A stretch of DNA of 64,000 nt from an uncultured Pseudomonadota bacterium. GTDB lineage: Bacteria > Vulcanimicrobiota > Vulcanimicrobiia > Eremiobacterales > Eremiobacteraceae. This document shows, in pieces, positions 1 to 64,000 of the stretch; positions within the stretch are counted from its first letter, which is position 1, and every line of letters begins with the position of its first letter. Under the pieces are notes generated by a model. The model saw only the letters and a list, made by a program, of their open reading frames with translations. It was not told where the DNA came from and searched no databases. The stretch lies in contig CAVTNB010000001.1 of assembly GCA_963736005.1 (NCBI GenBank), forward strand, positions 544,001 to 608,000, written 5' to 3'. The position numbers and the translations under genes were made by a program.

Positions 1-174
1 CCTAAGAACATGGGGGCGCGGGCCTTCGTCTCGCGTCGCATCCGCGAGCGGCTCACTCCGCGAGGAATCATCTTCGACTATATCGGCAGGCCGGACCGCG
101 CCAGCCCAAGTGAAGGATACCCCGGCGCTCACACGGTCGAACAGGAACGCATCCTGAACGAAGTGCTCTCGTAA
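1..174 (+). CDS. sucA: 2-oxoglutarate dehydrogenase E1 component, C-terminal fragment (5' end outside window)
   Basis: Frame 1 reads PKNMGARAFVSRRIR...YIGRPDRASPSEGYPGAHTVEQERILNEVLS*, matching the SucA C-terminal pattern EEPxNMGA...GRxxxASPxxG...HxxEQ. Confidence 0.85.
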   Translation, partial: PKNMGARAFVSRRIRERLTPRGIIFDYIGRPDRASPSEGYPGAHTVEQERILNEVLS

Positions 175-186
175 GAGGAGACCAAC

Positions 187-678
187 ATGCGCACATTCCT
201 CATTCTCGTTGTTGTGGCTTTCGCCGTCAGCCTGGTTGCTTGTTCGAGTAAGCGGACCATCGTCACCAATCAGGGCACGACGACGGTCGAGACCAACGCG
301 ATGCACAACACGGTGAAAGTTTCGAATGCCCAGGGTACCGCGATCATCGGCAAGGGCGCCGTCGACGCAAATGCTCTCGGTCTACCAATCTACCCTGGCG
401 CTATAACCTCTGACACGGGAGGCATGGCAGTCAAGAACGCCTCGCAAACGTCGGACGTTGTGTCGTTGACGACGAAGGACGCTTTCGGTCAGGTGTACGG
501 GTGGTACAAGCAGCGCATGCCAACGGGCTCAGAACAGACCCATATGGAGGTGACTGGCGGCTCGGTTGCGTCGTTTGCCGTTGGGAAGCTCGGCGACAAG
601 GATCAGAAAAGCGTCGTCATCACCGAATCGGCCGGCAAGACTACCATTCTCCTGACGCACGTCACCAACAGCGGCTAA
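187..678 (+). CDS. Putative lipoprotein
   Basis: AGGAG RBS; signal peptide ending in lipobox LVAC; GLPIYPGA motif. Confidence 0.8.
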   Translation: MRTFLILVVVAFAVSLVACSSKRTIVTNQGTTTVETNAMHNTVKVSNAQGTAIIGKGAVDANALGLPIYPGAITSDTGGMAVKNASQTSDVVSLTTKDAFGQVYGWYKQRMPTGSEQTHMEVTGGSVASFAVGKLGDKDQKSVVITESAGKTTILLTHVTNSG

Positions 679-702
679 CGTCGGCCATTTTCGAATCGGC
701 CG

Positions 703-3330
703 CTACAGGGCCGCCGCTTCTTTCTTGGCAGTGGTCTTTTTCTTGGTAAAGACGATCTCACCGCGTTGAACGTCAGCGATCACCTTATCGCCCGACACAA
801 AATCGCCGTTGAGAAGGCGCAAGGCAAGCGGATCGATGATTTCCTTCTGAATCGTTCGCTTGAGGGGCCGCGCCCCATAGACCGGATCGAAGCCCCGGTT
901 GGCCAGATATTCCTTCGCCGCGTCGGTGAGCTCGAGTGAGACTCCGCGCTCAGAGAGCCGCTTGGCAAGCGAGCGCAGCTGAATCTCGACGATGCGTTTG
1001 ATGTCGTCGAGCTTGAGGTTCTGGAAGATGACGATCTCGTCGATTCGATTGAGAAATTCAGGTCGAAAGTGGGCGCGCATCGCTTCCATCACGCGCTCGC
1101 GTACCTTCTCCTCGTTGCCAGCGAACTCGGCAATTGCAGCAGATCCGATGTTGCTCGTCATGATGAGAACGGTGTTCTTGAAGTCAACCGTACGACCCTG
1201 ACCGTCGGTGAGGCGGCCGTCTTCAAGAATCTGGAGCATCACGTTGAACACGTCGGGGTGCGCCTTTTCGATTTCATCGAAGAGCACCACGGCGTACGGC
1301 CGGCGGCGCACCGCTTCGGTCAGCTGGCCGCCTTCCTCATAGCCAACGTAGCCAGGCGGGGCGCCGATCAGCCGGGCGACGCTGTGTTTTTCCATGTACT
1401 CCGACATGTCAATTCGAATCATCGCCCGCTCGTCGTCGAAGAGAAACTCCGCGAGCGCCCGCGCGAGTTCTGTCTTACCGACCCCGGTCGGACCTAAGAA
1501 GATGAACGAACCGAGCGGCCGGTTGGGATCTTGCAATCCCGCACGCGCGCGGCGCACCGCAGCAGCCACGGCACGAACGGCGTCTTCTTGCCCAATGACG
1601 CGAACATGAAGCCGCTCCTCCATCTTGAGTAGCTTCTGCACTTCTCCCTCGAGCAGTTTGGTCACCGGAATCCGGGTCCACTTGGACACGACTTCGGCGA
1701 TGTCGTGCTCGTCGACCTCATCTTTGAAGAGCTGGCTCCCCGAGCTCTTCGCAAAACGGTTTTCGAGCGCTTCGGCCTTTTTCTGCAGTTCGGGCAAGTC
1801 CTGATACTTGAGTTTGGAGATTTGCCCCCAATCAACGTTGGGCTCGTACCCTTGTTCCGCTCGCGTGATTCGCTCTTTGAGTTTTTCGATTTGCTCCTTG
1901 ATCGCACTGACTTCTCCAACCGCCTGCTTCTCAGACTCCCACAGCTGGCGCAGCCGTACCGCCTCGGAATCGAGCTCCGCGATTTCTTTCTCGATGTCGG
2001 CGAGCCGCCGGCGAGAACCGGCATCGTTCTCTTTGCGCAGTGCTTCGCGCTCGATCTTGAGTTGGTTGGACCGGCGCTCGACTTCGTCCAACTCAACCGG
2101 GCGCGAGTCCATCTCCATTCGAATCTTCGAGGCCGCTTCGTCAACGAGGTCGATGGCCTTGTCGGGCAAAAATCGATCGGTGATGTATCGGTTCGAGAGC
2201 ACCGCGGCGGCGACCAACGCCGAATCCTTGATGCGAACGTGATGGTGGGACTCGTATCGCTCGCGCAGACCTCGCAGAATTGAAATCGTATCGTCGACGG
2301 TTGGCTCGCCAACCATGATGGGCTGGAAGCGGCGCTCGAGCGCAGCGTCCTTTTCAATATACTTGCGGTACTCATTCAGCGTGGTCGCACCGATCGTGTG
2401 TAACTCGCCGCGAGCGAGCATGGGCTTGAGCAGATTTGAGGCGTCCATCGAGCCTTCCGCAGCTCCGGCACCGACAACTGTGTGCAATTCGTCAATGAAC
2501 AAGATGATCTCGCCTTGGCTTTGACCGATTTCTTTAAGCACGGCCTTGAGACGATCTTCGAATTCGCCGCGATATTTTGCACCGGCGATGAGCGCGCCGA
2601 GATCGAGCGCCATGATGCGCCGGTCTTTCAGGCCTTCCGGAATGTCGCCGCGGACAATGCGGTGAGCGAGGCCCTCGACGATCGCCGTCTTGCCGACGCC
2701 AGGTTCGCCGATGAGGACAGGGTTGTTCTTGGTTCGACGCGAGAGCACTTGGATCACGCGGCGGATCTCTTCATCGCGGCCGATGACGGGGTCCACTTTG
2801 TTCTGCCGCGCAAGCGCCGTTAAGTCACGCCCATAGCGCTCCAAGGCCTGATACTTGCCTTCGGGATTCTGATCGGTCACGCGTTGACTGCCACGCACCG
2901 AGCTCAGCGCCTTCAGGATCGCGTCGCGAGTGGCACCCACCCCCTTGAGCAGCTTTGCCGCGTCTGACTTTGCGCCGGCGTCGGCAATGGCGAGCAGCAA
3001 ATGCTCGGTTGAAATATAGTCGTCTTTAAAGTTGAGCGCCTCTTGTCCGGCGCGCGACAAAAGCTCACGAAGATCGCGCCCAAGGCTCGGCTCGCTCGCC
3101 CCGTACACCTTCGCCCGCTTCGCAAGCAAGGACGATAGCTCGCCCTGCAACGAGGCGACATTGACGCCCAACTGCCGTAGCACCGCGGCGGGTACGCCCT
3201 CCTCGTCTTCGAGCAGCGCCGCGAGGAGGTGTTCGGCGTCTATTTCGCTCGCGCTGTGCTCGCGGGCAATCGTCTGCGCGCGGACGATTGCTTGCTGTGC
3301 TTTTTCTGTCAGTTTGTTGAAATTGTCCAT
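703..3330 (-). CDS. clpB: ATP-dependent chaperone ClpB
   Basis: 875 aa; Clp N repeats, two AAA+ modules ([16 protein letters not shown]), coiled-coil M domain, GYVGYEEGG and YGARPLKR motifs. Confidence 0.97.
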
Positions 3331-3441
3331 TAGATTGCCATTTCGCCCCGTAACGACAAAATCTCTCCGCCTCTAGACACCTAGGGTGCTTTGCGTGATT
3401 CTCCATGCTGGCGATTCGGATAAACCGCCCGCGTGTTCGAA

Positions 3442-3470
3442 TTGACAGATCAATTGCGCGTGGGTACCAT
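3442..3470 (+). promoter_or_regulatory. Sigma70-type promoter for the prepilin operon
   Basis: TTGACA (3442-47), 17 nt spacer, TACCAT (3465-70). Confidence 0.6.
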
Positions 3471-3553
3471 AGGTGCCACGACGCTACCCGCTGAGGCGCG
3501 AGGGGCGATTCGAAAGCTGCCCCTTTCGCACGAATCTATCGCGCGAGGTCTTG

Positions 3554-5026
3554 ATGCGGCGTTGTTGTCCGTTCCGCTTCCACGCACGCGCGCCCGCCAG
3601 CGGGCCGGCCGTGCTTGCGCTCTTTGTTTGTCTCCTCATCGGCTCCGCTGGCGCTCGGGCGACCACGCTAGTTCCCCTGCCGCAGGCGGTTGCTCAGATG
3701 CAGTCGTTTCGTGGCCGACTCGCCTACCTGGCACACCCGCAGGACGACCCACGTCGCACCATTTCGGGCACGCTCGTTGTGAACGGCGATGGTTGGTTGC
3801 TTGAAGAGCAAAGCGGCTCGTCACTGTTGCACGCATCGAACGATCAGTCTTGGTTGCGCGAAGGAAGCAAAGCGGTTTACTTCGACGACCCGTTGTCGGT
3901 GGGCGCTCTCGCCAACCCCTGGGCAGTCTTGCTTGGCCGGAGCGTCGGCGAAGCAGTTACAGCCGACCGCGCGGGTACTTCTTGGGCCATCGGCTCCAGG
4001 GCGCGTGTCTATATTGATACCACGCTTAATCAGATCGCCGGAGTTGTCGACACCGCCTCAGATGCGGATGTCTCCTTCTCCTTCGCCCAATGGAGCAATG
4101 TTGACGGCCTCGAGCTTCCATACTCGATTGTTCGGATGCGCGGCGGCGCGGCTGATGCATCATTCATCATTGACAGTTACCAAGTGCAGTGGGCTGACAA
4201 ACGCGACGTGGGGCCCCAGTTGGGCTGGCGATCGATTCCAATCGAGAGCGCAGGGTCAGCGGTGGCCTCCGAGCCGGCCGGGGCCCTCCAAAAGGCTTGG
4301 CGATCCTTCGGAACGCTCTTTGGCTTGCTCTTTGCGGGCCTTTGCCTCGCGGCGTGGGTGCGGCGCGACGCTCTCGCAGATCGGCTCTCTCGCCGCCTCG
4401 TGGGCGATCCACGAGCGTGGCGCGATGAGGGAACCAGCCTGTTTGTGTCAGCCGAAGGTGTGCTTTGGTTCGAAGGCCGCAAGTACCGGGTCGGTGCTGC
4501 ATTTTTCAATCGCCCCGCGCTCGTCCAATCTTCGCCGCTTTTTATTCGAGTGAGCGCAGCCGGAGTTTCTCGCGCCGTCGTGCTGCCACGCAAATTGCCC
4601 TTACCTACCATCGTGTCTTCACACTCGCGACGCCACGTCATAGGTTTCACGCTCATCGAGGCACTCGTCGCCACGGCGCTCTTTGCCGCTGTAATCGTCG
4701 GTGCAGTTTTCCCGACGCTCGTGGTGCTCGCACACGCGGATCGCGTCGCCGCGCAGCACGAAACCGCACGATTGATTGCAAGCAACGCGTTGGTCGATGA
4801 AGAGTCGGCGCTCGCGTATGGTTCTTCTATCCAACATACCTCAGGGACATTTGGCGTCGAGGGCATGGAACTGACGGTGATCGTTTCGCCCTCAAGCATT
4901 GCCGGCTTGCATCAAATCACAGCCCAGGTCAGTGACCCAAGCGGTACGCTGCTCGCGCGCATTGCAACGATGGTTGGCCCGCCGGTTCCGGCACCGCAGA
5001 GTTCGGCCGCACCGCCAAGCCGATGA
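3554..5026 (+). CDS. Membrane/secreted protein with an internal type IV prepilin cleavage/methylation motif
   Basis: N-terminal signal-like segment, central TM helix, then RRHVIG|FTLIEALVA at 4643 and a pilin-like C-terminus; start uncertain (3473 or 3554, GAGG precedes the latter). Confidence 0.7.
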   Translation: MRRCCPFRFHARAPASGPAVLALFVCLLIGSAGARATTLVPLPQAVAQMQSFRGRLAYLAHPQDDPRRTISGTLVVNGDGWLLEEQSGSSLLHASNDQSWLREGSKAVYFDDPLSVGALANPWAVLLGRSVGEAVTADRAGTSWAIGSRARVYIDTTLNQIAGVVDTASDADVSFSFAQWSNVDGLELPYSIVRMRGGAADASFIIDSYQVQWADKRDVGPQLGWRSIPIESAGSAVASEPAGALQKAWRSFGTLFGLLFAGLCLAAWVRRDALADRLSRRLVGDPRAWRDEGTSLFVSAEGVLWFEGRKYRVGAAFFNRPALVQSSPLFIRVSAAGVSRAVVLPRKLPLPTIVSSHSRRHVIGFTLIEALVATALFAAVIVGAVFPTLVVLAHADRVAAQHETARLIASNALVDEESALAYGSSIQHTSGTFGVEGMELTVIVSPSSIAGLHQITAQVSDPSGTLLARIATMVGPPVPAPQSSAAPPSR

Positions 5027-5721
5027 AGCGCATGCATGCCCGTCGCTCCCACCGCGGCATGGCATTGGTAGCCTCGCTTTTTGCCGTGGTTCTGATCATG
5101 ACGCTTTTGGCCGTTATGGTGGAGGTGGGCACGATGCGTCTGCGCCGCTCCACCGAGGAGTTGCGCGCTGCGCAGGCCATGGCCGCAGCTGATGCCGGGG
5201 CCGCCTGGGTCCGAGCCCTCCTCTTCGCGCATGGTGGAGATGTCAGCGCCACGCTGACCGATCTCTCGCAGGCTCATAGCACCCTTTCGCTGACCATCGA
5301 CCCTGTGACGAGCGCCAGCGTCCTCGTGAGCATTTCCATCCCTGGTGCATCGGCCCAGGCGGATCATCTTGACGTGAATTTGCAAGAGAATCCGCAGATC
5401 GTGGAGACGCCGATTCAGGTGGTCGCAACGGCCACAGTCGAAACCGGCGGCGTAGCCGTCGCCATGCGGACGGTGACGACGCTGCTGCGGAGCTTTCATC
5501 ATCTCGCACCGTACTCGGAAATCGTCGGCCTCGTTGATGATGCCGGCCCAGAATCAATCGACTCACCTGGCGATCCCGCCGGCCAGGTGGGTGCGCCGGA
5601 TGCCACAGATCTGCGACTCTTCGCGTACAAAGAATCCGGCTCAAGCTCTGTGCCGGCGAACAAATTTCAAAGCGATTCCTGGTTCGATGGAAATACCGCC
5701 ACGTCTGGATTCTTGCCGTGA
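5023..5721 (+). CDS. PilX/GspK-like minor (pseudo)pilin
   Basis: HRG|MALVASLFAVVLIMTLL lacking Glu5, followed by AQAMAAADAG; ATGA overlap with the upstream gene. Confidence 0.7.
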   Translation: MKRMHARRSHRGMALVASLFAVVLIMTLLAVMVEVGTMRLRRSTEELRAAQAMAAADAGAAWVRALLFAHGGDVSATLTDLSQAHSTLSLTIDPVTSASVLVSISIPGASAQADHLDVNLQENPQIVETPIQVVATATVETGGVAVAMRTVTTLLRSFHHLAPYSEIVGLVDDAGPESIDSPGDPAGQVGAPDATDLRLFAYKESGSSSVPANKFQSDSWFDGNTATSGFLP

Positions 5722-6230
5722 AAGAACGAGGCGCCACTCTTGTCGAGGTCATGCTCGTTGCAGCTTTAATCCTTGCGCTCGCGGCAGCGTTTGGCGTACC
5801 AGGCTATCGGAGCTATGCCGCGTCGCGAGCAAGCGCGGATGCCGCAACGACATTGGCTTCGGATCTCGCCTTCTTGGTGCGCGCAGCTCAAAATGCCGGA
5901 GGCAATCAGGGAGCTTCCCTCGTCATCGAGTCGCAAGACCCGCTTTCCTATCGGGGCTATCTTGGGAGGCCGACGTCCGTCGATCCCAACGCGAAACTTG
6001 GAGCGATTCTCATCGAGAGGACCTTTGAGGGCGTCTCACTCGCGGGTGGTCCGATCAGCACAACAACACCGCTTTTGTTTGCCACCAACGGCAGCGCGCA
6101 ATTTGTCAACGGCGGGAACATCGCACCGCAGCATCAGACGATCCAGTTTGTGCTCATTTGTTGCGCTGGAGGCAAGGCGGCGCAGGTCGACCTCGACCTC
6201 TTTACCGGAGCTGTTACCACGGGCTTGTAG
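5718..6230 (+). CDS. Prepilin-type protein (FimT/GspH-like)
   Basis: KERG|ATLVEVMLVAAL with Glu5; GTGA overlap. Confidence 0.8.
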   Translation: MKERGATLVEVMLVAALILALAAAFGVPGYRSYAASRASADAATTLASDLAFLVRAAQNAGGNQGASLVIESQDPLSYRGYLGRPTSVDPNAKLGAILIERTFEGVSLAGGPISTTTPLLFATNGSAQFVNGGNIAPQHQTIQFVLICCAGGKAAQVDLDLFTGAVTTGL

Positions 6231-6282
6231 TACAGACGCAGGCTGCTTATTCCGATACTTGGTAGGGAGGCCTTCGTCGACT

Positions 6283-6558
6283 ATGATACGGTTTATTATT
6301 TTTGCTGTGCTCGCCTACTTGGCGTATAGGTACCTGCACAACTGGTACGCGGTGGCTGGCGTCGCCGTTGTCTACTTAGTTTACCTCGCCGTCATGAGCG
6401 CGCTTGGCGCGAAGCGCAATCGCGAGCGAACGAGTAGCTTGCTCAGCCACAAGCTCTCAGACGAAGAAAAGGCGCATCTAGGCGCCGTCGCAGACCATCA
6501 AAGAGCGATGGATGCGCACAAAGCGCAATTCGACCCGGACCTGCGCAAGAAGCTCTAA
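6283..6558 (+). CDS. Small two-TM membrane protein
   Basis: MIRFIIFAVLAYLAY...WYAVAGVAVVYLVYLAVMSAL, then a charged tail; 91 aa. Confidence 0.65.
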   Translation: MIRFIIFAVLAYLAYRYLHNWYAVAGVAVVYLVYLAVMSALGAKRNRERTSSLLSHKLSDEEKAHLGAVADHQRAMDAHKAQFDPDLRKKL

Positions 6559-6650
6559 GCCCGCATCGAATGCGGGCTTAGAGAAAACAAAAGGGCGACT
6601 TTACAGTCGCCCACTACATTTTTCCGGAAGGACGATTTGCCAATCGCCCG
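6556..6650. repeat. Cluster of three hairpins between convergent genes, including GTAG-type REP-like units; likely bidirectional terminator
   Basis: TAAGCCCGCAT-CGA-ATGCGGGCTTA (6556-80); GGGCGACT-TTAC-AGTCGCCC-ACTAC (6593-6617); GGACGATTTGCCAATCGCCC (6630-49). Confidence 0.75.
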
Positions 6651-6688
6651 TGCTCACGTAAGTATCAACTTAATAATGGAGCCACCTT

Positions 6689-8392
6689 TTACTGGGATGC
6701 GAGCACTTCGCGGGCCTCGCCGGCAACGCGTCGCAAGCTGCCATCTTCGAAGGGCGAACGCAGCTTTGCGGAGCGAACGAGCTCGCCGAAAGCGGCCTCG
6801 CCACCACGCTTGCACAGGGCGAGGTAATCGCTCACTGCCGCTCGGTAGTCTTGGCGCGACTTCGTCCAAAATTGGAGCGCGCAGCACAGCGCAAGGGTGT
6901 AGTCGATGTAGTAGAACGGCACGTGGTAAATGTGAGCCTTCGCTTGCCACAGACCTCCGCGCGCAAGGTAGGCGAGATCCCCATACTGCCGCCAGTGCAG
7001 ATATTTGGCTTCCATCTGCTGCCACATGCGGTGCCGCTCCAGCGGCGTCGCGTCCGGGTTGGCATAGACGAGATGTTGGAAGTGGTCGATCGCAACCCCG
7101 TAGGGAAGAAAGAGCATCGCTTCTTCTAAATGGAGTCGTCGGTAGCGCTCTGCATCATCGCCGAAGAACTGTTCCAGGAACGGCGCGGTTAAGTATTCCA
7201 TGCTCATCGAATGAATCTCGGCCGTATCAAAGGTTGGCGTGAGGTAGTCGAAGGCAGGTAAGTTGCGGCTCTGCCAGTCTTGGAAGGCATGCCCCATTTC
7301 GTGAACCAGCACGTTGACGTCGCGATGCGTGCCGTTGAAACTCGCAAAAATAAACGGTAACCCGTACGTTGGAAAACTCGTGCAGTAACCGCCGCCTGCC
7401 TTGCCGTCTCGATTGGTCAGATCGAGGAGCTGGCGGTGCGTGAGCATGTTGTAGAACTGCGCAACCGATGGATCGACGGCGGAAAAGACCTCCCGCGCGC
7501 GGGAAACAACCCAAGCGTCATCGCCCTGAGGTTTCGGGTTGCCCGACGGATAGCCGACGCTTTCATCCCAGAACATCATTTTCGCGACGCCCAGCCGTTT
7601 GCCACGCCGGCTGATGATTTCTGCTGCTACGGGCACGATGTCACGCGCAACCTGGTCGCGATAGCGTTCGACGTCGCGTTGACCATAGTCGGTGCGGTTC
7701 ATTCGACGGTAGGCCAGATCGATAAAGTTTTCGAAGCCGAGCTTGCGCGCGATCGTGTGTCGCAAGTGAACCATCTCATCAAAAATGCGATCGAGTTCGC
7801 TCGCGTGCGCGGCAAAATAGCCCCATTTCGTCTGTTGAGCACGATATCGCGTGTCGCGATCGGGACTTTGGGTGTATGGCTCAATGCCGGGCAGATTGAG
7901 CAGCCTGCCTTCGAAGGTAAGCTCCGCGCTTGCGATGAGCTCGGTGTACTGCACCTCGAGTTGTGCTTCGCGGGTCAAATCGGCTTCGATTTCCGGCGTA
8001 AACGTGGAGAGGTCGGCTTCCCACAGGGCAAACACGTGAGGGCCGAGCCGCGGCTCCAGATCCGCGCGACCGGTCGCAAACACAAGCCGCTTCATGTACA
8101 TCTCGAGAGCCGTCAGCTTGGGTGAGATCCTGTCGAGGTGTTCGCGCGCCGCTTTGCGCTCCAGTTCGCGGGTATCTTGGTCGAAGCGTAGCCGGGTCAT
8201 GGATTGCCACGTCTGCAGCTGCCGTCGCAATGCATCCCATTGGCCGAACACATCGTAACGCGCGTTCGCGTTGCCGGCGGCGTTCCACCCCGCCTGGAGC
8301 TGCCTGTATTGATTCGCGACCGACTCGAGATTGGGAGTCTCGGCCTTGATGTCTTTGAAATCGACCCCTTCGGAAGGCGATGCTGGATTCAC
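6689..8392 (-). CDS. M3 family oligoendopeptidase (PepF-like)
   Basis: GKAGGGYCT, HEMGH zinc motif, AEIHSMSME, PFYYIDY. Confidence 0.92.
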   Translation of the reverse strand: MNPASPSEGVDFKDIKAETPNLESVANQYRQLQAGWNAAGNANARYDVFGQWDALRRQLQTWQSMTRLRFDQDTRELERKAAREHLDRISPKLTALEMYMKRLVFATGRADLEPRLGPHVFALWEADLSTFTPEIEADLTREAQLEVQYTELIASAELTFEGRLLNLPGIEPYTQSPDRDTRYRAQQTKWGYFAAHASELDRIFDEMVHLRHTIARKLGFENFIDLAYRRMNRTDYGQRDVERYRDQVARDIVPVAAEIISRRGKRLGVAKMMFWDESVGYPSGNPKPQGDDAWVVSRAREVFSAVDPSVAQFYNMLTHRQLLDLTNRDGKAGGGYCTSFPTYGLPFIFASFNGTHRDVNVLVHEMGHAFQDWQSRNLPAFDYLTPTFDTAEIHSMSMEYLTAPFLEQFFGDDAERYRRLHLEEAMLFLPYGVAIDHFQHLVYANPDATPLERHRMWQQMEAKYLHWRQYGDLAYLARGGLWQAKAHIYHVPFYYIDYTLALCCALQFWTKSRQDYRAAVSDYLALCKRGGEAAFGELVRSAKLRSPFEDGSLRRVAGEAREVLASQ

Positions 8393-8424
8393 GCGGCGCA
8401 GTTCACGAACGCCGCTGCGAGGCC

Positions 8425-9456
8425 CTACCCGACGATGAGGTGCGAATCGCCAAACTCATGCCACAGGTAGCCGTCCTCAAGGGCGGTTTGATACGCCTGG
8501 CGCACTCGATCCGGTCCCGCGATGGCTTCCAACATGGCGAGATGCGACGAATTTGGCTCATGAAATCCCGTCAGCACACCGTCCACGCTTTTCAGGCGGC
8601 GGTTCGGCGTAATGACGAGGTCCGTCCACCCGCGCGAAGGTGTGACGTGGCCCCTCTGGTCGAGCGACGACTCCAGCGCGCGTACCACGGTTGTGCCGAC
8701 GGCGATCACGCGGCCGCCCAGCCTTTGCGCGCGGCGAATTGCAAAGGCGGCTTCCGCACTGACTTCAAACGCCTCTTCATGGGGCGGCTCGTGCCATTCA
8801 ATGCTCGCTACACCTGCATGTAACACGACTGACGCGATCGAGACGCCGCGATTTTGAAGTTGCTCGAAAAGTGCAGACGTGAAAGGCCGCCCAGCTGATG
8901 CCATTTCGGCTGAGCCAGCTTCCCGAGCGTACACGTTCTGATACACTTCAAGTGGCCACTCGCGGGTGACGTGGCGATAGCGGATCGGTCTGCCATAGCG
9001 AGCGAGGTAGTCTAGGAAGGGCAACGGCAGATGTAATTTCGCATACCAAAGCCGTCGTGAATTCCGATACGCGGCGACCAGTTCTGCTGTCCCTTCACCC
9101 GGCAACGACAGACGCTCGCCGGGCTCCATTGGCGCATCGCGCGGCTCGACGATACACAAATCCTCAGACAGCTGCGTTGAAAAATGAAGCAGTATCTGTG
9201 CACCATCTCGACGCTGCGCCTGCAGGGCGGCCGGGATGGTCGCTGAGGTGTTGAGCACGATAACGTCGCCCGGAGCGAGGAACTGCGGCAGACGATCGAA
9301 GCGGGCGTGCACGTGATGCTTCCCCGAGACCAGCAAGCGCACATCGCTGCGGCCAGCACCCCGCGCTTCAGCGGGTTCGCGAGCTTCCAGTTCTGGCGGG
9401 AGGTGAAACGCCGGCGGCGCGGTCTCTACAAATGCCCGCGGCTCAGCTGACAGCAT
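8425..9456 (-). CDS. QueA-like protein (divergent SAM:tRNA ribosyltransferase-isomerase family)
   Basis: LPPELEAREPA, GDVIVLNTS, RVIAVGTTVVRALES, WHEFGDSHLI; canonical AAPTAGLHF is replaced by AEMASAGRPF. Confidence 0.85.
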   Translation of the reverse strand: MLSAEPRAFVETAPPAFHLPPELEAREPAEARGAGRSDVRLLVSGKHHVHARFDRLPQFLAPGDVIVLNTSATIPAALQAQRRDGAQILLHFSTQLSEDLCIVEPRDAPMEPGERLSLPGEGTAELVAAYRNSRRLWYAKLHLPLPFLDYLARYGRPIRYRHVTREWPLEVYQNVYAREAGSAEMASAGRPFTSALFEQLQNRGVSIASVVLHAGVASIEWHEPPHEEAFEVSAEAAFAIRRAQRLGGRVIAVGTTVVRALESSLDQRGHVTPSRGWTDLVITPNRRLKSVDGVLTGFHEPNSSHLAMLEAIAGPDRVRQAYQTALEDGYLWHEFGDSHLIVG

Positions 9457-10159
9457 GGGTCAACTCTTGAGCTTGGTAACGCAGTGCGCCAAGGGTCTCG
9501 TTCTCGAGAAGTTCGACTATCGCGGGCGCGACCTGGCTTGGGTGCGGCAGATTGGATAAGTCGACGCCCGGCTCGGCAAGTGCGTGCATCGCCGTGTTCA
9601 TGTCGCCGGGATCCACGACAAGTATTCGCACGCCGCTGCCTTCTAGCTCTACAGCGAGGGTTCGGGAGAGGTGTTCGAGCGCAGCTTTGCTCGCGCCATA
9701 GCCACCCCAGCCCGGGTACGCATTCACGCCCGCATCCGAAGTGATGTTGACGATCGTGCCCTGGCCTTGTTTGCGCATGCCTGGGAGGACGATCTGGATG
9801 AGATGCAGCGGCGCTACCGCGTTGACGCGCAGGATTCGCTGCAGCGCTTCCCATGAAAGCGAGTCAAGGGCGGGCATTGGGCTTGGGCCTAGCTCGGATG
9901 CATTATTAATCAACGCGTCAATCCGGCCGAATCGCGCCATGCCTTGCGCAACGATCTCCTCGGCGCTCTGGGATACGTCGGCCGCAACGGCAACCACATC
10001 CGTGTGCTTGCGCAGCGCCGCTGCTGCCTTTTCTAGTGCGGGTGCTTGACGCGCGGCAATGACAAGTCGCGCTCCACGACGCGCGAGGATGGAAGCAATC
10101 TCAAAACCGAGGCCGCGCGACGCGCCGGTCACAAGAATGCACGAATGCTGAATTTGCAT
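9443..10159 (-). CDS. Short-chain dehydrogenase/reductase
   Basis: TGASRGLG, INNAS, YGASK catalytic motif. Confidence 0.93.
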   Translation of the reverse strand: MQIQHSCILVTGASRGLGFEIASILARRGARLVIAARQAPALEKAAAALRKHTDVVAVAADVSQSAEEIVAQGMARFGRIDALINNASELGPSPMPALDSLSWEALQRILRVNAVAPLHLIQIVLPGMRKQGQGTIVNITSDAGVNAYPGWGGYGASKAALEHLSRTLAVELEGSGVRILVVDPGDMNTAMHALAEPGVDLSNLPHPSQVAPAIVELLENETLGALRYQAQELTHAVS

Positions 10160-10237
10160 GCTCTGAGTATGCGCTCACGTCATGACCAGAGCCACGGACG
10201 TGAGGGCGACCTTTGACCTGTACGAAAGGGTAGTTCT

Positions 10238-10855
10238 TTAAATTATTCGCCGGCGCAGAGCAACGGCTACCGCGCCAGCGCGATTCTCAGCGCCGAGTTT
10301 CGTCATGGCAGCGTTGAGATGGAACTTGACCGTGCGCTCGACGATATTTAAGCGACGCGCGATCTGCTTGTTTGAAAGACCGTCGGCGACGAAGCGCAGG
10401 ACTTCGCGTTCGCGCTCCGTGAGCGCAGCCGCTCGAGGCTCCCGTACTTGTGCCGCAAGTGCAGCGGCGATGGGTGGCGGAAGGTACGACCCACCAGCGT
10501 GTACCTGCCGGATGGCCTGCGCCACCTCTGCTGCAGGCGCGCCCTTGAGCGCGTATCCGCGTGCACCGGAACGAACGGCGCCCACAATCTTGTCGTCATC
10601 GGCATAGGCAGTAAAGACGATAACGCGCGCGTCGGGCACCTCGCGAACAATTTCCCGAACGGCATCGACGCCGCTCAGTCCAGGCATCTCGAAGTCGAGG
10701 AGCACGACGTCGGGTGACCATCGGGTGGCGTTGGCGATGAGTTCTTCGGCCGAGGCCACGGCTCCGACGATTCGAAAATCAGACTCATCGCCGAGCGCGG
10801 ATATCAAGCCTTCGCGAACCACAGGGTGATCGTCGACCAGCGCGATGCGAATCAT
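10238..10855 (-). CDS. NarL/LuxR-family response regulator
   Basis: REC domain (LVDDH, LLDFEMP, ALK) plus LTEREREVL...LSNKQIA HTH. Confidence 0.95.
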   Translation of the reverse strand: MIRIALVDDHPVVREGLISALGDESDFRIVGAVASAEELIANATRWSPDVVLLDFEMPGLSGVDAVREIVREVPDARVIVFTAYADDDKIVGAVRSGARGYALKGAPAAEVAQAIRQVHAGGSYLPPPIAAALAAQVREPRAAALTEREREVLRFVADGLSNKQIARRLNIVERTVKFHLNAAMTKLGAENRAGAVAVALRRRII

Positions 10856-11991
10856 CTGCTTGCTCTGTCAAGAGGCACGGTCACCCTCACCCTCGTGTGC
10901 CCTCCCGAACTTGTAATGGTCAGCGCGCCCTTCATGAGCTGCGCCCGCTCTCGCATTCCAATGATGCCGTGCCCCGCCCCGCCTTTATGGGCCCGATATC
11001 CGATGCCGTCGTCGCGAATCGTAAGGCGAGCTGTCGTTCCGCGCCGGGTGAGGAGAATCTCCACAGCGGTGGCGCGAGCATGCTTGCCCACGTTCGTCAT
11101 GGCCTCGTGCGCGATCCCAAGCAGCTCGCTCTCGACCTCTGCTGGCAAATCGAACTCGGTCGCATCCACGCGAACGGCGATGCCCGTCCTTGAGGTAAAT
11201 TTCCGGGCCAGAGCTTCGAGCGCTTGGGGAAGGGGCGTGCCTGCCGGAGGTGTGCCGCGCAAGGCCACAACCGAACGCCGCGCTTCGCTGATGCCTTCGC
11301 GGGCAACCTCGAGCGCGCGGTTGAGTTCGTCGCGCGAGCGGCTATCGGCAAGGCCGAGATGCTTGAGTGCACCTTCGAGCTGCAAGGCGATCGCCGTAAG
11401 ACGCTGCACGAGCGTGTCGTGAATTTCTCGAGCCAGGCGAGTACGCTCCTCGATTCGAGCGAGCCGCGCTCCTTCGTCGGCGAGCCGCGCTCGTTCAACG
11501 GTGGCGGCCGCTTGGAGCGCAATCACTTCGAGAAGACGCAGCTCACCCGTCGACAGCCGGCGCCACTTTGGCCCCGTGATGTTCATGATTCCAAGCGGCT
11601 CACCCCGAAAGTGGAGCGGCACGCTCGCGTGATAGCGCAGACCGCCGGTGAGTGCCGTGAGCTTCCGCTGCACCGCAGGAGCCAGCCGGCTGCATTCAAC
11701 GACGTTCACATTTTTCGGTGACAGCTTGCCGTCGCGAAAGAGCTCCGTGCACTGACACCAATTGCCGGCCATGCGCACGGGCTCACGCAGGTATGGCGGA
11801 AGATTGTGCGAGGCAGCATTGTAGAAACGCTTCGTTTGCGGGTCGATGAGCCATATCCAAGCGGTGCGCAGCCGGAGCAGCGAGGTAACGTTGGCGAGCA
11901 TGCGCTCGAGTGCTTCTCGCACGTCGACTGCGCCGTTGAGGCCGTCCGCGATCGCGTAGAGAATCCGCAGCTCTTTCGCGCGAGAATGCAT
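10852..11991 (-). CDS. Cytoplasmic GAF-domain sensor histidine kinase (HisKA_3)
   Basis: GAF domain with CQC...VECSRL; ERTRLAREIHDT H-box; EAMTNVGKHA, DDGIG, GHGIIGMRERA. Confidence 0.93.
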   Translation of the reverse strand: MHSRAKELRILYAIADGLNGAVDVREALERMLANVTSLLRLRTAWIWLIDPQTKRFYNAASHNLPPYLREPVRMAGNWCQCTELFRDGKLSPKNVNVVECSRLAPAVQRKLTALTGGLRYHASVPLHFRGEPLGIMNITGPKWRRLSTGELRLLEVIALQAAATVERARLADEGARLARIEERTRLAREIHDTLVQRLTAIALQLEGALKHLGLADSRSRDELNRALEVAREGISEARRSVVALRGTPPAGTPLPQALEALARKFTSRTGIAVRVDATEFDLPAEVESELLGIAHEAMTNVGKHARATAVEILLTRRGTTARLTIRDDGIGYRAHKGGAGHGIIGMRERAQLMKGALTITSSGGHTRVRVTVPLDRASR

Positions 11992-12040
11992 GAGGAAGCG
12001 AAGCTTTTTGCTTGCGGTTGGCGAGCCCTACCAGCGTGGG

Positions 12041-15000
12041 CTAGTGAAAGTCGCGCGATTTTTGACCTTCAGCGAGATTGTCGCTGTCGAGCTTCCAAAA
12101 GCGGCGCGCCAGGAGGTTGACATGGCCATCTTGTTTTTGCAGCACGCCTTCAACAATGACGGTCGGTTCATCCCGTGCGATCGACCGGTAGCGTTGGTAT
12201 ACATCTGGACGAATGATGACGTTGATCAGACCAGTTTCATCCTCCATCGTCGTAAACACAAAGCCTTTTGCGGTGCCGGGTCGCTGTCTGGTTGTCACGA
12301 GTCCCGCCACCTTGAGCACGAGCCGATTCGGCAATGCTCGCAAGTCGCACGCACGGCGCACGCGCAAAGCGTTGAGTTGAGGGCGATAGAATTCCATGAC
12401 TTGATAGCGCGTGGACAGACCCAATCCTCGAAAATCAGCGGCCGCTTCTTCACTCTTGCGCATGGCCGGCAAGGCGACGGCAGGTTCGTCGACAGTCATC
12501 GCGCGCTCGAGCCCGCCCGCCGCGACCAAGTTACCGATGCGTTGCACGTCCCAAAACGCTTCTCGGCGCGAGCGGTGCAAGCTCGCAAACGCGTCGACCG
12601 CTGCGAGCGACTCCAAAATATCTTTCGACAGTTGCGTGCGCAAGACGAAGTCTCGCAGGTCTGTGTAGGGACCGCGAGCGCGTTCTGCGTCGAGCAGCTC
12701 TTTGTGCTTTTCGCCGATGCCGCGAACCTGACTCAATCCGATACGCAGCGCAACAGGGTGTTCCCAAGGGTGGGTGACGGTTCCAGGGGCGATTTGCCAA
12801 TCGCCCCCTACGGAGGCAGCGGTGGGAGGCAATGGTTCGACGGTGCAGGCAAAGCGCGAGGCATTCACATCTGGCGGTAAGACTGTGACGTTGTGGCGGC
12901 GCGCGTCTCCAATTAACGTCGAGGGAGAATAAAAACCCATTGGCTGAGCATTGAGTAACGCAGCGTAGAACTCTGGCGCATACATGCGCTTGAGATATCC
13001 CGACACATACACGATGAGCGCAAAAGATGCCGCGTGAGACTCGGGAAATCCAAAGTCTGCGAAGGCGCTGAGCATGCCGAAGAGGCGATCGGCAAGTGCG
13101 CGATCGATACCGTTGCGCTGCATGCCATCGAGCAATCGTCCGTGTAGTCTCTCCATCTTCTGTCGCGAGCGCTTATGCCCCATGGCGCGGCGCAGCTCAT
13201 CCGCTTGTCCGGGCGTGAAGCCGGCAGCTTCGATGGCCAAGCGCATGCCTTGCTCCTGAAAGAGCGGTACGCCCAGCGTGCGCTCGAGCACGGGTTGCAG
13301 CTTTGGATGGGGGTAGGTGACCGGTTCTATGCCGCGGCGGCGGCGAATGTACGGATGCACCATGTCGCCTTGAATCGGGCCCGGACGAATGATGGCGACT
13401 TGCACGACGATGTCGTAAAAACGCCTCGGCCGCAGACGAGGTAGAGTCGCCATTTGTGCGCGCGATTCAACTTGAAAAAGTCCCACCGTATCGGCTTCGC
13501 ACAGCATGTCGTAGACGCGTTCGTCGTCGCAAGCGCGCAAGTCGGTAAAATCGATCTTCGTGCCGCGGCTCCGCTCGATGTCGGCGAGCGCAAGTTCGAT
13601 GGCGTCGAGCATACCGAGGCCTAAAATGTCAATCTTGATAAGCCCAAGCGTGGCGCAATCATCTTTATCCCAGCAAAGAATCGTGCGGTTAGGCATGGCG
13701 GCCGGTTCGAGCGGCGCTATTTCAATGAGGGGCGAACGCGTGATGACCATCCCGCCGACGTGCTGGCTCAAATGCCGGGGAAATCCATCGATGCGCCGGC
13801 AGAGCTCGTATAAACGTTGCGCCACGTTGCCGCTCAGATCCACGCGCAGCGCGGCCGGCAGCGCGGCAACGGCGTGTTCTACTTCTGCTGCCGTCATCAA
13901 GAGCAAATCGCCGTGATTTGTCATAGGAACGGCTGCGGCTTCGACCTCTTGCGCTTCATCGCCAACTTTTGCCGCCGAATAGGTGTCGAGCGACTTTGCC
14001 AAGCGCGTCGACTTGATCCAGCGAGAGCCCCAGCGCTTTACCGATATCGCGCACCGCACTGCGCGCGCGATAGGTGATGACTTCTGCCACCATCCCAGCG
14101 TGCTCGCGTCCATAACGTTGATAGATATATTGGATGAGCTGCTCGCGCTGGTCGCCCGATGGCGTATCGAGATCGATGTCGGGCGGTTCATCGCGCTCTT
14201 CTGACAGAAACCGTTCGAAGAGCAGCTTGAGACCCACGGGATCGACGCTTGTGATCCCAAGCGCATAGCACACGGCAGAGTTGGCAGCCGAACCGCGGCC
14301 TTGCACGAGAATATTTCGCTCGCTCGCAAAACGGACCATATCCCACACGATGAGAAAATATCCGGCGAGGTCGAGCTTTTCGATGACGCCCAACTCGTGG
14401 GCGATCTGCTCGCTCACCTGGGACGTCACCGGTTTGTATCGGCGCTGCACCCCTTCATGCACGAGTTTGTAGAGATAGGAAAATGCAGTTTCCCCAGCAG
14501 GCAAAGGGAAATCAGGAAATTCATTGTGCAGTTTGCCTAAACGAAATTGGCAACGCTCGGCGATCGCAAGGGTGTTGTGAACGGCACGCGGATGCTCGCG
14601 AAAGCTGCGCAGCATTTCCTCCGGCGATCGCATGTAATATTCACCATTGGGGCGCAGCCTCGTACCGGCTTGCTCGAGCGTTGTCTTCTGGCGGATGCAG
14701 GCTAAAACGTCGGCCAACGCGCGATGCTCCGGCCATGCGTAGTGCACGCCCCCGGTTGCAACAAGCCCGAGTTCGAGTGTGGCGGCAAGCGCACTCAGCG
14801 CGCGAATGCGAGGCCCGTCATCGGGTAAGAAATGGCGCTGCAACTCGATCCACACATTCCCCCAACCGAAGATGTCGCGCAGTTGACCTGCCACGTTGCA
14901 GGCAGCGCGAAAATCTCCGCGCTCGAGCGCGCTCGGCACAGCGCCCTGACTACAGCCCGACAGCGCGATGAGTCCATGCGCGTGTGTGGCCAGTGTCTCA

Positions 15001-15329
15001 TACGTGGTTGCCGGCTCTCCTCGCGCATGATCCAGTCGCGCGCGACTGATCAGCCGGGAGAGATGAGCATACCCAGCTTTCTCTGCGGCGAGAACGACCA
15101 GATGACTACCATCTTCCATCGTGAGTTCGGCGCCCACAATGACGGCAACACCTTCGTCCCTTCCCGCTTGAGCGAAGCGTACGGCGCCGTAGAGTCCATC
15201 TCGATCCGTGATCGCGACGGCGGCGTAGTTGAGTTCCTTGGCGCGGGCAATCAGCTCTTCGGGATGCGAACCCCCGTCCAGCAGCGTAAAATTCGAATGG
15301 ACATGCAGTTCTGCGTACTGTATTGCCAT
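12041..15329 (-). CDS. dnaE2: Error-prone DNA polymerase DnaE2, split by a +1 frameshift near 14000
   Basis: PHP domain (YAELHVHSNF), GRGSAANS and PPDIDLD in ORF 13956-15329; PRHLSQHVGG, FPESHAASFA, RQRPGTAKG and terminal SRDFH in the second frame. Confidence 0.93.
12785..12811 (-). repeat. GTAG-type palindromic repeat inside dnaE2, in frame
   Basis: GTAGGGGGCGATTGGCAAATCGCCCCT = VGGDWQIAP; differs from the copy at 19786-19811 by one extra base. Confidence 0.8.
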
Positions 15330-15335
15330 GGACGG

Positions 15336-16889
15336 TCAATCAAAAATGCCTTGCACGTACCAGTTGTTTTCGCGAACGTCATGAAATGCGAGCACGAGCG
15401 CGCCGTCGCGATCCCGCACTTGATAGTAATCGCGCTCCACCGGCCGGTCCCACCAACTTTCGCTCAGTCGAAATGGCCCAACGCAGGTGCTGCGCTCGCT
15501 GGGCGCGTGCATGATCTTTGGTGGATCGACCAAGCGCAAGGCAGGAGCCCAGGCTGCTTGCGCGCCAGGTGCGCATGGAGTGACCGGCTTTCGTCGACCG
15601 GCGCGCGAACTGGCGATCTTCTCGAATTGCCGCGGCGAGGTAACCGGCATCACCCGCTGCATGCGCTCGGGTAAGCGCGAATGCTCTCGCTGCGTAATCA
15701 GCGTGACCACCTCATCATCTGCGAGACTCGCGCGTAGCCGTGCCAGCGTGGTGGCCAGGGCCGCACCACGCGATCCCCGAGCACCGTCGAAAAGTCCGAG
15801 TTGCGGGGGTGGCTCCGCGCATGGCCCTGCGCGCACGAGGATCGCCTCCACCGGCCCAAGTTGCTCGCGAGATTCGAGCGCGACACGGGCTACGTCGAAC
15901 ATGGTGACTGAAGATGAGGTTGGTTCTGCCAACGCAATGGGGATGTTGAGGACGGATGGGGCGATTTTCCAATCATCCCCTACAGGAGCATAGGTGGAGT
16001 TGGTCGCGTCAAGGATGAGGATGAGCTCGAGTTTGTCGCACACTTGGGCCGCCCCCGCAAGTCGGCCGGCGACGTTCGCCACGCAGCTGCGCAGCGCAAA
16101 AAACAACGGTTCTACTTGCGTGACGATGCTCTCGAAGGCGAAACGGTCTTCATACATCGTCTGCGTGCGATGCGGGTGCAGGGGTTCTGAGGCTTGTCCT
16201 CGTGCCAAGGCAACATAGGCTCGTGCGCGCTCGCCAAAACGCGCAGCAAGCGGTGCGGTGGCGAGCGCCGCAATTTGGCCGAGCACGCGCAGGCCGAGCA
16301 TATCGAAGCGTTCTGCGTCACTGGGCCAAAGCGGCAAGAGCGTCACGGGCAACGGCGCAAGAAACACCGCACTGCCGCCTGCTGGCACAATGCTGCACCC
16401 ACCTCCCGTCAGCGCAGCGCACTGCGCGGTGAATTTGTCATCCGCGACGGCGCCGGACGAAGGAAAGCCAAGCGATGAGGCGAGCGCAACGGCAGCGCCG
16501 ATGGCATGAGTTTCTCCATTCGGCAAGCCGGTTGCATCGAAGAAATAGACACCGGGTCGAAGCGCTTCAACGGTAGGTCCGCAGCTTTCGAGTGCTTCGA
16601 GTAATTCGTTTGTAGTATCGCGTTCGAGTTTTTCATTGCGAGCCAGCACTGCAAGGCTGGGGCATGCTGCCCGAGCCTGCTTTGGCGTCATGCCTGCAGA
16701 CACACCACATGCCGCACGATTGTGCGCGACGATTTCGCGGCGTGACACCCCGTCGGCGATGGCGATGGGACGATTGGCAAGCGATGGATTGGCCCGCAGA
16801 CACACGTCAACGAGAAATTCTGGAACGATGAGGCACGCCACGCGTGCCTTGATCTCGCTAAACGGCGCAGACATTCTCGAATTTTCCAT
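15336..16889 (-). CDS. imuB: Y-family polymerase-like mutasome subunit ImuB
   Basis: GMTPKQARAACP, LGLRVLGQIAAL, QLGLF clamp motif, GPFRLSESWW...RDYY...WYVQGIFD; start 16889 or 16874. Confidence 0.88.
   Translation of the reverse strand: MENSRMSAPFSEIKARVACLIVPEFLVDVCLRANPSLANRPIAIADGVSRREIVAHNRAACGVSAGMTPKQARAACPSLAVLARNEKLERDTTNELLEALESCGPTVEALRPGVYFFDATGLPNGETHAIGAAVALASSLGFPSSGAVADDKFTAQCAALTGGGCSIVPAGGSAVFLAPLPVTLLPLWPSDAERFDMLGLRVLGQIAALATAPLAARFGERARAYVALARGQASEPLHPHRTQTMYEDRFAFESIVTQVEPLFFALRSCVANVAGRLAGAAQVCDKLELILILDATNSTYAPVGDDWKIAPSVLNIPIALAEPTSSSVTMFDVARVALESREQLGPVEAILVRAGPCAEPPPQLGLFDGARGSRGAALATTLARLRASLADDEVVTLITQREHSRLPERMQRVMPVTSPRQFEKIASSRAGRRKPVTPCAPGAQAAWAPALRLVDPPKIMHAPSERSTCVGPFRLSESWWDRPVERDYYQVRDRDGALVLAFHDVRENNWYVQGIFD
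15957..15983 (-). repeat. GTAG-type palindromic repeat inside imuB, in frame
   Basis: GTAGGGGATGATTGGAAAATCGCCCCA = VGDDWKIAP. Confidence 0.75.
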
Positions 16890-17613
16890 CTTCAGCTTCC
16901 ACGAGAGGCATAGGCCAGCTGCCTGCAACGTCTGCGAGGTAGACCTCGAACGAGGCAGTCTTCCCAGGTGTGCCCATCTTGGATTTTGCGACGTCGAAGG
17001 CAACCCGATACCCAGCGAGACGGCTATCGCCGTGACAATTGCTGCCGGGTTGCCATAGCGGCGAGAGGCTACGAGCGCGAATGCGCAGCGAAGCAAACGA
17101 GGCGAGCGGCTGACTTACCCCACGGGAGAGAGCGCAAAGTGTCGTGGCGGTTTTTTCTGCCTGCGCTACCAAACGGGCGCAATGATGCGTTTGCAGTGCT
17201 TCGCTGCTCGTACCGTCAAGAATAACGACGGCACACGCGCCACCGCGAACGACTGCATCGGCGGCACGACGACATGCCGCCGCATCGCGCGGTCGAACGA
17301 CGAGAAGCCGTTCCAACATAATTCCGGCAGACTCTGCCGCCGGTGCAAAAAAGCTTCTCTCTGGGTCGATGAACGCGCCGATGTCACCCTGGCGCGTGCA
17401 CTTTGCAAGAAGCGCATAGGCGAACGTGGTTTTCCCGCAGGAGCGCTCTCCGAAGATCTCCGTAAGACGGCCCGCCGGGATGCCGACCGCCCCAAGGGCC
17501 CGATCGAGGTCGGCAATACCCATGGTCGAGCCTGATATTGCTTGGGCATGTCCGTGTACCGCTGGGCCGTGCCAACGGCTTTCTAAAAGGCTTTTCAAAG
17601 CGCTGACGGACAT
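16858..17613 (-). CDS. imuA: RecA-like mutasome protein ImuA
   Basis: GIADLDRALG.GIPAGRLTEIFGERSCGKTT, AFIDPE; first gene of imuA-imuB-dnaE2. Confidence 0.85.
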   Translation of the reverse strand: MSVSALKSLLESRWHGPAVHGHAQAISGSTMGIADLDRALGAVGIPAGRLTEIFGERSCGKTTFAYALLAKCTRQGDIGAFIDPERSFFAPAAESAGIMLERLLVVRPRDAAACRRAADAVVRGGACAVVILDGTSSEALQTHHCARLVAQAEKTATTLCALSRGVSQPLASFASLRIRARSLSPLWQPGSNCHGDSRLAGYRVAFDVAKSKMGTPGKTASFEVYLADVAGSWPMPLVEAEDGKFENVCAV

Positions 17614-17624
17614 GGTGGACTGTT

Positions 17625-17653
17625 AGTATAATCGAACATACGTTCGATGACAA
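17625..17653 (-). promoter_or_regulatory. Mutasome promoter with a LexA (Cheo-type SOS) box in the spacer
   Basis: Minus strand TTGTCA-17 nt-TATACT; the spacer holds CGAACATACGTTCG (17633-46), matching CGAACRNRYGTTCG. Confidence 0.9.
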
Positions 17654-17739
17654 GGGGGCTTTCCTCACATTTTTGGAAAGCCCCCCAAGGACAGCTTTGC
17701 TGCCTTTTTTACGCCCTCTTGGGAGCCTATCACACGCCG

Positions 17740-19350
17740 ATGAGCGACTTTCCAACAACCGCGCGCGCAATTGTCGACGACATTTTGGTTCATGAACCAA
17801 TCGACGCCACATGGGCTGGAGTCCACACCCACGACGCGGACTACCCCGATCTCTCAGCTGACGGCTTTGCTCACCTCCAGACCCGCGCCAAGGAACACCT
17901 CACTACCCTGCACCGCTACGATCCAGGAGAGCTCACCTCGGAAGAACGGATCGATTGGCATCTCCTCGTTTCCAAGTTTGAGGTTCAATTGCGCGAGCTT
18001 GCCGAGCTTGAACCGCACAAGCATAACCCGTCGCTGTATCCCAACGTCGCCGTGGAAGGCATCTACTCACTTTTGGCGCGCGACTATGCCCCTCTGAGCG
18101 AACGCATGCCGGCCTTGGTGAGCCGCTTAGGAAAGATTCCATCGATCTTCGCGGCCGGGCGCGCGAATCTTGAGCGCTCCCCAGCCATCTGGAGAGAGAT
18201 CGCGATCGAAGAAACGCAAGGGGCGGGAGAATTCTTGCGCGAGACTGTCGGACCGCTCGCGCGCAATCATAGCGCTGCCTTGGGGAGCAACCTTCAGGCG
18301 GCGCTGGCGGCCACTGCCGACTACGAACGATTTTTGACCGCAGATTATGCGACGAGCGATGGTATGCCGTTCGCCATCGGTCGCGATCTGTTCGATTTCA
18401 AACTGAAACGCGAACATCTTCTCGAGCTTGACACGCGCGCACTCTTGGAGTTCGGCGAGCGAGCCGTGCGCACAACCCAAGAGCAGCTCGCGGCGGTGGC
18501 CCACCAGATCGATCCCAAAAAAACGTGGGGACAAATCGTCGATGAGGCGCGCCAGGATCTTCCCCCCGCGCGCTCGCTGCTGGAAGAATACCAAACTGGC
18601 GTCTCAACGACGCGCCAGTTCGTCCAGGATCGCAAATTGGTTTCCATACCTTCGGGCGAATCGCTCCAAGTAGTGGAGACGCCGTTGTTCATGCGCCCCA
18701 CCATCCCGTACGCCGCGTACATGCCCGCGGGCGGCTTCGAGTCTCGACAAAACGGGCTTTACTACGTGACGCCGGTGAATGAGCGTCTCTCTCCCGATCA
18801 GCGCGCCCAGCAAATGCTCGGCCATAATCGCTATGGCATGCTCCTCACAAACGCGCATGAGGGGTACCCTGGCCATCATCTTCAGCTGGTGGTTGCAAGC
18901 GGCGTGAAGTCTCCGGTCAGAAAGCTGTTGTGGAATACCGTCTTTTGCGAAGGCTGGGCGCTGTACTGCGAGCAACTCGTTTTGGAAGAGGGCATCACAA
19001 GCGACCTGCGGCACCGCATCTTCCAGCTCAAGGATCAATTGTGGCGAGCCTGTCGCGTCGTCATTGACGTCAAGCTGCACACCTCGGCGATGACCTTCGA
19101 TGAGGCTGTCGATATGCTCGTCAAGGTTGCCCATCTGGAACGGCCTAATGCCATCGGCGAAGTTCGGCGCTACACGCAGTCCCCTACGCAACCGATGTCA
19201 TACCTGCTCGGCAAGCACCAGATTCTCGAGCTGCGCGAGAGCGAAAAGAAGCGGCGCGGGGAAAACTTTGTAATGCGAGATTTCCACGACCGTCTGCTCT
19301 CATACGGCACGATTCCGGTGGCATTGATCGAACCTACCTTTACAGATTGA
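17740..19350 (+). CDS. DUF885 family protein
   Basis: HEGYPGHHLQ, FCEGWALYCE, LWRACRVVIDVKLH, PTQPMSYLLG. Confidence 0.9.
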   Translation: MSDFPTTARAIVDDILVHEPIDATWAGVHTHDADYPDLSADGFAHLQTRAKEHLTTLHRYDPGELTSEERIDWHLLVSKFEVQLRELAELEPHKHNPSLYPNVAVEGIYSLLARDYAPLSERMPALVSRLGKIPSIFAAGRANLERSPAIWREIAIEETQGAGEFLRETVGPLARNHSAALGSNLQAALAATADYERFLTADYATSDGMPFAIGRDLFDFKLKREHLLELDTRALLEFGERAVRTTQEQLAAVAHQIDPKKTWGQIVDEARQDLPPARSLLEEYQTGVSTTRQFVQDRKLVSIPSGESLQVVETPLFMRPTIPYAAYMPAGGFESRQNGLYYVTPVNERLSPDQRAQQMLGHNRYGMLLTNAHEGYPGHHLQLVVASGVKSPVRKLLWNTVFCEGWALYCEQLVLEEGITSDLRHRIFQLKDQLWRACRVVIDVKLHTSAMTFDEAVDMLVKVAHLERPNAIGEVRRYTQSPTQPMSYLLGKHQILELRESEKKRRGENFVMRDFHDRLLSYGTIPVALIEPTFTD

Positions 19351-19360
19351 TGGTGAGGCA

Positions 19361-19753
19361 GGAGCCGATCGCACGCGCAATCCACAGATCATCGCGCATA
19401 CGATCGATGGGATCATTCGAGCCGATCGCATTTTCACGATCCCAGCCATTATCGTGCTGCTCATCGGAGGTTTCGGGGCTGCCACAACTGCACACCTGAA
19501 CCCATTGACCACCGGCTGGATTTTGTGGGGTCTTGGATTTTTCATTATCGCGGGTATTTGCTTCGGTCCGCTCTCGCGCACGCAACGAGCCCTTCGCGAT
19601 CTCGCGCAACAGGCTGCGCAAAGTGGCACAATGGATTGGGCTCGCTACGAGCAGTTATCGAACCGCTGGCGTGTCTTCGGCAGCATCGCAACCATAGCGC
19701 CAATTCTGGCGGTTGTCGTTATGGTCTTAAAGCCGGCGCTGCCCGCGTTTTAA
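19361..19753 (+). pseudogene. DUF2269-like membrane protein lacking its 5' end
   Basis: ADRTRNPQIIAHTIDGIIRADRIFTIP...VMVLKP; no in-frame start before the conserved segment (stop at 19325). Confidence 0.6.
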
Positions 19754-19811
19754 CGCGCGAATAAATTCGCGCGACTACATTTGCAAGGGGCGATTTCCAA
19801 TCGCCCCCTAC
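19754..19811 (-). repeat. Tandem GTAG-type REP-like units between convergent genes
   Basis: Minus strand GCAAATGTAG-GGGGCGATTGGAAATCGCCCC-TT-GCAAATGTAG-T-CGCGCGAATTTATTCGCGCG; the first GTAG supplies the TAG stop of the protease. Confidence 0.8.
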
Positions 19812-22414
19812 ATTTGCATCAGGGGCAGGACGTTGCGCGTGTCGAGCGCCCGCGAGACAAGCGTGTTCAGGTTATCCAAATGTGCGCGCGTCAGCTCGTC
19901 GAGTTTGTTTGACTTTTGCGCGTACTGGATGTCGGACTGCAGCTGCAGCAGTTTCGCTCGCGCGAGCGACTGCGCATCGTACGGAGTTCCTTGATCTGGT
20001 TTGAGCCACAAGTTCACGAGATATCGTGCGTACCATTGCTGCAGGTTGCGGCGGATCTCGGTCGGAGCGTAGTGACTCGATCGTAGATCACCATAAATGC
20101 TTTGCTGCGCCCAATCGAACAAATCGGTGAGACTCATCGTCTGGCCGGGCTTTGACTTCATGGCAAGATCGTCAAGACGCTGGAGCATCAGCGGCTGGAA
20201 CATTGTCTGCAAGAGAACCGCCTGCGATTGCAACGCGATCTGCGAAATTGGTAAGTCGTGGCGCTCCGGTGGGTTGTACGCCCAGTTCCCACCCCACACC
20301 GGCGCCTGTTCTGTATAGGTGAGGGTGTTCAACAGCGACGGGCTGTAGTTCCAGGCGTTTTGCGAGAACAGATACTGATTGAGAACCCCGAACGCGCGCT
20401 GCTCATCTTTGCGCGCGACGGGTTGAAGCGGCGGCGCTGCTTTGGGATCGCCTTTGTGCGATCGCGAGAGATACTCACCGCCGATAAAGTGTTCGGCAAT
20501 CCCACCGCAGCGTAAGTAGTGCACCATGAGCCAACCAAACGCGTTGTAGCTTTCCTCTGGCGAGTGCCCCGGGCGCGGCCATCGTTGATCCACCACATGC
20601 ATTAGGTGCTGGGTCAGGTCGAGCTGCGTCGTGCACCAGCCCAATGAGTCGTTGGTGAGATCAAACCAGCTCACCCGCGGATCGATCGCGTGGGCGTTGA
20701 AGTACGAGACATCCTCGTCGCTGGCAAAGGTGGTCAACGGATTCGTCCACCCCGCCGCCGCCCAGCGGTGCAGTGTCGGCAGTTCATCTTGTGGGGTCCG
20801 GGCGCCCGGAATTCGGGCGTAGCCCCAATGTATCGCGTAATAATCGTACGGACCAAGAACCGTCTGCCAATAGGAACCCTGTCCTTTTGGTTTCGGCCAC
20901 AAGTTAAGCGGCGCATACTCCATGACGGACGACGCGACGCCCATGCGAGCGGTGAAGGACTTGTCTTGGAGTTGCGCTGCGGTGTAGGCCTGCGAGCCGA
21001 TAAAGTTATGTTGGAAACCCATGTCGTGACCCGACTCGTGAAGAATCGTCGATCTCAGTGAATCCAAATGATAGTGCCAGCTGTCGCCGGGACCATCCAA
21101 CCGATTCATCAAGTCGAGCGCAACGTCGCCGAATTTTGTTTCGGCGAGTTTCTCGGCGGCGAAGCCAAATTGGGGCATACCTAGGCGGCCAGACGAGGTC
21201 CGCGTTGGGGTAATAAAATATTCCCATGCGCTCGTCGGTCCGTATCCCTCAACTGCATCGACTAGAATACCGCTATGGAACAGCTCACCGGTTCGGGGAT
21301 CGTACACCCACTGCGCTTCTGCTCCGAAGCTTGGGTACGCTTCCGTTACCCAGCGCACGACGTTGTAGCGAATGTCGTCCGGATCCCAAGTCGGATCGTT
21401 TGGTTGGTCTTGGACCTCAACGGCATTGCTGATGCCAACCTTCTCGAATGCTTGATTCCATTGCAGCAGCGCTGAGCGGACGGTTGAACGATACTCGTCA
21501 GGAATCGTATTGCTCAGGTAAAACACGACTGGTTTTTTGGCCGGAGATATTGACTTTGTGGGATCTGAAGGTTGCAAATTCCAACGAATGATATAACTAA
21601 CGTTGCGCGAGAGCGTGAGGTCGTTCGTGAAATCAAGGTACGGTGACGCGACATAACCTACGCGATCGTCGAATATGCGAGGCATGTAGTTTTTGTCATC
21701 CGGAGGCTGTGCCAGATTGTACACGACGCGCATTTGAATCGTTCGCGCGTCGGGGGTAGTGTCGACCACGTTTGGATCGTCACTCGCCCATGTTTGGTCC
21801 GCGTCAATGATGACGTTCTGGGGAAAGGCCTTGCTCGGTCCAAACACCGTCCGGGCAGGATCCAAGCGGTACGCGTGCTCGGGCGTTGTTTGCAGCCCCT
21901 GGGACAAAACGGCCTTGAGCCCAAGGACATCATCAAGAAACGGCGCCGCATCGAAGACAACCTTGCCGGCGACCGGGTCTTCGGCTACGATCGGCGCAGT
22001 GGCCACAACCGATGGCGAAAATGACTGTTCAATCGAGCGCTGCCGAGCACTTCCATCGGCCGCTTTGAAGAACGTGTTTGGCCACGTAATGACGATTTTG
22101 TCACCGTTGCGCGTGAACTCAATCAACTTGGTTTGCGCGAACATCGCCTCGCCCCAGACGATCGCCCAACCGCCGAGACCGTTTGAGGGAGCCGCGCTTT
22201 GAATGAAATCCTGGCCGAGCTGCGGCTTCGCGATCTCGATATAGACATGGTCGTTTTTTCGCCACAACGTGAACAGGCCAGGTTGACTGGTTGCGTCGGC
22301 GGTCCACTTTGCATACGGCGCCGGAGGGCCGCCTGCATCATCCGCCCTGGCCGTTTGTGCAAACGCGCCCGCCAGAAACAAGCTGCATACAAAAATCAAA
22401 CCGAGCTTACGCAT
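19808..22414 (-). CDS. Secreted zinc-dependent metalloprotease (DUF5117/DUF4953-type)
   Basis: Signal peptide; PRIFDDRVGY, HESGHDMGFQHNF, SSVMEY Met-turn, GPYDYYAIHWGY. Confidence 0.9.
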   Translation of the reverse strand: MRKLGLIFVCSLFLAGAFAQTARADDAGGPPAPYAKWTADATSQPGLFTLWRKNDHVYIEIAKPQLGQDFIQSAAPSNGLGGWAIVWGEAMFAQTKLIEFTRNGDKIVITWPNTFFKAADGSARQRSIEQSFSPSVVATAPIVAEDPVAGKVVFDAAPFLDDVLGLKAVLSQGLQTTPEHAYRLDPARTVFGPSKAFPQNVIIDADQTWASDDPNVVDTTPDARTIQMRVVYNLAQPPDDKNYMPRIFDDRVGYVASPYLDFTNDLTLSRNVSYIIRWNLQPSDPTKSISPAKKPVVFYLSNTIPDEYRSTVRSALLQWNQAFEKVGISNAVEVQDQPNDPTWDPDDIRYNVVRWVTEAYPSFGAEAQWVYDPRTGELFHSGILVDAVEGYGPTSAWEYFITPTRTSSGRLGMPQFGFAAEKLAETKFGDVALDLMNRLDGPGDSWHYHLDSLRSTILHESGHDMGFQHNFIGSQAYTAAQLQDKSFTARMGVASSVMEYAPLNLWPKPKGQGSYWQTVLGPYDYYAIHWGYARIPGARTPQDELPTLHRWAAAGWTNPLTTFASDEDVSYFNAHAIDPRVSWFDLTNDSLGWCTTQLDLTQHLMHVVDQRWPRPGHSPEESYNAFGWLMVHYLRCGGIAEHFIGGEYLSRSHKGDPKAAPPLQPVARKDEQRAFGVLNQYLFSQNAWNYSPSLLNTLTYTEQAPVWGGNWAYNPPERHDLPISQIALQSQAVLLQTMFQPLMLQRLDDLAMKSKPGQTMSLTDLFDWAQQSIYGDLRSSHYAPTEIRRNLQQWYARYLVNLWLKPDQGTPYDAQSLARAKLLQLQSDIQYAQKSNKLDELTRAHLDNLNTLVSRALDTRNVLPLMQM

Positions 22415-22539
22415 ATCGGTTGTCAGCCCTCCACAATTGAATGCGCGAAATCAGATGGGCGACCATTCCGCTGCTCACGCCTCGTTCTCCTCGAAACCTG
22501 AAAAAGCAGTCCTTGCGCGCGGGCCGAATAGTTAATGCC

Positions 22540-23040
22540 ATGCTTCGCTTGGTTCTCGGAAGCGGTCTGTTGCTTCGCGGCACCACGCTCTTGCTTGTCA
22601 AAAGTTGTTATGAGCAAGCACCGCTACCGCTGTGGACGCTCCCTGGGGGCCGGCAAGAACCCGGCGAAACGATCGCGCACACCATTGTGCGGGAGTACTT
22701 GGAAGAAACCTCGCTCCAAGTTTGCGTCGACGAGCTCGCCTACGTGAGCGAATCAATCGATGCGAATGCAGACTTGCACGTCGTGAACTGCACCTTTTGG
22801 GTGTCTGAATCAGACCCAGATGCCCAGCCTGCTTCGAACGACCCAAAGGTCGTCGAGGCAAAGTTTGTGCCGGTCCAGGAGGCTCCTGATTTGCTGCGCG
22901 CAGACGTGCTGCGAATTCCAGTCGCCGCGGCGATCGGCGATCGGCTGAGCGGACCTAAAGGTCCGCTGCTCCATTACTACGCATTCGATGCCAAGAATAT
23001 CGTTGTTCCGTTCTTTCAGCTGGGACCAAGCCGTGGCTGA
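22540..23040 (+). CDS. NUDIX hydrolase
   Basis: WTLPGGRQEPGETIAHTIVREYLEETSL Nudix box. Confidence 0.9.
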   Translation: MLRLVLGSGLLLRGTTLLLVKSCYEQAPLPLWTLPGGRQEPGETIAHTIVREYLEETSLQVCVDELAYVSESIDANADLHVVNCTFWVSESDPDAQPASNDPKVVEAKFVPVQEAPDLLRADVLRIPVAAAIGDRLSGPKGPLLHYYAFDAKNIVVPFFQLGPSRG

Positions 23041-24061
23041 TCTCGTCAACGAGTTTGCGTTCTCGTGGTCGCGGCAAAAAATGTTCTACGATTGCCCGCG
23101 CAAGCTCTATTGGCAGTACTACGGCTCCTGGCAGGGCTGGGAACAAGATGCCCCAGTCTCAGCCAAACTCTCGTACCGCCTCAAGCAACTGAAAAATCTG
23201 TCCATGCTGGTTGGCGAAACCTTTCACGAGGAGCTCGCCGAAATTTTGCGGCGTCGCTCTCCAAAACCCATGACCGTGCCGGTCGCGCAACTCAAGGGCG
23301 ATATGGAACGTCGCCTGCTTCGGCGTTTGCGGGAGTCGCGCAACGCCGATTGGGAGCGCTATGGCGATCCGAAACGCTCGACCATCCTGTTTGAGGATTA
23401 TTACGGCAAAGGCGTCACGGGCGACATGGAGACACAGGCAATCGCAACCCTGCAGCGTTGCGTCGAAGGTCTCGCGTCCGATGGGTTCGGCCGCCGCGCG
23501 TTCGGCGCTCCCGCAGACAAGTTGCGCTATATCGATCCCAAAAATATTAGCGAGAAACGCGTTTCGGTCGACAACCTCGTGCTCTATGCATCGCCAGATC
23601 TCGTGGTGGAAGGAAAAACGGACGGGCTCCACATCGTCGACTGGAAGACCGGTTTACCGCGCCCCCACGACGTCAATGCAGCACAACTTGCTATTTACGG
23701 CATCTTCGTGCAGCAAAAATTCGACATGCCCCTGGAGCGAATGACCGCGCACCTGGTCTACGTAAGCGCGGGCGAACATCGAGAACAAAACGTCGTGGAA
23801 GGCGAACCGGAAGCTCGCCGCGTGATTGCGACGTACGTTGCCGATGTGAAGAGCCGCCTTACCGACGCAGCAGTCAACATCGCCGGCGACATCGAGCGCT
23901 TCCCGATGACCACGAACCTCAACATGTGCCGGAGCTGCAACTTTCGCGAGGTCTGCGGGCGTCTGCGACGAGCCGGCGCAGACACCCAGCAACGAGGAAG
24001 CTTAACTACTCCGTTGGCACGGAATTCGGCGGACCCGTGCGCGCTGCTAGTCCAAGTTTGA
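23033..24061 (+). CDS. PD-(D/E)XK nuclease with a 4-Cys (Fe-S-type) staple; true stop possibly 24005
   Basis: FSWS...DCPR, SPDLVV...IVDWKTG, QLAIY, CRSCNFREVC. Confidence 0.85.
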   Translation: MADLVNEFAFSWSRQKMFYDCPRKLYWQYYGSWQGWEQDAPVSAKLSYRLKQLKNLSMLVGETFHEELAEILRRRSPKPMTVPVAQLKGDMERRLLRRLRESRNADWERYGDPKRSTILFEDYYGKGVTGDMETQAIATLQRCVEGLASDGFGRRAFGAPADKLRYIDPKNISEKRVSVDNLVLYASPDLVVEGKTDGLHIVDWKTGLPRPHDVNAAQLAIYGIFVQQKFDMPLERMTAHLVYVSAGEHREQNVVEGEPEARRVIATYVADVKSRLTDAAVNIAGDIERFPMTTNLNMCRSCNFREVCGRLRRAGADTQQRGSLTTPLARNSADPCALLVQV

Positions 24062-25487
24062 GCAATTCGGGCACCGTCACAAAACGGTAGCCTTCCGCTT
24101 TGAGCTCAGCAACGATCAGCTTCGTCGCTTGCACCGTCGCCTCGCGATTGCCGCTTCGTCCGCGATTTCCGTCATGAAGCACGATGATCGAACCATCTTT
24201 GACATACCGCACGACGCGATCGCGGATCACCGTGGGTGGCGGGTTCTGCCAGTCGCGCGGCAGAGGCACCGACCACATGATGACCTCATAACCCATACGT
24301 CTGGCCACGTTAATCACCAAATAGTCGCGGGCACCGAATGGCGGGCGAAAGAGCCGCGTGCGCACCCCGGTGGCCTTTTGGATGGCGGCGTCGGTCTCGG
24401 AGATTTCCAACGCGATATGTGCCGAACGTTCCAGCACCAAATGGGCGTGATCCCAAGTATGATTTCCCAAGGCGTTGCCATCTTTGACTTCCTCGCGCAC
24501 GACATCGGGGTGAGCCTCAACAGCGCGGCCGACCACAAAGAAGGTCGCGACGACGTGCTGGGAATGAAGATAGCTCAAGATTTCGTTCGTGTACGGTGGA
24601 TTCGGCCCGTCATCAAAGGTGAGCGCGACGATCTTTTGCTGAAGCGGCACGCGAGTTACCGTGTGGCCGAACATCTGGCTCGCCGGATTTTCCACAAAAT
24701 ACCACGACGCGGCAAGCAGCACCAAGAGGACAACCACCGCGAGAACGATTCGACGCCAGCTTATGGGAGCATCATCCTTTCCGCTTGAGGGGTTTTTCTT
24801 CAGCAACCGCTGCGCGCTTTGTTGTGTCGGCATGCTTGCAAGTTCGGAGCGAATCAAGTTTTCAGCGTCGATCACGCTCTGCGGTCCAAACGACTTGATT
24901 TCCGTCACGATTTTCAAATAGCGCGGATCGCGCAACGGCCGACCAGCGGAGGCAACCCGCGTCAAATCAAGCGATTTCATTGACTTAGCCGGCAGTCGCA
25001 GCATGAACTCCTGTGCGTTCGTCGTCGCCCAATACTTCGGATCAGAAAACCGAAATGAGCGGCTGCCGCCCTGGTCGCCGAGCGTTTGATCGATCTCAAT
25101 GACATATTGTTCGGTGGAGCGTGGCCGCACCGGTTTGTCATCAGTCTCCCAGATACCGTCCGCGCGAAGTTGTTCGAAGAGAAACGTGCCGCTGGGACCC
25201 GCGAGCGGCACGTCGAATTGTTTGGTGACGGAACCATCTCGATTGGTCGCAGAGAAAAACATACGGAGCGCTCCGTTGTTGTTTGAGATGCGATACGTTT
25301 CAGCAGAAATCGGCCCCACCTGTTTGTACACTTGCATCGTGATGGCCCAGGTGCTGTTTGCGTAGAGCACCTTATCGAGCTGCGGTTCTTGCATCACGAA
25401 CGGTTTGCCGAAAAAAGACATAGCCGACGGTCGCAGAGGACGACGCAAATCGCGACAACCAACCACGATCCTGGTTCGCTCGTTCAA
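24006..25487 (-). CDS. Polysaccharide deacetylase (NodB/CE4) preceded by an unrelated N-terminal domain, possibly two genes
   Basis: ALTFDDGPNP, GNHTWDH, FRPPFG, IIVLHDG in the C-terminal ~260 aa, after a TM helix. Confidence 0.8.
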   Translation of the reverse strand: MNERTRIVVGCRDLRRPLRPSAMSFFGKPFVMQEPQLDKVLYANSTWAITMQVYKQVGPISAETYRISNNNGALRMFFSATNRDGSVTKQFDVPLAGPSGTFLFEQLRADGIWETDDKPVRPRSTEQYVIEIDQTLGDQGGSRSFRFSDPKYWATTNAQEFMLRLPAKSMKSLDLTRVASAGRPLRDPRYLKIVTEIKSFGPQSVIDAENLIRSELASMPTQQSAQRLLKKNPSSGKDDAPISWRRIVLAVVVLLVLLAASWYFVENPASQMFGHTVTRVPLQQKIVALTFDDGPNPPYTNEILSYLHSQHVVATFFVVGRAVEAHPDVVREEVKDGNALGNHTWDHAHLVLERSAHIALEISETDAAIQKATGVRTRLFRPPFGARDYLVINVARRMGYEVIMWSVPLPRDWQNPPPTVIRDRVVRYVKDGSIIVLHDGNRGRSGNREATVQATKLIVAELKAEGYRFVTVPELLKLGLAARTGPPNSVPTE

Positions 25488-26335
25488 GACTCGGCCGCCA
25501 CTCCGACCACAATGACGGTTGTGAGGGCGCGATAGACCGCCAGCATGTCGTCTGACGAAAAGGCAACCGTGCGCGCCGCGCGGCGTGAGAAGCCGGGCAC
25601 AAGCGTCAGCGCATCTGCTTGCGAGGTTTTCATGGTGTCGATTTCAAGTACTATTGGTGGTGTGAGCGTGAAGAGCTTCGCGTCATCTCGGCGCGTCACC
25701 GCAGCTGCACTTGCCGCACGGAGCGCTTCCTGCACCTCGTGCGGCGAGCGGCACTCGGCCGCGTAATAACTCAGGCTCCTCTTTGTTTCTACCATTTGCG
25801 CCCATGGAAGGTTACGGCGCGCTTCGTCAAGCGTGGTTCGATCTCCCGAGACGAGACCAACCGGGACGCCATAGTAGCCCGCAAGCGCGGCGTTGATCGT
25901 CAACTCTCCCACGACCTGACCCGCGAGCCGGCACTCAAAGATCACGCGAGGGCTATAGGTATGGCCCATGACGGCATCGCGATCGCCAATGGCGCCGTGA
26001 TATCCGAGAAAAAATGCGAGCACGTGTGGTTGCGCATCGATCCCCTCGAGCATGTACAGCGGCTTGGCTTTCCCTGTGACAAGACGAGCCCGAGGATCAA
26101 GGCCGGGGCTAACGAGATTGCGCATGTTGGAGTGCGCATCGTTCACGCACGCGCTGCTGACGCCGGCCGAAAATGCTCCCTCCAGCACGGCATTGACTTC
26201 AGCAATAAGAATCCGCCGCGCGCGGTCGTAGGCGGCTGAATTGCTGGGCCGCACTTCATCCCAATGTACGAGCGTCGCGCAGCCCTCAATATCGGCCGAC
26301 ACATAAACGGCCGCCTGCCGTGCAGAATCTGCCAT
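25484..26335 (-). CDS. M55 family D-aminopeptidase (DppA-like)
   Basis: VYVSADIEG, VNDAHSNMRN, FLGYH, VGLVSGD. Confidence 0.92.
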   Translation of the reverse strand: MADSARQAAVYVSADIEGCATLVHWDEVRPSNSAAYDRARRILIAEVNAVLEGAFSAGVSSACVNDAHSNMRNLVSPGLDPRARLVTGKAKPLYMLEGIDAQPHVLAFFLGYHGAIGDRDAVMGHTYSPRVIFECRLAGQVVGELTINAALAGYYGVPVGLVSGDRTTLDEARRNLPWAQMVETKRSLSYYAAECRSPHEVQEALRAASAAAVTRRDDAKLFTLTPPIVLEIDTMKTSQADALTLVPGFSRRAARTVAFSSDDMLAVYRALTTVIVVGVAAES

Positions 26336-26431
26336 GCGTCCGCAAGCGTTCGGTCCTTGCAATGCGGCATCCTAGCTTTGGGACGCCTTGACGGGGGTCG
26401 TCACGGTCAGTGACGCGAAAAAATCGCTATT

Positions 26432-28307
26432 GTGGCAAACATCGTGCTTGAGTGGAAAACTGGCGTACTCGTTGCGGACGGAGCCATGGGCACGCTGCTG
26501 TTCGCTCGCGGTGCTGCTATCACGTCGTGCGTGGAGTTGCTCAACGTCACCACCCCTGAGGTGGTCGCACAAGGGCATCGAGACTATGTTGAAGCCGGCG
26601 CGCGAGTCATCGAGACGAATACGTTTGCTGCAAACCGATTGAAGCTGGCTCAGCACGAACTGCTCCCGCGCTTAGAAGAAATCAACCGGGCAGGGGTGGA
26701 ACTCGCCCGTCGAGCTGCTGGCACGAAGGCGTACGTCGCAGGATCGATCGGCCCGCTCGGCGCGCTCCTGTGGCCTTTTGGCGTGACCCGACCAGCGCAA
26801 GCGCGCGACGTGTTTGCAGAGCACATTGCAGCGGTTGCCTCAGGCTTGCCCGACCTTCTCATCTTAGAGACGTTCAGTAGCGTTGCGGAGCTCGTCCTCG
26901 CCATCGAAGCGGCGAAGCTCGTTGCTTCCGGTTTGCCGATTCTTGCATCGGTCTCGGTCGTGGAAGACGGCAAGACTGCAGGTGGAGATCCTTTGGATTC
27001 GGCATTCGCGCGCCTGCTCGAGGCCGGCGCAAATGCTGTCGGCATCAATTGTGCCGTCGGACCGCAAGTGGTGTATGATGCTCTCGCCCCTATCGCCGGG
27101 TCCGTCGGCGCACCGCTTTCTGTAATGCCAAACGCGGGCTATCCGCACCGGCTCGACGATCGCACGGTCTACGAATCTACCCCCGCGTACTTCGCCGCGT
27201 TTGCGCGGCGTTTCGTCGATCTGGGTGCCAGCATCGTGGGAGGATGCTGCGGCACGACCCCCGATCATATTCGCGCCATCGCACAGGCGCTGCAAGGCGC
27301 CACACGTCATGGCCCGCCGGCGACGCCCCGCGGCCGTGACGCTCGAGCGCCGCGAACAGGCACGCCTTCACTTGCACCTTTGACGAATCCGACTGCCTTT
27401 GAACGCAAACTTGGGCGCCAATTTGTCATAACCGCTGAGATCTCGCCCCCACGCGGCGCTGACGCGAGCGATGCCGTCGCGGCTGCCAAACTCCTCGAGT
27501 CTGCGGGTGCTGATGCCGTCAATATCTCCGATAATCCCACGGCGCGCTTGCGCATGTCGAGCACGGCGCTGGCGCATCTCGTCATGCGCAATACAAAGCT
27601 TGCGACCATCTTGCACCTTGCGATGCCGCGACCGCAATCTGCTCGCTTTGCAAAGCGAATTGCTCGGGGCCGCAGCGCTTGGTGTCACCGCAATTCTGGC
27701 GCTCACGGGCGACCCAAGCAACGTTGGAGATTTTCCAAAAGCTACGTCAGTTTTTGATGTGACGGCGTTGGGTCTCACGCAGATCGTCGATGCGCTCAAT
27801 CGCGGCATGGATCACGCAGGGAGCCCGATTGGAGTTCCAACCCGCTTTAGGATCGGCGTTGCCGTCAACCCAGCAGCGAAGGCGCTCGCAGGAGAACTCG
27901 AGCGGATCGAACAGAAACGCGCGGCGGGCGCCGATTTCGCCGTCACCCAGCCTATCTTCGATGTGAAGACCATCGCGCCGTTTCTCAAGTGGGCGATCGA
28001 GCGCAAATTCCCCGTGCTCGTCGGCGTGCTGCTCTTGCGCAGCTATCGCAACGCGGAGTTCCTGCACAACGAAGTGCCAGGCATGCAGGTGCCCGAAGAA
28101 GTACGCGAACGAATTCGGACCTCACGAGACGAGCGGATGGAGGGCATCGCGGTCGCGCGGGAGCTGTTAGTGGAGCTTGCGCGCACGCCAGGCGTGGCCG
28201 GCGCCTACGTTATTGCGCAAGATCATTACGAGGGCGCTGCAGAAGCGATCTCGAGCGCGACTCGTGCGCTGGAACGCGAGATCAGTCGTGGCGCAAATGC
28301 TCCATAA
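26432..28307 (+). CDS. Bifunctional homocysteine S-methyltransferase / methylenetetrahydrofolate reductase, +1 frameshift near 27623
   Basis: DGAMGT, ETNTF, GINC, PNAG, GGCCGTTP in the first frame; CRDRNLLALQSELLG, ALTGDP, TQPIFD, FLHNEVPG in the second. Confidence 0.9.
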
Positions 28308-28749
28308 AAAGATCTCTGTCGGTGAGGGGCTTTACGTCCTTGCGCACGCCCGGGAAACGCTGTTCGTCTGCGAGGTCGAGTGTTTCTTTCATGAGCGCCG
28401 CGTCTTCTTCTAACGGTGCCCCCGGCTCGGATTTCGTTGGAGCAAGTCCCGTGAGGAAGATCAACACTCCGGCATCGGCCGGCTTTTCAACTTTGCCGAT
28501 GAGCTCACCGGTCGGCGTGTGGACTCGTCCCCAAGCATCGACCTTGCCGATGATTTCGTACTCCATGTTCCAAATCGTACCTTCGCCATCCACGCGCCCA
28601 ACTTGGTGCACGCCGGCGTCGTCATCGTAAATCTCGCCGTTGTTTCCGATCCGGCCAACCGCGGGACCTGAATCGGGACCCATCATCACGTTGCCCGAAG
28701 CGTCGACCCGCGCAACGATGAAACCGTTAGCTCCCTTGACGTCTCTCAC
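28282..28749 (-). CDS. Hypothetical protein with short beta-hairpin repeats
   Basis: Repeated GRV/GKV-D-x-x-G-x-I units. Confidence 0.65.
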   Translation of the reverse strand: MRDVKGANGFIVARVDASGNVMMGPDSGPAVGRIGNNGEIYDDDAGVHQVGRVDGEGTIWNMEYEIIGKVDAWGRVHTPTGELIGKVEKPADAGVLIFLTGLAPTKSEPGAPLEEDAALMKETLDLADEQRFPGVRKDVKPLTDRDLFMEHLRHD

Positions 28750-29180
28750 TGTTGCGCCTCCCGTATCGATTGATCGCGAGTATCGAGGATGGCGTTAACC
28801 AACTCGTCAGCACGCTTGTTTTGACTGCGTGGCACGTGCCGTACTTGCCACTCTGAAAAATGTCGTAATACCCGCTGAACCTGGCTGCTCAATTCGCGCA
28901 TCTTAGGGTCCTTGACTTTATACAAACCGTTGAGCTGTTTCACGATGAGCTCGGAATCCATGTGCACCGACACCCGATCGAAGCCTAGTGCCTGCGCGCG
29001 CTGAAGCGTCAGTAAGAGCGCTCGGTATTCAGCCACGTTGTTGGTCGTGGTCCCCAAGAAGGCGCTCACCTCTTCCACGACCTTCCCGCTTGCTGAGAGA
29101 ATGATCCCCCCTGCGGCGGCAGGTCCAGGGTTGCCGCGAGCTCCTCCATCAGTGTATATCGTGCAAGCAGAATTCGGCAA
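28746..29180 (-). CDS. rnhA: Ribonuclease HI family protein
   Basis: YTDGGARGNPGPA, TNNVAEY, DSELIVKQ, HVPRSQNKRADELVN. Confidence 0.92.
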   Translation of the reverse strand: MPNSACTIYTDGGARGNPGPAAAGGIILSASGKVVEEVSAFLGTTTNNVAEYRALLLTLQRAQALGFDRVSVHMDSELIVKQLNGLYKVKDPKMRELSSQVQRVLRHFSEWQVRHVPRSQNKRADELVNAILDTRDQSIREAQQ

Positions 29181-29263
29181 TGCGACTTAGGTACTCCATA
29201 TCCTTATCGGCTTAGGACATTCTCAGGCAAGGGCGAATCGTCCGTCTTGCCGTACCATTCCCC

Positions 29264-29809
29264 ATGCAAGTAATGACACCGAACACGAATTTTCGCTGGC
29301 GCCTGCTCCTTGTCGTCGCGTTGCTCGCGATTGCTGTCATCTCCTCGGGCGTCCAGCAGCGGGTCGCCGCCAAGCCCGAGCCTTCCCCTTCTCCGTCGCC
29401 CACGAATCCACCGACCCCTTACATGCCACCCGATCAAGCTACCAACGGCATATGGGATATGATCCTTCAAGGCACGGACAAGAACGGATATACCGACATC
29501 TCGTATTCGGTGATGAAGCTCAAGGACGATGGTAATAACGTAAGTGGTGTTTGGCTTGCGGACAAAAAGACGGTGTATGTCGTTAGCGGAACGCGCGATG
29601 GTACGCACCTGACGCTCACCCTCAAGCGCCAGGACAAACCCGATGTGACCGCGGGCTCCATCGATGCAACCATCGATGGCATCGCCGACATGGTCGGCAC
29701 GATTACGCTCGGCACGGTGGAAACACCGTTTCAAGGAGCACAGCATTCACGCGTGCCGCCACCACCCGAAACCACGCCCGGCCCGCAGGAAAGTCCAACT
29801 CCCTACTAA
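29264..29809 (+). CDS. Secreted hypothetical protein with Pro-rich linkers
   Basis: Hydrophobic N-terminus, PSPSPSP linker, beta-rich core. Confidence 0.7.
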   Translation: MQVMTPNTNFRWRLLLVVALLAIAVISSGVQQRVAAKPEPSPSPSPTNPPTPYMPPDQATNGIWDMILQGTDKNGYTDISYSVMKLKDDGNNVSGVWLADKKTVYVVSGTRDGTHLTLTLKRQDKPDVTAGSIDATIDGIADMVGTITLGTVETPFQGAQHSRVPPPPETTPGPQESPTPY

Positions 29810-29843
29810 CGTACGTCGAGCACGAAGTTACGTTGAGCTAGAG

Positions 29844-30293
29844 CTACGCCTGCGCTCTCGGAGCGTGGGTGACGAGCACGGGAATCGGTGAGCGTCGTAA
29901 GATGCCCTCGGCAACGCTGCCCAGCAGCGCGCGAGAAATTCCCCCTCGCCCGTGACTGCCAACGACGATCAAGTCGACTTGACGTTTTTTCGCGAGGGCC
30001 AGCAGCCCGGGCACGGTGTCACCTTCAAGGAGCTCCGCTACGATCGTCACCTTCGATCCGGCCGCCATGGCTTTTGCTCGATCCAGGATTTCTTTGGCGG
30101 CCGACTGAGCGGCTGCAATGGCAAAGCTCGGGTCGATGGACGAGGGCGAAGCCATCGCCACGAGCTTGGCAACTTCAAGCACGTGAGCGAAGGTGACGGT
30201 CGCCCGCTCATCGCTGGCTACTTTGAGCGCGAGCGAGATCGCGGCATCCGATGGGGGCGAGCCATCAACGGGGACGAGGATATTGTGAAACAT
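29844..30293 (-). CDS. Universal stress protein
   Basis: ILVPVDGS, DLIVVGSHGRGG...LLGSVAEGILRRSPIPVLV. Confidence 0.95.
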   Translation of the reverse strand: MFHNILVPVDGSPPSDAAISLALKVASDERATVTFAHVLEVAKLVAMASPSSIDPSFAIAAAQSAAKEILDRAKAMAAGSKVTIVAELLEGDTVPGLLALAKKRQVDLIVVGSHGRGGISRALLGSVAEGILRRSPIPVLVTHAPRAQA

Positions 30294-30711
30294 CTAGCTC
30301 CGCTATGGTGCGCTGATCTGATGAAATCCGGCACCTGGAGAAATGTTGGAGTTGATCACGTCTCCACCTGCATGCTTGAAGTAGCTGCTTTTCGGCCCGG
30401 TTCACACTTGAAATGAGTCGCCGGTCATCGGATCGGTCGCATTTTGAAGACCAGTGAGCTGTGTCACCGAAGCTCGAAACCTGGCGGCTTGTGCGTTCAG
30501 GGTGGGCTGTACGAGAACCCGAGATAGGGTTCTTTCCAAGGCACGGGCGCTAGAGGACGCGCACCTCGAGGGACATTCGAGGCATATTTTGCCCGCACGC
30601 AATCGACACACTGGTGGGCCTTAAGTCAGTTGTGCGTGCCCACCGTTGGACCTATACTCAAGAGCGTTAGTCGGTCCCAACCCATTTGTCGCCATGTCAA
30701 AGGAGGTCACA

Positions 30712-32493
30712 ATGCGCGCCCCTTTCTATCGCGCGTTTTTCGGTGTGTTCGTGCTCGCGTTTTGCGCCACTATTTTAACGAACTTTTCTTCTGCCCAAGC
30801 CAGTCCTGGGCGCGTTCTAAACCTGGGCCACGGCATGACAGTGCAGCTAGCCAAAGGTCAGCCCGGACGGTTGCGCGTTGTGAGAATGCAGGCCATCAAG
30901 CGCGTGGCACTTTCCTCATCGACGCATCAGCGCAACTTTGGAGACATGCCCTTCCTCACCCGCTGGAGTCCAGCAGCATGGGCGTCCATCAAAGCTCGGG
31001 CATCCCGTAACGTGATGGCGCCGCAAGATACACGCGCCGCCTTTTCGACCCTTACCTCTACCGTCGCTGCTGCGCCGCTCGAACACATCACGGGCATGAC
31101 GGACAGCGGGCTCATCTGCGGTTACTTTGGCACGGGGTGCCAACCGCCGGATATGGCTGTCGCTGCGTCCCCCAACTGGACCGTGCAAATGGTCAACACC
31201 TCAATAGCCATCTTCGACCGGCACGGCGTCATGGTACTCGGCTTCCCTATCGATGCACCGACCTTCTTTGGCATTCCCAACCCCGGATCGTGCACTCCGT
31301 TCGGCGTGCCGTTTACCACAGACCCACGCGCCTTCTACGATCCCAATGATCAACGCTTCTTCCTGGTGATTGGGGCGCAAAACGGCGTCGCTGATGCCTG
31401 TCCGTTCTCCTCAACCTTCTACGTCGCAGCGAGCCAGACGAGCGACCCAACAGGGACGTGGAACGTGTATAGCTTCAACGCCGATCCGTTGGGAGTTGGC
31501 GCTTTTGGAGACTTCACACAACTTGGTTTCGATGCGACTGCCGTTTACATCGGCATGAATTCTTTCCCGGTCACGAGCGGTGGATTTACAACCTGCCCGT
31601 TAGGATATTGCTGGGCTCAAACGCTGCTGATCGACAAGCACGGCATGGAGAACGGCGCGTCGGTTGCAGCTCCAAATCTCCTCTTCGATTACACGGTCAA
31701 CGGTTTTCCACTTGACTCGGTACAACCCGTCGAAACGATAGCCAACCTAGCCCAGCAGCCAAGCGCGACATCATTGATTTCCGCGGCGAATTTCTTTGGA
31801 CCAGATGGCAATGGCTGCTTCCCAGAGGTTTGCAACCAGCTGTATGTCTTTGGCATCTCAAATCCGTTAGGCACGCCCAAGGTTACGAGCAAAGTCGCCA
31901 CCGCTCCAGGCTGGACCTATCCTCCGAACGGGGATGAGCCTGGGTGCGGAGGCTGCGTGGCAACCAATGACAGCCGCATCGACGGACAACCAATCTACAG
32001 TCCCTACAAGGGCGGTACGATCTCGTTTGCTCTCGGGACGGGAGTTCGCATTGGCAGTTTGACGTGGCCGGGAAACCTTTGGGGTGAAGTGAGCGTCTCG
32101 TCCTCCGGAGGGGCGCTGACCAGCGCGTCATTTGGCCAAGGCGGATACATTGACGCTATCGGCGTGACGAATTCGTTCGCTGACACAATGCTCACCCCAT
32201 CGGGTTCGCTGTTCGTGGTCAGCGATGTGATGAGTCCGGTAAACTATCCGGAATTTGTCTATCGCGTACGACGGCCAGGAGATCCACTCGGAACCTTGAG
32301 TTCACCGGTGCTCGTTCAACCCGGTCTCGATAGCTACTTCCCGCAATTCGGAATCCCCGGATTCGGCAACTTGCGCTGGGGCGATTACGAAGCGTCATCC
32401 TACACCGGATTCTCGGATAACAAAGTCTGGATCGCATCAGAGTATCCCAACACAGACTATGACTGGGGATCATCCATGGCAGAAGTCAAGTAA
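30712..32493 (+). CDS. Large secreted Cys-pair-rich hypothetical protein
   Basis: AAGGAGG RBS, signal peptide, PPDMAVAA, DPRAFYD, RWGDY. Confidence 0.75.
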   Translation: MRAPFYRAFFGVFVLAFCATILTNFSSAQASPGRVLNLGHGMTVQLAKGQPGRLRVVRMQAIKRVALSSSTHQRNFGDMPFLTRWSPAAWASIKARASRNVMAPQDTRAAFSTLTSTVAAAPLEHITGMTDSGLICGYFGTGCQPPDMAVAASPNWTVQMVNTSIAIFDRHGVMVLGFPIDAPTFFGIPNPGSCTPFGVPFTTDPRAFYDPNDQRFFLVIGAQNGVADACPFSSTFYVAASQTSDPTGTWNVYSFNADPLGVGAFGDFTQLGFDATAVYIGMNSFPVTSGGFTTCPLGYCWAQTLLIDKHGMENGASVAAPNLLFDYTVNGFPLDSVQPVETIANLAQQPSATSLISAANFFGPDGNGCFPEVCNQLYVFGISNPLGTPKVTSKVATAPGWTYPPNGDEPGCGGCVATNDSRIDGQPIYSPYKGGTISFALGTGVRIGSLTWPGNLWGEVSVSSSGGALTSASFGQGGYIDAIGVTNSFADTMLTPSGSLFVVSDVMSPVNYPEFVYRVRRPGDPLGTLSSPVLVQPGLDSYFPQFGIPGFGNLRWGDYEASSYTGFSDNKVWIASEYPNTDYDWGSSMAEVK

Positions 32494-32515
32494 CCATCTG
32501 TCATTCGCGCAAAGC

Positions 32516-32553
32516 AAAAGGGGTCGGCCAGATAGGTCGGCCCCTTCCATTTT
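32516..32553. terminator. Rho-independent terminator, likely bidirectional
   Basis: AAAA-GGGGTCGGCC-AGATA-GGTCGGCCCC-TTCCATTTT between convergent genes. Confidence 0.7.
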
Positions 32554-32585
32554 GTTCCTAAGGCTGGCCCCGCCGCTTAGGTAGA

Positions 32586-33161
32586 CTACTCGTGCTGCAT
32601 CGCATGACGTCTTTCATAGCGGTGATCCATGCGGCCTGGCATATCCTCGCTCGGCCCGGTCCACACGCAGCTGAAATGCAACCGCTCCAGGAGGCGGATT
32701 GAAGCAATATTGTCCGTGTCCACCACCGCTAGAACGCTTGTGACACCGTACTCCTCACCGAGCATGCGTATGAGCTCACTGCACGCTTCGGTTGCGTACC
32801 CACGTCGCCAGAAATCAGGAAAGATGTCGTACCCAATTGTTGCGACGCGTGACGCAATGGTTGCTTGCACCCATCCGATGTAGGGTCCACGTTTCTCCCG
32901 AACGGCATAGTTCAGCCATGTCTGCGTTCCATCTGGAGACTGTCGCAATGCCCAGCCGGCGTAACGCTGCTCGAGCTCCTCGATGCTCGCGGGAGGCGGG
33001 CCGGCATGAAATTGGTAGAGTCGAGGGTCTTGCAAGAATTCGAAAAGATGCCGCGCATGTGTCGGCAACAACGGCTCCAATTGCAAACGCCGGGTCGCTA
33101 GGACTCGTTCTGAAATCAGGGCGGGCAGCCTTGCTTCTGCCAGCTCTTGAAGCGAGCACAC
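32586..33161 (-). CDS. GNAT acetyltransferase (RimJ/RimL-like); start uncertain
   Basis: TRRLQLEPL, IGYDIFPDFWRRGYATEA, NIASIRLLERLHF. Confidence 0.85.
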   Translation of the reverse strand: MCSLQELAEARLPALISERVLATRRLQLEPLLPTHARHLFEFLQDPRLYQFHAGPPPASIEELEQRYAGWALRQSPDGTQTWLNYAVREKRGPYIGWVQATIASRVATIGYDIFPDFWRRGYATEACSELIRMLGEEYGVTSVLAVVDTDNIASIRLLERLHFSCVWTGPSEDMPGRMDHRYERRHAMQHE

Positions 33162-33364
33162 ATCTCATCGGTCCACTGTGGTTCTCCAGCGCTGTCCGGT
33201 GGCATCGTCTTTTCACGGACGGCGGCATAGATTGCGACAGCGTGATCGGCAACGTCATCACGACTGCTAAGATCCATGCCCGCTGCCTTCATATGCTCGA
33301 TGTCTAAGTCGGTGAACATCGGTCGAATGTCCCGTGCAAAACTCACCGTTGGATTCGTGCTCAT
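33116..33364 (-). CDS. Small conserved hypothetical protein
   Basis: VSFARDIRPMF...MPP...W...FKSW; GGAG RBS. Confidence 0.7.
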   Translation of the reverse strand: MSTNPTVSFARDIRPMFTDLDIEHMKAAGMDLSSRDDVADHAVAIYAAVREKTMPPDSAGEPQWTDEMCARFKSWQKQGCPP

Positions 33365-33383
33365 CAAAGTCTCCTCTGAACTC

Positions 33384-33854
33384 TTAGCCGTGCTGCGCGG
33401 CGGTGCGCAGCGCATTGCCCGTTAGATTCATCGTTGTCCACTCGGCCAGCGCATCGGCGCCCGCTTTCTTGAAGAAACCCAGCCCTTTATCATTCCACGC
33501 GAGAACATTGAAGACGAGCGCGTAGCTGTTTGCTTTAATGGCGATGTTTGCCACGGCGGCGAGGAGGGCAGTTGCGATGTTCTTCTTGCGAAAATCAGGA
33601 CGCACGTAGAGATCTTCCAAGAACGTGCCTTTACCCTGAAAGGAAGAATAACACTCGTGAAAGAGCGCATAGCCGGCGGGTTCGCGGTCCCAGAGTGCGA
33701 GCAACACGTGAAAGCGATGCTGCTCTCCAAACCCGTCGGCGAGGAGTTCTTGCTCGCTGATGGTGACGGGGAGGCGTTCGTACGAGCCCATTTCCTCGAT
33801 CATGGTTTTGAGCAAAGGAACGTCGTGCGGCTCTGCGTTCCTGATGAGGACTAT
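33384..33854 (-). CDS. GNAT acetyltransferase (spermidine/diamine acetyltransferase-like)
   Basis: IRNAEPHDVPLL, FLEDLYVRPDFR, VLAWN; AAGGAG RBS points to an ATA codon at 33854. Confidence 0.85.
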   Translation of the reverse strand: MVLIRNAEPHDVPLLKTMIEEMGSYERLPVTISEQELLADGFGEQHRFHVLLALWDREPAGYALFHECYSSFQGKGTFLEDLYVRPDFRKKNIATALLAAVANIAIKANSYALVFNVLAWNDKGLGFFKKAGADALAEWTTMNLTGNALRTAAQHG

Positions 33855-33882
33855 GATGATTCTCCTTGACGTACCATCGAGG

Positions 33883-34128
33883 TTAGCTCTTCTGAGGCTT
33901 CTGAGGAAATAGACTTACTAGCAATAGGACACCTCCGAGACCCATGATGCCTATACTGCCGGTATGCAGCATCTGAGCGTTGTGGCACCTAGCGGCAAGA
34001 CTCTGGTCGAAGACCTGTCCGATGCTTGTAAGAACCGTCTGGCATTGCTGATAAGCCGACTGATTGGTCAAGAACACCACAAAACCGATCAACAACACAA
34101 CAATTGCCAGAATGGAAAAACTGCTCAT
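33883..34128 (-). CDS. Small two-TM membrane protein
   Basis: Two hydrophobic segments flanking a Cys-pair loop. Confidence 0.55.
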   Translation of the reverse strand: MSSFSILAIVVLLIGFVVFLTNQSAYQQCQTVLTSIGQVFDQSLAARCHNAQMLHTGSIGIMGLGGVLLLVSLFPQKPQKS

Positions 34129-34267
34129 GTCTTTGATTCCTGGGCGATGAAGTTGTGAAAAATAAGATTGAGAGGATCTCTTGGATCCATGAACGCGGCA
34201 AGCATGCCCATGCGGTTGACGCCGACCATTCGGATGATCGCGCCGCGTATTCCAAAGAGAAATTCTT

Positions 34268-34342
34268 TCGGGCCGACTGGATTCGAACCAGCGATCTCCT
34301 GCCCCCCAGACAGGCGCGATAACCAGGCTTCGCTACGGCCCG
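34268..34342 (-). tRNA. tRNA-Pro (anticodon GGG), CCA not encoded
   Basis: CGGGCCG acceptor stem, D arm TAGCGAAGCCTGGTTATCGC, anticodon arm CCTGT-CTGGGGG-GCAGG, T loop GGTTCGAATCC. Confidence 0.95.
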
Positions 34343-34763
34343 ACCTTTATTTCATGATGTTTTGCGCGATTGTGCTGTTGCCGTTAGTCTCCCATTGGAA
34401 AAATCAATCTAATTTTTTCACGCTGTGGGTAGTGCCTAGGGTCATTTCCGCATCGGCATGAAATCGAGGTATGTCTTCGCAAAAGGGTTCCCAAATCATT
34501 CACGCCCTAACGTGATTGTGTCCGAAAGGCAGGCGCAAATAATAAGGCTCAGCCTGTAGTGCGCATGCTTTTGCAACAGATAGTTAGGGTCAGAGCGAGT
34601 GTATTTTGAGGTTCGGTGAGAGAGCGCTCGAACTCCGCTGGCGGAACGTAGCCTAAAGCTGATGCAAAGGGTTCGACATCAACGACTGAGCCCACGTGGA
34701 CTTCGATTTTTGGTTCGGTGACGGATTGTCACCCGCTCCCAACCCACTGACGAGAGGTCTCAA

Positions 34764-35264
34764 ATGAAAATCGTCGCATTCACAGCTATTCTCGCGGCAC
34801 TGCTCACTCTACGGGCACTGTGTGCGGGGTCTGTGGAATCACCGTACCCCGCCGGCAGCGTGACTGCTGCCTCAATCGATTGTCGCAGCGCTGCCGCCCC
34901 AGCTGCTGATCCCACGCTGACCTTCAGCATCACGAACAGGGGCACATCGGACCTTCAGGTGTGGAGCTTCCCGATATTTGTCATGGTTCACCTCACGATA
35001 AAGGAGAGTGGCACAGGGAAGATCATCCCTCAAACGGAGGTCAGTGAACCACCGAGAAGCCCGCGGGTCGTTGCAGTGTTGAAACCCGGCCAGACCATAG
35101 CTCTAAAGGATTGGCCACAGGTGAGCCAACCGGCGACTTCCCTGATCCCACTCTCAATGTTCGGCTATCATCTGGCGAGCGGTAACTACATCGTTTCAGC
35201 CTCAACGCCTGGCGCTGAGGGTCGCACGCTCTGGAGCTCTCCGTGCGCAGTAACCGTTCCTTGA
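34764..35264 (+). CDS. Secreted Ig-like hypothetical protein
   Basis: GAGG RBS, signal peptide, LTFSITNRG...LKPGQT...GNYIV. Confidence 0.65.
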   Translation: MKIVAFTAILAALLTLRALCAGSVESPYPAGSVTAASIDCRSAAAPAADPTLTFSITNRGTSDLQVWSFPIFVMVHLTIKESGTGKIIPQTEVSEPPRSPRVVAVLKPGQTIALKDWPQVSQPATSLIPLSMFGYHLASGNYIVSASTPGAEGRTLWSSPCAVTVP

Positions 35265-35274
35265 GCCAACTTGA

Positions 35275-35410
35275 GCCTGAGCGCTGCATAGCTTGTGGCT
35301 CGCGCCGAGGGCAGGCGCTTGCGCCAGGCATAGTACCCGCTGGTGGAGACCTCCAGCACGCGGCACATGGTGGCGATGGGGTAAACGGCCTGATGCACCT
35401 CGCGAGCCCT
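35275..35410 (-). mobile_element. IS3-family transposase OrfB N-terminal relic
   Basis: HQAVYPIATMCRVLEVSTSGYYAWRKRLPSARA; no DDE domain or OrfA follows. Confidence 0.75.
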
Positions 35411-35472
35411 GAATTGCAAGTTGACCCACGGCATGCTATAATCGCTTTGGTTTGACAGACCACTGAGGCACC

Positions 35473-35501
35473 ACCACCCCGATTAGGGGTGGTTTGTTTT
35501 T
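35473..35501 (+). terminator. Rho-independent terminator-like hairpin
   Basis: ACCACCCC-GATTA-GGGGTGGT followed by TTGTTTTT. Confidence 0.65.
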
Positions 35502-35664
35502 GTGCTGTTACCGCCCGTGGTCTAACGTACAGGGACGCGGGTTTGAATTCGTCCTTACACCTGTCTCAGAGACAGGCGCGATCCGCGCGCTTGCAACGTT
35601 CACGCCGACGCATCCTCTGCAGGCGCCAGAACCGGAAGTGTCGGACCTGTCGCGCGACTCGGGC

Positions 35665-37791
35665 CTAAGGCACGCGCACGAGCTCGACTCGCCGGTTGAG
35701 CGCTTTGCCCGTCTCCGCCGCATTCGAAGCGATAGGCCGGGTGAGCCCGTATCCCCTGGCCTCCAGTCTCGACGATGCGATCCGGTACTTGCTCACCAAC
35801 TCGTCGACGACTGCCTGTGCGCGCCGCTCGCTCAATTGCAGGTTGTAGGCCGCGCCGCCATCCGAATCGGTATGACCTTCAACGCGCATGCGCCAGAGCG
35901 GATGGATTTGTAAAACGCGAGCGATCTCGAGGATCGTGGCTTCCGACTGCGATTTGATCCGCGCGCTCGCGACGTCGAAGTGTATTCCATAGGTGCGGGC
36001 TCGGCCTCCCTGTTCGAGCTGCTTTGCGATGGACGGCGCGGCGGGTCGAAGCGCCGCAACGATTCGGCGCGGTCCGTTGCGTTCGAGCGCGACGCGCGCC
36101 ATGCATGGCAATGCAGTCTGCGGCGACAGCCCATACTCCGCGCGCGCGATCTGAATGGCCTGCGGAATACGAGCCCCCATGTCGTCAACGTCGAACCCGT
36201 TGTAAATGAGCACGCCTCGACCGAAGCGAGCATATGCATGCACCCACCCGGATACGCCCTTCGCGTTCTTCGCGAAGAGCAGGCCGCACCAGTGTGGATC
36301 ATTCGTCTGCATGATGTCAGCATCGCCGATTTGCTGCGTCTCGATCGCGAGATAGGCTCGCACGTCGAGAAAATGCGCCCGGTCTTTCGGGTCGTTGCTG
36401 CCGAGCACCGAGGAATCAGCGATCTGCAGCTCGTGGCCGCTAGCGCCGCCGGCTCCAGTCGCCGCGGTTCGGAACGGGTAGGGTATGAACGCGTAGTCGG
36501 AGTGGGAGCAGACGTCGGCGTCGCGGATGATCAAGATATGCCCGTTCGCCACGTAGTCGAGAAGCGCTTTCGTCTGTTCCGATGTCAAGTCGGTATTCGC
36601 CGCGCAGTCATTGGCGAGAATTGCCGCATGCGCGCGGTTGAGCGCGGCCGGCGAAAGCCCCGGCAAGAAGAGCGTCTGGTAGTGGAAGCCGGGTGCGACC
36701 TTGGGGTCGGCCTCAGGACCGCCGTTCGTAGGAATCCGCTTGATCACGAGCACTGTGGGTCCGCTGCCGGCGGCGGCCACGTCGCAGGTCGGAGCCGCCC
36801 CGATTCTGCGGGCCACAAACGGCAGTCCGCTAACTGAACCGACCAAGAGCGACCCCTTCGCGACGACGGTCAAGACGTCGCTGCCTCCGAGCGTGGCAGT
36901 GCCGTTCCGGATTGGGCCGTTCCACAGTGGATCTGTGCGCGTGCACGGTCCACCGCTCATCGCGCCGTCGCGCTCGAAGGTGGCGATTTGGGCTCCATCG
37001 GGCTTTAGGTGGTCGTCTGGATTGACGGCGCCGACAGTCGGCGCGAAGATCATGCCGCCATCGCCGTTCGCGTTGTCGGCAAGCGCCCAGCGTCCATTGA
37101 AGGACAAGGACGGCAGCGTCATGCTGCCGGCTGCCGAAATCGATTCGATAATGAGTGTCCCACCGGGCTTGCGGAGAAAAGTGAACCGCACCCATCGTGC
37201 CTGAAGCGGACCGGCGAGGGTGCCGGTCCGCTCGTAACCCGTTGCGGGGAACGTGATCGTTCCCGCACGGCTGAAAGCCAGGCCATTGACGGAGGCATCA
37301 ACGTCGACGTGCGTGTCTGGATCGGTCGCGCCGTACGTCGTGATGTTGATCGCGTCGATGCGAGCGACCGTCGGGAGCTCGAACAATACCTGCGGTGCTG
37401 TTTTGAAGTCGGGGTGGATCGTCCATCCACCGCCTGAAGCCAAGAGCGGAGCACCGCGGTTCGACGCGGCAACACTCCAGCTCTTTACGAAAGCGCCGCG
37501 CACATAGCTCAGCAGATTGCCTGACGGGCTGGCCGATGCAGAGGGCGACGGAACGGGAGCCGGCGCAGAGCTCGTCGGTTGCGATGCGATCGCCACGGGC
37601 GAGGCCTGCTCGCTAGACGTCGCCGGCGATCCGATCCCCTCAGACGATTGGGGACCCTGCGCACTCGGCGAGGTCGATGGTGGAGTGGCGGCGGGCGCTG
37701 AGGTGGCGCCGCTAGAGCTTTGATTGTGGCCGCAGGCTGACACCGTGACCAATGCGGCGAGGCACAGCGACGTGACAATCCTATTCCTCAT
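35665..37791 (-). CDS. OmpA-domain lipoprotein
   Basis: Lipobox VSAC, Ser/Pro linker, C-terminal GIHFD...VEGHTDSDG...NLQLSERRAQAV...NRRVE. Confidence 0.88.
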   Translation of the reverse strand: MRNRIVTSLCLAALVTVSACGHNQSSSGATSAPAATPPSTSPSAQGPQSSEGIGSPATSSEQASPVAIASQPTSSAPAPVPSPSASASPSGNLLSYVRGAFVKSWSVAASNRGAPLLASGGGWTIHPDFKTAPQVLFELPTVARIDAINITTYGATDPDTHVDVDASVNGLAFSRAGTITFPATGYERTGTLAGPLQARWVRFTFLRKPGGTLIIESISAAGSMTLPSLSFNGRWALADNANGDGGMIFAPTVGAVNPDDHLKPDGAQIATFERDGAMSGGPCTRTDPLWNGPIRNGTATLGGSDVLTVVAKGSLLVGSVSGLPFVARRIGAAPTCDVAAAGSGPTVLVIKRIPTNGGPEADPKVAPGFHYQTLFLPGLSPAALNRAHAAILANDCAANTDLTSEQTKALLDYVANGHILIIRDADVCSHSDYAFIPYPFRTAATGAGGASGHELQIADSSVLGSNDPKDRAHFLDVRAYLAIETQQIGDADIMQTNDPHWCGLLFAKNAKGVSGWVHAYARFGRGVLIYNGFDVDDMGARIPQAIQIARAEYGLSPQTALPCMARVALERNGPRRIVAALRPAAPSIAKQLEQGGRARTYGIHFDVASARIKSQSEATILEIARVLQIHPLWRMRVEGHTDSDGGAAYNLQLSERRAQAVVDELVSKYRIASSRLEARGYGLTRPIASNAAETGKALNRRVELVRVP

Positions 37792-37803
37792 CGACCGACG
37801 CCA

Positions 37804-39291
37804 TCATGAAGGATTGCAGAGCTTGATGTTCTTTGGGACGATTATGCTGAAGTTACGAGTGTAGAAGTTCCAGCTCTTGTTGGCCAGCTTTTGTCCTAGC
37901 AGCCCTGCCTCGTAGCCTCCCCGTGCGATGATGTTCAGGTCGCGGCGCTCGCATGCCACGATCGAGACCGGGCCGGTGGCGATGAAGTTGGCTTGCACAA
38001 AGAAGGCTGCCCAGATGCTGCCGCCTTGCTCACCGAGGATGCTCTCGAGCTCTTCTGGCGCGCCCACTTTCGCTGAGATCTTCGGAGCCATGAGCGTTAC
38101 CGAGAGGCCAAGCGGTGCGAGGGACATGGTCCCCCCATACGATGTGATTTCGCCTTGCGCTTGAACGGAGCCATCTACGCCAGCCGATTGCCCCTGGTCG
38201 ACGTTGACGGCGCCGCCAAACGAGGCATGATATTGGCCCTGCGCCACCGTGGTTTTACTTGAGAAGACGGGCGCAAAGGCAAAACCCGAACCAATCGAGA
38301 TCTGGAACGGGATCGGTCCGATCAAGAACGGCCAAGAAAAACCTAATGGCAGCTTGATGACGTCCGGCGAGTTCCACTTGCTCAGGTCCGTACTGGGTTC
38401 GCCGCCGAGCGCAACTGACCACTCAACGTCGAAGTTGCCTTGCAGCTGCTGGTTGTCGAAGGTGATCTGCGTCGTCTGCCCGTCAGCGACAGTGACATTG
38501 AGCGAGCTCGTCAGGTTGTCCAGTTCGCCTTCGCCAGTCACCTCGGCTTCGCCGCCGCCCGGCACCGACTTCTTCGCCGTGAGATCGATCTTGAGGTCAT
38601 TGGTCTCCGGCGTTAGAGTCAAGTCGACTTTCCAATCTTTGATCTTCTGCTCGTAATGAACGCCGGAACCGGCGAGCGCCGGATCGGCGACCAGGCGCTC
38701 GAACCACGAAGGATCCTCCGCGACGTCCACTCGATGAAAGCCGGGGGGCGTGACGTAGGCGAGACGTGAGAAATCCACAGCGACCTGACCGCCTATGTGA
38801 CCATTGCTAATTGCCTCGTCCAAAGCGACAGGTTCGGTTGCCACGTGCAGCTGGCCATCTTGATTCTCGACGCTCTTGATCTTCCGCAGCGCGAGATTCG
38901 AGAAGAGCACGATGCTGCCGGGCGTCAACGAGGCGATCTGCGCAGCCGAAGAGTCGAAGGTGAGCGTGCCATCACTTGCAACCCCGCGATACGTCTGTTT
39001 GACGGTTCCTGCATCAATGATCTTGGTTTGAGGGTTCCAGGTGACGTTATATGTCTGTTGCGAGGCTGGCACCGCGTTTCCAGGGAGAGCGCTCGTGTTG
39101 ACAGCCGGCGCTTGAGACGAGGCCGTACCTGTCACAGCTTGCGTTGCGGCTGTGCCGGGCGCCGTGCTCGCGCCCGTGGCCGAAGGCCCATTGGGACTTG
39201 CTGTTCCGTTCGAGCCTGAGGAATTCTGCGAGCACGCGATGAGCGTTGCTACGAACGCTAGGGTGAGGAAGCGAACGATCGAGCGCGTCAT
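37804..39291 (-). CDS. Putative lipoprotein, beta-rich
   Basis: Lipobox LIAC, low-complexity linker; ATGA overlap with the upstream gene. Confidence 0.75.
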   Translation of the reverse strand: MTRSIVRFLTLAFVATLIACSQNSSGSNGTASPNGPSATGASTAPGTAATQAVTGTASSQAPAVNTSALPGNAVPASQQTYNVTWNPQTKIIDAGTVKQTYRGVASDGTLTFDSSAAQIASLTPGSIVLFSNLALRKIKSVENQDGQLHVATEPVALDEAISNGHIGGQVAVDFSRLAYVTPPGFHRVDVAEDPSWFERLVADPALAGSGVHYEQKIKDWKVDLTLTPETNDLKIDLTAKKSVPGGGEAEVTGEGELDNLTSSLNVTVADGQTTQITFDNQQLQGNFDVEWSVALGGEPSTDLSKWNSPDVIKLPLGFSWPFLIGPIPFQISIGSGFAFAPVFSSKTTVAQGQYHASFGGAVNVDQGQSAGVDGSVQAQGEITSYGGTMSLAPLGLSVTLMAPKISAKVGAPEELESILGEQGGSIWAAFFVQANFIATGPVSIVACERRDLNIIARGGYEAGLLGQKLANKSWNFYTRNFSIIVPKNIKLCNPS

Positions 39292-39803
39292 GGCGTTGCA
39301 CTCGCGGTCGGTGATTGGTCGCCGAGGCCTTGCACTTGTTTGGCCGCCTGCTGCAACGCGGGAGGCGCTTTGATCGGCGGGCAACTCGGCGGTGCTGTCG
39401 CCGAGCCGCTGTTCAACATCGATGCGGCCTCGCTGCCCACGCACTTTGGATCCGGCACTGCATTCAGATCCCCGGAGACGGCGCCAGGATCGTGAGCTCC
39501 ACCCGACGAGCCGTTCGCATCATCGGTCGCGGCTTGTTGTCCGTTCGCCTGAGCGCTGCCCGTTTGCACTCCAACGCTTTGACTGTCGGCGCTGCCTCCC
39601 GGCTGAGCGGGCCCCGTCAACTGCCCTCCACCGGGTGACAGGAAATGACTCAAGGGCCGGAACTGCGGCGGCACGCAGGCGCCGGCTGAACGAAACCAGA
39701 GCACGAGCGCGATCAGGACCGCTACCTCGACCAACCCGACCAAGACAACGAGTCCGGATCCTATACCGCCACGGCTCGAACGCGGGAAGACCATCTTTTG
39801 CAT
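39288..39803 (-). CDS. Single-TM hypothetical protein
   Basis: GGAGG RBS; TM LVVLVGLVEVAVLIALVLW; G/S/Q-rich tail. Confidence 0.6.
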   Translation of the reverse strand: MQKMVFPRSSRGGIGSGLVVLVGLVEVAVLIALVLWFRSAGACVPPQFRPLSHFLSPGGGQLTGPAQPGGSADSQSVGVQTGSAQANGQQAATDDANGSSGGAHDPGAVSGDLNAVPDPKCVGSEAASMLNSGSATAPPSCPPIKAPPALQQAAKQVQGLGDQSPTASATP

Positions 39804-39824
39804 TGCAATCCATCCTCCGTCGCC

Positions 39825-39857
39825 ATCGTACCGCGCGCCCGTGCCGCGGCCGTGCCG
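39825..39857 (-). promoter_or_regulatory. Heptamer direct-repeat promoter
   Basis: CGGCACG-gccg-CGGCACG-9 nt-TACGAT. Confidence 0.65.
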
Positions 39858-39871
39858 GGGTCGTTGCCCCT

Positions 39872-40320
39872 TTAGCGACAAGTCCGGTGATTCTGACTGA
39901 GAGAAGCCATGGCGACGGTGGAGAGTGCCGGTTTGAACGCCTCGTAGGTGACTGCGTACACATCGCTCGTGCCCACAGAACCCGTGATGACGACATCCAT
40001 CGTTCCGTCAGGCTTGAAGTAGACGTCTTGCGGGCGATTGTAGCGCATGAAATGATACTTCCCAAAACCTGAAAGGTGCGCGTCGTACCACGACACATAC
40101 GTCGCGTCCTTGCCATGCGGCATGTACATGTTTCCTCGCATTTGCGATCCGCAGTAGACCGCGTCCGGAAGCTTCTCGATGAACGGCGCTCCGGGGTAGA
40201 GCGGCAGACCGGTAAGACTGTCTGTGTCCGCTCCGAGCGCCGGCACCCCAGCGGGAGTCCAGCCGCTATGGCTGCCGCCATGCCAAGAATCATCGAAAAC
40301 CCGCGATGATGTGCTTGCAT
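39872..40320 (-). CDS. Secreted hypothetical protein, frameshifted in a G run at 40246-49
   Basis: GGAGG then ATG 40320; adding one G joins signal peptide MQAHH...AAGLPLG to VPALGADTDSLTGLPLYPGA. Confidence 0.65.
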
Positions 40321-40390
40321 GATAGAAAAGCCTCCTGACCACGCCCGCACCAGGAACAGATGTTCACGTCGTGCCGGACTGATGGTCAGA

Positions 40391-40423
40391 AGCTTACCGT
40401 GAGGGCGTGCCGCTTTCGTGCCG
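40391..40423 (-). promoter_or_regulatory. Heptamer direct-repeat promoter
   Basis: CGGCACG-aaag-CGGCACG-9 nt-TAAGCT; a third CGGCACG lies at 40370-76. Confidence 0.65.
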
Positions 40424-40470
40424 CCTCGGCGGGTGAGCCTTGGAGCGCAACCTTAAGCTATTCTTGGCTT

Positions 40471-40695
40471 GATCTTCACAACTTTTACGCGCTATGTTTG
40501 GACTCGAACATGGCCTACTCGTGCGCGTATTTTCGGGATGCTTCCGACACGATTGACGAGGCTCAGCTTCAGAAGTGCGATTTGATCTGCCGCAAGTCAC
40601 CCCTCAAACGAGGCGAGCGGTTCTTGGACATCGGTTGCGGTTCGGGCGGCCTCGTGCGCTTCGCCTGCGCGAGTACGGAGTGGAAGCAGTTCTGA
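40471..40695 (+). pseudogene. cfa: Cyclopropane-fatty-acyl-phospholipid synthase fragment
   Basis: FYALCLDSNMAYSCAYF...DEAQLQKCDLICRK..LKRGERFLDIGCGSGGL; both ends missing. Confidence 0.8.
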
Positions 40696-40824
40696 TACTT
40701 GTGGTTGTGATAATGATCCTACTCGCGGTCACCGGCCACCTCAAACCATAGATCGCGCTTCCAAGACCTTGAGGGTGGCACTTCGGTTCCGCCTTTCGCT
40801 GTTATTCATGGTGCGCGGTCCAGC

Positions 40825-41850
40825 TCAAGGCAAAACCCGGTAGCGTGCTTCCATCCCCGCCATCAGGTGGCTTTGGACGTGGCAATGAAGCAACCAGACG
40901 CCCGGGTTGTCCGGGATCATGTCGGCGACCGCGATCTCGTCGATCTCCACCTGGAAAGCGTCGGTGCGCATCCCATTTTGCAACAACGTCTGGCCGTGCC
41001 AGTGCGGTGCGTGCGCGTCGAACCCGCTGCGCGTGACGATGACGTACCAGCGAGTCCGCTCGCCTTCGCGCACGGTGACCATCGGCATGGTGCCATAGCT
41101 GTAGCCATCGATGGTGAAGAATACGTTGGCGAACTGGAAGTTCGGCGCATGGCTTCCAACGTGTCGCGGATTGAGTTCCGGATCCGCGATGTTCGCACCG
41201 ACGAGGCGGCTCTGGCTCTCGTCCATCATAGCGAAGAGGATGGGCACTTCGCGGTCGACATCCGAGGGAGTTCCGTCGGGCCTCGCTGACCCTCGCCTGG
41301 TCACGATGACCGCTCCGATCATACCGGTGTTTTCGTCCCTATTCTCGGCGACCGGACTGTAGTAGCGCCACGCGATCGAGCTGCCATCGTTCACCCCGGG
41401 GCCCGAGCTCGCCGGAACGTGCCAAACATAGGTGTGCCGCCCGCCCGGTGCCACGACCGAGGATGAGCCCGCCAGCCCCGCAACTGCCATTGCGGCCGGT
41501 AATGGGGAATTGTTCTTGAATCGCACCACGAGCGTGTCTCCCACGACTGCGTGCATGGTCGGACCGAGCAGGCCCTGATAGGCGTCCGAGGCCGGCACCG
41601 GCACGCGCTTGGTGAACGACGCGTCCGTGTACGCTCGATACATGACCTTTCGAAACCGCCATCCCAGCGCGCCTGGGGGTAACGAGGGCAAAGGGCCGCC
41701 TGCAATCTGATCCTGACCGCCCGGTGCGTAATTCCAAACCACCTCATCCGCCGCGATGTAGTACGTGCGGATTGCCGCCTGGGCAGGTGCCGCGTAGATC
41801 AGGGCCGCGCCCAACAGTATCGCGGCAGTGGTTACAGACGCAGCCCTCAC
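40825..41850 (-). CDS. Two-domain multicopper oxidase subunit C (ceruloplasmin-like)
   Basis: Signal peptide, RTYYIAADE; domain 2 HAPHWH and HCHVQSHLMAGM intact, domain 1 His motifs lost; GTGA overlap. Confidence 0.9.
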   Translation of the reverse strand: MRAASVTTAAILLGAALIYAAPAQAAIRTYYIAADEVVWNYAPGGQDQIAGGPLPSLPPGALGWRFRKVMYRAYTDASFTKRVPVPASDAYQGLLGPTMHAVVGDTLVVRFKNNSPLPAAMAVAGLAGSSSVVAPGGRHTYVWHVPASSGPGVNDGSSIAWRYYSPVAENRDENTGMIGAVIVTRRGSARPDGTPSDVDREVPILFAMMDESQSRLVGANIADPELNPRHVGSHAPNFQFANVFFTIDGYSYGTMPMVTVREGERTRWYVIVTRSGFDAHAPHWHGQTLLQNGMRTDAFQVEIDEIAVADMIPDNPGVWLLHCHVQSHLMAGMEARYRVLP

Positions 41851-42923
41851 GGCCGCACCGTGTAGCGCCCGGTCATGCCCGCGTCGAAGTGTATGTTCAA
41901 GTCGCAATTGAGCATCCATACTCCCGGATTTTCCGGCACCATGTCCGCGACTCTCGTATCGCCCGGACCTAGCGGGAGCGTGTTCGAGCGTTGGCCGTTG
42001 GCGAGCACCGTCTGTCCGTGCCATGTGGGGAAGTGAAAGTCGAAATCGCTCATCGTCGTCATTAGATACCACCTGACTCGCTGGCCTTTTGTCATGGTGA
42101 GCATGGGCAGATTCCCGAATAGGAAGCCGTTGATCGTGAAGAACTGGTTGGCGCCTTGAAACTGCGGTGCTGATGCGGAGATGTGGTGCGGATTGGTCGA
42201 TGCACCTACCAGATTTTCCGATACCAGGCGGCTTTGGCTCTCGTCTATCTCCGAGAACATCGTGACGAACTCGGCATCGATATCCTTGGGTGATCCATCG
42301 GGGCGCGCCATGCCACGCCGCGTGATGATGATCGGGCCCACAGGGCCGGTGTTCAGGTCGCGCACGTCATCGGTGTGCGAATAATACATCCACACGATCG
42401 AACTTGGATCCGCCGGACCGGGCCCCGAGCGCTCCGGCACCGTCCAGGTGTAGGTGTACACGCTGCCGGGGGCAACCGCGCCACCGCGCTTATCCGATCG
42501 CGGAGCGTGGTCGCTATATGGCGCTCCTTCCGACGCTTTGCTGTACTCGACGCCTCCTGGATAGACGCTCAGGTGCAAGCTGGTGTTGTTCTTGAACACT
42601 ACGACGATCGTGTCGCCCACCACAGCGCGGATGATCGGGCCTAGCACGCCGAGGTACGCATCTGCCGGTCCGCGCCTTTTGAGATGACGAAACGTTCTGT
42701 CGGTATACGCACGGTAGAGCGCCTTGTGATAGCTCCAGCCCAGTTGCGGCGGCTCGACTGCGGGCAGTGCGGTGCCCGTGATGAGGTCGCGCCCGCTCGG
42801 TGCGAAGTCCCAGAGCACGTCGTCAGCGGCGATATAGTACGTGCGGACGGCGGCATTGCATGGCACTGCCCCCAACAGAACGATAGCGGCGATCAACGCT
42901 GCTTGTGCGGCGCGGGTGATCAC
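41847..42923 (-). CDS. Two-domain multicopper oxidase subunit B (ceruloplasmin-like)
   Basis: Signal peptide, RTYYIAADD; T1 ligands kept (HFPTWH, NCDLNIHFDAGM), most T2/T3 His lost; GTGA overlap. Confidence 0.9.
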   Translation of the reverse strand: MITRAAQAALIAAIVLLGAVPCNAAVRTYYIAADDVLWDFAPSGRDLITGTALPAVEPPQLGWSYHKALYRAYTDRTFRHLKRRGPADAYLGVLGPIIRAVVGDTIVVVFKNNTSLHLSVYPGGVEYSKASEGAPYSDHAPRSDKRGGAVAPGSVYTYTWTVPERSGPGPADPSSIVWMYYSHTDDVRDLNTGPVGPIIITRRGMARPDGSPKDIDAEFVTMFSEIDESQSRLVSENLVGASTNPHHISASAPQFQGANQFFTINGFLFGNLPMLTMTKGQRVRWYLMTTMSDFDFHFPTWHGQTVLANGQRSNTLPLGPGDTRVADMVPENPGVWMLNCDLNIHFDAGMTGRYTVRP

Positions 42924-44011
42924 GGCAGCACCGTGAAGCGCGCCGTCATGCCAGCCTCGAGATGGACGGCCAGGCTGCAATCGAACAGCCACACGCCGGG
43001 ATTGTCCGGCACCATGTCCGCCACTTTCATATCCATGGGGCCGAGCATGATGGTGTTCGCCCGCTGGCCATCGTACAGCACGGTCTGTCCATGCCAGGTC
43101 GGCGCATGGAAATCGTTATCGTCCATTGACGCGAGCAAATACCAACGGACGCGCTCGCCCCTTTTCATCGTGAGCATGGGAAGGTTTCCATAGTCAAACC
43201 CGTTGATGGTGAGGAACTGGTTGGCTGCCTGTAACTTGGCCGCCGAACCGGTCACGTGTTGCGGATTCGTCACGGGGTCCACGAGATTCGCGTGGAGCAA
43301 ACGGCTCAGGCTTTCGTCCATTTGCGCGAACATCGTGATGAATTCGACATCAACGTCCTTCGGTGATCCGTCGGGGCGCGCCATGCCGCGCCTCGTGACG
43401 ATGATCGGTCCGATCGGGCCGGTGTCCATGTCGCGGGTTTCATTGGTGTGCGAATGGTACATCCAGATGATCGAGCTCGGGTCCATAGGTCCAGGCCCGG
43501 AGCGCTCCGGCACCATCCACGTATAGGTATGTCTACCACCAGGTGGCACGGCGTCATCCCACTTGTCAGCGTGCGACGTTTCATCGCGATACAACGCACC
43601 CTCCGACGCTTTGTCGTACTTCATGCCGTGCGCGTGCAGACTCAAGTGCAGCCGCGTGTTGTTCTTGAACACCGCGATGATCGTATCGCCAACCTCGGCA
43701 CGGATCACGGGTCCGAGCAAACCGAGATATGCGTCCCGGGGTGCTCGCGCCTTGAGGTGGCGAAAGCTCGCGTCCGTGTACTCCCGATAGATCGCTTTGT
43801 GGTAGATCCAACCCAGCTGCAACGGTTGTCGCGGCGGCAGCGCCTTGCCCGCGACGAGGTCCTGCCGGCTCGGCGCGAAGTTCCACAGCACCTCGTCAGC
43901 TGCGATGTAGTACGTGCGTACGGCTGCCTGGGCGGCTGTCGCACTCGCTACCAGTAGGCCGGCGGCGATCGCAGCCATTCCCAGCGCCATTGTCATGCTC
44001 CAGCGTCTCAC
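42920..44011 (-). CDS. Two-domain multicopper oxidase subunit A (ceruloplasmin-like)
   Basis: GGAGG RBS and GTG start; domain 1 SLHAHG and WMYHSH intact; domain 2 HAPTWH and DCSLAVHLEAGM. Confidence 0.9.
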   Translation of the reverse strand: MRRWSMTMALGMAAIAAGLLVASATAAQAAVRTYYIAADEVLWNFAPSRQDLVAGKALPPRQPLQLGWIYHKAIYREYTDASFRHLKARAPRDAYLGLLGPVIRAEVGDTIIAVFKNNTRLHLSLHAHGMKYDKASEGALYRDETSHADKWDDAVPPGGRHTYTWMVPERSGPGPMDPSSIIWMYHSHTNETRDMDTGPIGPIIVTRRGMARPDGSPKDVDVEFITMFAQMDESLSRLLHANLVDPVTNPQHVTGSAAKLQAANQFLTINGFDYGNLPMLTMKRGERVRWYLLASMDDNDFHAPTWHGQTVLYDGQRANTIMLGPMDMKVADMVPDNPGVWLFDCSLAVHLEAGMTARFTVLP

Positions 44012-44259
44012 AACCGGTTCCTCCCCGTGCGGAAAAGCTATCTGGAACAAGGATAGCACCCCGCCGTGCGACCCGCGTGCGGACCTGCGGAGCTAGGGTA
44101 GAGATACGGAAATGCCTTGCGGCCGCCGGATCAAGATTTGCCGGAAATGTGCCACAAACGCCATCTTTCGCATTCCCAGCGCGACGGCAAACTCCAGGCA
44201 AGACGCGCATAGCCTTAATCCCGGACTGAGGTGGGCCGTCTCATCCGGCTCGGATGTCC

Positions 44260-44460
44260 TCACAGCGATCCCTTTCGTGACGAGCCGGTACCCATTTGAA
44301 GCCTGATGAAGTCCGCGACCTCACCCGCACTGCCGACAAAAAGCCGTCGCCCGGAAGACACGTGCTGTACCGACCCACGGAGTTGCGTGGTTTCAGTCCC
44401 ATGCTCAAGCCACATCCGCACCAGGAACACGTGCTCATTGCGCCCGTCGTCGCTGCTCAA
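44260..44460 (-). CDS. Small hypothetical protein downstream of the BTAD regulator
   Basis: GGAG then TTG; HVFLVRMWLE...LRGSVQHVSSGRRLF. Confidence 0.6.
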   Translation of the reverse strand: MSSDDGRNEHVFLVRMWLEHGTETTQLRGSVQHVSSGRRLFVGSAGEVADFIRLQMGTGSSRKGSL

Positions 44461-44480
44461 ACAGATTCTCCGGTCGGCTG

Positions 44481-47400
44481 CTACCGCTTCTTGCGCCGTC
44501 GAACCTGAGTATAGCGCACGGGCGCGCCGTGGGCGTACGCGGGCCATTCTCCCCGGTCGCCCGCGGCGACGATTTCACGGTTAAGGGGGAGCGCGAAAAA
44601 CGCGGCTCGCGTCTTGGCGTCCGCCACCCTATTGGCGAAGTTCTGCATGGTCGTCACCGCGTTCTGAAGATGGAGCTTCGCTTGCGCCTTATCGGCGTTA
44701 GCCTGGCAGACGATCGCCGCTGCCCAATAGCAATAGTGTGGCCAGAAGGCGCCATCCGCGCTCTTGCCGGCGATTTTCAGCAAAGTATCTGCGGTCGCCC
44801 GGGCCTTGACTAGGTCGCCCGTCTGGACGTAGCACACCGCAAGGTCGCAATAGTCGTCCAGTAGGTCCGTCGGCTCGAGCACAGCTTGGCGCAGCGCGAG
44901 TCCCTGCTCCAGGTGCCGCACGCCGGCGTTCACCTGGCCGCTCATGCGTTCGGCATTGCCGAGATTTGCAAGCGCTGCCCCCTCGAAAAGTGGGAACTTG
45001 ACCTCCCGCGCGATCTGGAGAGCCTCGGTCGCGAGTCGCACTGCGCCGTCGGTATCGCCTTGCAGTAAACGATTGAGACTCATATTGACTTTGGTCACCG
45101 CGAGAGGGCGACGGTCACCCGTCCGTTCCGTGATTTCGAGGACGCGAGCGCCCAACTGATCCGCCTCTTGGAGCAGCCCGAGCCGCAACGCGAGCACAAA
45201 ATGGTTGGCCACCACGTGTGAGGTGCCGCGCAGGTTGCCGATGGACTGCATTGCCTCCGCAGCCTGCGCAAATAACCCGCGTGCCGCCTCGAAGTCTGAT
45301 TGAAACGTCGCGATGGTCGCGAGACGCTGCAATGCGTGTGCTTCTTCTTCTCGGTCGCCGATCGAGCGGCTCAGCGCAAGGTCCTCATGCGCGAGCTCGG
45401 CTGCATCGCCGATACGGTGTTGCTGCAACGCCGCGATCGTGGCAGTCGAGATCGCGCGCAGGATCAAGGTCTTGGCGGGGTGCTCGGCAGTCCGGCTCCG
45501 TAAGGTCGCAAGCAATTGTCGTGACTGCTCGCCATGACCCGCGGCGGTTGCGATTTCGACGAGCATGGCGAGCGTCTCGACCTGGCCGTCGTTGTCGCCG
45601 AGGTTTTGATACAGCTCGAGCGCCGCCTTCGCCGGCTTTTCGGCCTGTGCATGACTCGTCAACCAGACGAGGTGTTCCGCCCTCGCAAAGAGTGCCTTCG
45701 CGCGCCGGTGCGGATCGCTGCTGACCGCTGCCCGGCGTTCGAGCTCTTCGACCGCGCTAGCCTGCTTTTCGCGATCGCCCAGGCTCCGCTGCAGTTGCAG
45801 CGTGCGCAGCAACGTCTGCCAAGAAAGTTCGTCATCACCGTTTTGTTCGCTCAGCGCGCGAAGGACCTCGATGTCAGCGGCTTGCGCTTCACGCTCCCCG
45901 AGCTTTCCAAAGGCCTGCTCTCGCAGCAGCAACGCCTGCGACCGCGTTTGGTCGTTGTTCGCCAAAGCGAGAGCTTTGGTCGCGTGTGCGATCGCTTCGT
46001 GGTTTGCGAACAACGCAGCGGCGTGAGCTGCCGCAGCGAGATACTGCGTAGCCGCCCGCGCCCCGTCGCCGCCACGCTCCCAGTGCAGCGCACGATCCGC
46101 CGCGGCGAATCCGCCTGCGTCCGAGGGTTGCGCTTCGAGCAATTGCGCGATGCGGCGATGCCGGCGCGTGCGCAACGGTTGAGCCACCATTTCATAGATG
46201 GCCTCTTGGATGAGATGGTGGGTGAATGCGTAGTCGTAGCGCCGCCGTACCCCTGCCTCGCGCACGAGGTGCCGGTCCATCAACTCGTTGACGCCGTCGA
46301 GAATCGCGGCCTCGCTCGCACCCGCGACCTCGCGGATAAGGTCGACGTCAAAGCCGTGGCCCACGATCGCAGCTACCTGCGCTATCTCGCGACCTTCCTC
46401 GCTCAGCGATGCGAGGCGCGCAGCGATCGTCGCGTGTAGGATGTCGCCGCTTGTCCGACGTGCGTCACCGCGAGCCGGCCCTCCCTCGACTTCACGCACG
46501 ACGTCGCGCAGCGCCTCGGTGAGAAAAAGCGGATTGCCTTCGCTGCGTTCAAACCCAAGCCGCGCCATTTCCGGACCCTTGCCGGCCGGGATCGGCATCC
46601 GTTCGACGATGTCAATGACGTCCGCCTGCGACAGCCGCTTGAGCGTGAGCGTGTTCGCCAATTGTTCGCCGCGCAGTTCTTGCAGCACCGCACGCAGGGG
46701 ATGCGCCCGGCCTGCCTCTTCTTCTCGATAGGTGCCCACCAAGAGCACTGCGCTCTTGGCAAGCCGGCGCGCGAGAAAGGCGATCGCTGCGAGCGTGTCG
46801 GCTCCAGCCCAGTGCAGATCTTCGAAGATCATTAAGAGCGGACGCGGCAACGCCATGGCGGAGATAGCCGATGCCGCTGCGTCGAGCAAGCGGGCCTGCT
46901 CTCGGCTTGGATCGACTGAGGGTATTTCCGGCAGGTCCGCTCTCCGGATGGCCAAATCGGGGATGAGCTGGGCGATGATCGCCAGTCGCAGCGGGTCGAG
47001 ATTGAGAGTCGCCACGTACGGCAGGCTGTAACGCAGCGCTTCAACGATGCATTCATACGGGAAACGCTCGGGGCAGGTGGTCACGCCGACACAGACTCGT
47101 CCCCCTTCGGACTCGACCGATCGGGCGAGCTCCGCCACGAGGCGCGACTTGCCGATGCCGGCTTCGCCCGCGACGAACATGAGGCTGCCGTTGCCCCGTG
47201 CGGACCGCATCCAGAGCGCGCGCAGTTGCTCGAGTTCGCCGTGGCGGCCGGCGAAGGGCAGGCCCTCGTTTGCCTCCCGAGCCGCGGAACCCTCAGGCAT
47301 CGCACCCGAGCCAAGCGACGCCGGCAGCGGCGCATTGCGCACGATCGCGTCGCGAACGACGAGCGTTTCCGGCATCGGCTCCACGCCAAGTTCCGCTTTC

Positions 47401-48050
47401 AATCGCTTCGCAAACACCTCGAATGTCGCAATCGCCCCGGCGGCATCGCCCGACTCGTAATGACACGCCATGGTCAGGCGCACGATATCTTCGCGCCATG
47501 GGTCTGCAGCGAGCAATCGCGCGGCGTACTCCAACGCGCGGGCGAACTTGCGGTCGTCACGATAACGCGCGATGAGCGTGCTTAGGTCGGTGAAATAGAG
47601 CGCGCGTAATCGCTCGCGATACGAGACGACCCAGTCGTCGTAGCTGTCTGCCAAGAGATCGCCGGCATATACGTCGACCGCCTCCGCGCAGGTACCCGGA
47701 TCGGCGCTGAGCCGTTCGAAGTCTGCAACGTCAAGCCGCATGGCGTCATCGACGTGCCAGCGCAGCATGTCACCGTCGGCGCGTATCCATGGCTCGCCGG
47801 ACGGCGTCGGCGGGAGCGTCTTATTCAGCAGATACACGTAGCGGCGGAGTTCGGCCAGGGCGACCTCTTCGGTCGCATCCGCCCACAAAGTGAACGCGAG
47901 CGTGTTCCGCGAGATCTGTTGCTCGCGATGCAGGAGGAGATATGCGGCCAGCGGTATGGTCGCAGCGCGTTTCGGCAACTTGATGGTCGCGCCCGCTGAC
48001 GCGATTTGCGGATGACCCAGCAGGCGGATATCGAGTTTCGCCTCGTCCAT
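44481..48050 (-). CDS. SARP-like wHTH-BTAD-AAA ATPase-TPR transcriptional regulator
   Basis: IRLLG, LDVADFE, YAGDLL, DPWRE, ELGVEPMPET; GEAGIGKS Walker A; IFEDLHWA; GNPLF; TPR repeats. Confidence 0.9.
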   Translation of the reverse strand: MDEAKLDIRLLGHPQIASAGATIKLPKRAATIPLAAYLLLHREQQISRNTLAFTLWADATEEVALAELRRYVYLLNKTLPPTPSGEPWIRADGDMLRWHVDDAMRLDVADFERLSADPGTCAEAVDVYAGDLLADSYDDWVVSYRERLRALYFTDLSTLIARYRDDRKFARALEYAARLLAADPWREDIVRLTMACHYESGDAAGAIATFEVFAKRLKAELGVEPMPETLVVRDAIVRNAPLPASLGSGAMPEGSAAREANEGLPFAGRHGELEQLRALWMRSARGNGSLMFVAGEAGIGKSRLVAELARSVESEGGRVCVGVTTCPERFPYECIVEALRYSLPYVATLNLDPLRLAIIAQLIPDLAIRRADLPEIPSVDPSREQARLLDAAASAISAMALPRPLLMIFEDLHWAGADTLAAIAFLARRLAKSAVLLVGTYREEEAGRAHPLRAVLQELRGEQLANTLTLKRLSQADVIDIVERMPIPAGKGPEMARLGFERSEGNPLFLTEALRDVVREVEGGPARGDARRTSGDILHATIAARLASLSEEGREIAQVAAIVGHGFDVDLIREVAGASEAAILDGVNELMDRHLVREAGVRRRYDYAFTHHLIQEAIYEMVAQPLRTRRHRRIAQLLEAQPSDAGGFAAADRALHWERGGDGARAATQYLAAAAHAAALFANHEAIAHATKALALANNDQTRSQALLLREQAFGKLGEREAQAADIEVLRALSEQNGDDELSWQTLLRTLQLQRSLGDREKQASAVEELERRAAVSSDPHRRAKALFARAEHLVWLTSHAQAEKPAKAALELYQNLGDNDGQVETLAMLVEIATAAGHGEQSRQLLATLRSRTAEHPAKTLILRAISTATIAALQQHRIGDAAELAHEDLALSRSIGDREEEAHALQRLATIATFQSDFEAARGLFAQAAEAMQSIGNLRGTSHVVANHFVLALRLGLLQEADQLGARVLEITERTGDRRPLAVTKVNMSLNRLLQGDTDGAVRLATEALQIAREVKFPLFEGAALANLGNAERMSGQVNAGVRHLEQGLALRQAVLEPTDLLDDYCDLAVCYVQTGDLVKARATADTLLKIAGKSADGAFWPHYCYWAAAIVCQANADKAQAKLHLQNAVTTMQNFANRVADAKTRAAFFALPLNREIVAAGDRGEWPAYAHGAPVRYTQVRRRKKR

Positions 48051-48470
48051 CAGCGCTGTCCGCAACGATTCTTCGGACGCCAGCCCGACATGGCTGACCA
48101 CGGAACGCTGGGATCGTGCACGACGATGAAGAGCGCATCCCGCCGGTCTGGCCCGAGTATGTCAGCCGCATCGGGGTGCCCATAGGCTCGAACATAGAAT
48201 GCTTCGCTGATATCATCTTCACTCCGCGCTGCGTTTCGACGCACTGAGCGCCACTCACAAGGTACCACGCGTCCGGCCCCGGGTGCACGTGCACACGGGT
48301 GATGCCGTTGAAGCCAACCCCTTCTCCGACGAGCAATTCGAGCGGTCTGCAGGTCGGCAATGGCAATGCACCAACTTCAGCAACAAACTTCGCACCTGAG
48401 AGTGCCCACTCTTGCGTCCAAGGGTCATCAGGAGGATCCGCTTGTCTCCAATAGCACCGCATGCTTCGGC
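48050..48470 (-). pseudogene. Cupin-domain protein, frameshifted and 5'-truncated
   Basis: VAEVGALP...VHVHPGPDAWYLVSGAQCVETQ...PMRL in one frame, continuing RDALFIVVHD...WRPKNRC in another. Confidence 0.6.
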
Positions 48471-48518
48471 TGTCAATCGAAGTTTCTGACGACCATTTGA
48501 ACGGCGAACTGCGTGCTT

Positions 48519-50828
48519 TTACTGTCGCGAATCGGGAATGCAGACAAAAGATCCTAAGTTTGGAATGGTCATGGTGTTCTTCGGAATATTTACCTGGAAA
48601 TGACATGGTCCGGCAGAGCTTTGGGCCGAAAGTGAAAGCGTGCTGCCCGCTCTCACCCCGCCCAAATAAAGCTCGCCGTCTTCTCCAACGGGCCACGAGC
48701 TCTGTCCGTCCGAAGTGTGCACGATCGCGCCGGTACCCAAAGGCAGCCCGTCGCTACCCGTCACCGTCAGTACCACCCCACCGGCGGGTTTAACGGGGAA
48801 GACGGCCGTGACAGGGCTCCCATAATATGGCACCGCAGTGATCTGAGGCTCGCCGATATTTTCTGCGACCGGCAAATCTGACGATTCAACCCGGATGTAA
48901 TTGGTCTGATAAGGCTGCAGCGATGCAGCCAGGAGTCGACCCCGGGAGTCCGTGCGGCCCTCATTTTCGCCATTCACGTAGACGTGAACGTCGGGGTAAC
49001 CTGGGAGCTCTACGAGCGCGTAACTGTTGTCTATGCGCGGCGCGAGATACCATCCGTTGTCGACGTTCACCATTGAACCGGTTGCATCGACAGAGTAGGC
49101 CGTGCCGCCGCCGTTATTGCTGACCTCGGTGTCGATGACTCCTGTTCGGCCCCATTGCTCGATGTTGGCGTCAAAGCCCGCGCTTGATCCGGATTGCGCA
49201 AGTAAACGATACGCAAAGCCTTCGTTCGGTTGCGGCGTCCGTTCGCTAATATCAATGCTCTGTGATGCGTGGCTTTTGTCGACGGTCGCCTCCGAGATGA
49301 GCGAGCCGCGTCGGCCGAGAGCCACCGAATAGAGCAACGTGGCATCGATCGCATGCGCCGTTTGGTCGTCCAGCGCGATGAAACTCAATTGGCCGGAAGC
49401 GACGCTTCTGGACAAATTGAAGCTAGCTATTTCGTCTGTTTGTTGACCGGGGCGTGATCGCTCCACAATTCCTAGGCCGAGCGTGGTGCGTCGCCCGAGA
49501 GCGAGGCCAACATTGCCGCTTATTTGCTGCGTCCATTCGGTGCAAGTGAGGATGCACCCAACGGTGCTGAAACCTTTCGAGGCCTCGGCGATCTGCGCGC
49601 CGATGGAAATGCCCCGGTCGCTCTGCTGGTACCCGAAGCTCAACTTCCCGCCCGCAGTCTGACCAGTGCTTTCCGCTGCCCCAAGGGCCAAAACTCCAAT
49701 ATCGTCCAACCCCCAGTTCCCTGCAAGGGAAGCCATTGTTAATCGACCCTGCGTTTCGAGATGCGCCTCACCCGTGAAGCTTTCGGAAAATCCGTGGCGC
49801 CAGGTGCCGTCCATGAGAAACTGTCCGTAGGTGCCGGACGTTAATCCGTAATCTTCACGCGGAAAACCAGCAGAATACGAGAAGGCGCTGAGACCGCTTT
49901 TGAGGAGGGAATTAGACGCGTAGAACGAGCTTGTCAAATGTCGCTCATTTCCCAAAATGTCCTTCACCGTGACTTGAATTTGACCTTGACCGGTCACCAC
50001 GGGTAGATTTGCTATGTCCACCGGTCCCGGCTGCACCTGGCTGCTGTACTCTTTAATGCCGTTCACGTAGATGTCTACGAGCGACGGCAATGTTGCGGCA
50101 AGCGACAGCTGCGGCGTGGGGAACGTGATAAAACCGGGATCTGTAGAAAAGTTTGATTCCCACGTGATGCCGGCGAAGCGTACAGGTAATCCTAGCTGGC
50201 TCATCCCCGTCACGGCATCGCCCAGGAACCACGTCGCGCGGTCCGCGAGATCATCATGCCGAAGCGTGGTTGAGAGCCGTACGATCCCGTGCGATTGAAG
50301 AGCGCCTGCCTGGTAATCAAATGACTGCGTCAGGACCATTCCGTTAGCGGCGTAGTTGGCGTCAAAGATGCCGGCAGATGCGAACGATCGAGCTGCGCCA
50401 AACATATGCACATCATAATTCAGAAATCCCCCTGTGCCTCGCTCTGGAGGAGCGGCCCGCGTCCGTCGAGCGTCGACCGTGGTGGGTGCAAACGCTGCAG
50501 CACTCGCGTCGATGTTCAAGACTTGGTTCGGCTCGTCAAATGAGACGTGATCAATATGAAGAGATCCATCAAGCGGCACATACACGTTGCCGCGGTGCGT
50601 GATGCGGCGGGAAATCGGGACTGTAAGGCGCCAGGACCGCACCTCCGAAAGGGCCGCCCAGTAGGTATCGTCTTGTTTTAGAATGACACTCCCTTGCGAA
50701 ACAGCAACGCCGTTCAGCACGACCCCACAGAGAATTTCGCGATAGGTTTGATCAGGCCACGCTGGAAGCGCTGCGATGCCCAGCCAAACAAGTAATGCTG
50801 CGCAGAAAAAGGCGCAGCGCCTGGTCAT
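48519..50828 (-). CDS. Fimbrial outer-membrane usher
   Basis: GGFLNYD, PVRFAGI, PSLVDIYVNG, LKSGLSAFSYSAG, GRTDSRG, VGEDGELY. Confidence 0.9.
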   Translation of the reverse strand: MTRRCAFFCAALLVWLGIAALPAWPDQTYREILCGVVLNGVAVSQGSVILKQDDTYWAALSEVRSWRLTVPISRRITHRGNVYVPLDGSLHIDHVSFDEPNQVLNIDASAAAFAPTTVDARRTRAAPPERGTGGFLNYDVHMFGAARSFASAGIFDANYAANGMVLTQSFDYQAGALQSHGIVRLSTTLRHDDLADRATWFLGDAVTGMSQLGLPVRFAGITWESNFSTDPGFITFPTPQLSLAATLPSLVDIYVNGIKEYSSQVQPGPVDIANLPVVTGQGQIQVTVKDILGNERHLTSSFYASNSLLKSGLSAFSYSAGFPREDYGLTSGTYGQFLMDGTWRHGFSESFTGEAHLETQGRLTMASLAGNWGLDDIGVLALGAAESTGQTAGGKLSFGYQQSDRGISIGAQIAEASKGFSTVGCILTCTEWTQQISGNVGLALGRRTTLGLGIVERSRPGQQTDEIASFNLSRSVASGQLSFIALDDQTAHAIDATLLYSVALGRRGSLISEATVDKSHASQSIDISERTPQPNEGFAYRLLAQSGSSAGFDANIEQWGRTGVIDTEVSNNGGGTAYSVDATGSMVNVDNGWYLAPRIDNSYALVELPGYPDVHVYVNGENEGRTDSRGRLLAASLQPYQTNYIRVESSDLPVAENIGEPQITAVPYYGSPVTAVFPVKPAGGVVLTVTGSDGLPLGTGAIVHTSDGQSSWPVGEDGELYLGGVRAGSTLSLSAQSSAGPCHFQVNIPKNTMTIPNLGSFVCIPDSRQ

Positions 50829-50830
50829 AC

Positions 50831-51559
50831 CTACCGCCCGGCAGGTATGAGCGGCACCTGCACGACGCCGTCATCCGTATGCAGTTCAACCGCTAAATCG
50901 AAGAGCTCGTTCGGCACGGCAAACTTTATTGGGAATGCTCTCGTCTCGTGGGCCAACACGTAAGAGGCCAGCGTGCCTGCAAACAGGATATGGCCGGTGC
51001 CCGCTTGCTTGATCCAGAGCTGGCTGACCTGGGCATGGATGTTGCCAGCGTTCGCTATTGTGAGCAAACCCCGATTTCGACCGGATCCTGCAAGCGAACA
51101 CGAGAGCAAAGGATGTCCTGCGGCTGACGGCTGGAGGAAGACCGGAAGCGCAAATTCCATCTGGAATGCGATGCCCATCCGTGCCTTAACCGGCGCGTTG
51201 AGCTGCTTGATGAACACCCGGTAGGTTCGTTCCGTGCTTGCGTCCGGCATAATGCGCGAACCGATGCGAAGCACTTGGCGCGCGCCGGGCTGCAGTGAGA
51301 ATATAAGGGGCGAGACAATGAGATCGTCCGTGGGTGATAGCACGTCTTTGCCGTTCTGCTGCGTCCACCGGGAAACGTGTATTTGGAAAAGGTCTATTGC
51401 GACATCGTTGTTTGTGAGTTCGACCGTTTGAATCGGCTGACGTGCGGATATCTGAAGTCGTGGGGGCGTCACTTCGATACCCCCCAAATTAGCGCCGGCA
51501 GCAAGCAAAGGTAAGAAGGACGCGGCAAAACAAAACGCGGCCAAGATACCTTTCTTCAT
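50831..51559 (-). CDS. Fimbrial periplasmic chaperone
   Basis: Signal peptide, WTQQNG.D, LIVSPLIFSLQPGARQVLRI, ERTYRVFI, LPVF, NAGNIH. Confidence 0.88.
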   Translation of the reverse strand: MKKGILAAFCFAASFLPLLAAGANLGGIEVTPPRLQISARQPIQTVELTNNDVAIDLFQIHVSRWTQQNGKDVLSPTDDLIVSPLIFSLQPGARQVLRIGSRIMPDASTERTYRVFIKQLNAPVKARMGIAFQMEFALPVFLQPSAAGHPLLSCSLAGSGRNRGLLTIANAGNIHAQVSQLWIKQAGTGHILFAGTLASYVLAHETRAFPIKFAVPNELFDLAVELHTDDGVVQVPLIPAGR

Positions 51560-51590
51560 TGCGGTGGATCCAAGATCGAGCTGGTTTATG

Positions 51591-52121
51591 CTAGAAGGAC
51601 ACCGTGATGACGACCTTGTCCTGGTAAGTGCCAGCTGGTGTCGTAGTGGTGATTGCACCGACTGGTACATCGCCGAATATGGTGAACGGATCCGGATTAC
51701 CGTCACCGACGGCCGTTTCAGCTGAACCCCCGGCTCCAACCATGCCCGAGCCCCAAACAGTTGTGAAACCTGGATCCTGAAAGAGGTTGTAGGCGATCAA
51801 GACGTCTCCGCCCGAGCCCCCGTTCCAAAGATTCCTAGTGGAGAAACCGGGACCGGGGTTGCCTCCGGTGCTAAGGTCAACCGAATAGGGAATATTCTGG
51901 TTACACATGACGTAAAACGTCATCTGTGCCGGGATATCGCTCGACTGATTGTACAGGTAGTTGGAAGTCCCGAAATCAAGCAACGCGGGATTTTTGACTA
52001 TAGCGCACGCGTTCGTGACATTCAGCGTAGCCAAAAAAGTGTCGCTCGTTGAGTCGGCTCGGGCTACTACCGGAGCCACAAAGCACAACGCGATTGCTGT
52101 TATAAAAAAGAACCTTTTCAT
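51591..52121 (-). CDS. Spore coat protein U domain pilin (Csu-type)
   Basis: Signal peptide, VTNAC...LDFG...CN, YNLFQD...WG, PAGTYQDKVVITVSF. Confidence 0.88.
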   Translation of the reverse strand: MKRFFFITAIALCFVAPVVARADSTSDTFLATLNVTNACAIVKNPALLDFGTSNYLYNQSSDIPAQMTFYVMCNQNIPYSVDLSTGGNPGPGFSTRNLWNGGSGGDVLIAYNLFQDPGFTTVWGSGMVGAGGSAETAVGDGNPDPFTIFGDVPVGAITTTTPAGTYQDKVVITVSF

Positions 52122-52244
52122 TGGAGAAGCTCCTTGAGCTGGAGCACTCTCGTACTCCCTGCTATACGTTAGTTCGGTCAGCTCAATGGAACATCGCAGC
52201 GGCACTGTTGGTATTGCCGCTCTGGCTATGAATCGTAAATGACT

Positions 52245-52309
52245 TGTGATGTTTCACACAAGTAAGGTGTGATTCTTCACACACGCGTGCTGTTTTCGCA
52301 CGCGTGTGT
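52245..52309. promoter_or_regulatory. Tandem TGTGA-N4-TCACA operator-like sites plus a 12-bp inverted repeat upstream of the pilin
   Basis: TGTGATGTTTCACACA (52245-60), TGTGATTCTTCACACA (52268-83), ACACACGCGTGC-N7-GCACGCGTGTGT (52279-309). Confidence 0.55.
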
Positions 52310-52732
52310 TCTTCATTCGGGACTCACAAGATATTCACAGGAGCCTTCGAAAGCGAATAGCCCGGCTCGGCAGATTGGAGGCTAATCGACCTCTAGTCGC
52401 CGGATTCGCTCCCCCGCAAGCGTGAATCGATAATCTAAGGCAATGGTTCCGCCTAACTGAGCAGCAAAGTACCGCGTGATGACTTCTTGTGGCAATGAGA
52501 CGCTATCGTTTCCTGCGTTTATTCTCAGCTACCCGTTCAAAAACGACCTTAAGAACCTTGTAGACAGGCGCAATAACAGAGGCTTTGCTAGGCCCGACTT
52601 TATACTTACAGGGCTTCGCTTCTTCTTTCGTCCGTCGTCGTTGAGCCGGTGTTGAGCACCAAACCGCGCAGAATCCAGCCATTTTAAGTAGCCGACTCCT
52701 AGGTAACAGAAGTGTTGGACCCCAAGTCTGAT

Positions 52733-53026
52733 CTAGATAGTTAGTCCATCGATAAAAACAATCCAATCCGTCTTGGCAGACACAGCCCGTATCTTGCGGG
52801 GAAGTCTATACTCTTCGGATTCGTAAAACTGTTTCGCTGCGTCGAGCGAAGGAAATTCCACGATGGCTAAGTCCGATGGAGCGTTGTTGCCCTCCATCAC
52901 GGTGATTGGCCCAAAAGCAAGATATTTTCCGCCAAACGATTTGAGCGTATTCTGCACAAGCTTCAGGTAGCGTTCAGGCCCCTGCGCCTCAGTCCACTTC
53001 ATTTTAGCTACGGCGTATGCTGGCAT
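52733..53026 (-). CDS. DUF1330 protein
   Basis: MPAY, FGGKYLA, IVEFPSLDAAKQFYESEEY; GGGAGG RBS. Confidence 0.88.
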   Translation of the reverse strand: MPAYAVAKMKWTEAQGPERYLKLVQNTLKSFGGKYLAFGPITVMEGNNAPSDLAIVEFPSLDAAKQFYESEEYRLPRKIRAVSAKTDWIVFIDGLTI

Positions 53027-53396
53027 GCTATGCCTCCCAATGAGATCGGGGAGCGGTTGTCCGTATCAATTGTATGCCACTTCGCTAGTATGATCACGCT
53101 GAAGCTCGCACGGCAACGCTGAGGGTGCGGGCTTGGGTCTGGCTACTGCCAAGCGCGATCACTGCGAGCGCACGTTCGATATCGCCCAGGCGATTTCAGA
53201 ACTGTAGGGTTGGTTTAAGATGATTGTGGCGTCGCAGGTCCGCTCTGGCAGCCTTGTCGCGCTTTGCTCGGAGGCGATGGTTCGCATCCTGAAGTTTCTC
53301 CGGCGACGTGCAAGCATGGTAGTGGATTCTCTTATCGCTGTGCAAGAGGCTGCTCGACCGCTGCCGTGGGGCTTCATCCGTGTTATACTACCGTAC

Positions 53397-53594
53397 ATGC
53401 GTAAGGATAAATTACCGTATTCCGATAGCGACGACGATGTCATCGCACCCGACGTTGCACCTCGCCACGATCAACCGCTCGATCCTGCTGAGGCCGTTCG
53501 CCTTGAAGAGGAAAAATACGCCGACAGCAGTGCGGACGAAAATCGTGACGACGAGCTCGACGCGCATCACGCGGATCAGGACGACGTCGTCTGA
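53397..53594 (+). CDS. Small highly acidic protein
   Basis: MRKDKLPYSDSDDDVIAPDVAP...DELDAHHADQDDVV; TATACT 7 nt upstream; homologous relic at 55448-55583. Confidence 0.6.
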   Translation: MRKDKLPYSDSDDDVIAPDVAPRHDQPLDPAEAVRLEEEKYADSSADENRDDELDAHHADQDDVV

Positions 53595-53782
53595 GTGGTT
53601 CTCCTTCCCGACCCAGGTATGGCGTGTCCGTGCGGCTCTGCAAAGCAAGAACAATAATACAATCTCATGCCAAGAACGGCTTTGTTGAAGAGTTCTAAGC
53701 TATGTGATACTTGCGGTCTTATTTACGAGGATTTACACGCAGGAAAGATTGCAAAAAACCGACGACTTTCCGCAACGGCCGA

Positions 53783-55444
53783 CTATGCTGGCTGCTGCAC
53801 CTGTTGGGACTCCAGGTATTGATAGATATACGAGATCACGATACTACCTTCGCCGACCGCCGACGCGACGCGCTTGACCGACGAGCTGCGAACGTCACCC
53901 GCCGCGAAGATCCCGGGGATGCTCGTTTCGAGCGGATAAGGCTTCCTCTCGAGCCGCCAATCTTCGATCTCTCGTCCCGTGCGAATATAGCCGTGCTGAT
54001 CTCGCTCTAGTTCCTCGGGCAACCAAGAAGTCTCCGCATCGGCGCCGATAAAGATGAACAGCGCATGAGCGTCGCGTTCTTGCTCTGCGCCCGAAACGCT
54101 CGATCGAGTGACGATCCGCTCCAGACGCCCATCGCCGTCGACCGCTTCGAGGCTCGTACAGGTTTCGACCGCAATGTTTGACACCGCGCGAATCTGCTCG
54201 ATCAAATATTGCGACATCGTTCGCTCGAGTCCATTACCGCGAACCAAGATCGTCACGCTGCGCGCGTAAGGCGAGAAGAACATCGAGGCCTGTCCCGCCG
54301 AATTTCCGCCGCCGACGAGAAAAATGTCCTTCCCGCGAACGGAGTAAGCTTCGCCGCGTGACGCACCGTAAAAGACGCCGCGTCCGACTCGCGCGTCGAG
54401 CCCCGGCGTCGGCAGCTTCCGCCACGCTACGCCCGTTGCGAGTACACTACTGCGCGCGCGAACCTCCATTCCGCCATCTAACACCACGACAAACCCGGCG
54501 TTGTCAGGCCGGATTTCGCACACGGACCGCGTGACGACGATTTCCGCGCCTAGCCGTTTGGCTTGCTGCAGCGCGCGATGCGCCAGCTCGCCTCCGGAGA
54601 TTCCGCTGACGAACCCGAGATAGTTTTCGATGCGTGACGACGTGCCAGCTTGTCCGCCAGGCGCGTCCTGCTCGATCAAGATCGTTGCAAGACCCTCAGA
54701 GCCTCCATACACTGCCGCGGCCAAACCCGCCGGACCACCGCCGATGATTACCACGTCGTACTCGCGGAGTCGCGGCGCGATCGGAAGACCGATGGCTTCC
54801 GCAAGCACTCGATGATCCGGTTTGACGAACGTACGCCCGTCGGAGAGACGCACGAGCGGCCACGTCGACGTGCCGACGCTGAGCTTCGCAATAGATTCCG
54901 CATCGATCGCATCGTCGAGATCGAGCCATTCAAACGCCACCTGGTTGCGTGAGAGGAAGTCGCGAATCGCATGCGAGCCCGCGTCGAGATCGCTGCCAAT
55001 CACGACGGCCTGCCGCGCCCCGTACTTTCCGTACGCTTCGTCGAAAATCGTCACGCGGCGAATTAGTGTTTGAGCCACAACGGCCGCCGCCTCTTTTGAC
55101 TCGGAAATGAGCAAATGGAAATCGGCCGGATCGACGCGCATCAAACGCGATGGGCGGAGCGCGCGAATCGAAATGAACGAATCCGTGCCGAAAATGACAG
55201 CAAACTCGCCGAAGTATTCACTCGGATCAAAAGTCGTTGCCTGGGTCTCTTGTCCACTCAGGAGCCGCACCCGCTCTACCTCCCCTGAAAGAACGACCCA
55301 CAGATATGCGGCATCGCCTTCTCGCGTGACCCACTCCCCGGGTGCCGCCACGATCTCGGCGGAATGCGAAGCAATACGCGCTCGCAGCGTCGGCGCTGCG
55401 CCGGCGAAAAGCGGGATCTCTGCCAGCTCTCCGGCTTCGATCAT
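53783..55444 (-). CDS. cNMP-binding domain + thioredoxin-reductase-like FAD oxidoreductase
   Basis: cNMP domain (YFGE), GGGPAGL, GGQAGTSSRIENYLGF, GGGNSAGQ, FAAGDVR...KRVASAVGEG. Confidence 0.9.
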   Translation of the reverse strand: MIEAGELAEIPLFAGAAPTLRARIASHSAEIVAAPGEWVTREGDAAYLWVVLSGEVERVRLLSGQETQATTFDPSEYFGEFAVIFGTDSFISIRALRPSRLMRVDPADFHLLISESKEAAAVVAQTLIRRVTIFDEAYGKYGARQAVVIGSDLDAGSHAIRDFLSRNQVAFEWLDLDDAIDAESIAKLSVGTSTWPLVRLSDGRTFVKPDHRVLAEAIGLPIAPRLREYDVVIIGGGPAGLAAAVYGGSEGLATILIEQDAPGGQAGTSSRIENYLGFVSGISGGELAHRALQQAKRLGAEIVVTRSVCEIRPDNAGFVVVLDGGMEVRARSSVLATGVAWRKLPTPGLDARVGRGVFYGASRGEAYSVRGKDIFLVGGGNSAGQASMFFSPYARSVTILVRGNGLERTMSQYLIEQIRAVSNIAVETCTSLEAVDGDGRLERIVTRSSVSGAEQERDAHALFIFIGADAETSWLPEELERDQHGYIRTGREIEDWRLERKPYPLETSIPGIFAAGDVRSSSVKRVASAVGEGSIVISYIYQYLESQQVQQPA

Positions 55445-55447
55445 GCG

Positions 55448-55583
55448 TCAGACAATGTCATCGAGGTCGGCGTGGTTAGCATCACGCTGATCGGCTCTTG
55501 CTAGGCGGGGGCAACGTAGAGAGCAACGTCGGGAGCGACATAGTCGCCATCGTCGTCGGGATAAGGGATCGGTCGCTGTCCAT
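55448..55583 (-). pseudogene. Decayed paralogue of the small acidic protein at 53397
   Basis: Fragments IPYPDDDGDYVAPDVA and DQRDANHADLDDIV* in different frames, with an in-frame TAG. Confidence 0.6.
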
Positions 55584-55977
55584 AGTGCCTCGAATTCTGC
55601 ATGAAGGCGGGTACACCCTTAGACGTCGACGCTCTCGCGCTAGGCACTCAAGTGGTCTCGATTCGCACCCCCAAAGAGCCCCCATACGCGTTGATTATCA
55701 TGGACGTGCACGGACAGGGCTGCAGGTGCAGAAAAAGCCCAATCCCTACATGATCGAGGCTCTTCCTTTGTTTCTGCCTAGTTGCTTGTCGAGTCGCCTC
55801 TAACGGCCGTCGCGCCCCAGACAGGCGCAATAGCGGAGGCTTTGATATTGCGCGACCTTATGCTATGGGGCGTCGGTTCTTCTTTCGGTCGTCGTTGTGA
55901 AGCCCCGTGTCGAGTGACTTGGCTGCCGGCGCCTGTTTGGAGGGCGCCGCTTCCTGAGGCCGCAAATATCACGGCTT

Positions 55978-58185
55978 ATGATGAATAAAAGCCAACTGTT
56001 TCTTGCATTTAGCTTAGCGCTAGTCGGGCTGATAGTCACACCCCGCACTACTGTCGCCGTTGCCGGTACTGGACCCTCAAACGCGACCCAGACGACGGTC
56101 GCGCACGCTATGAAGGAGGTGCCGCCCAACACCGATCCGTTTTTATGGCTGGAACAGGTAAAAAGCCCGCGAGCTTTAGCGTGGGTGAACGCGCAGGACG
56201 CGCAGACGGTAGCCGTGCTCGAGCATGACCCCCACTTTAGAGTCTTCTATGCGCAAGCGCTAAAAATCGATGAATCGAAAACTCGGATCCCTTACCCAAT
56301 GACAATTGCCGGAAGCATTTACAATTTTTGGCAAGACCACACGTACGTGCGAGGCATCTTGCGGCGCACGTCGCTCCAGCGTTATGTCAGTAAGTCGCCG
56401 CTTTGGACGACAGTGCTCGACCTTGATGCCGTAGCCAATGCAGAACATGCAAACTGGGTTTGGGAGGGAGTCAGCTGCGCGCTGCCGCGCGAGCAACGCT
56501 GTCTGGTTTTCTTGTCTGATGGCGGCGAAGACGCGGTAACTATTCGCGAATTCGATCTTGGGTCTGGACGTTTTGTTTCCGGCGGCTTTGTGTTTTCGCG
56601 GCAAAAGCAATATCCCGCCTGGGAAGATGAAAATACTCTTCTCGTTTCTCGTGCCTGGACACAACGCGAACTGACTCTGTCTGGATATCCGTATGACGTC
56701 AGGGAACTGACGCGCGGTCAACCGCTTGATCAGGCCAAAGAGATCTATCGAGGGTCACAAAGCGACATTGACGTGAACCCAAACGTCTATCGCGATGGAG
56801 CAGGTCACAAGCTTACGATGATTGAGCGCGACATCGCATCATTTAAGAGCGAGTTTTATCTCGTTACGGCAAACGGCCTTCCCAAACTTGACTTGCCGCA
56901 AAAAGTCGGCATCGTCGGCCTAGTAGCCGGAAGACTCCTGGTCTCCCTCAATGAAAACTGGACGGTTGGAGGCCACGCATTTCCGTCTGGCTCGCTTATA
57001 TCCGTCGATCTGACAAACATCATGAGCGAGCCTGCTCATCTCAAGCCTACCCTCGTGTATGCTCCCGGCCCGCGTGAATCAGTGTATGGCGTGCTGATAA
57101 CAAAAGACCACGCCCTCATGGTCGTTTATCACAACGTCAAAGGTGTAGCATTCAGCCTCACACCCGGCGTTGAGGACTCATGGACTAAAGTGAAACTGAG
57201 ATTGCCCGACAATTTGTCAATCAATTTGGATGACTCCAACTTGCGGAATAACAGCGTGTTCTTGGACGCCAACGGGTTCTTAACGCCGACTACCCTTTCT
57301 CTGGCAGATGCGGCCACGGACACGTTATCCGCAATTAAATCGCAACCTGCACAATTCGATGCATCAAGAGATGTAGTCGAGCAAGGTCAGGCGACGTCAA
57401 AGGACGGTACCAAGATACCCTACTTTGTGGTGCGCCCCGAGCACATGATCTTCAAAGGCGCAAATCCCACAGTGTTATACGGATACGGCGGTTTTCAAAT
57501 CTCAATCACGCCGTACTACGAGCCGAACATTGGGAAGCTTTGGTTGGAGCGCGGAGGCGTTTTTGTCGTCGCCAACATTCGTGGGGGCGGTGAATTTGGA
57601 CCAGCTTGGCATGAAGCTGGTCTCAAGACGCATCGTCAGCGAATTTATGACGATTTTTACGCGGTCGCTCGCGACCTTATGGTTCGCAAGATTACATCGC
57701 CGCGATACCTCGGCATTCAGGGCGCTTCCAACGGCGGACTGTTGATGGGGGTTGAGTTCACGCAGCACCCTGAGATGTGGAACGCAGTCGACATTGGGCT
57801 TCCTTTGCTTGACATGCTGCGCTACGAGCAAATCAATGCGGGAGAGTCTTGGTCGGGTGAGTACGGGAGCGTTTCTAACCCCGCGGAAAAAGCTTTCCTC
57901 GCATCGATTTCGCCGTACCAAAATATAAAACCGGGCCTTGCTTACCCAGAGCCCTTTATCTGGACAACGTACAAGGACGATCGCGTGGGACCTCAACACG
58001 CGCGCAAGTTCGCGGCGAAGCTCAATGCAATGGGCGTCAAATATTTGTTCTACGAAGTGACCGAAGGCGGTCATGCATTTGGAGCTAATCTCCGCGAAGA
58101 CGCACATACGACCGCGCTGGAGTGGACGTATTTGACGCGCAAACTCATGACTGATCCGGGACCCCCGGGTTTCGGTTCTTTCTAG
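55978..58185 (+). CDS. Secreted prolyl oligopeptidase (S9A)
   Basis: DPFLWLE, SKDGTKIPYF, YGYGGF, NIRGGGEFG, GASNGG, DDRV, GGH. Confidence 0.95.
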   Translation: MMNKSQLFLAFSLALVGLIVTPRTTVAVAGTGPSNATQTTVAHAMKEVPPNTDPFLWLEQVKSPRALAWVNAQDAQTVAVLEHDPHFRVFYAQALKIDESKTRIPYPMTIAGSIYNFWQDHTYVRGILRRTSLQRYVSKSPLWTTVLDLDAVANAEHANWVWEGVSCALPREQRCLVFLSDGGEDAVTIREFDLGSGRFVSGGFVFSRQKQYPAWEDENTLLVSRAWTQRELTLSGYPYDVRELTRGQPLDQAKEIYRGSQSDIDVNPNVYRDGAGHKLTMIERDIASFKSEFYLVTANGLPKLDLPQKVGIVGLVAGRLLVSLNENWTVGGHAFPSGSLISVDLTNIMSEPAHLKPTLVYAPGPRESVYGVLITKDHALMVVYHNVKGVAFSLTPGVEDSWTKVKLRLPDNLSINLDDSNLRNNSVFLDANGFLTPTTLSLADAATDTLSAIKSQPAQFDASRDVVEQGQATSKDGTKIPYFVVRPEHMIFKGANPTVLYGYGGFQISITPYYEPNIGKLWLERGGVFVVANIRGGGEFGPAWHEAGLKTHRQRIYDDFYAVARDLMVRKITSPRYLGIQGASNGGLLMGVEFTQHPEMWNAVDIGLPLLDMLRYEQINAGESWSGEYGSVSNPAEKAFLASISPYQNIKPGLAYPEPFIWTTYKDDRVGPQHARKFAAKLNAMGVKYLFYEVTEGGHAFGANLREDAHTTALEWTYLTRKLMTDPGPPGFGSF

Positions 58186-58414
58186 CACGCTCACGTGCTA
58201 AGGCCTGCTCCGTTGCAGCGTAAATAACGCATAAATCCAGCATCGAGGGGTTGCCTTGGGCGAGGGCAACCGCATATCAACTGATGATGGTCGCTGCTCC
58301 GAGCGTTGACAATTTGCAAGAAGAGTATTGATGACGATAACTATTGCTATAGCGATCTATTTTTCACTCGTTCTCATTAGCGCAACGAATTCTTGGAATT
58401 ATCCTGGGGATGCG

Positions 58415-58897
58415 CTACGGCTTAGGCGCTTCCCAAACTGATCCATCTGAAAACCTAACGAGTGTAGCCTCACAGGTTACATGGTCACGGTTCGGGTTGC
58501 CGTTACGACCATGCCAACTGCGTGGTCCTAGCAGATCGAGTGATGACCTTGGTGCGAGATTCAGTCCATTCGCAGCCTGGTTCGATGCGGTGTCTAAGTT
58601 CGCTGTGCCAAGGACTGCATTGAACGAGTCATAGGAAGTCATCATCACCCTTACCTCGATCACTGGTTTGGAAGAATTATTGGTGAGGGAGACACCAAGA
58701 TCGAAAAGCCGATTCCCCACTGCAGCGTGTATGTTTAAGACGGTCTTATTCCAGTCACGTGCCCAAGCTTCACACGATGTCAATGTGACTGGAGATCCCG
58801 GTGCGGAAATAACGGTAGCGGGATACTGCTTGTCTGCCAGAGCCGGAACAATTCCGGCAATCAGAAGGATCAACACCAGAAGAAGCCAGCTACGCAC
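58415..58897 (-). CDS. Secreted hypothetical protein
   Basis: Signal peptide, PGSPVTLTSC, VRFSDGSVW. Confidence 0.7.
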   Translation of the reverse strand: MRSWLLLVLILLIAGIVPALADKQYPATVISAPGSPVTLTSCEAWARDWNKTVLNIHAAVGNRLFDLGVSLTNNSSKPVIEVRVMMTSYDSFNAVLGTANLDTASNQAANGLNLAPRSSLDLLGPRSWHGRNGNPNRDHVTCEATLVRFSDGSVWEAPKP

Positions 58898-58948
58898 TTC
58901 TACTCACCTGGCAGAGACGCAGATTCAGTCTGCGTGACATATTCTTAG

Positions 58949-59332
58949 CTAGGTTTCAAGTACAGACAAAATATTGCCAGCTGGGTCCTTAAACCAAGCT
59001 ATGTCAGGGCCTATGTTCTGCTCCTTACCCCGCATGATGCCTTTCTTGTCCGTCTTTGGACCACTTTCGTAGTGCTCGAACTGCACGCCTCGACTGGTTA
59101 GTTCATCCACCGCCCCATCAATATTCTCAACCGCAAAGTTTAAAATGGTGAACGTTGCGGGCTGATGAGTGCTTTTTGGATACGCAAACACCGTGCCACC
59201 GCCGGGCAAATGAAGCCTTATCCCTACGCCCTCATCGTCAACTCTTACTCCAAGGATCTCGGTATAGAATTTCTTTGCCTTTGCCAAGTCATCGACCGAA
59301 AAACCACTAAATGCCGTTTTTGCTTTCAGCAC
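58949..59332 (-). CDS. VOC/glyoxalase family protein
   Basis: [37 protein letters not shown]. Confidence 0.92.
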
Positions 59333-59344
59333 AGGTTTGCTCCT

Positions 59345-59821
59345 CTATGGAGTCGCTAGCTCATATGCTTGTTGTAACTTTTCGATGTCAATCTTGTCCA
59401 TTTTCAGCATCGCTTGAAAAACTCTCTCCGATCTTGCCGGGTCAGGGTCTTCCATCATTTCGCTAAAGGCAGTGGGAATAATCTGCCACGAAATACCGTA
59501 CTTATCTTTGAGCCAACCACATCGTTGTTTCTCTCCTCCTTCGGAGAGCTTTTCCCACAACTCGTCCACTTCTTGCTGCGTCTTGCAGCGCACAAAAAAC
59601 GATATGGCTGGTGAGAAGGTGAAGTGTGGACCACCGTTAAGGGCGATAAACTCTTGCCCTTCGATTTCGAAGGTCACGCTCATGACCGGTTCCTTCTCTC
59701 CCGCTTCCTCTCCATCGCGACCGTCGCTTATTATCTTTGAATTCTTAAAAACTGAGATGTAGAAATGCATCGCCTCTTCGGCGTTACCGTCGAACCATAA
59801 GAACGGAGTGATTTTTTGCAT
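59345..59821 (-). CDS. VOC family, PhnB-like protein
   Basis: MQKITPFLWFD, ALNGGP, CGWLKDKYGISWQI. Confidence 0.93.
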   Translation of the reverse strand: MQKITPFLWFDGNAEEAMHFYISVFKNSKIISDGRDGEEAGEKEPVMSVTFEIEGQEFIALNGGPHFTFSPAISFFVRCKTQQEVDELWEKLSEGGEKQRCGWLKDKYGISWQIIPTAFSEMMEDPDPARSERVFQAMLKMDKIDIEKLQQAYELATP

Positions 59822-59842
59822 GATTTTGTTCCTTCTCTTTGG

Positions 59843-59969
59843 TTATTTAGTTAATACGCCCGACCCCAACAGCTCAGCCATCCGGTCATAGCTCTCGGCT
59901 GCCCCGTGCTCCATACCAGTCTCGATCACTGCGTCGCGAATCTCGTGCGACGGAAACGGCGTTCTTCAT
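59843..59969 (-). pseudogene. SRPBCC (AHSA1-like) gene with a large internal deletion
   Basis: RBS and MKN joined out of frame to the C-terminal FPSHEIRDAVIETGMEHGAAESYDRMAELL. Confidence 0.75.
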
Positions 59970-59982
59970 CGCTGCTCTCCTC

Positions 59983-60360
59983 TTATCGCTTTGTGCGTCC
60001 ACGTTTCTTTTTGTTGGTTTTCAGCTCGCCAAGCAGCGCGTCGAGGCGTTGGAAGCTTCCTTCTAACGTTTGCCTGTACGATTCCAGCCAATCGGTTGCT
60101 TGCGCGAGCGGTTTTGCCTCGAGACGGCGAGGCCGACGCTGAGCGTCACGGCCACGCGAAATCAGACCGGCCCGCTCCAAGACCTTGAGGTGCTTGGAGA
60201 TGGCCGGCTGACTCATCGCGAAGGGCGCTGCCAGTTCGGTTACCGATGCCTCGCCCGAGGCTAGCCGCGCCAGGATCGCCCGCCGCGTGGGATCCGCCAG
60301 CGCCGCGAACGTTGCGTCGAGGCGCTCAGGAGTAAGGTGTCCATAACTTGTTGGTTGCAT
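59983..60360 (-). CDS. ArsR/SmtB-family transcriptional regulator
   Basis: LDATFAALADPTRRAILARL, SQPAISKHLKVLERAGLI; upstream TTGACA...TATATT promoter. Confidence 0.93.
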   Translation of the reverse strand: MQPTSYGHLTPERLDATFAALADPTRRAILARLASGEASVTELAAPFAMSQPAISKHLKVLERAGLISRGRDAQRRPRRLEAKPLAQATDWLESYRQTLEGSFQRLDALLGELKTNKKKRGRTKR

Positions 60361-60561
60361 AACCTCTGAGTAATATAACACGAACCGGAAACCTTTGTCA
60401 AGACCTAGCGCAACGAGGCAACGCTCGGTTTATCACCAAGCAAGCGTAACGAACGTTGGCTTTGCACGTTGGGTAGCCCTGAGGGTGAGAGCAGGAAGCG
60501 TTCGACGCAACCGTAATACGCACGCAACTCACTTTTTCTCCAGTCAGTATTGGCAAGAACC

Positions 60562-61368
60562 GTGCGATATTTTCTCGCTCTGCTCATCCTCGTTTGCGTC
60601 GCCTTACCAGCCTTTGGCAGCACTCATATGATCCAAGTGCTCGGCACCGAGCCATTGTTTGCAAAGGCCGAGTCGCGGGCGCAATTCCTCGCCATCATGC
60701 ACAAGTATCCCGACCGAGAACGAATCGCGCTCAACATGCTCGGCATCGATCGCGGAGAATTTGAGCGCGGCATGCAGTCTGCGAAGAGCATCGTGACGCA
60801 GGCGCCATTTCATCTGGATGCAATGGCATACTACGATGGAGGCGTCAAGGTGACATACGACGTTGACGTACCGACCCACACCTACATGTGGGTTCTGTCT
60901 GTCCGACACAAGACGGTGTACGTACCGCAACTGTGCGGAAATATTTCGACCGTTACGGCGGCGGGCATCGAGTCCTATCACGCCCACTTTCCAGTGACAG
61001 CGCAGACGCCCAAAATGATCAGCACCCAAGCTCTCGGGGGGCCGTCGCCGCAAGCCGCTATGCCGACGCAGGTGCCCGTTGCAACGCCTTTGGCTCAGCA
61101 ACCGGCAGCTGCGGCGGGCTTCAAGTTTCCTTGGTGGATAATCTTGTTGCCGGTAGCCTTGATCCACGGCGGCCATTCCAGTTCGTCGTCGACGCCGCCG
61201 CCAGTCGGGCCCACGCCGACGCCGACGCCAACTCCCACTCCAACGGGGCCACCGACAGCGACTCCGACGCCGACTGGGACTGCGACGCCGTGCTCAACCC
61301 CAACGCCAAGACCAACTCCAAAACCAACACCGACACCTTGCCCCACGGCTACCAAGGCTCGAACCTAG
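60562..61368 (+). CDS. Exported protein with a Pro-Thr repeat tail
   Basis: Signal peptide, short hydrophobic FPWWIILLPVAL segment, (PT)n repeat at about 61200-61345. Confidence 0.65.
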   Translation: MRYFLALLILVCVALPAFGSTHMIQVLGTEPLFAKAESRAQFLAIMHKYPDRERIALNMLGIDRGEFERGMQSAKSIVTQAPFHLDAMAYYDGGVKVTYDVDVPTHTYMWVLSVRHKTVYVPQLCGNISTVTAAGIESYHAHFPVTAQTPKMISTQALGGPSPQAAMPTQVPVATPLAQQPAAAAGFKFPWWIILLPVALIHGGHSSSSSTPPPVGPTPTPTPTPTPTGPPTATPTPTGTATPCSTPTPRPTPKPTPTPCPTATKART

Positions 61369-61462
61369 GCGCAATCGCGAGTTAGATTCGACACTAGCAT
61401 CCGCAGGCTTAGCTTGCGGAGCATTATGATGCAGTATCGCGCTTGAACTTTAGGGATCGCCC

Positions 61463-61762
61463 CTAGCCGCCGGCCATCGCTCCCACGACTAGAAAGGGTT
61501 CCGTCCCCAGTGCGACCGCGTTGGGAAGCGGGGCATCTGGCGATTCGTTTGACAGATCCTGCTCGCACGCGAAGAATCTCACGAAGGCGCGACGCTGTTG
61601 CGTGAGGTGGTCGCGAATAGTCCCGCGCAACATTGGGTAGGTGGTCTCGAGCGCGTCGAGGACCGAGCGCTGCGTGACGGCGCGGCTGTCAACGTCGAGC
61701 TGTACCTCGCCATTGACGCGCGCCAGGGTCCGCAGATGCGCTGGAAGGATAACCCGGATCAT
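61463..61762 (-). CDS. MoaD/ThiS ubiquitin-like protein
   Basis: [14 protein letters not shown]...[10 protein letters not shown]...AMAGG with C-terminal di-Gly. Confidence 0.9.
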
Positions 61763-62874
61763 GCCAGCGTTTGTACTTCGACCGACAGCACGGCGGGAAG
61801 GTCTCGCACGATAGGCGCCCACTTATTTCCGGCGTCGCTCGATGCATACACTTGACCACCGGTCGTACCAAAGTACACGCCGCACGAGTCAAGCGAGTCT
61901 ACCGACATCGCATCGCGCAGCACATTAACGTAGCAGTTGCTTTGCGGCAAGCCCTTCGTGAGTGCTTCCCACTCGTTACCACCCGTCCGACTGCGATACA
62001 CCCGTAACTTTCCGTCGGGCGTGTAGTGCTCGGAGTCGCTTTTGATGGGAACAACGTAGATCGTGTCCGGTTCGTGCGCGTGAATGTCGATCGGAAAACC
62101 AAAGTCGGTCGGCAGGTTGCCGCTGATCTCGCGCCACGATTCCCCGGCGTCGTCGCTGCGCATAACATCCCAATGCTTTTGCATGAACAATACGCCTGGG
62201 CGCTTGGGGTGCATCGCAATCCGGTGAACGCAGTGCCCAACCTCGGCAGTCGGGTCCGGGATCTGCTCGGATCGCAGTCCGTGGTTGATGGGCCGCCAGG
62301 TCTTGCCGTCGTTGTCGCTGCGGAAGGCGCCAGCAGCCGAGATTGCAACAAACATCCTCCCTTTGTTGTTCGCATCCAAAATGATCGTGTGCAGGCACAT
62401 CCCGCCGGCACCCGGCTGCCAATGCTGGGCTGAGCCATGATTGCGCAGGCCGGAAAGCTCCTGCCACGTCAGCCCGCCGTCGGTCGTGCGGAATATGGCC
62501 GCGTCTTCTACCCCAGCATACACGGTGTCCGGATCGGTCAACGATGGTTCGAGATGCCACACTCGCTTGAACTCCCAGGGGTGTGGCGTGCCATCGTACC
62601 ACAGGTGAGTGCCCGGCACACCATCGTAGACGAATTGGTTACCTACCGGCTCCCAGGTCTTACCGCCATCGTTGGAGCGCTGGATAAGTTGTCCGAACCA
62701 GCCGTTGGACTGCGATGCATACAGGCGATCCTGGTCGATGGGTGATCCCTTGAGGTGGTAAATCTCCCAACCTCCAAAATGCGGTCCGTTGACATCCCAC
62801 TGTTCGCGCTTTGCGTCAGATGTGAGGATGAAGGCTCCTTTGCGCGTACCAACGAGCACCCGTACTCCACTCAT
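61759..62874 (-). CDS. BNR/Asp-box beta-propeller (sialidase-like) protein
   Basis: Repeated SxDGGxTW Asp boxes; ATGA-coupled to the MoaD-like gene. Confidence 0.9.
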
Positions 62875-62904
62875 TCTTTGCTCCTTCCTAACGAAACCGC
62901 GAGG

Positions 62905-63966
62905 CTAGTGGCTATCTCGGAACAGGTCAACCATCGGCACCACGCCGGGCGCATTGGCTTGGCGTAAGTGCGTCGTGATTCCAAAAGCATCCTCGATGGT
63001 CCGAAGCAGCGAGTAGTGGCTGTACGGCGTCGGATCGACCAAAGCGCGTGGCCCATGATTTGCAATGACGATCGTGGGAATACGGCCGCCACCGGCGTTG
63101 GCGGGATCGCTTCGGTCGATGCCGCAGCACCCTTCTTTGCCATGGTGATCGTCTTCATCAAAGGTGATCACAATCGCGTCGCGATCCGACGAACCCCAGG
63201 TTTTCGAAGCCATGATTTCGTCGACCAATATCTTTGCGTGGGCATCTCCCCGCTGGATCAACGCCGACAGATTTTGATCTTGGCAATCCGCTGGCGCATT
63301 TTCCCCGACACCGTGCATGTCATTGCACAGGTTGGGGATGATCATCGCGAGATTTGGAAGTTTATTCGAGCTCAGATCTGCTTTCAATTGCGTGAAATCG
63401 ACAATTTTCTGCGCGCGCGATGGGCTATCTTGGACATCGACAAAGTTCAAGAAGCCTGAGTGTTTGGAAGCATACACGATTGGTCCCTGAGGATCGCTTG
63501 GATCTACCGCCGCAACCGCAAGCGAGCCTGGGGCTGGCAGTGATTCGTTGTAGCTCTTCCACGTCAAGCCTGCGGTCTGTAACTGCGTACCGATATTCGG
63601 CGCGTCGATCGTATGATTGGCATACCATGGGAGCCATGAAAACTTGCAATTCGGCCGCTTGTCACCGCTCTTGCAATAGTACGCGTCGTCGTCGAGGATG
63701 CCAAAGGTGGCACCACCAACGAGGGCGACGTAGTTTGGCTCGCTTGGATGGGTCTCCGCGTAGAAGTTGCTCGCAAGGCCATAGGTTTTTGCAAGATTGG
63801 TCAAGGCCGGCGCGTCGGGACCTCCGATGATCGCCGCGCTCTTGTTTTCTTCGATGATGACAAAGATATGGTTGAAACGCGGCATCTCGCTGTCGCGAGA
63901 CGCGGGAGCCGCTGCAAACGCGAAAAACGATGCAGTCAGGAGTGGAATGAGGCGCCGAAGTCGCAT
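62905..63966 (-). CDS. Secreted phosphoesterase (acid phosphatase/phospholipase C family)
   Basis: HIFVIIEEN, THPSEPNY, NDMH, ITFDE, HYSLLRTIEDAFG. Confidence 0.9.
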   Translation of the reverse strand: MRLRRLIPLLTASFFAFAAAPASRDSEMPRFNHIFVIIEENKSAAIIGGPDAPALTNLAKTYGLASNFYAETHPSEPNYVALVGGATFGILDDDAYYCKSGDKRPNCKFSWLPWYANHTIDAPNIGTQLQTAGLTWKSYNESLPAPGSLAVAAVDPSDPQGPIVYASKHSGFLNFVDVQDSPSRAQKIVDFTQLKADLSSNKLPNLAMIIPNLCNDMHGVGENAPADCQDQNLSALIQRGDAHAKILVDEIMASKTWGSSDRDAIVITFDEDDHHGKEGCCGIDRSDPANAGGGRIPTIVIANHGPRALVDPTPYSHYSLLRTIEDAFGITTHLRQANAPGVVPMVDLFRDSH

Positions 63967-64000
63967 CCCCCGATTTTGCCTTCGAACCGGAAGGAGTCCT

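What the first reader, a model, noticed from the sequence alone, without database searches (positions are those of the whole stretch)
40825..44011. 'Split ceruloplasmin': three two-domain multicopper oxidase genes with complementary copper-ligand losses
Seen: three paralogues, each with its own signal peptide and coupled by GTGA overlaps. A keeps the domain-1 T2/T3 motifs (HAH, HSH) but its domain 2 is degraded (HAPTWH; HCH becomes DCS). B has lost most T2/T3 His (YPG, YSH, TWH, NCD). C has lost the domain-1 His (AVA, YSP) but keeps HxxHxH and HCH in domain 2. All three keep the T1 His/Cys/His/Met set in domain 2. Known: two-domain MCOs are homotrimers whose trinuclear clusters lie between domain 1 of one subunit and domain 2 of its neighbour, while six-domain ceruloplasmin/hephaestin has T1 sites in domains 2, 4 and 6 and one trinuclear cluster between domains 1 and 6. 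Inference: no subunit can build a cluster as a homotrimer, but an A-B-C heterotrimer gives three T1 sites plus one A(D1)/C(D2) cluster. That is ceruloplasmin's layout, with gene order matching domain order. It may be an unfused intermediate between 2dMCOs and six-domain MCOs, or a fission product, perhaps an exported metal oxidase.
Basis: partly seen in the sequence, partly recalled or inferred. Interest (0 to 1): 0.93.

Follow-up and report, generated by a model that had tools for sequence, protein, structure and literature searches.

The report
Three-gene split ceruloplasmin-like copper oxidase
Three overlapping genes in a soil bacterium each encode one third of a ceruloplasmin-like copper oxidase, and only a mixed ring of all three has a complete oxygen-reducing copper site, so bacteria seem to have arrived separately at the copper layout of animal ceruloplasmin.

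Summary
Window 40825-44011 (minus strand) carries three paralogous two-domain multicopper oxidase genes (A, B, C). They are joined by GTGA stop/start overlaps, and each has an N-terminal signal-like segment. All three keep the type-1 copper site. A keeps only the domain-1 half of the trinuclear-cluster histidines, C only the domain-2 half, and B almost none.

The same pattern recurs in every orthologous triplet found. All three genes are under strong purifying selection (dN/dS 0.07-0.13).

Relatives in the same Eremiobacterota family form a graded series:
- single complete genes;
- complete + ligand-less pairs;
- complementary A'+C' pairs;
- the A+B+C triplet.

Two natural fused forms turned up in metagenome data.

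The best reading is an obligate A-B-C heterotrimer with three type-1 sites and one cluster at C(domain 2)/A(domain 1). That is ceruloplasmin's layout. No physical evidence for the complex was obtained; the one complex prediction gave no verdict.

The bacterial split arose independently of the animal triplication and is neither its ancestor nor a fission product.

Seven answered paper searches found no heteromeric two-domain oxidase encoded by different genes. This scan has noted similar split oxidases before on other DNA, in a different subfamily.

The parts
42920..44011 (-). Gene A: two-domain MCO subunit, 363 aa from GTG. It has a signal-like N-terminus, all four domain-1 cluster His (HAH, HSH), a type-1 site HCHM, and a degraded domain-2 cluster half (T.H, D-C-S).
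   Evidence: GGAGG 8 nt upstream of the GTG; best PDB matches are ceruloplasmin repeats, about 1e-62 each
41847..42923 (-). Gene B: two-domain MCO subunit, 358 aa. It keeps the type-1 site, but both cluster halves are lost (Y.G/Y.H; T.H, N-C-D). It is the sister paralogue of A.
   Evidence: GTGA overlap with A; dN/dS 0.09-0.13
40825..41850 (-). Gene C: two-domain MCO subunit, 341 aa. The domain-1 cluster His are lost (A.A/Y.P) and the domain-1 loop is about 18 residues shorter than in A and B. The domain-2 half (H..H.H, H-C-H) and the type-1 site are intact.
   Evidence: GTGA overlap with B; dN/dS 0.09-0.11
44020..44024 (-). Shine-Dalgarno-like GGAGG ahead of gene A. No such site precedes B or C, which start inside the preceding stop codon (translational coupling).
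   Evidence: sequence read
44481..48101 (-). BTAD + AAA_16 + TPR regulator gene directly upstream. It is a conserved neighbour and a candidate regulator of the operon (inferred from linkage only).
   Evidence: Pfam. It lies upstream of the triplet at 93% and 79% identity in L005 and L006. A 48%-identical homologue lies beside two complete+ligand-less pairs, L044 and L045.

Best explanation
A, B and C are the three subunits of one exported, ring-shaped heterotrimeric multicopper oxidase.

Export and assembly (inferred). Each subunit is made from a translationally coupled operon and probably exported separately by Sec. The twin arginine of A is not conserved. The ring would assemble outside the cytoplasm.

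Ring geometry. In rings of this fold, domain 2 of one unit meets domain 1 of the next. This is established from solved ceruloplasmin and two-domain oxidases, and from the cluster positions listed in PMC3600357. With ring order A->B->C, the four His of C domain 2 and the four His of A domain 1 build a single trinuclear O2-reducing cluster. The A/B and B/C interfaces are copper-free.

Electron flow (inferred by analogy with ceruloplasmin). All three subunits keep a type-1 copper. Only C's type-1 Cys is flanked by cluster His (H-C-H) and so wired directly to the cluster. The type-1 sites of A (D-C-S) and B (N-C-D) would be extra electron-entry or relay sites, like those of ceruloplasmin domains 2 and 4.

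Shown: the genes, overlaps, ligand patterns, their conservation, purifying selection and phylogeny. Inferred: the complex, its stoichiometry and ring order, the export route, and copper content. The substrate is unknown.

Evolution (inferred from trees and operon types). A complementary A'+C' pair, probably an A'2C' ring, came first. A' then duplicated into A and B. B occupies the ring position whose domain-1 His are never used, and it lost them.
For: (1) Ligand arithmetic. The number of His at an interface is 8 only for C(D2)/A(D1). Homotrimers would give 5 (A3), 2 (B3) or 4 (C3). The alternative ring order A->C->B gives 1, 5 and 5.
(2) The half-sites that are useless on their own are strictly kept. 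All four D1 His are present in every complete A or A' seen, and all four D2 His in every C or C' seen.
(3) dN/dS is 0.07-0.13 for all three genes, B included.
(4) Co-occurrence. In 10 of 10 loci where the genes downstream of an A/A'-type gene are readable, a C/C'-type gene follows, directly or after B. These are G000, G155, G103, G300, G166, G380, L056, L057, L059 and L060. In 4 more loci (L062, L064, L098, L100) the neighbour is cut off by the contig end.
(5) GTGA coupling.
(6) Congruent subtrees: (A',(A,B)) at 94/99 and (C',C) at 98.
(7) Two fused metagenome proteins place a C-like unit directly before an A-like unit. The complete D2 and D1 halves are then adjacent domains in one chain: P0240 (709 aa) and P0125 (1048 aa).
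(8) Ceruloplasmin and hephaestin show the same three patterns in their three units.
Against: - No physical or modelling evidence for the complex was obtained.
- Ring order equal to gene order rests on a functional argument only.
- The genome also has a complete fourth paralogue (L003), which could supply all oxidase activity. If so, A, B and C could have other roles.
- No RNA data were found.
- Only three genome species plus one metagenome contig carry the full triplet, all close relatives (78-93% identity). The conservation therefore covers little evolutionary depth.
- Signal peptides were judged by eye.
Confidence: 0.62

Rival explanations
1. The subunits form mixed rings of variable make-up (A2C, AC2, or rings that include the fourth, complete paralogue). 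B would be optional or a regulatory or scaffold subunit, and there would be no fixed 1:1:1 A-B-C ring.
For: Related operons have only two genes (A'+C', or complete + ligand-less), so two-component rings must exist if these proteins assemble at all. The genome has a complete paralogue.
Against: B is as conserved as A and C (dN/dS 0.09-0.13). It is translationally coupled between them. Its loss of just the domain-1 His fits a fixed middle position in the ring.
Confidence: 0.18
2. The three proteins do not assemble with each other. Each forms its own homotrimer (or stays a monomer) and serves as a type-1 blue-copper electron carrier, or as an enzyme with a reduced interface site.
For: All three keep the type-1 site. 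A homotrimer of A would still have 5 His per interface. Copper nitrite reductases, which share this fold, use 3 His (recalled, not tested here).
Against: This does not explain three things: why exactly complementary halves are kept across orthologues, why A-types are always followed by C-types (10 of 10 readable loci), or why natural fusions join a C-like unit to an A-like unit.
Confidence: 0.12
3. The triplet is a direct evolutionary intermediate on the way to animal ceruloplasmin, or a fission product of an acquired six-domain gene.
For: High similarity to ceruloplasmin repeats. Gene order matches domain order. C and the vertebrate third unit both have a short domain-1 loop.
Against: Eukaryote units form their own clade, and A, B and C lie in bacterial clades. 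The AU test rejects C-kin plus animal U3 (p 1e-30). Identity of A, B and C to the three ceruloplasmin units is flat at 34-43%. Coral and amphioxus third units keep the long loop, so the short loop arose separately in vertebrates.
Confidence: 0.03

Closest known systems
Vertebrate ceruloplasmin / hephaestin (six-domain multicopper ferroxidases; PDB 5n0k, 4enz, 2j5w, 1kcw)
   Same: They are the best sequence matches. Each of the three ceruloplasmin repeats matches A at about 1e-54 to 1e-62, with 34-43% identity. The copper layout is the same by ligand columns: first unit D1 half only, middle unit none, last unit D2 half only, and a type-1 site in every even domain.
   Different: Here there are three separate genes with their own signal-like N-termini, not one chain. 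The triplication is independent of the animal one. Ferroxidase activity and iron-binding residues were not tested.
Homotrimeric two-domain multicopper oxidases with the type-1 site in domain 2 (small laccases such as SLAC, PDB 3cg8; 'type B' is a recalled label)
   Same: Two cupredoxin domains. The cluster is expected at the interface of domain 1 and domain 2 of neighbouring subunits. The type-1 site is in domain 2.
   Different: These are only distant in sequence (about 1e-13, domain 1 only). They carry all 8 cluster His in one polypeptide and form homotrimers with three clusters. A, B and C each lack a full set.
Complete single-gene members of the same bacterial family (e.g. the genome's own fourth paralogue L003; named 'multicopper oxidase domain-containing protein', 'hephaestin' or 'manganese oxidase' by automatic annotation)
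   Same: Same family, 50-56% identical to A, B and C, with the same length and signal-like N-terminus.
   Different: They have all 8 His plus the type-1 site (98 of the 120 best database hits to A) and stand alone in the genome. They are presumed homotrimers.
Split multi-gene oxidases noted earlier by this scan in other genomes (e1-4290497, e1-2370228, e1-4148131, e1-4587929 and others)
   Same: The same idea: adjacent paralogous two-domain oxidase genes with copper ligands divided between subunits.
   Different: Those notes give as closest known the two-domain oxidases they call type C (Nitrosomonas blue copper oxidase, mgLAC), or type B for the archaeal two-gene pair e1-5696001. None is in the ceruloplasmin-like family. 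I did not test them.

Membership tests
Multicopper oxidase, two-domain class | Two cupredoxin domains (Pfam Cu-oxidase_3 + Cu-oxidase_2) | tested here: met
   All three proteins score above the curated cut-offs for both families.
Multicopper oxidase, two-domain class | Type-1 copper site His/Cys/His/Met in domain 2 | tested here: met
   HCHM in A, B and C and in all their orthologues.
Multicopper oxidase, two-domain class | All eight trinuclear-cluster His within one polypeptide, so that a homotrimer builds three clusters | tested here: not met
   A has 4+1, B 1+1 and C 0+4. The set is complete only as A(D1)+C(D2).
Multicopper oxidase, two-domain class | Trimeric ring quaternary structure | tested here: inconclusive
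   The one complex job gave no verdict. There is no other structural test here.
Ceruloplasmin / hephaestin family | Close sequence similarity to the two-domain repeat unit | tested here: met
   Each ceruloplasmin repeat matches at about 1e-54 to 1e-62, with 34-43% identity.
Ceruloplasmin / hephaestin family | Six domains in one polypeptide | tested here: not met
   Three ORFs with stop codons and own starts. The same holds in G155, G103 and L056.
Ceruloplasmin / hephaestin family | Three type-1 sites in even domains and one cluster between the first and last domain | tested here: met
   Met at the level of ligand columns, if ring order equals gene order. No copper was measured.
Ceruloplasmin / hephaestin family | Units orthologous to the animal units (descent from the same triplication) | tested here: not met
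   Animal units form their own clade, SH-aLRT 99. The AU test gives p 1e-30.
Ceruloplasmin / hephaestin family | Ferroxidase activity and iron-binding residues near the type-1 sites | not tested
   The residue numbering is only recalled, and no reliable mapping was made. Activity needs an assay.

The most novel reading that the evidence does not exclude
This is an obligate heterotrimeric multicopper oxidase, a convergent 'ceruloplasmin in three pieces', in the bacterial family nearest to ceruloplasmin. It also sits in a living series of intermediates: complete single gene, then complete + ligand-less pair, then complementary pair, then triplet, then natural two-unit and three-unit fusions. That series replays, step by step, the long-proposed route from homotrimeric two-domain oxidases to six-domain ones. 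In it, loss of two of the three clusters comes before gene fusion.
Probability: 0.5. Interest if true: 0.85.

Novelty: new variant of a known kind. Interest (0 to 1): 0.76.

Why it matters
Two-domain multicopper oxidases are described as homotrimers. Six-domain ceruloplasmin is thought to descend from such a trimer by triplication, fusion and loss of two of three copper clusters. No stage between the two has been characterised in the literature I could search.

If these subunits assemble as inferred, they give an experimentally tractable bacterial model with the single-cluster, three-type-1 layout of ceruloplasmin. Each third could be mutated, omitted or swapped separately. The related two-gene and fused forms would allow the order of events (subfunctionalisation before fusion) to be tested.

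It would also show that the ceruloplasmin layout evolved at least twice. That suggests one cluster fed by several type-1 sites is a favoured design.

Tried and rejected
- Complex prediction of mature A+B+C with family alignments, C as partner: no verdict (scores 0.11 and 0.24, mark 0.32). It is not evidence either way.
- Search for sequencing runs: no RNA holder listed. The DNA holders held only small shares (at most 0.23 of the words).
- First genome-contig scan with A alone: only 2 loci, because the patterns were too specific. The phylum-wide genome search replaced it.
- Representative search with C: 2645 hits at E<=1e-3 and 369 at E<=1e-30. The best 150 are mostly long multi-unit proteins. 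Several short 'C-like' or 'A-like' representatives cannot be told from fragments of eukaryote six-domain proteins. For example, P0326 is a fish ceruloplasmin-like record. I therefore draw no count from them.
- Promoter and terminator scan: nothing above the shuffled expectation.
- Neighbour genes: no copper chaperone or transporter.
- Tat export of A: the RR is present in the window and G155 but reads ER in G103, so I rejected it as a conserved feature.
- Orthology of C with the third ceruloplasmin unit, suggested by the shared short loop: rejected.
- Paper searches: no report of a two-domain oxidase built from different gene products. The 'heterotrimer' in PMC11761707 (passages read) is one gene product with and without a clipped extra domain. 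PMC5566968 (passages read) lists oxidase gene clusters but no split ligand sets. One search failed on a term-length error and was not repeated.
Full report
THE GENES. On the minus strand of window 40825-44011 lie three ORFs: A 42920-44011, B 41847-42923 and C 40825-41850. The junctions read CCGTGATC and CCGTGAGG, so each downstream GTG start overlaps the upstream TGA stop. A GGAGG lies 8 nt before A's GTG. B and C have no separate ribosome-binding site, which fits translational coupling. Each protein carries Pfam Cu-oxidase_3 and Cu-oxidase_2. A/B are 65% identical and A/C 53%. Each begins with a hydrophobic stretch ending in AQA, CNA or AQA just before a conserved (A)V/I-RTYYIAAD motif. The orthologues and other family members have the same feature. 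I judged these signal peptides by eye only. The twin arginine in A is not conserved in G103, so I infer Sec export.

SIMILARITY TO CERULOPLASMIN. The best matches among solved structures are vertebrate ceruloplasmins. Each of their three two-domain repeats aligns end to end with A at about 1e-54 to 1e-62. Coagulation factors V and VIII come next. Small laccases reach only about 1e-13, over domain 1 alone. Identity of A, B and C to single ceruloplasmin, hephaestin and coral units is 34-43%, with no preference of A for unit 1, B for unit 2 or C for unit 3.

COPPER LIGANDS. I used the ligand columns H-x-H and H-x-H in domain 1, and H(T1)-x-x-H-x-H and H-C(T1)-H in domain 2.
- A: D1 HH.HH; D2 TH.DS.
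- B: D1 YG.YH; D2 TH.ND.
- C: D1 AA.YP; D2 HH.HH.
- All three keep the type-1 set HCHM.
As a positive control, the same columns give the known pattern in bird and crocodile ceruloplasmin, opossum hephaestin, and lamprey, amphioxus and coral proteins: unit 1 has the D1 half only, unit 2 has neither half, unit 3 has the D2 half only.

His counts per interface are as follows.
- Order A->B->C: 8 at C(D2)/A(D1), 2 at A/B, 1 at B/C.
- Order A->C->B: 1, 5 and 5.
- Homotrimers: 5 (A3), 2 (B3), 4 (C3).
The rule that domain 2 of one unit meets domain 1 of the next comes from the known positions of clusters in six-domain proteins: D6/D1 in chordates, D2/D3 in algal Fox1 and MnxG (PMC3600357, parts 1-2 of the full text read).

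ORGANISM AND DISTRIBUTION. Named relatives belong to Candidatus Eremiobacter and other Eremiobacterota. The window's genome (2.84 Mb, 6 contigs, 84% complete) has four family members: the triplet and a separate complete gene (L003) with all 8 His plus the type-1 site.

In 401 genomes of the phylum, 100 have a match. Most have a single complete gene. Tandem clusters occur in 12 genomes, all in the window's own family f1.
- A-B-C triplets: G000, G155 and G103.
- A'(HH.HH|DH.ND)+C'(AA.YT|HH.HH) pairs, each followed by a second pair: G300, G166 and, in pieces, G380.
- Complete + ligand-less pairs: G155, G212, G333, G189 (two), G116 (two), G187 and G233, plus the second pairs of G300, G166 and G380. 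The complete member is called F below. The ligand-less member (E below) has no cluster His left, keeps the type-1 site and has the short loop.
The statement that one E subunit has also lost its type-1 site (HSDM) rests on G233, which is flagged as unpublished.

A metagenome scan with C-type proteins gave 76 loci, classified.
- One more triplet, L056 (91% identical).
- A'+C' pairs: L057, L059 and L060, with L058 cut at the contig edge.
- 14 complete + ligand-less pairs.
- About 50 single complete genes or fragments.

In 10 of 10 loci where the genes after an A/A'-type gene are readable, a C/C'-type gene follows. In 4 more (L062, L064, L098, L100) the neighbour is cut off. Among the 120 best database hits to A, 98 are complete and 16 have the A' pattern or a near variant of it.

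SELECTION. Between the window, G155 and G103, dN/dS is 0.07-0.09 for A, 0.09-0.13 for B and 0.09-0.11 for C (Nei-Gojobori method, own script). B is not decaying.

PHYLOGENY. I built a tree of 74 two-domain units (IQ-TREE quick search, LG+C20 PMSF, SH-aLRT support, midpoint root for drawing).
- The 21 animal units form one clade (99). Within it the U1s, U2s and U3s each group. A protist's units join at 98.
- This eukaryote clade is sister to the complete single paralogues of G000 and G300 (97).
- A and B are sisters (99) and join A' (94).
- C joins C' (98) inside a short-loop clade with all E subunits (98).
- The complete partners of E form their own clade (99).
Holding the short-loop clade together with the eukaryote third units costs 218 log-likelihood units (p-AU 1e-30). 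I named that group after seeing the tree, though the idea came from the loop seen.

Coral and amphioxus third units keep the long loop. The short loop of vertebrate unit 3 and that of C are therefore independent.

The bacterial split is thus convergent with ceruloplasmin. The congruent subtrees suggest that an A'+C' pair came first and that A' duplicated into A and B. B lost the domain-1 His, which are never used in the middle ring position. This order of events is inference.

FUSED FORMS. Two metagenome proteins are natural fusions in a clade of their own. P0240 (709 aa) is a C-like unit followed by an A-like unit. P0125 (1048 aa) is a dead unit, then a C-like unit, then an A-like unit. In both, the intact D2 half and the intact D1 half are adjacent domains of one chain. 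In P0125 the cluster would lie between domains 4 and 5, a position that PMC3600357 says had not been described as of 2013. Their organisms are unknown.

SURROUNDINGS.
- A BTAD+AAA_16+TPR regulator gene lies directly upstream. It is conserved there in G155 and G103 (93% and 79%), and a 48% homologue lies beside two F+E pairs.
- Other neighbours are an OmpA-family gene, chaperone-usher genes, unknown secreted proteins and a fragment of a cyclopropane-fatty-acid synthase gene.
- No copper-handling genes were found.

WHAT WAS NOT SHOWN. The complex itself was not shown (one search gave no verdict), nor expression, copper binding, or substrate. The automatic names 'hephaestin' and 'manganese oxidase' are not evidence of function.

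PRIOR KNOWLEDGE. Seven answered paper searches found no two-domain oxidase made of different gene products. This scan has noted comparable split oxidase gene sets on other DNA. By those notes most lie in the subfamily they call type C, and one, an archaeal two-gene pair, in type B. The scan has also noted a single-unit ceruloplasmin-like oxidase in Gemmatimonadales. I tested none of those notes. The present case is a separate instance, in the family closest to ceruloplasmin.

Noticed in passing
L003 (G000:C1:661292-662386, outside the window): This is a fourth, complete paralogue with all 8 cluster His and the type-1 site. It is 44-49% identical to single ceruloplasmin, hephaestin and coral units. 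In the quick tree it is sister to the whole eukaryote six-domain clade (SH-aLRT 97). It may be among the nearest bacterial relatives of ceruloplasmin.
   Followed up: partly
P0125 (1048 aa) and P0240 (709 aa), metagenome proteins: These are natural fusions of this family: a C-like then an A-like unit (P0240), and a dead, a C-like, then an A-like unit (P0125). In P0125 the full 8-His set would lie between domains 4 and 5. A 2013 survey (PMC3600357) said that position had not been described. The organisms are unknown.
   Followed up: partly
L037, L041-L047 and 14 metagenome loci: Widespread pairs combine a complete oxidase gene with an overlapping downstream paralogue that has lost all eight cluster His but keeps the type-1 site. 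This may be a 2:1 ring with one cluster, or a separate blue-copper partner.
   Followed up: partly
window 44260-44547 (-): A 95-aa ORF lies between the regulator and gene A and overlaps the regulator's end. It is conserved at 86% and 82% protein identity in G155 and G103. No family search was run.
   Followed up: no
window 40360-40695 (+): A 111-aa ORF matches only positions 19-82 of the 273-position cyclopropane-fatty-acyl synthase profile (CMAS). It is probably a gene remnant just downstream of C. A 76% match exists in L005.
   Followed up: no
window 48519-51739 (-): Outer-membrane usher (PapC) and PapD-like chaperone genes lie here, and an OmpA-family gene at 35665-37791. These are diderm-type surface machinery in an Eremiobacterota genome.
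   Followed up: no
G260:C3, G392:C3, G209:C1, G253:C6 (L051-L054): In the sister family f2, several single copies are split into two or three ORFs (frameshifted or broken), as seen.
   Followed up: no
eukaryote units: The short domain-1 loop of the third unit is present in vertebrates (13-14 residues) but not in corals or amphioxus (28). It is therefore a later loss within animals, parallel to the one in the bacterial C/E clade.
   Followed up: partly
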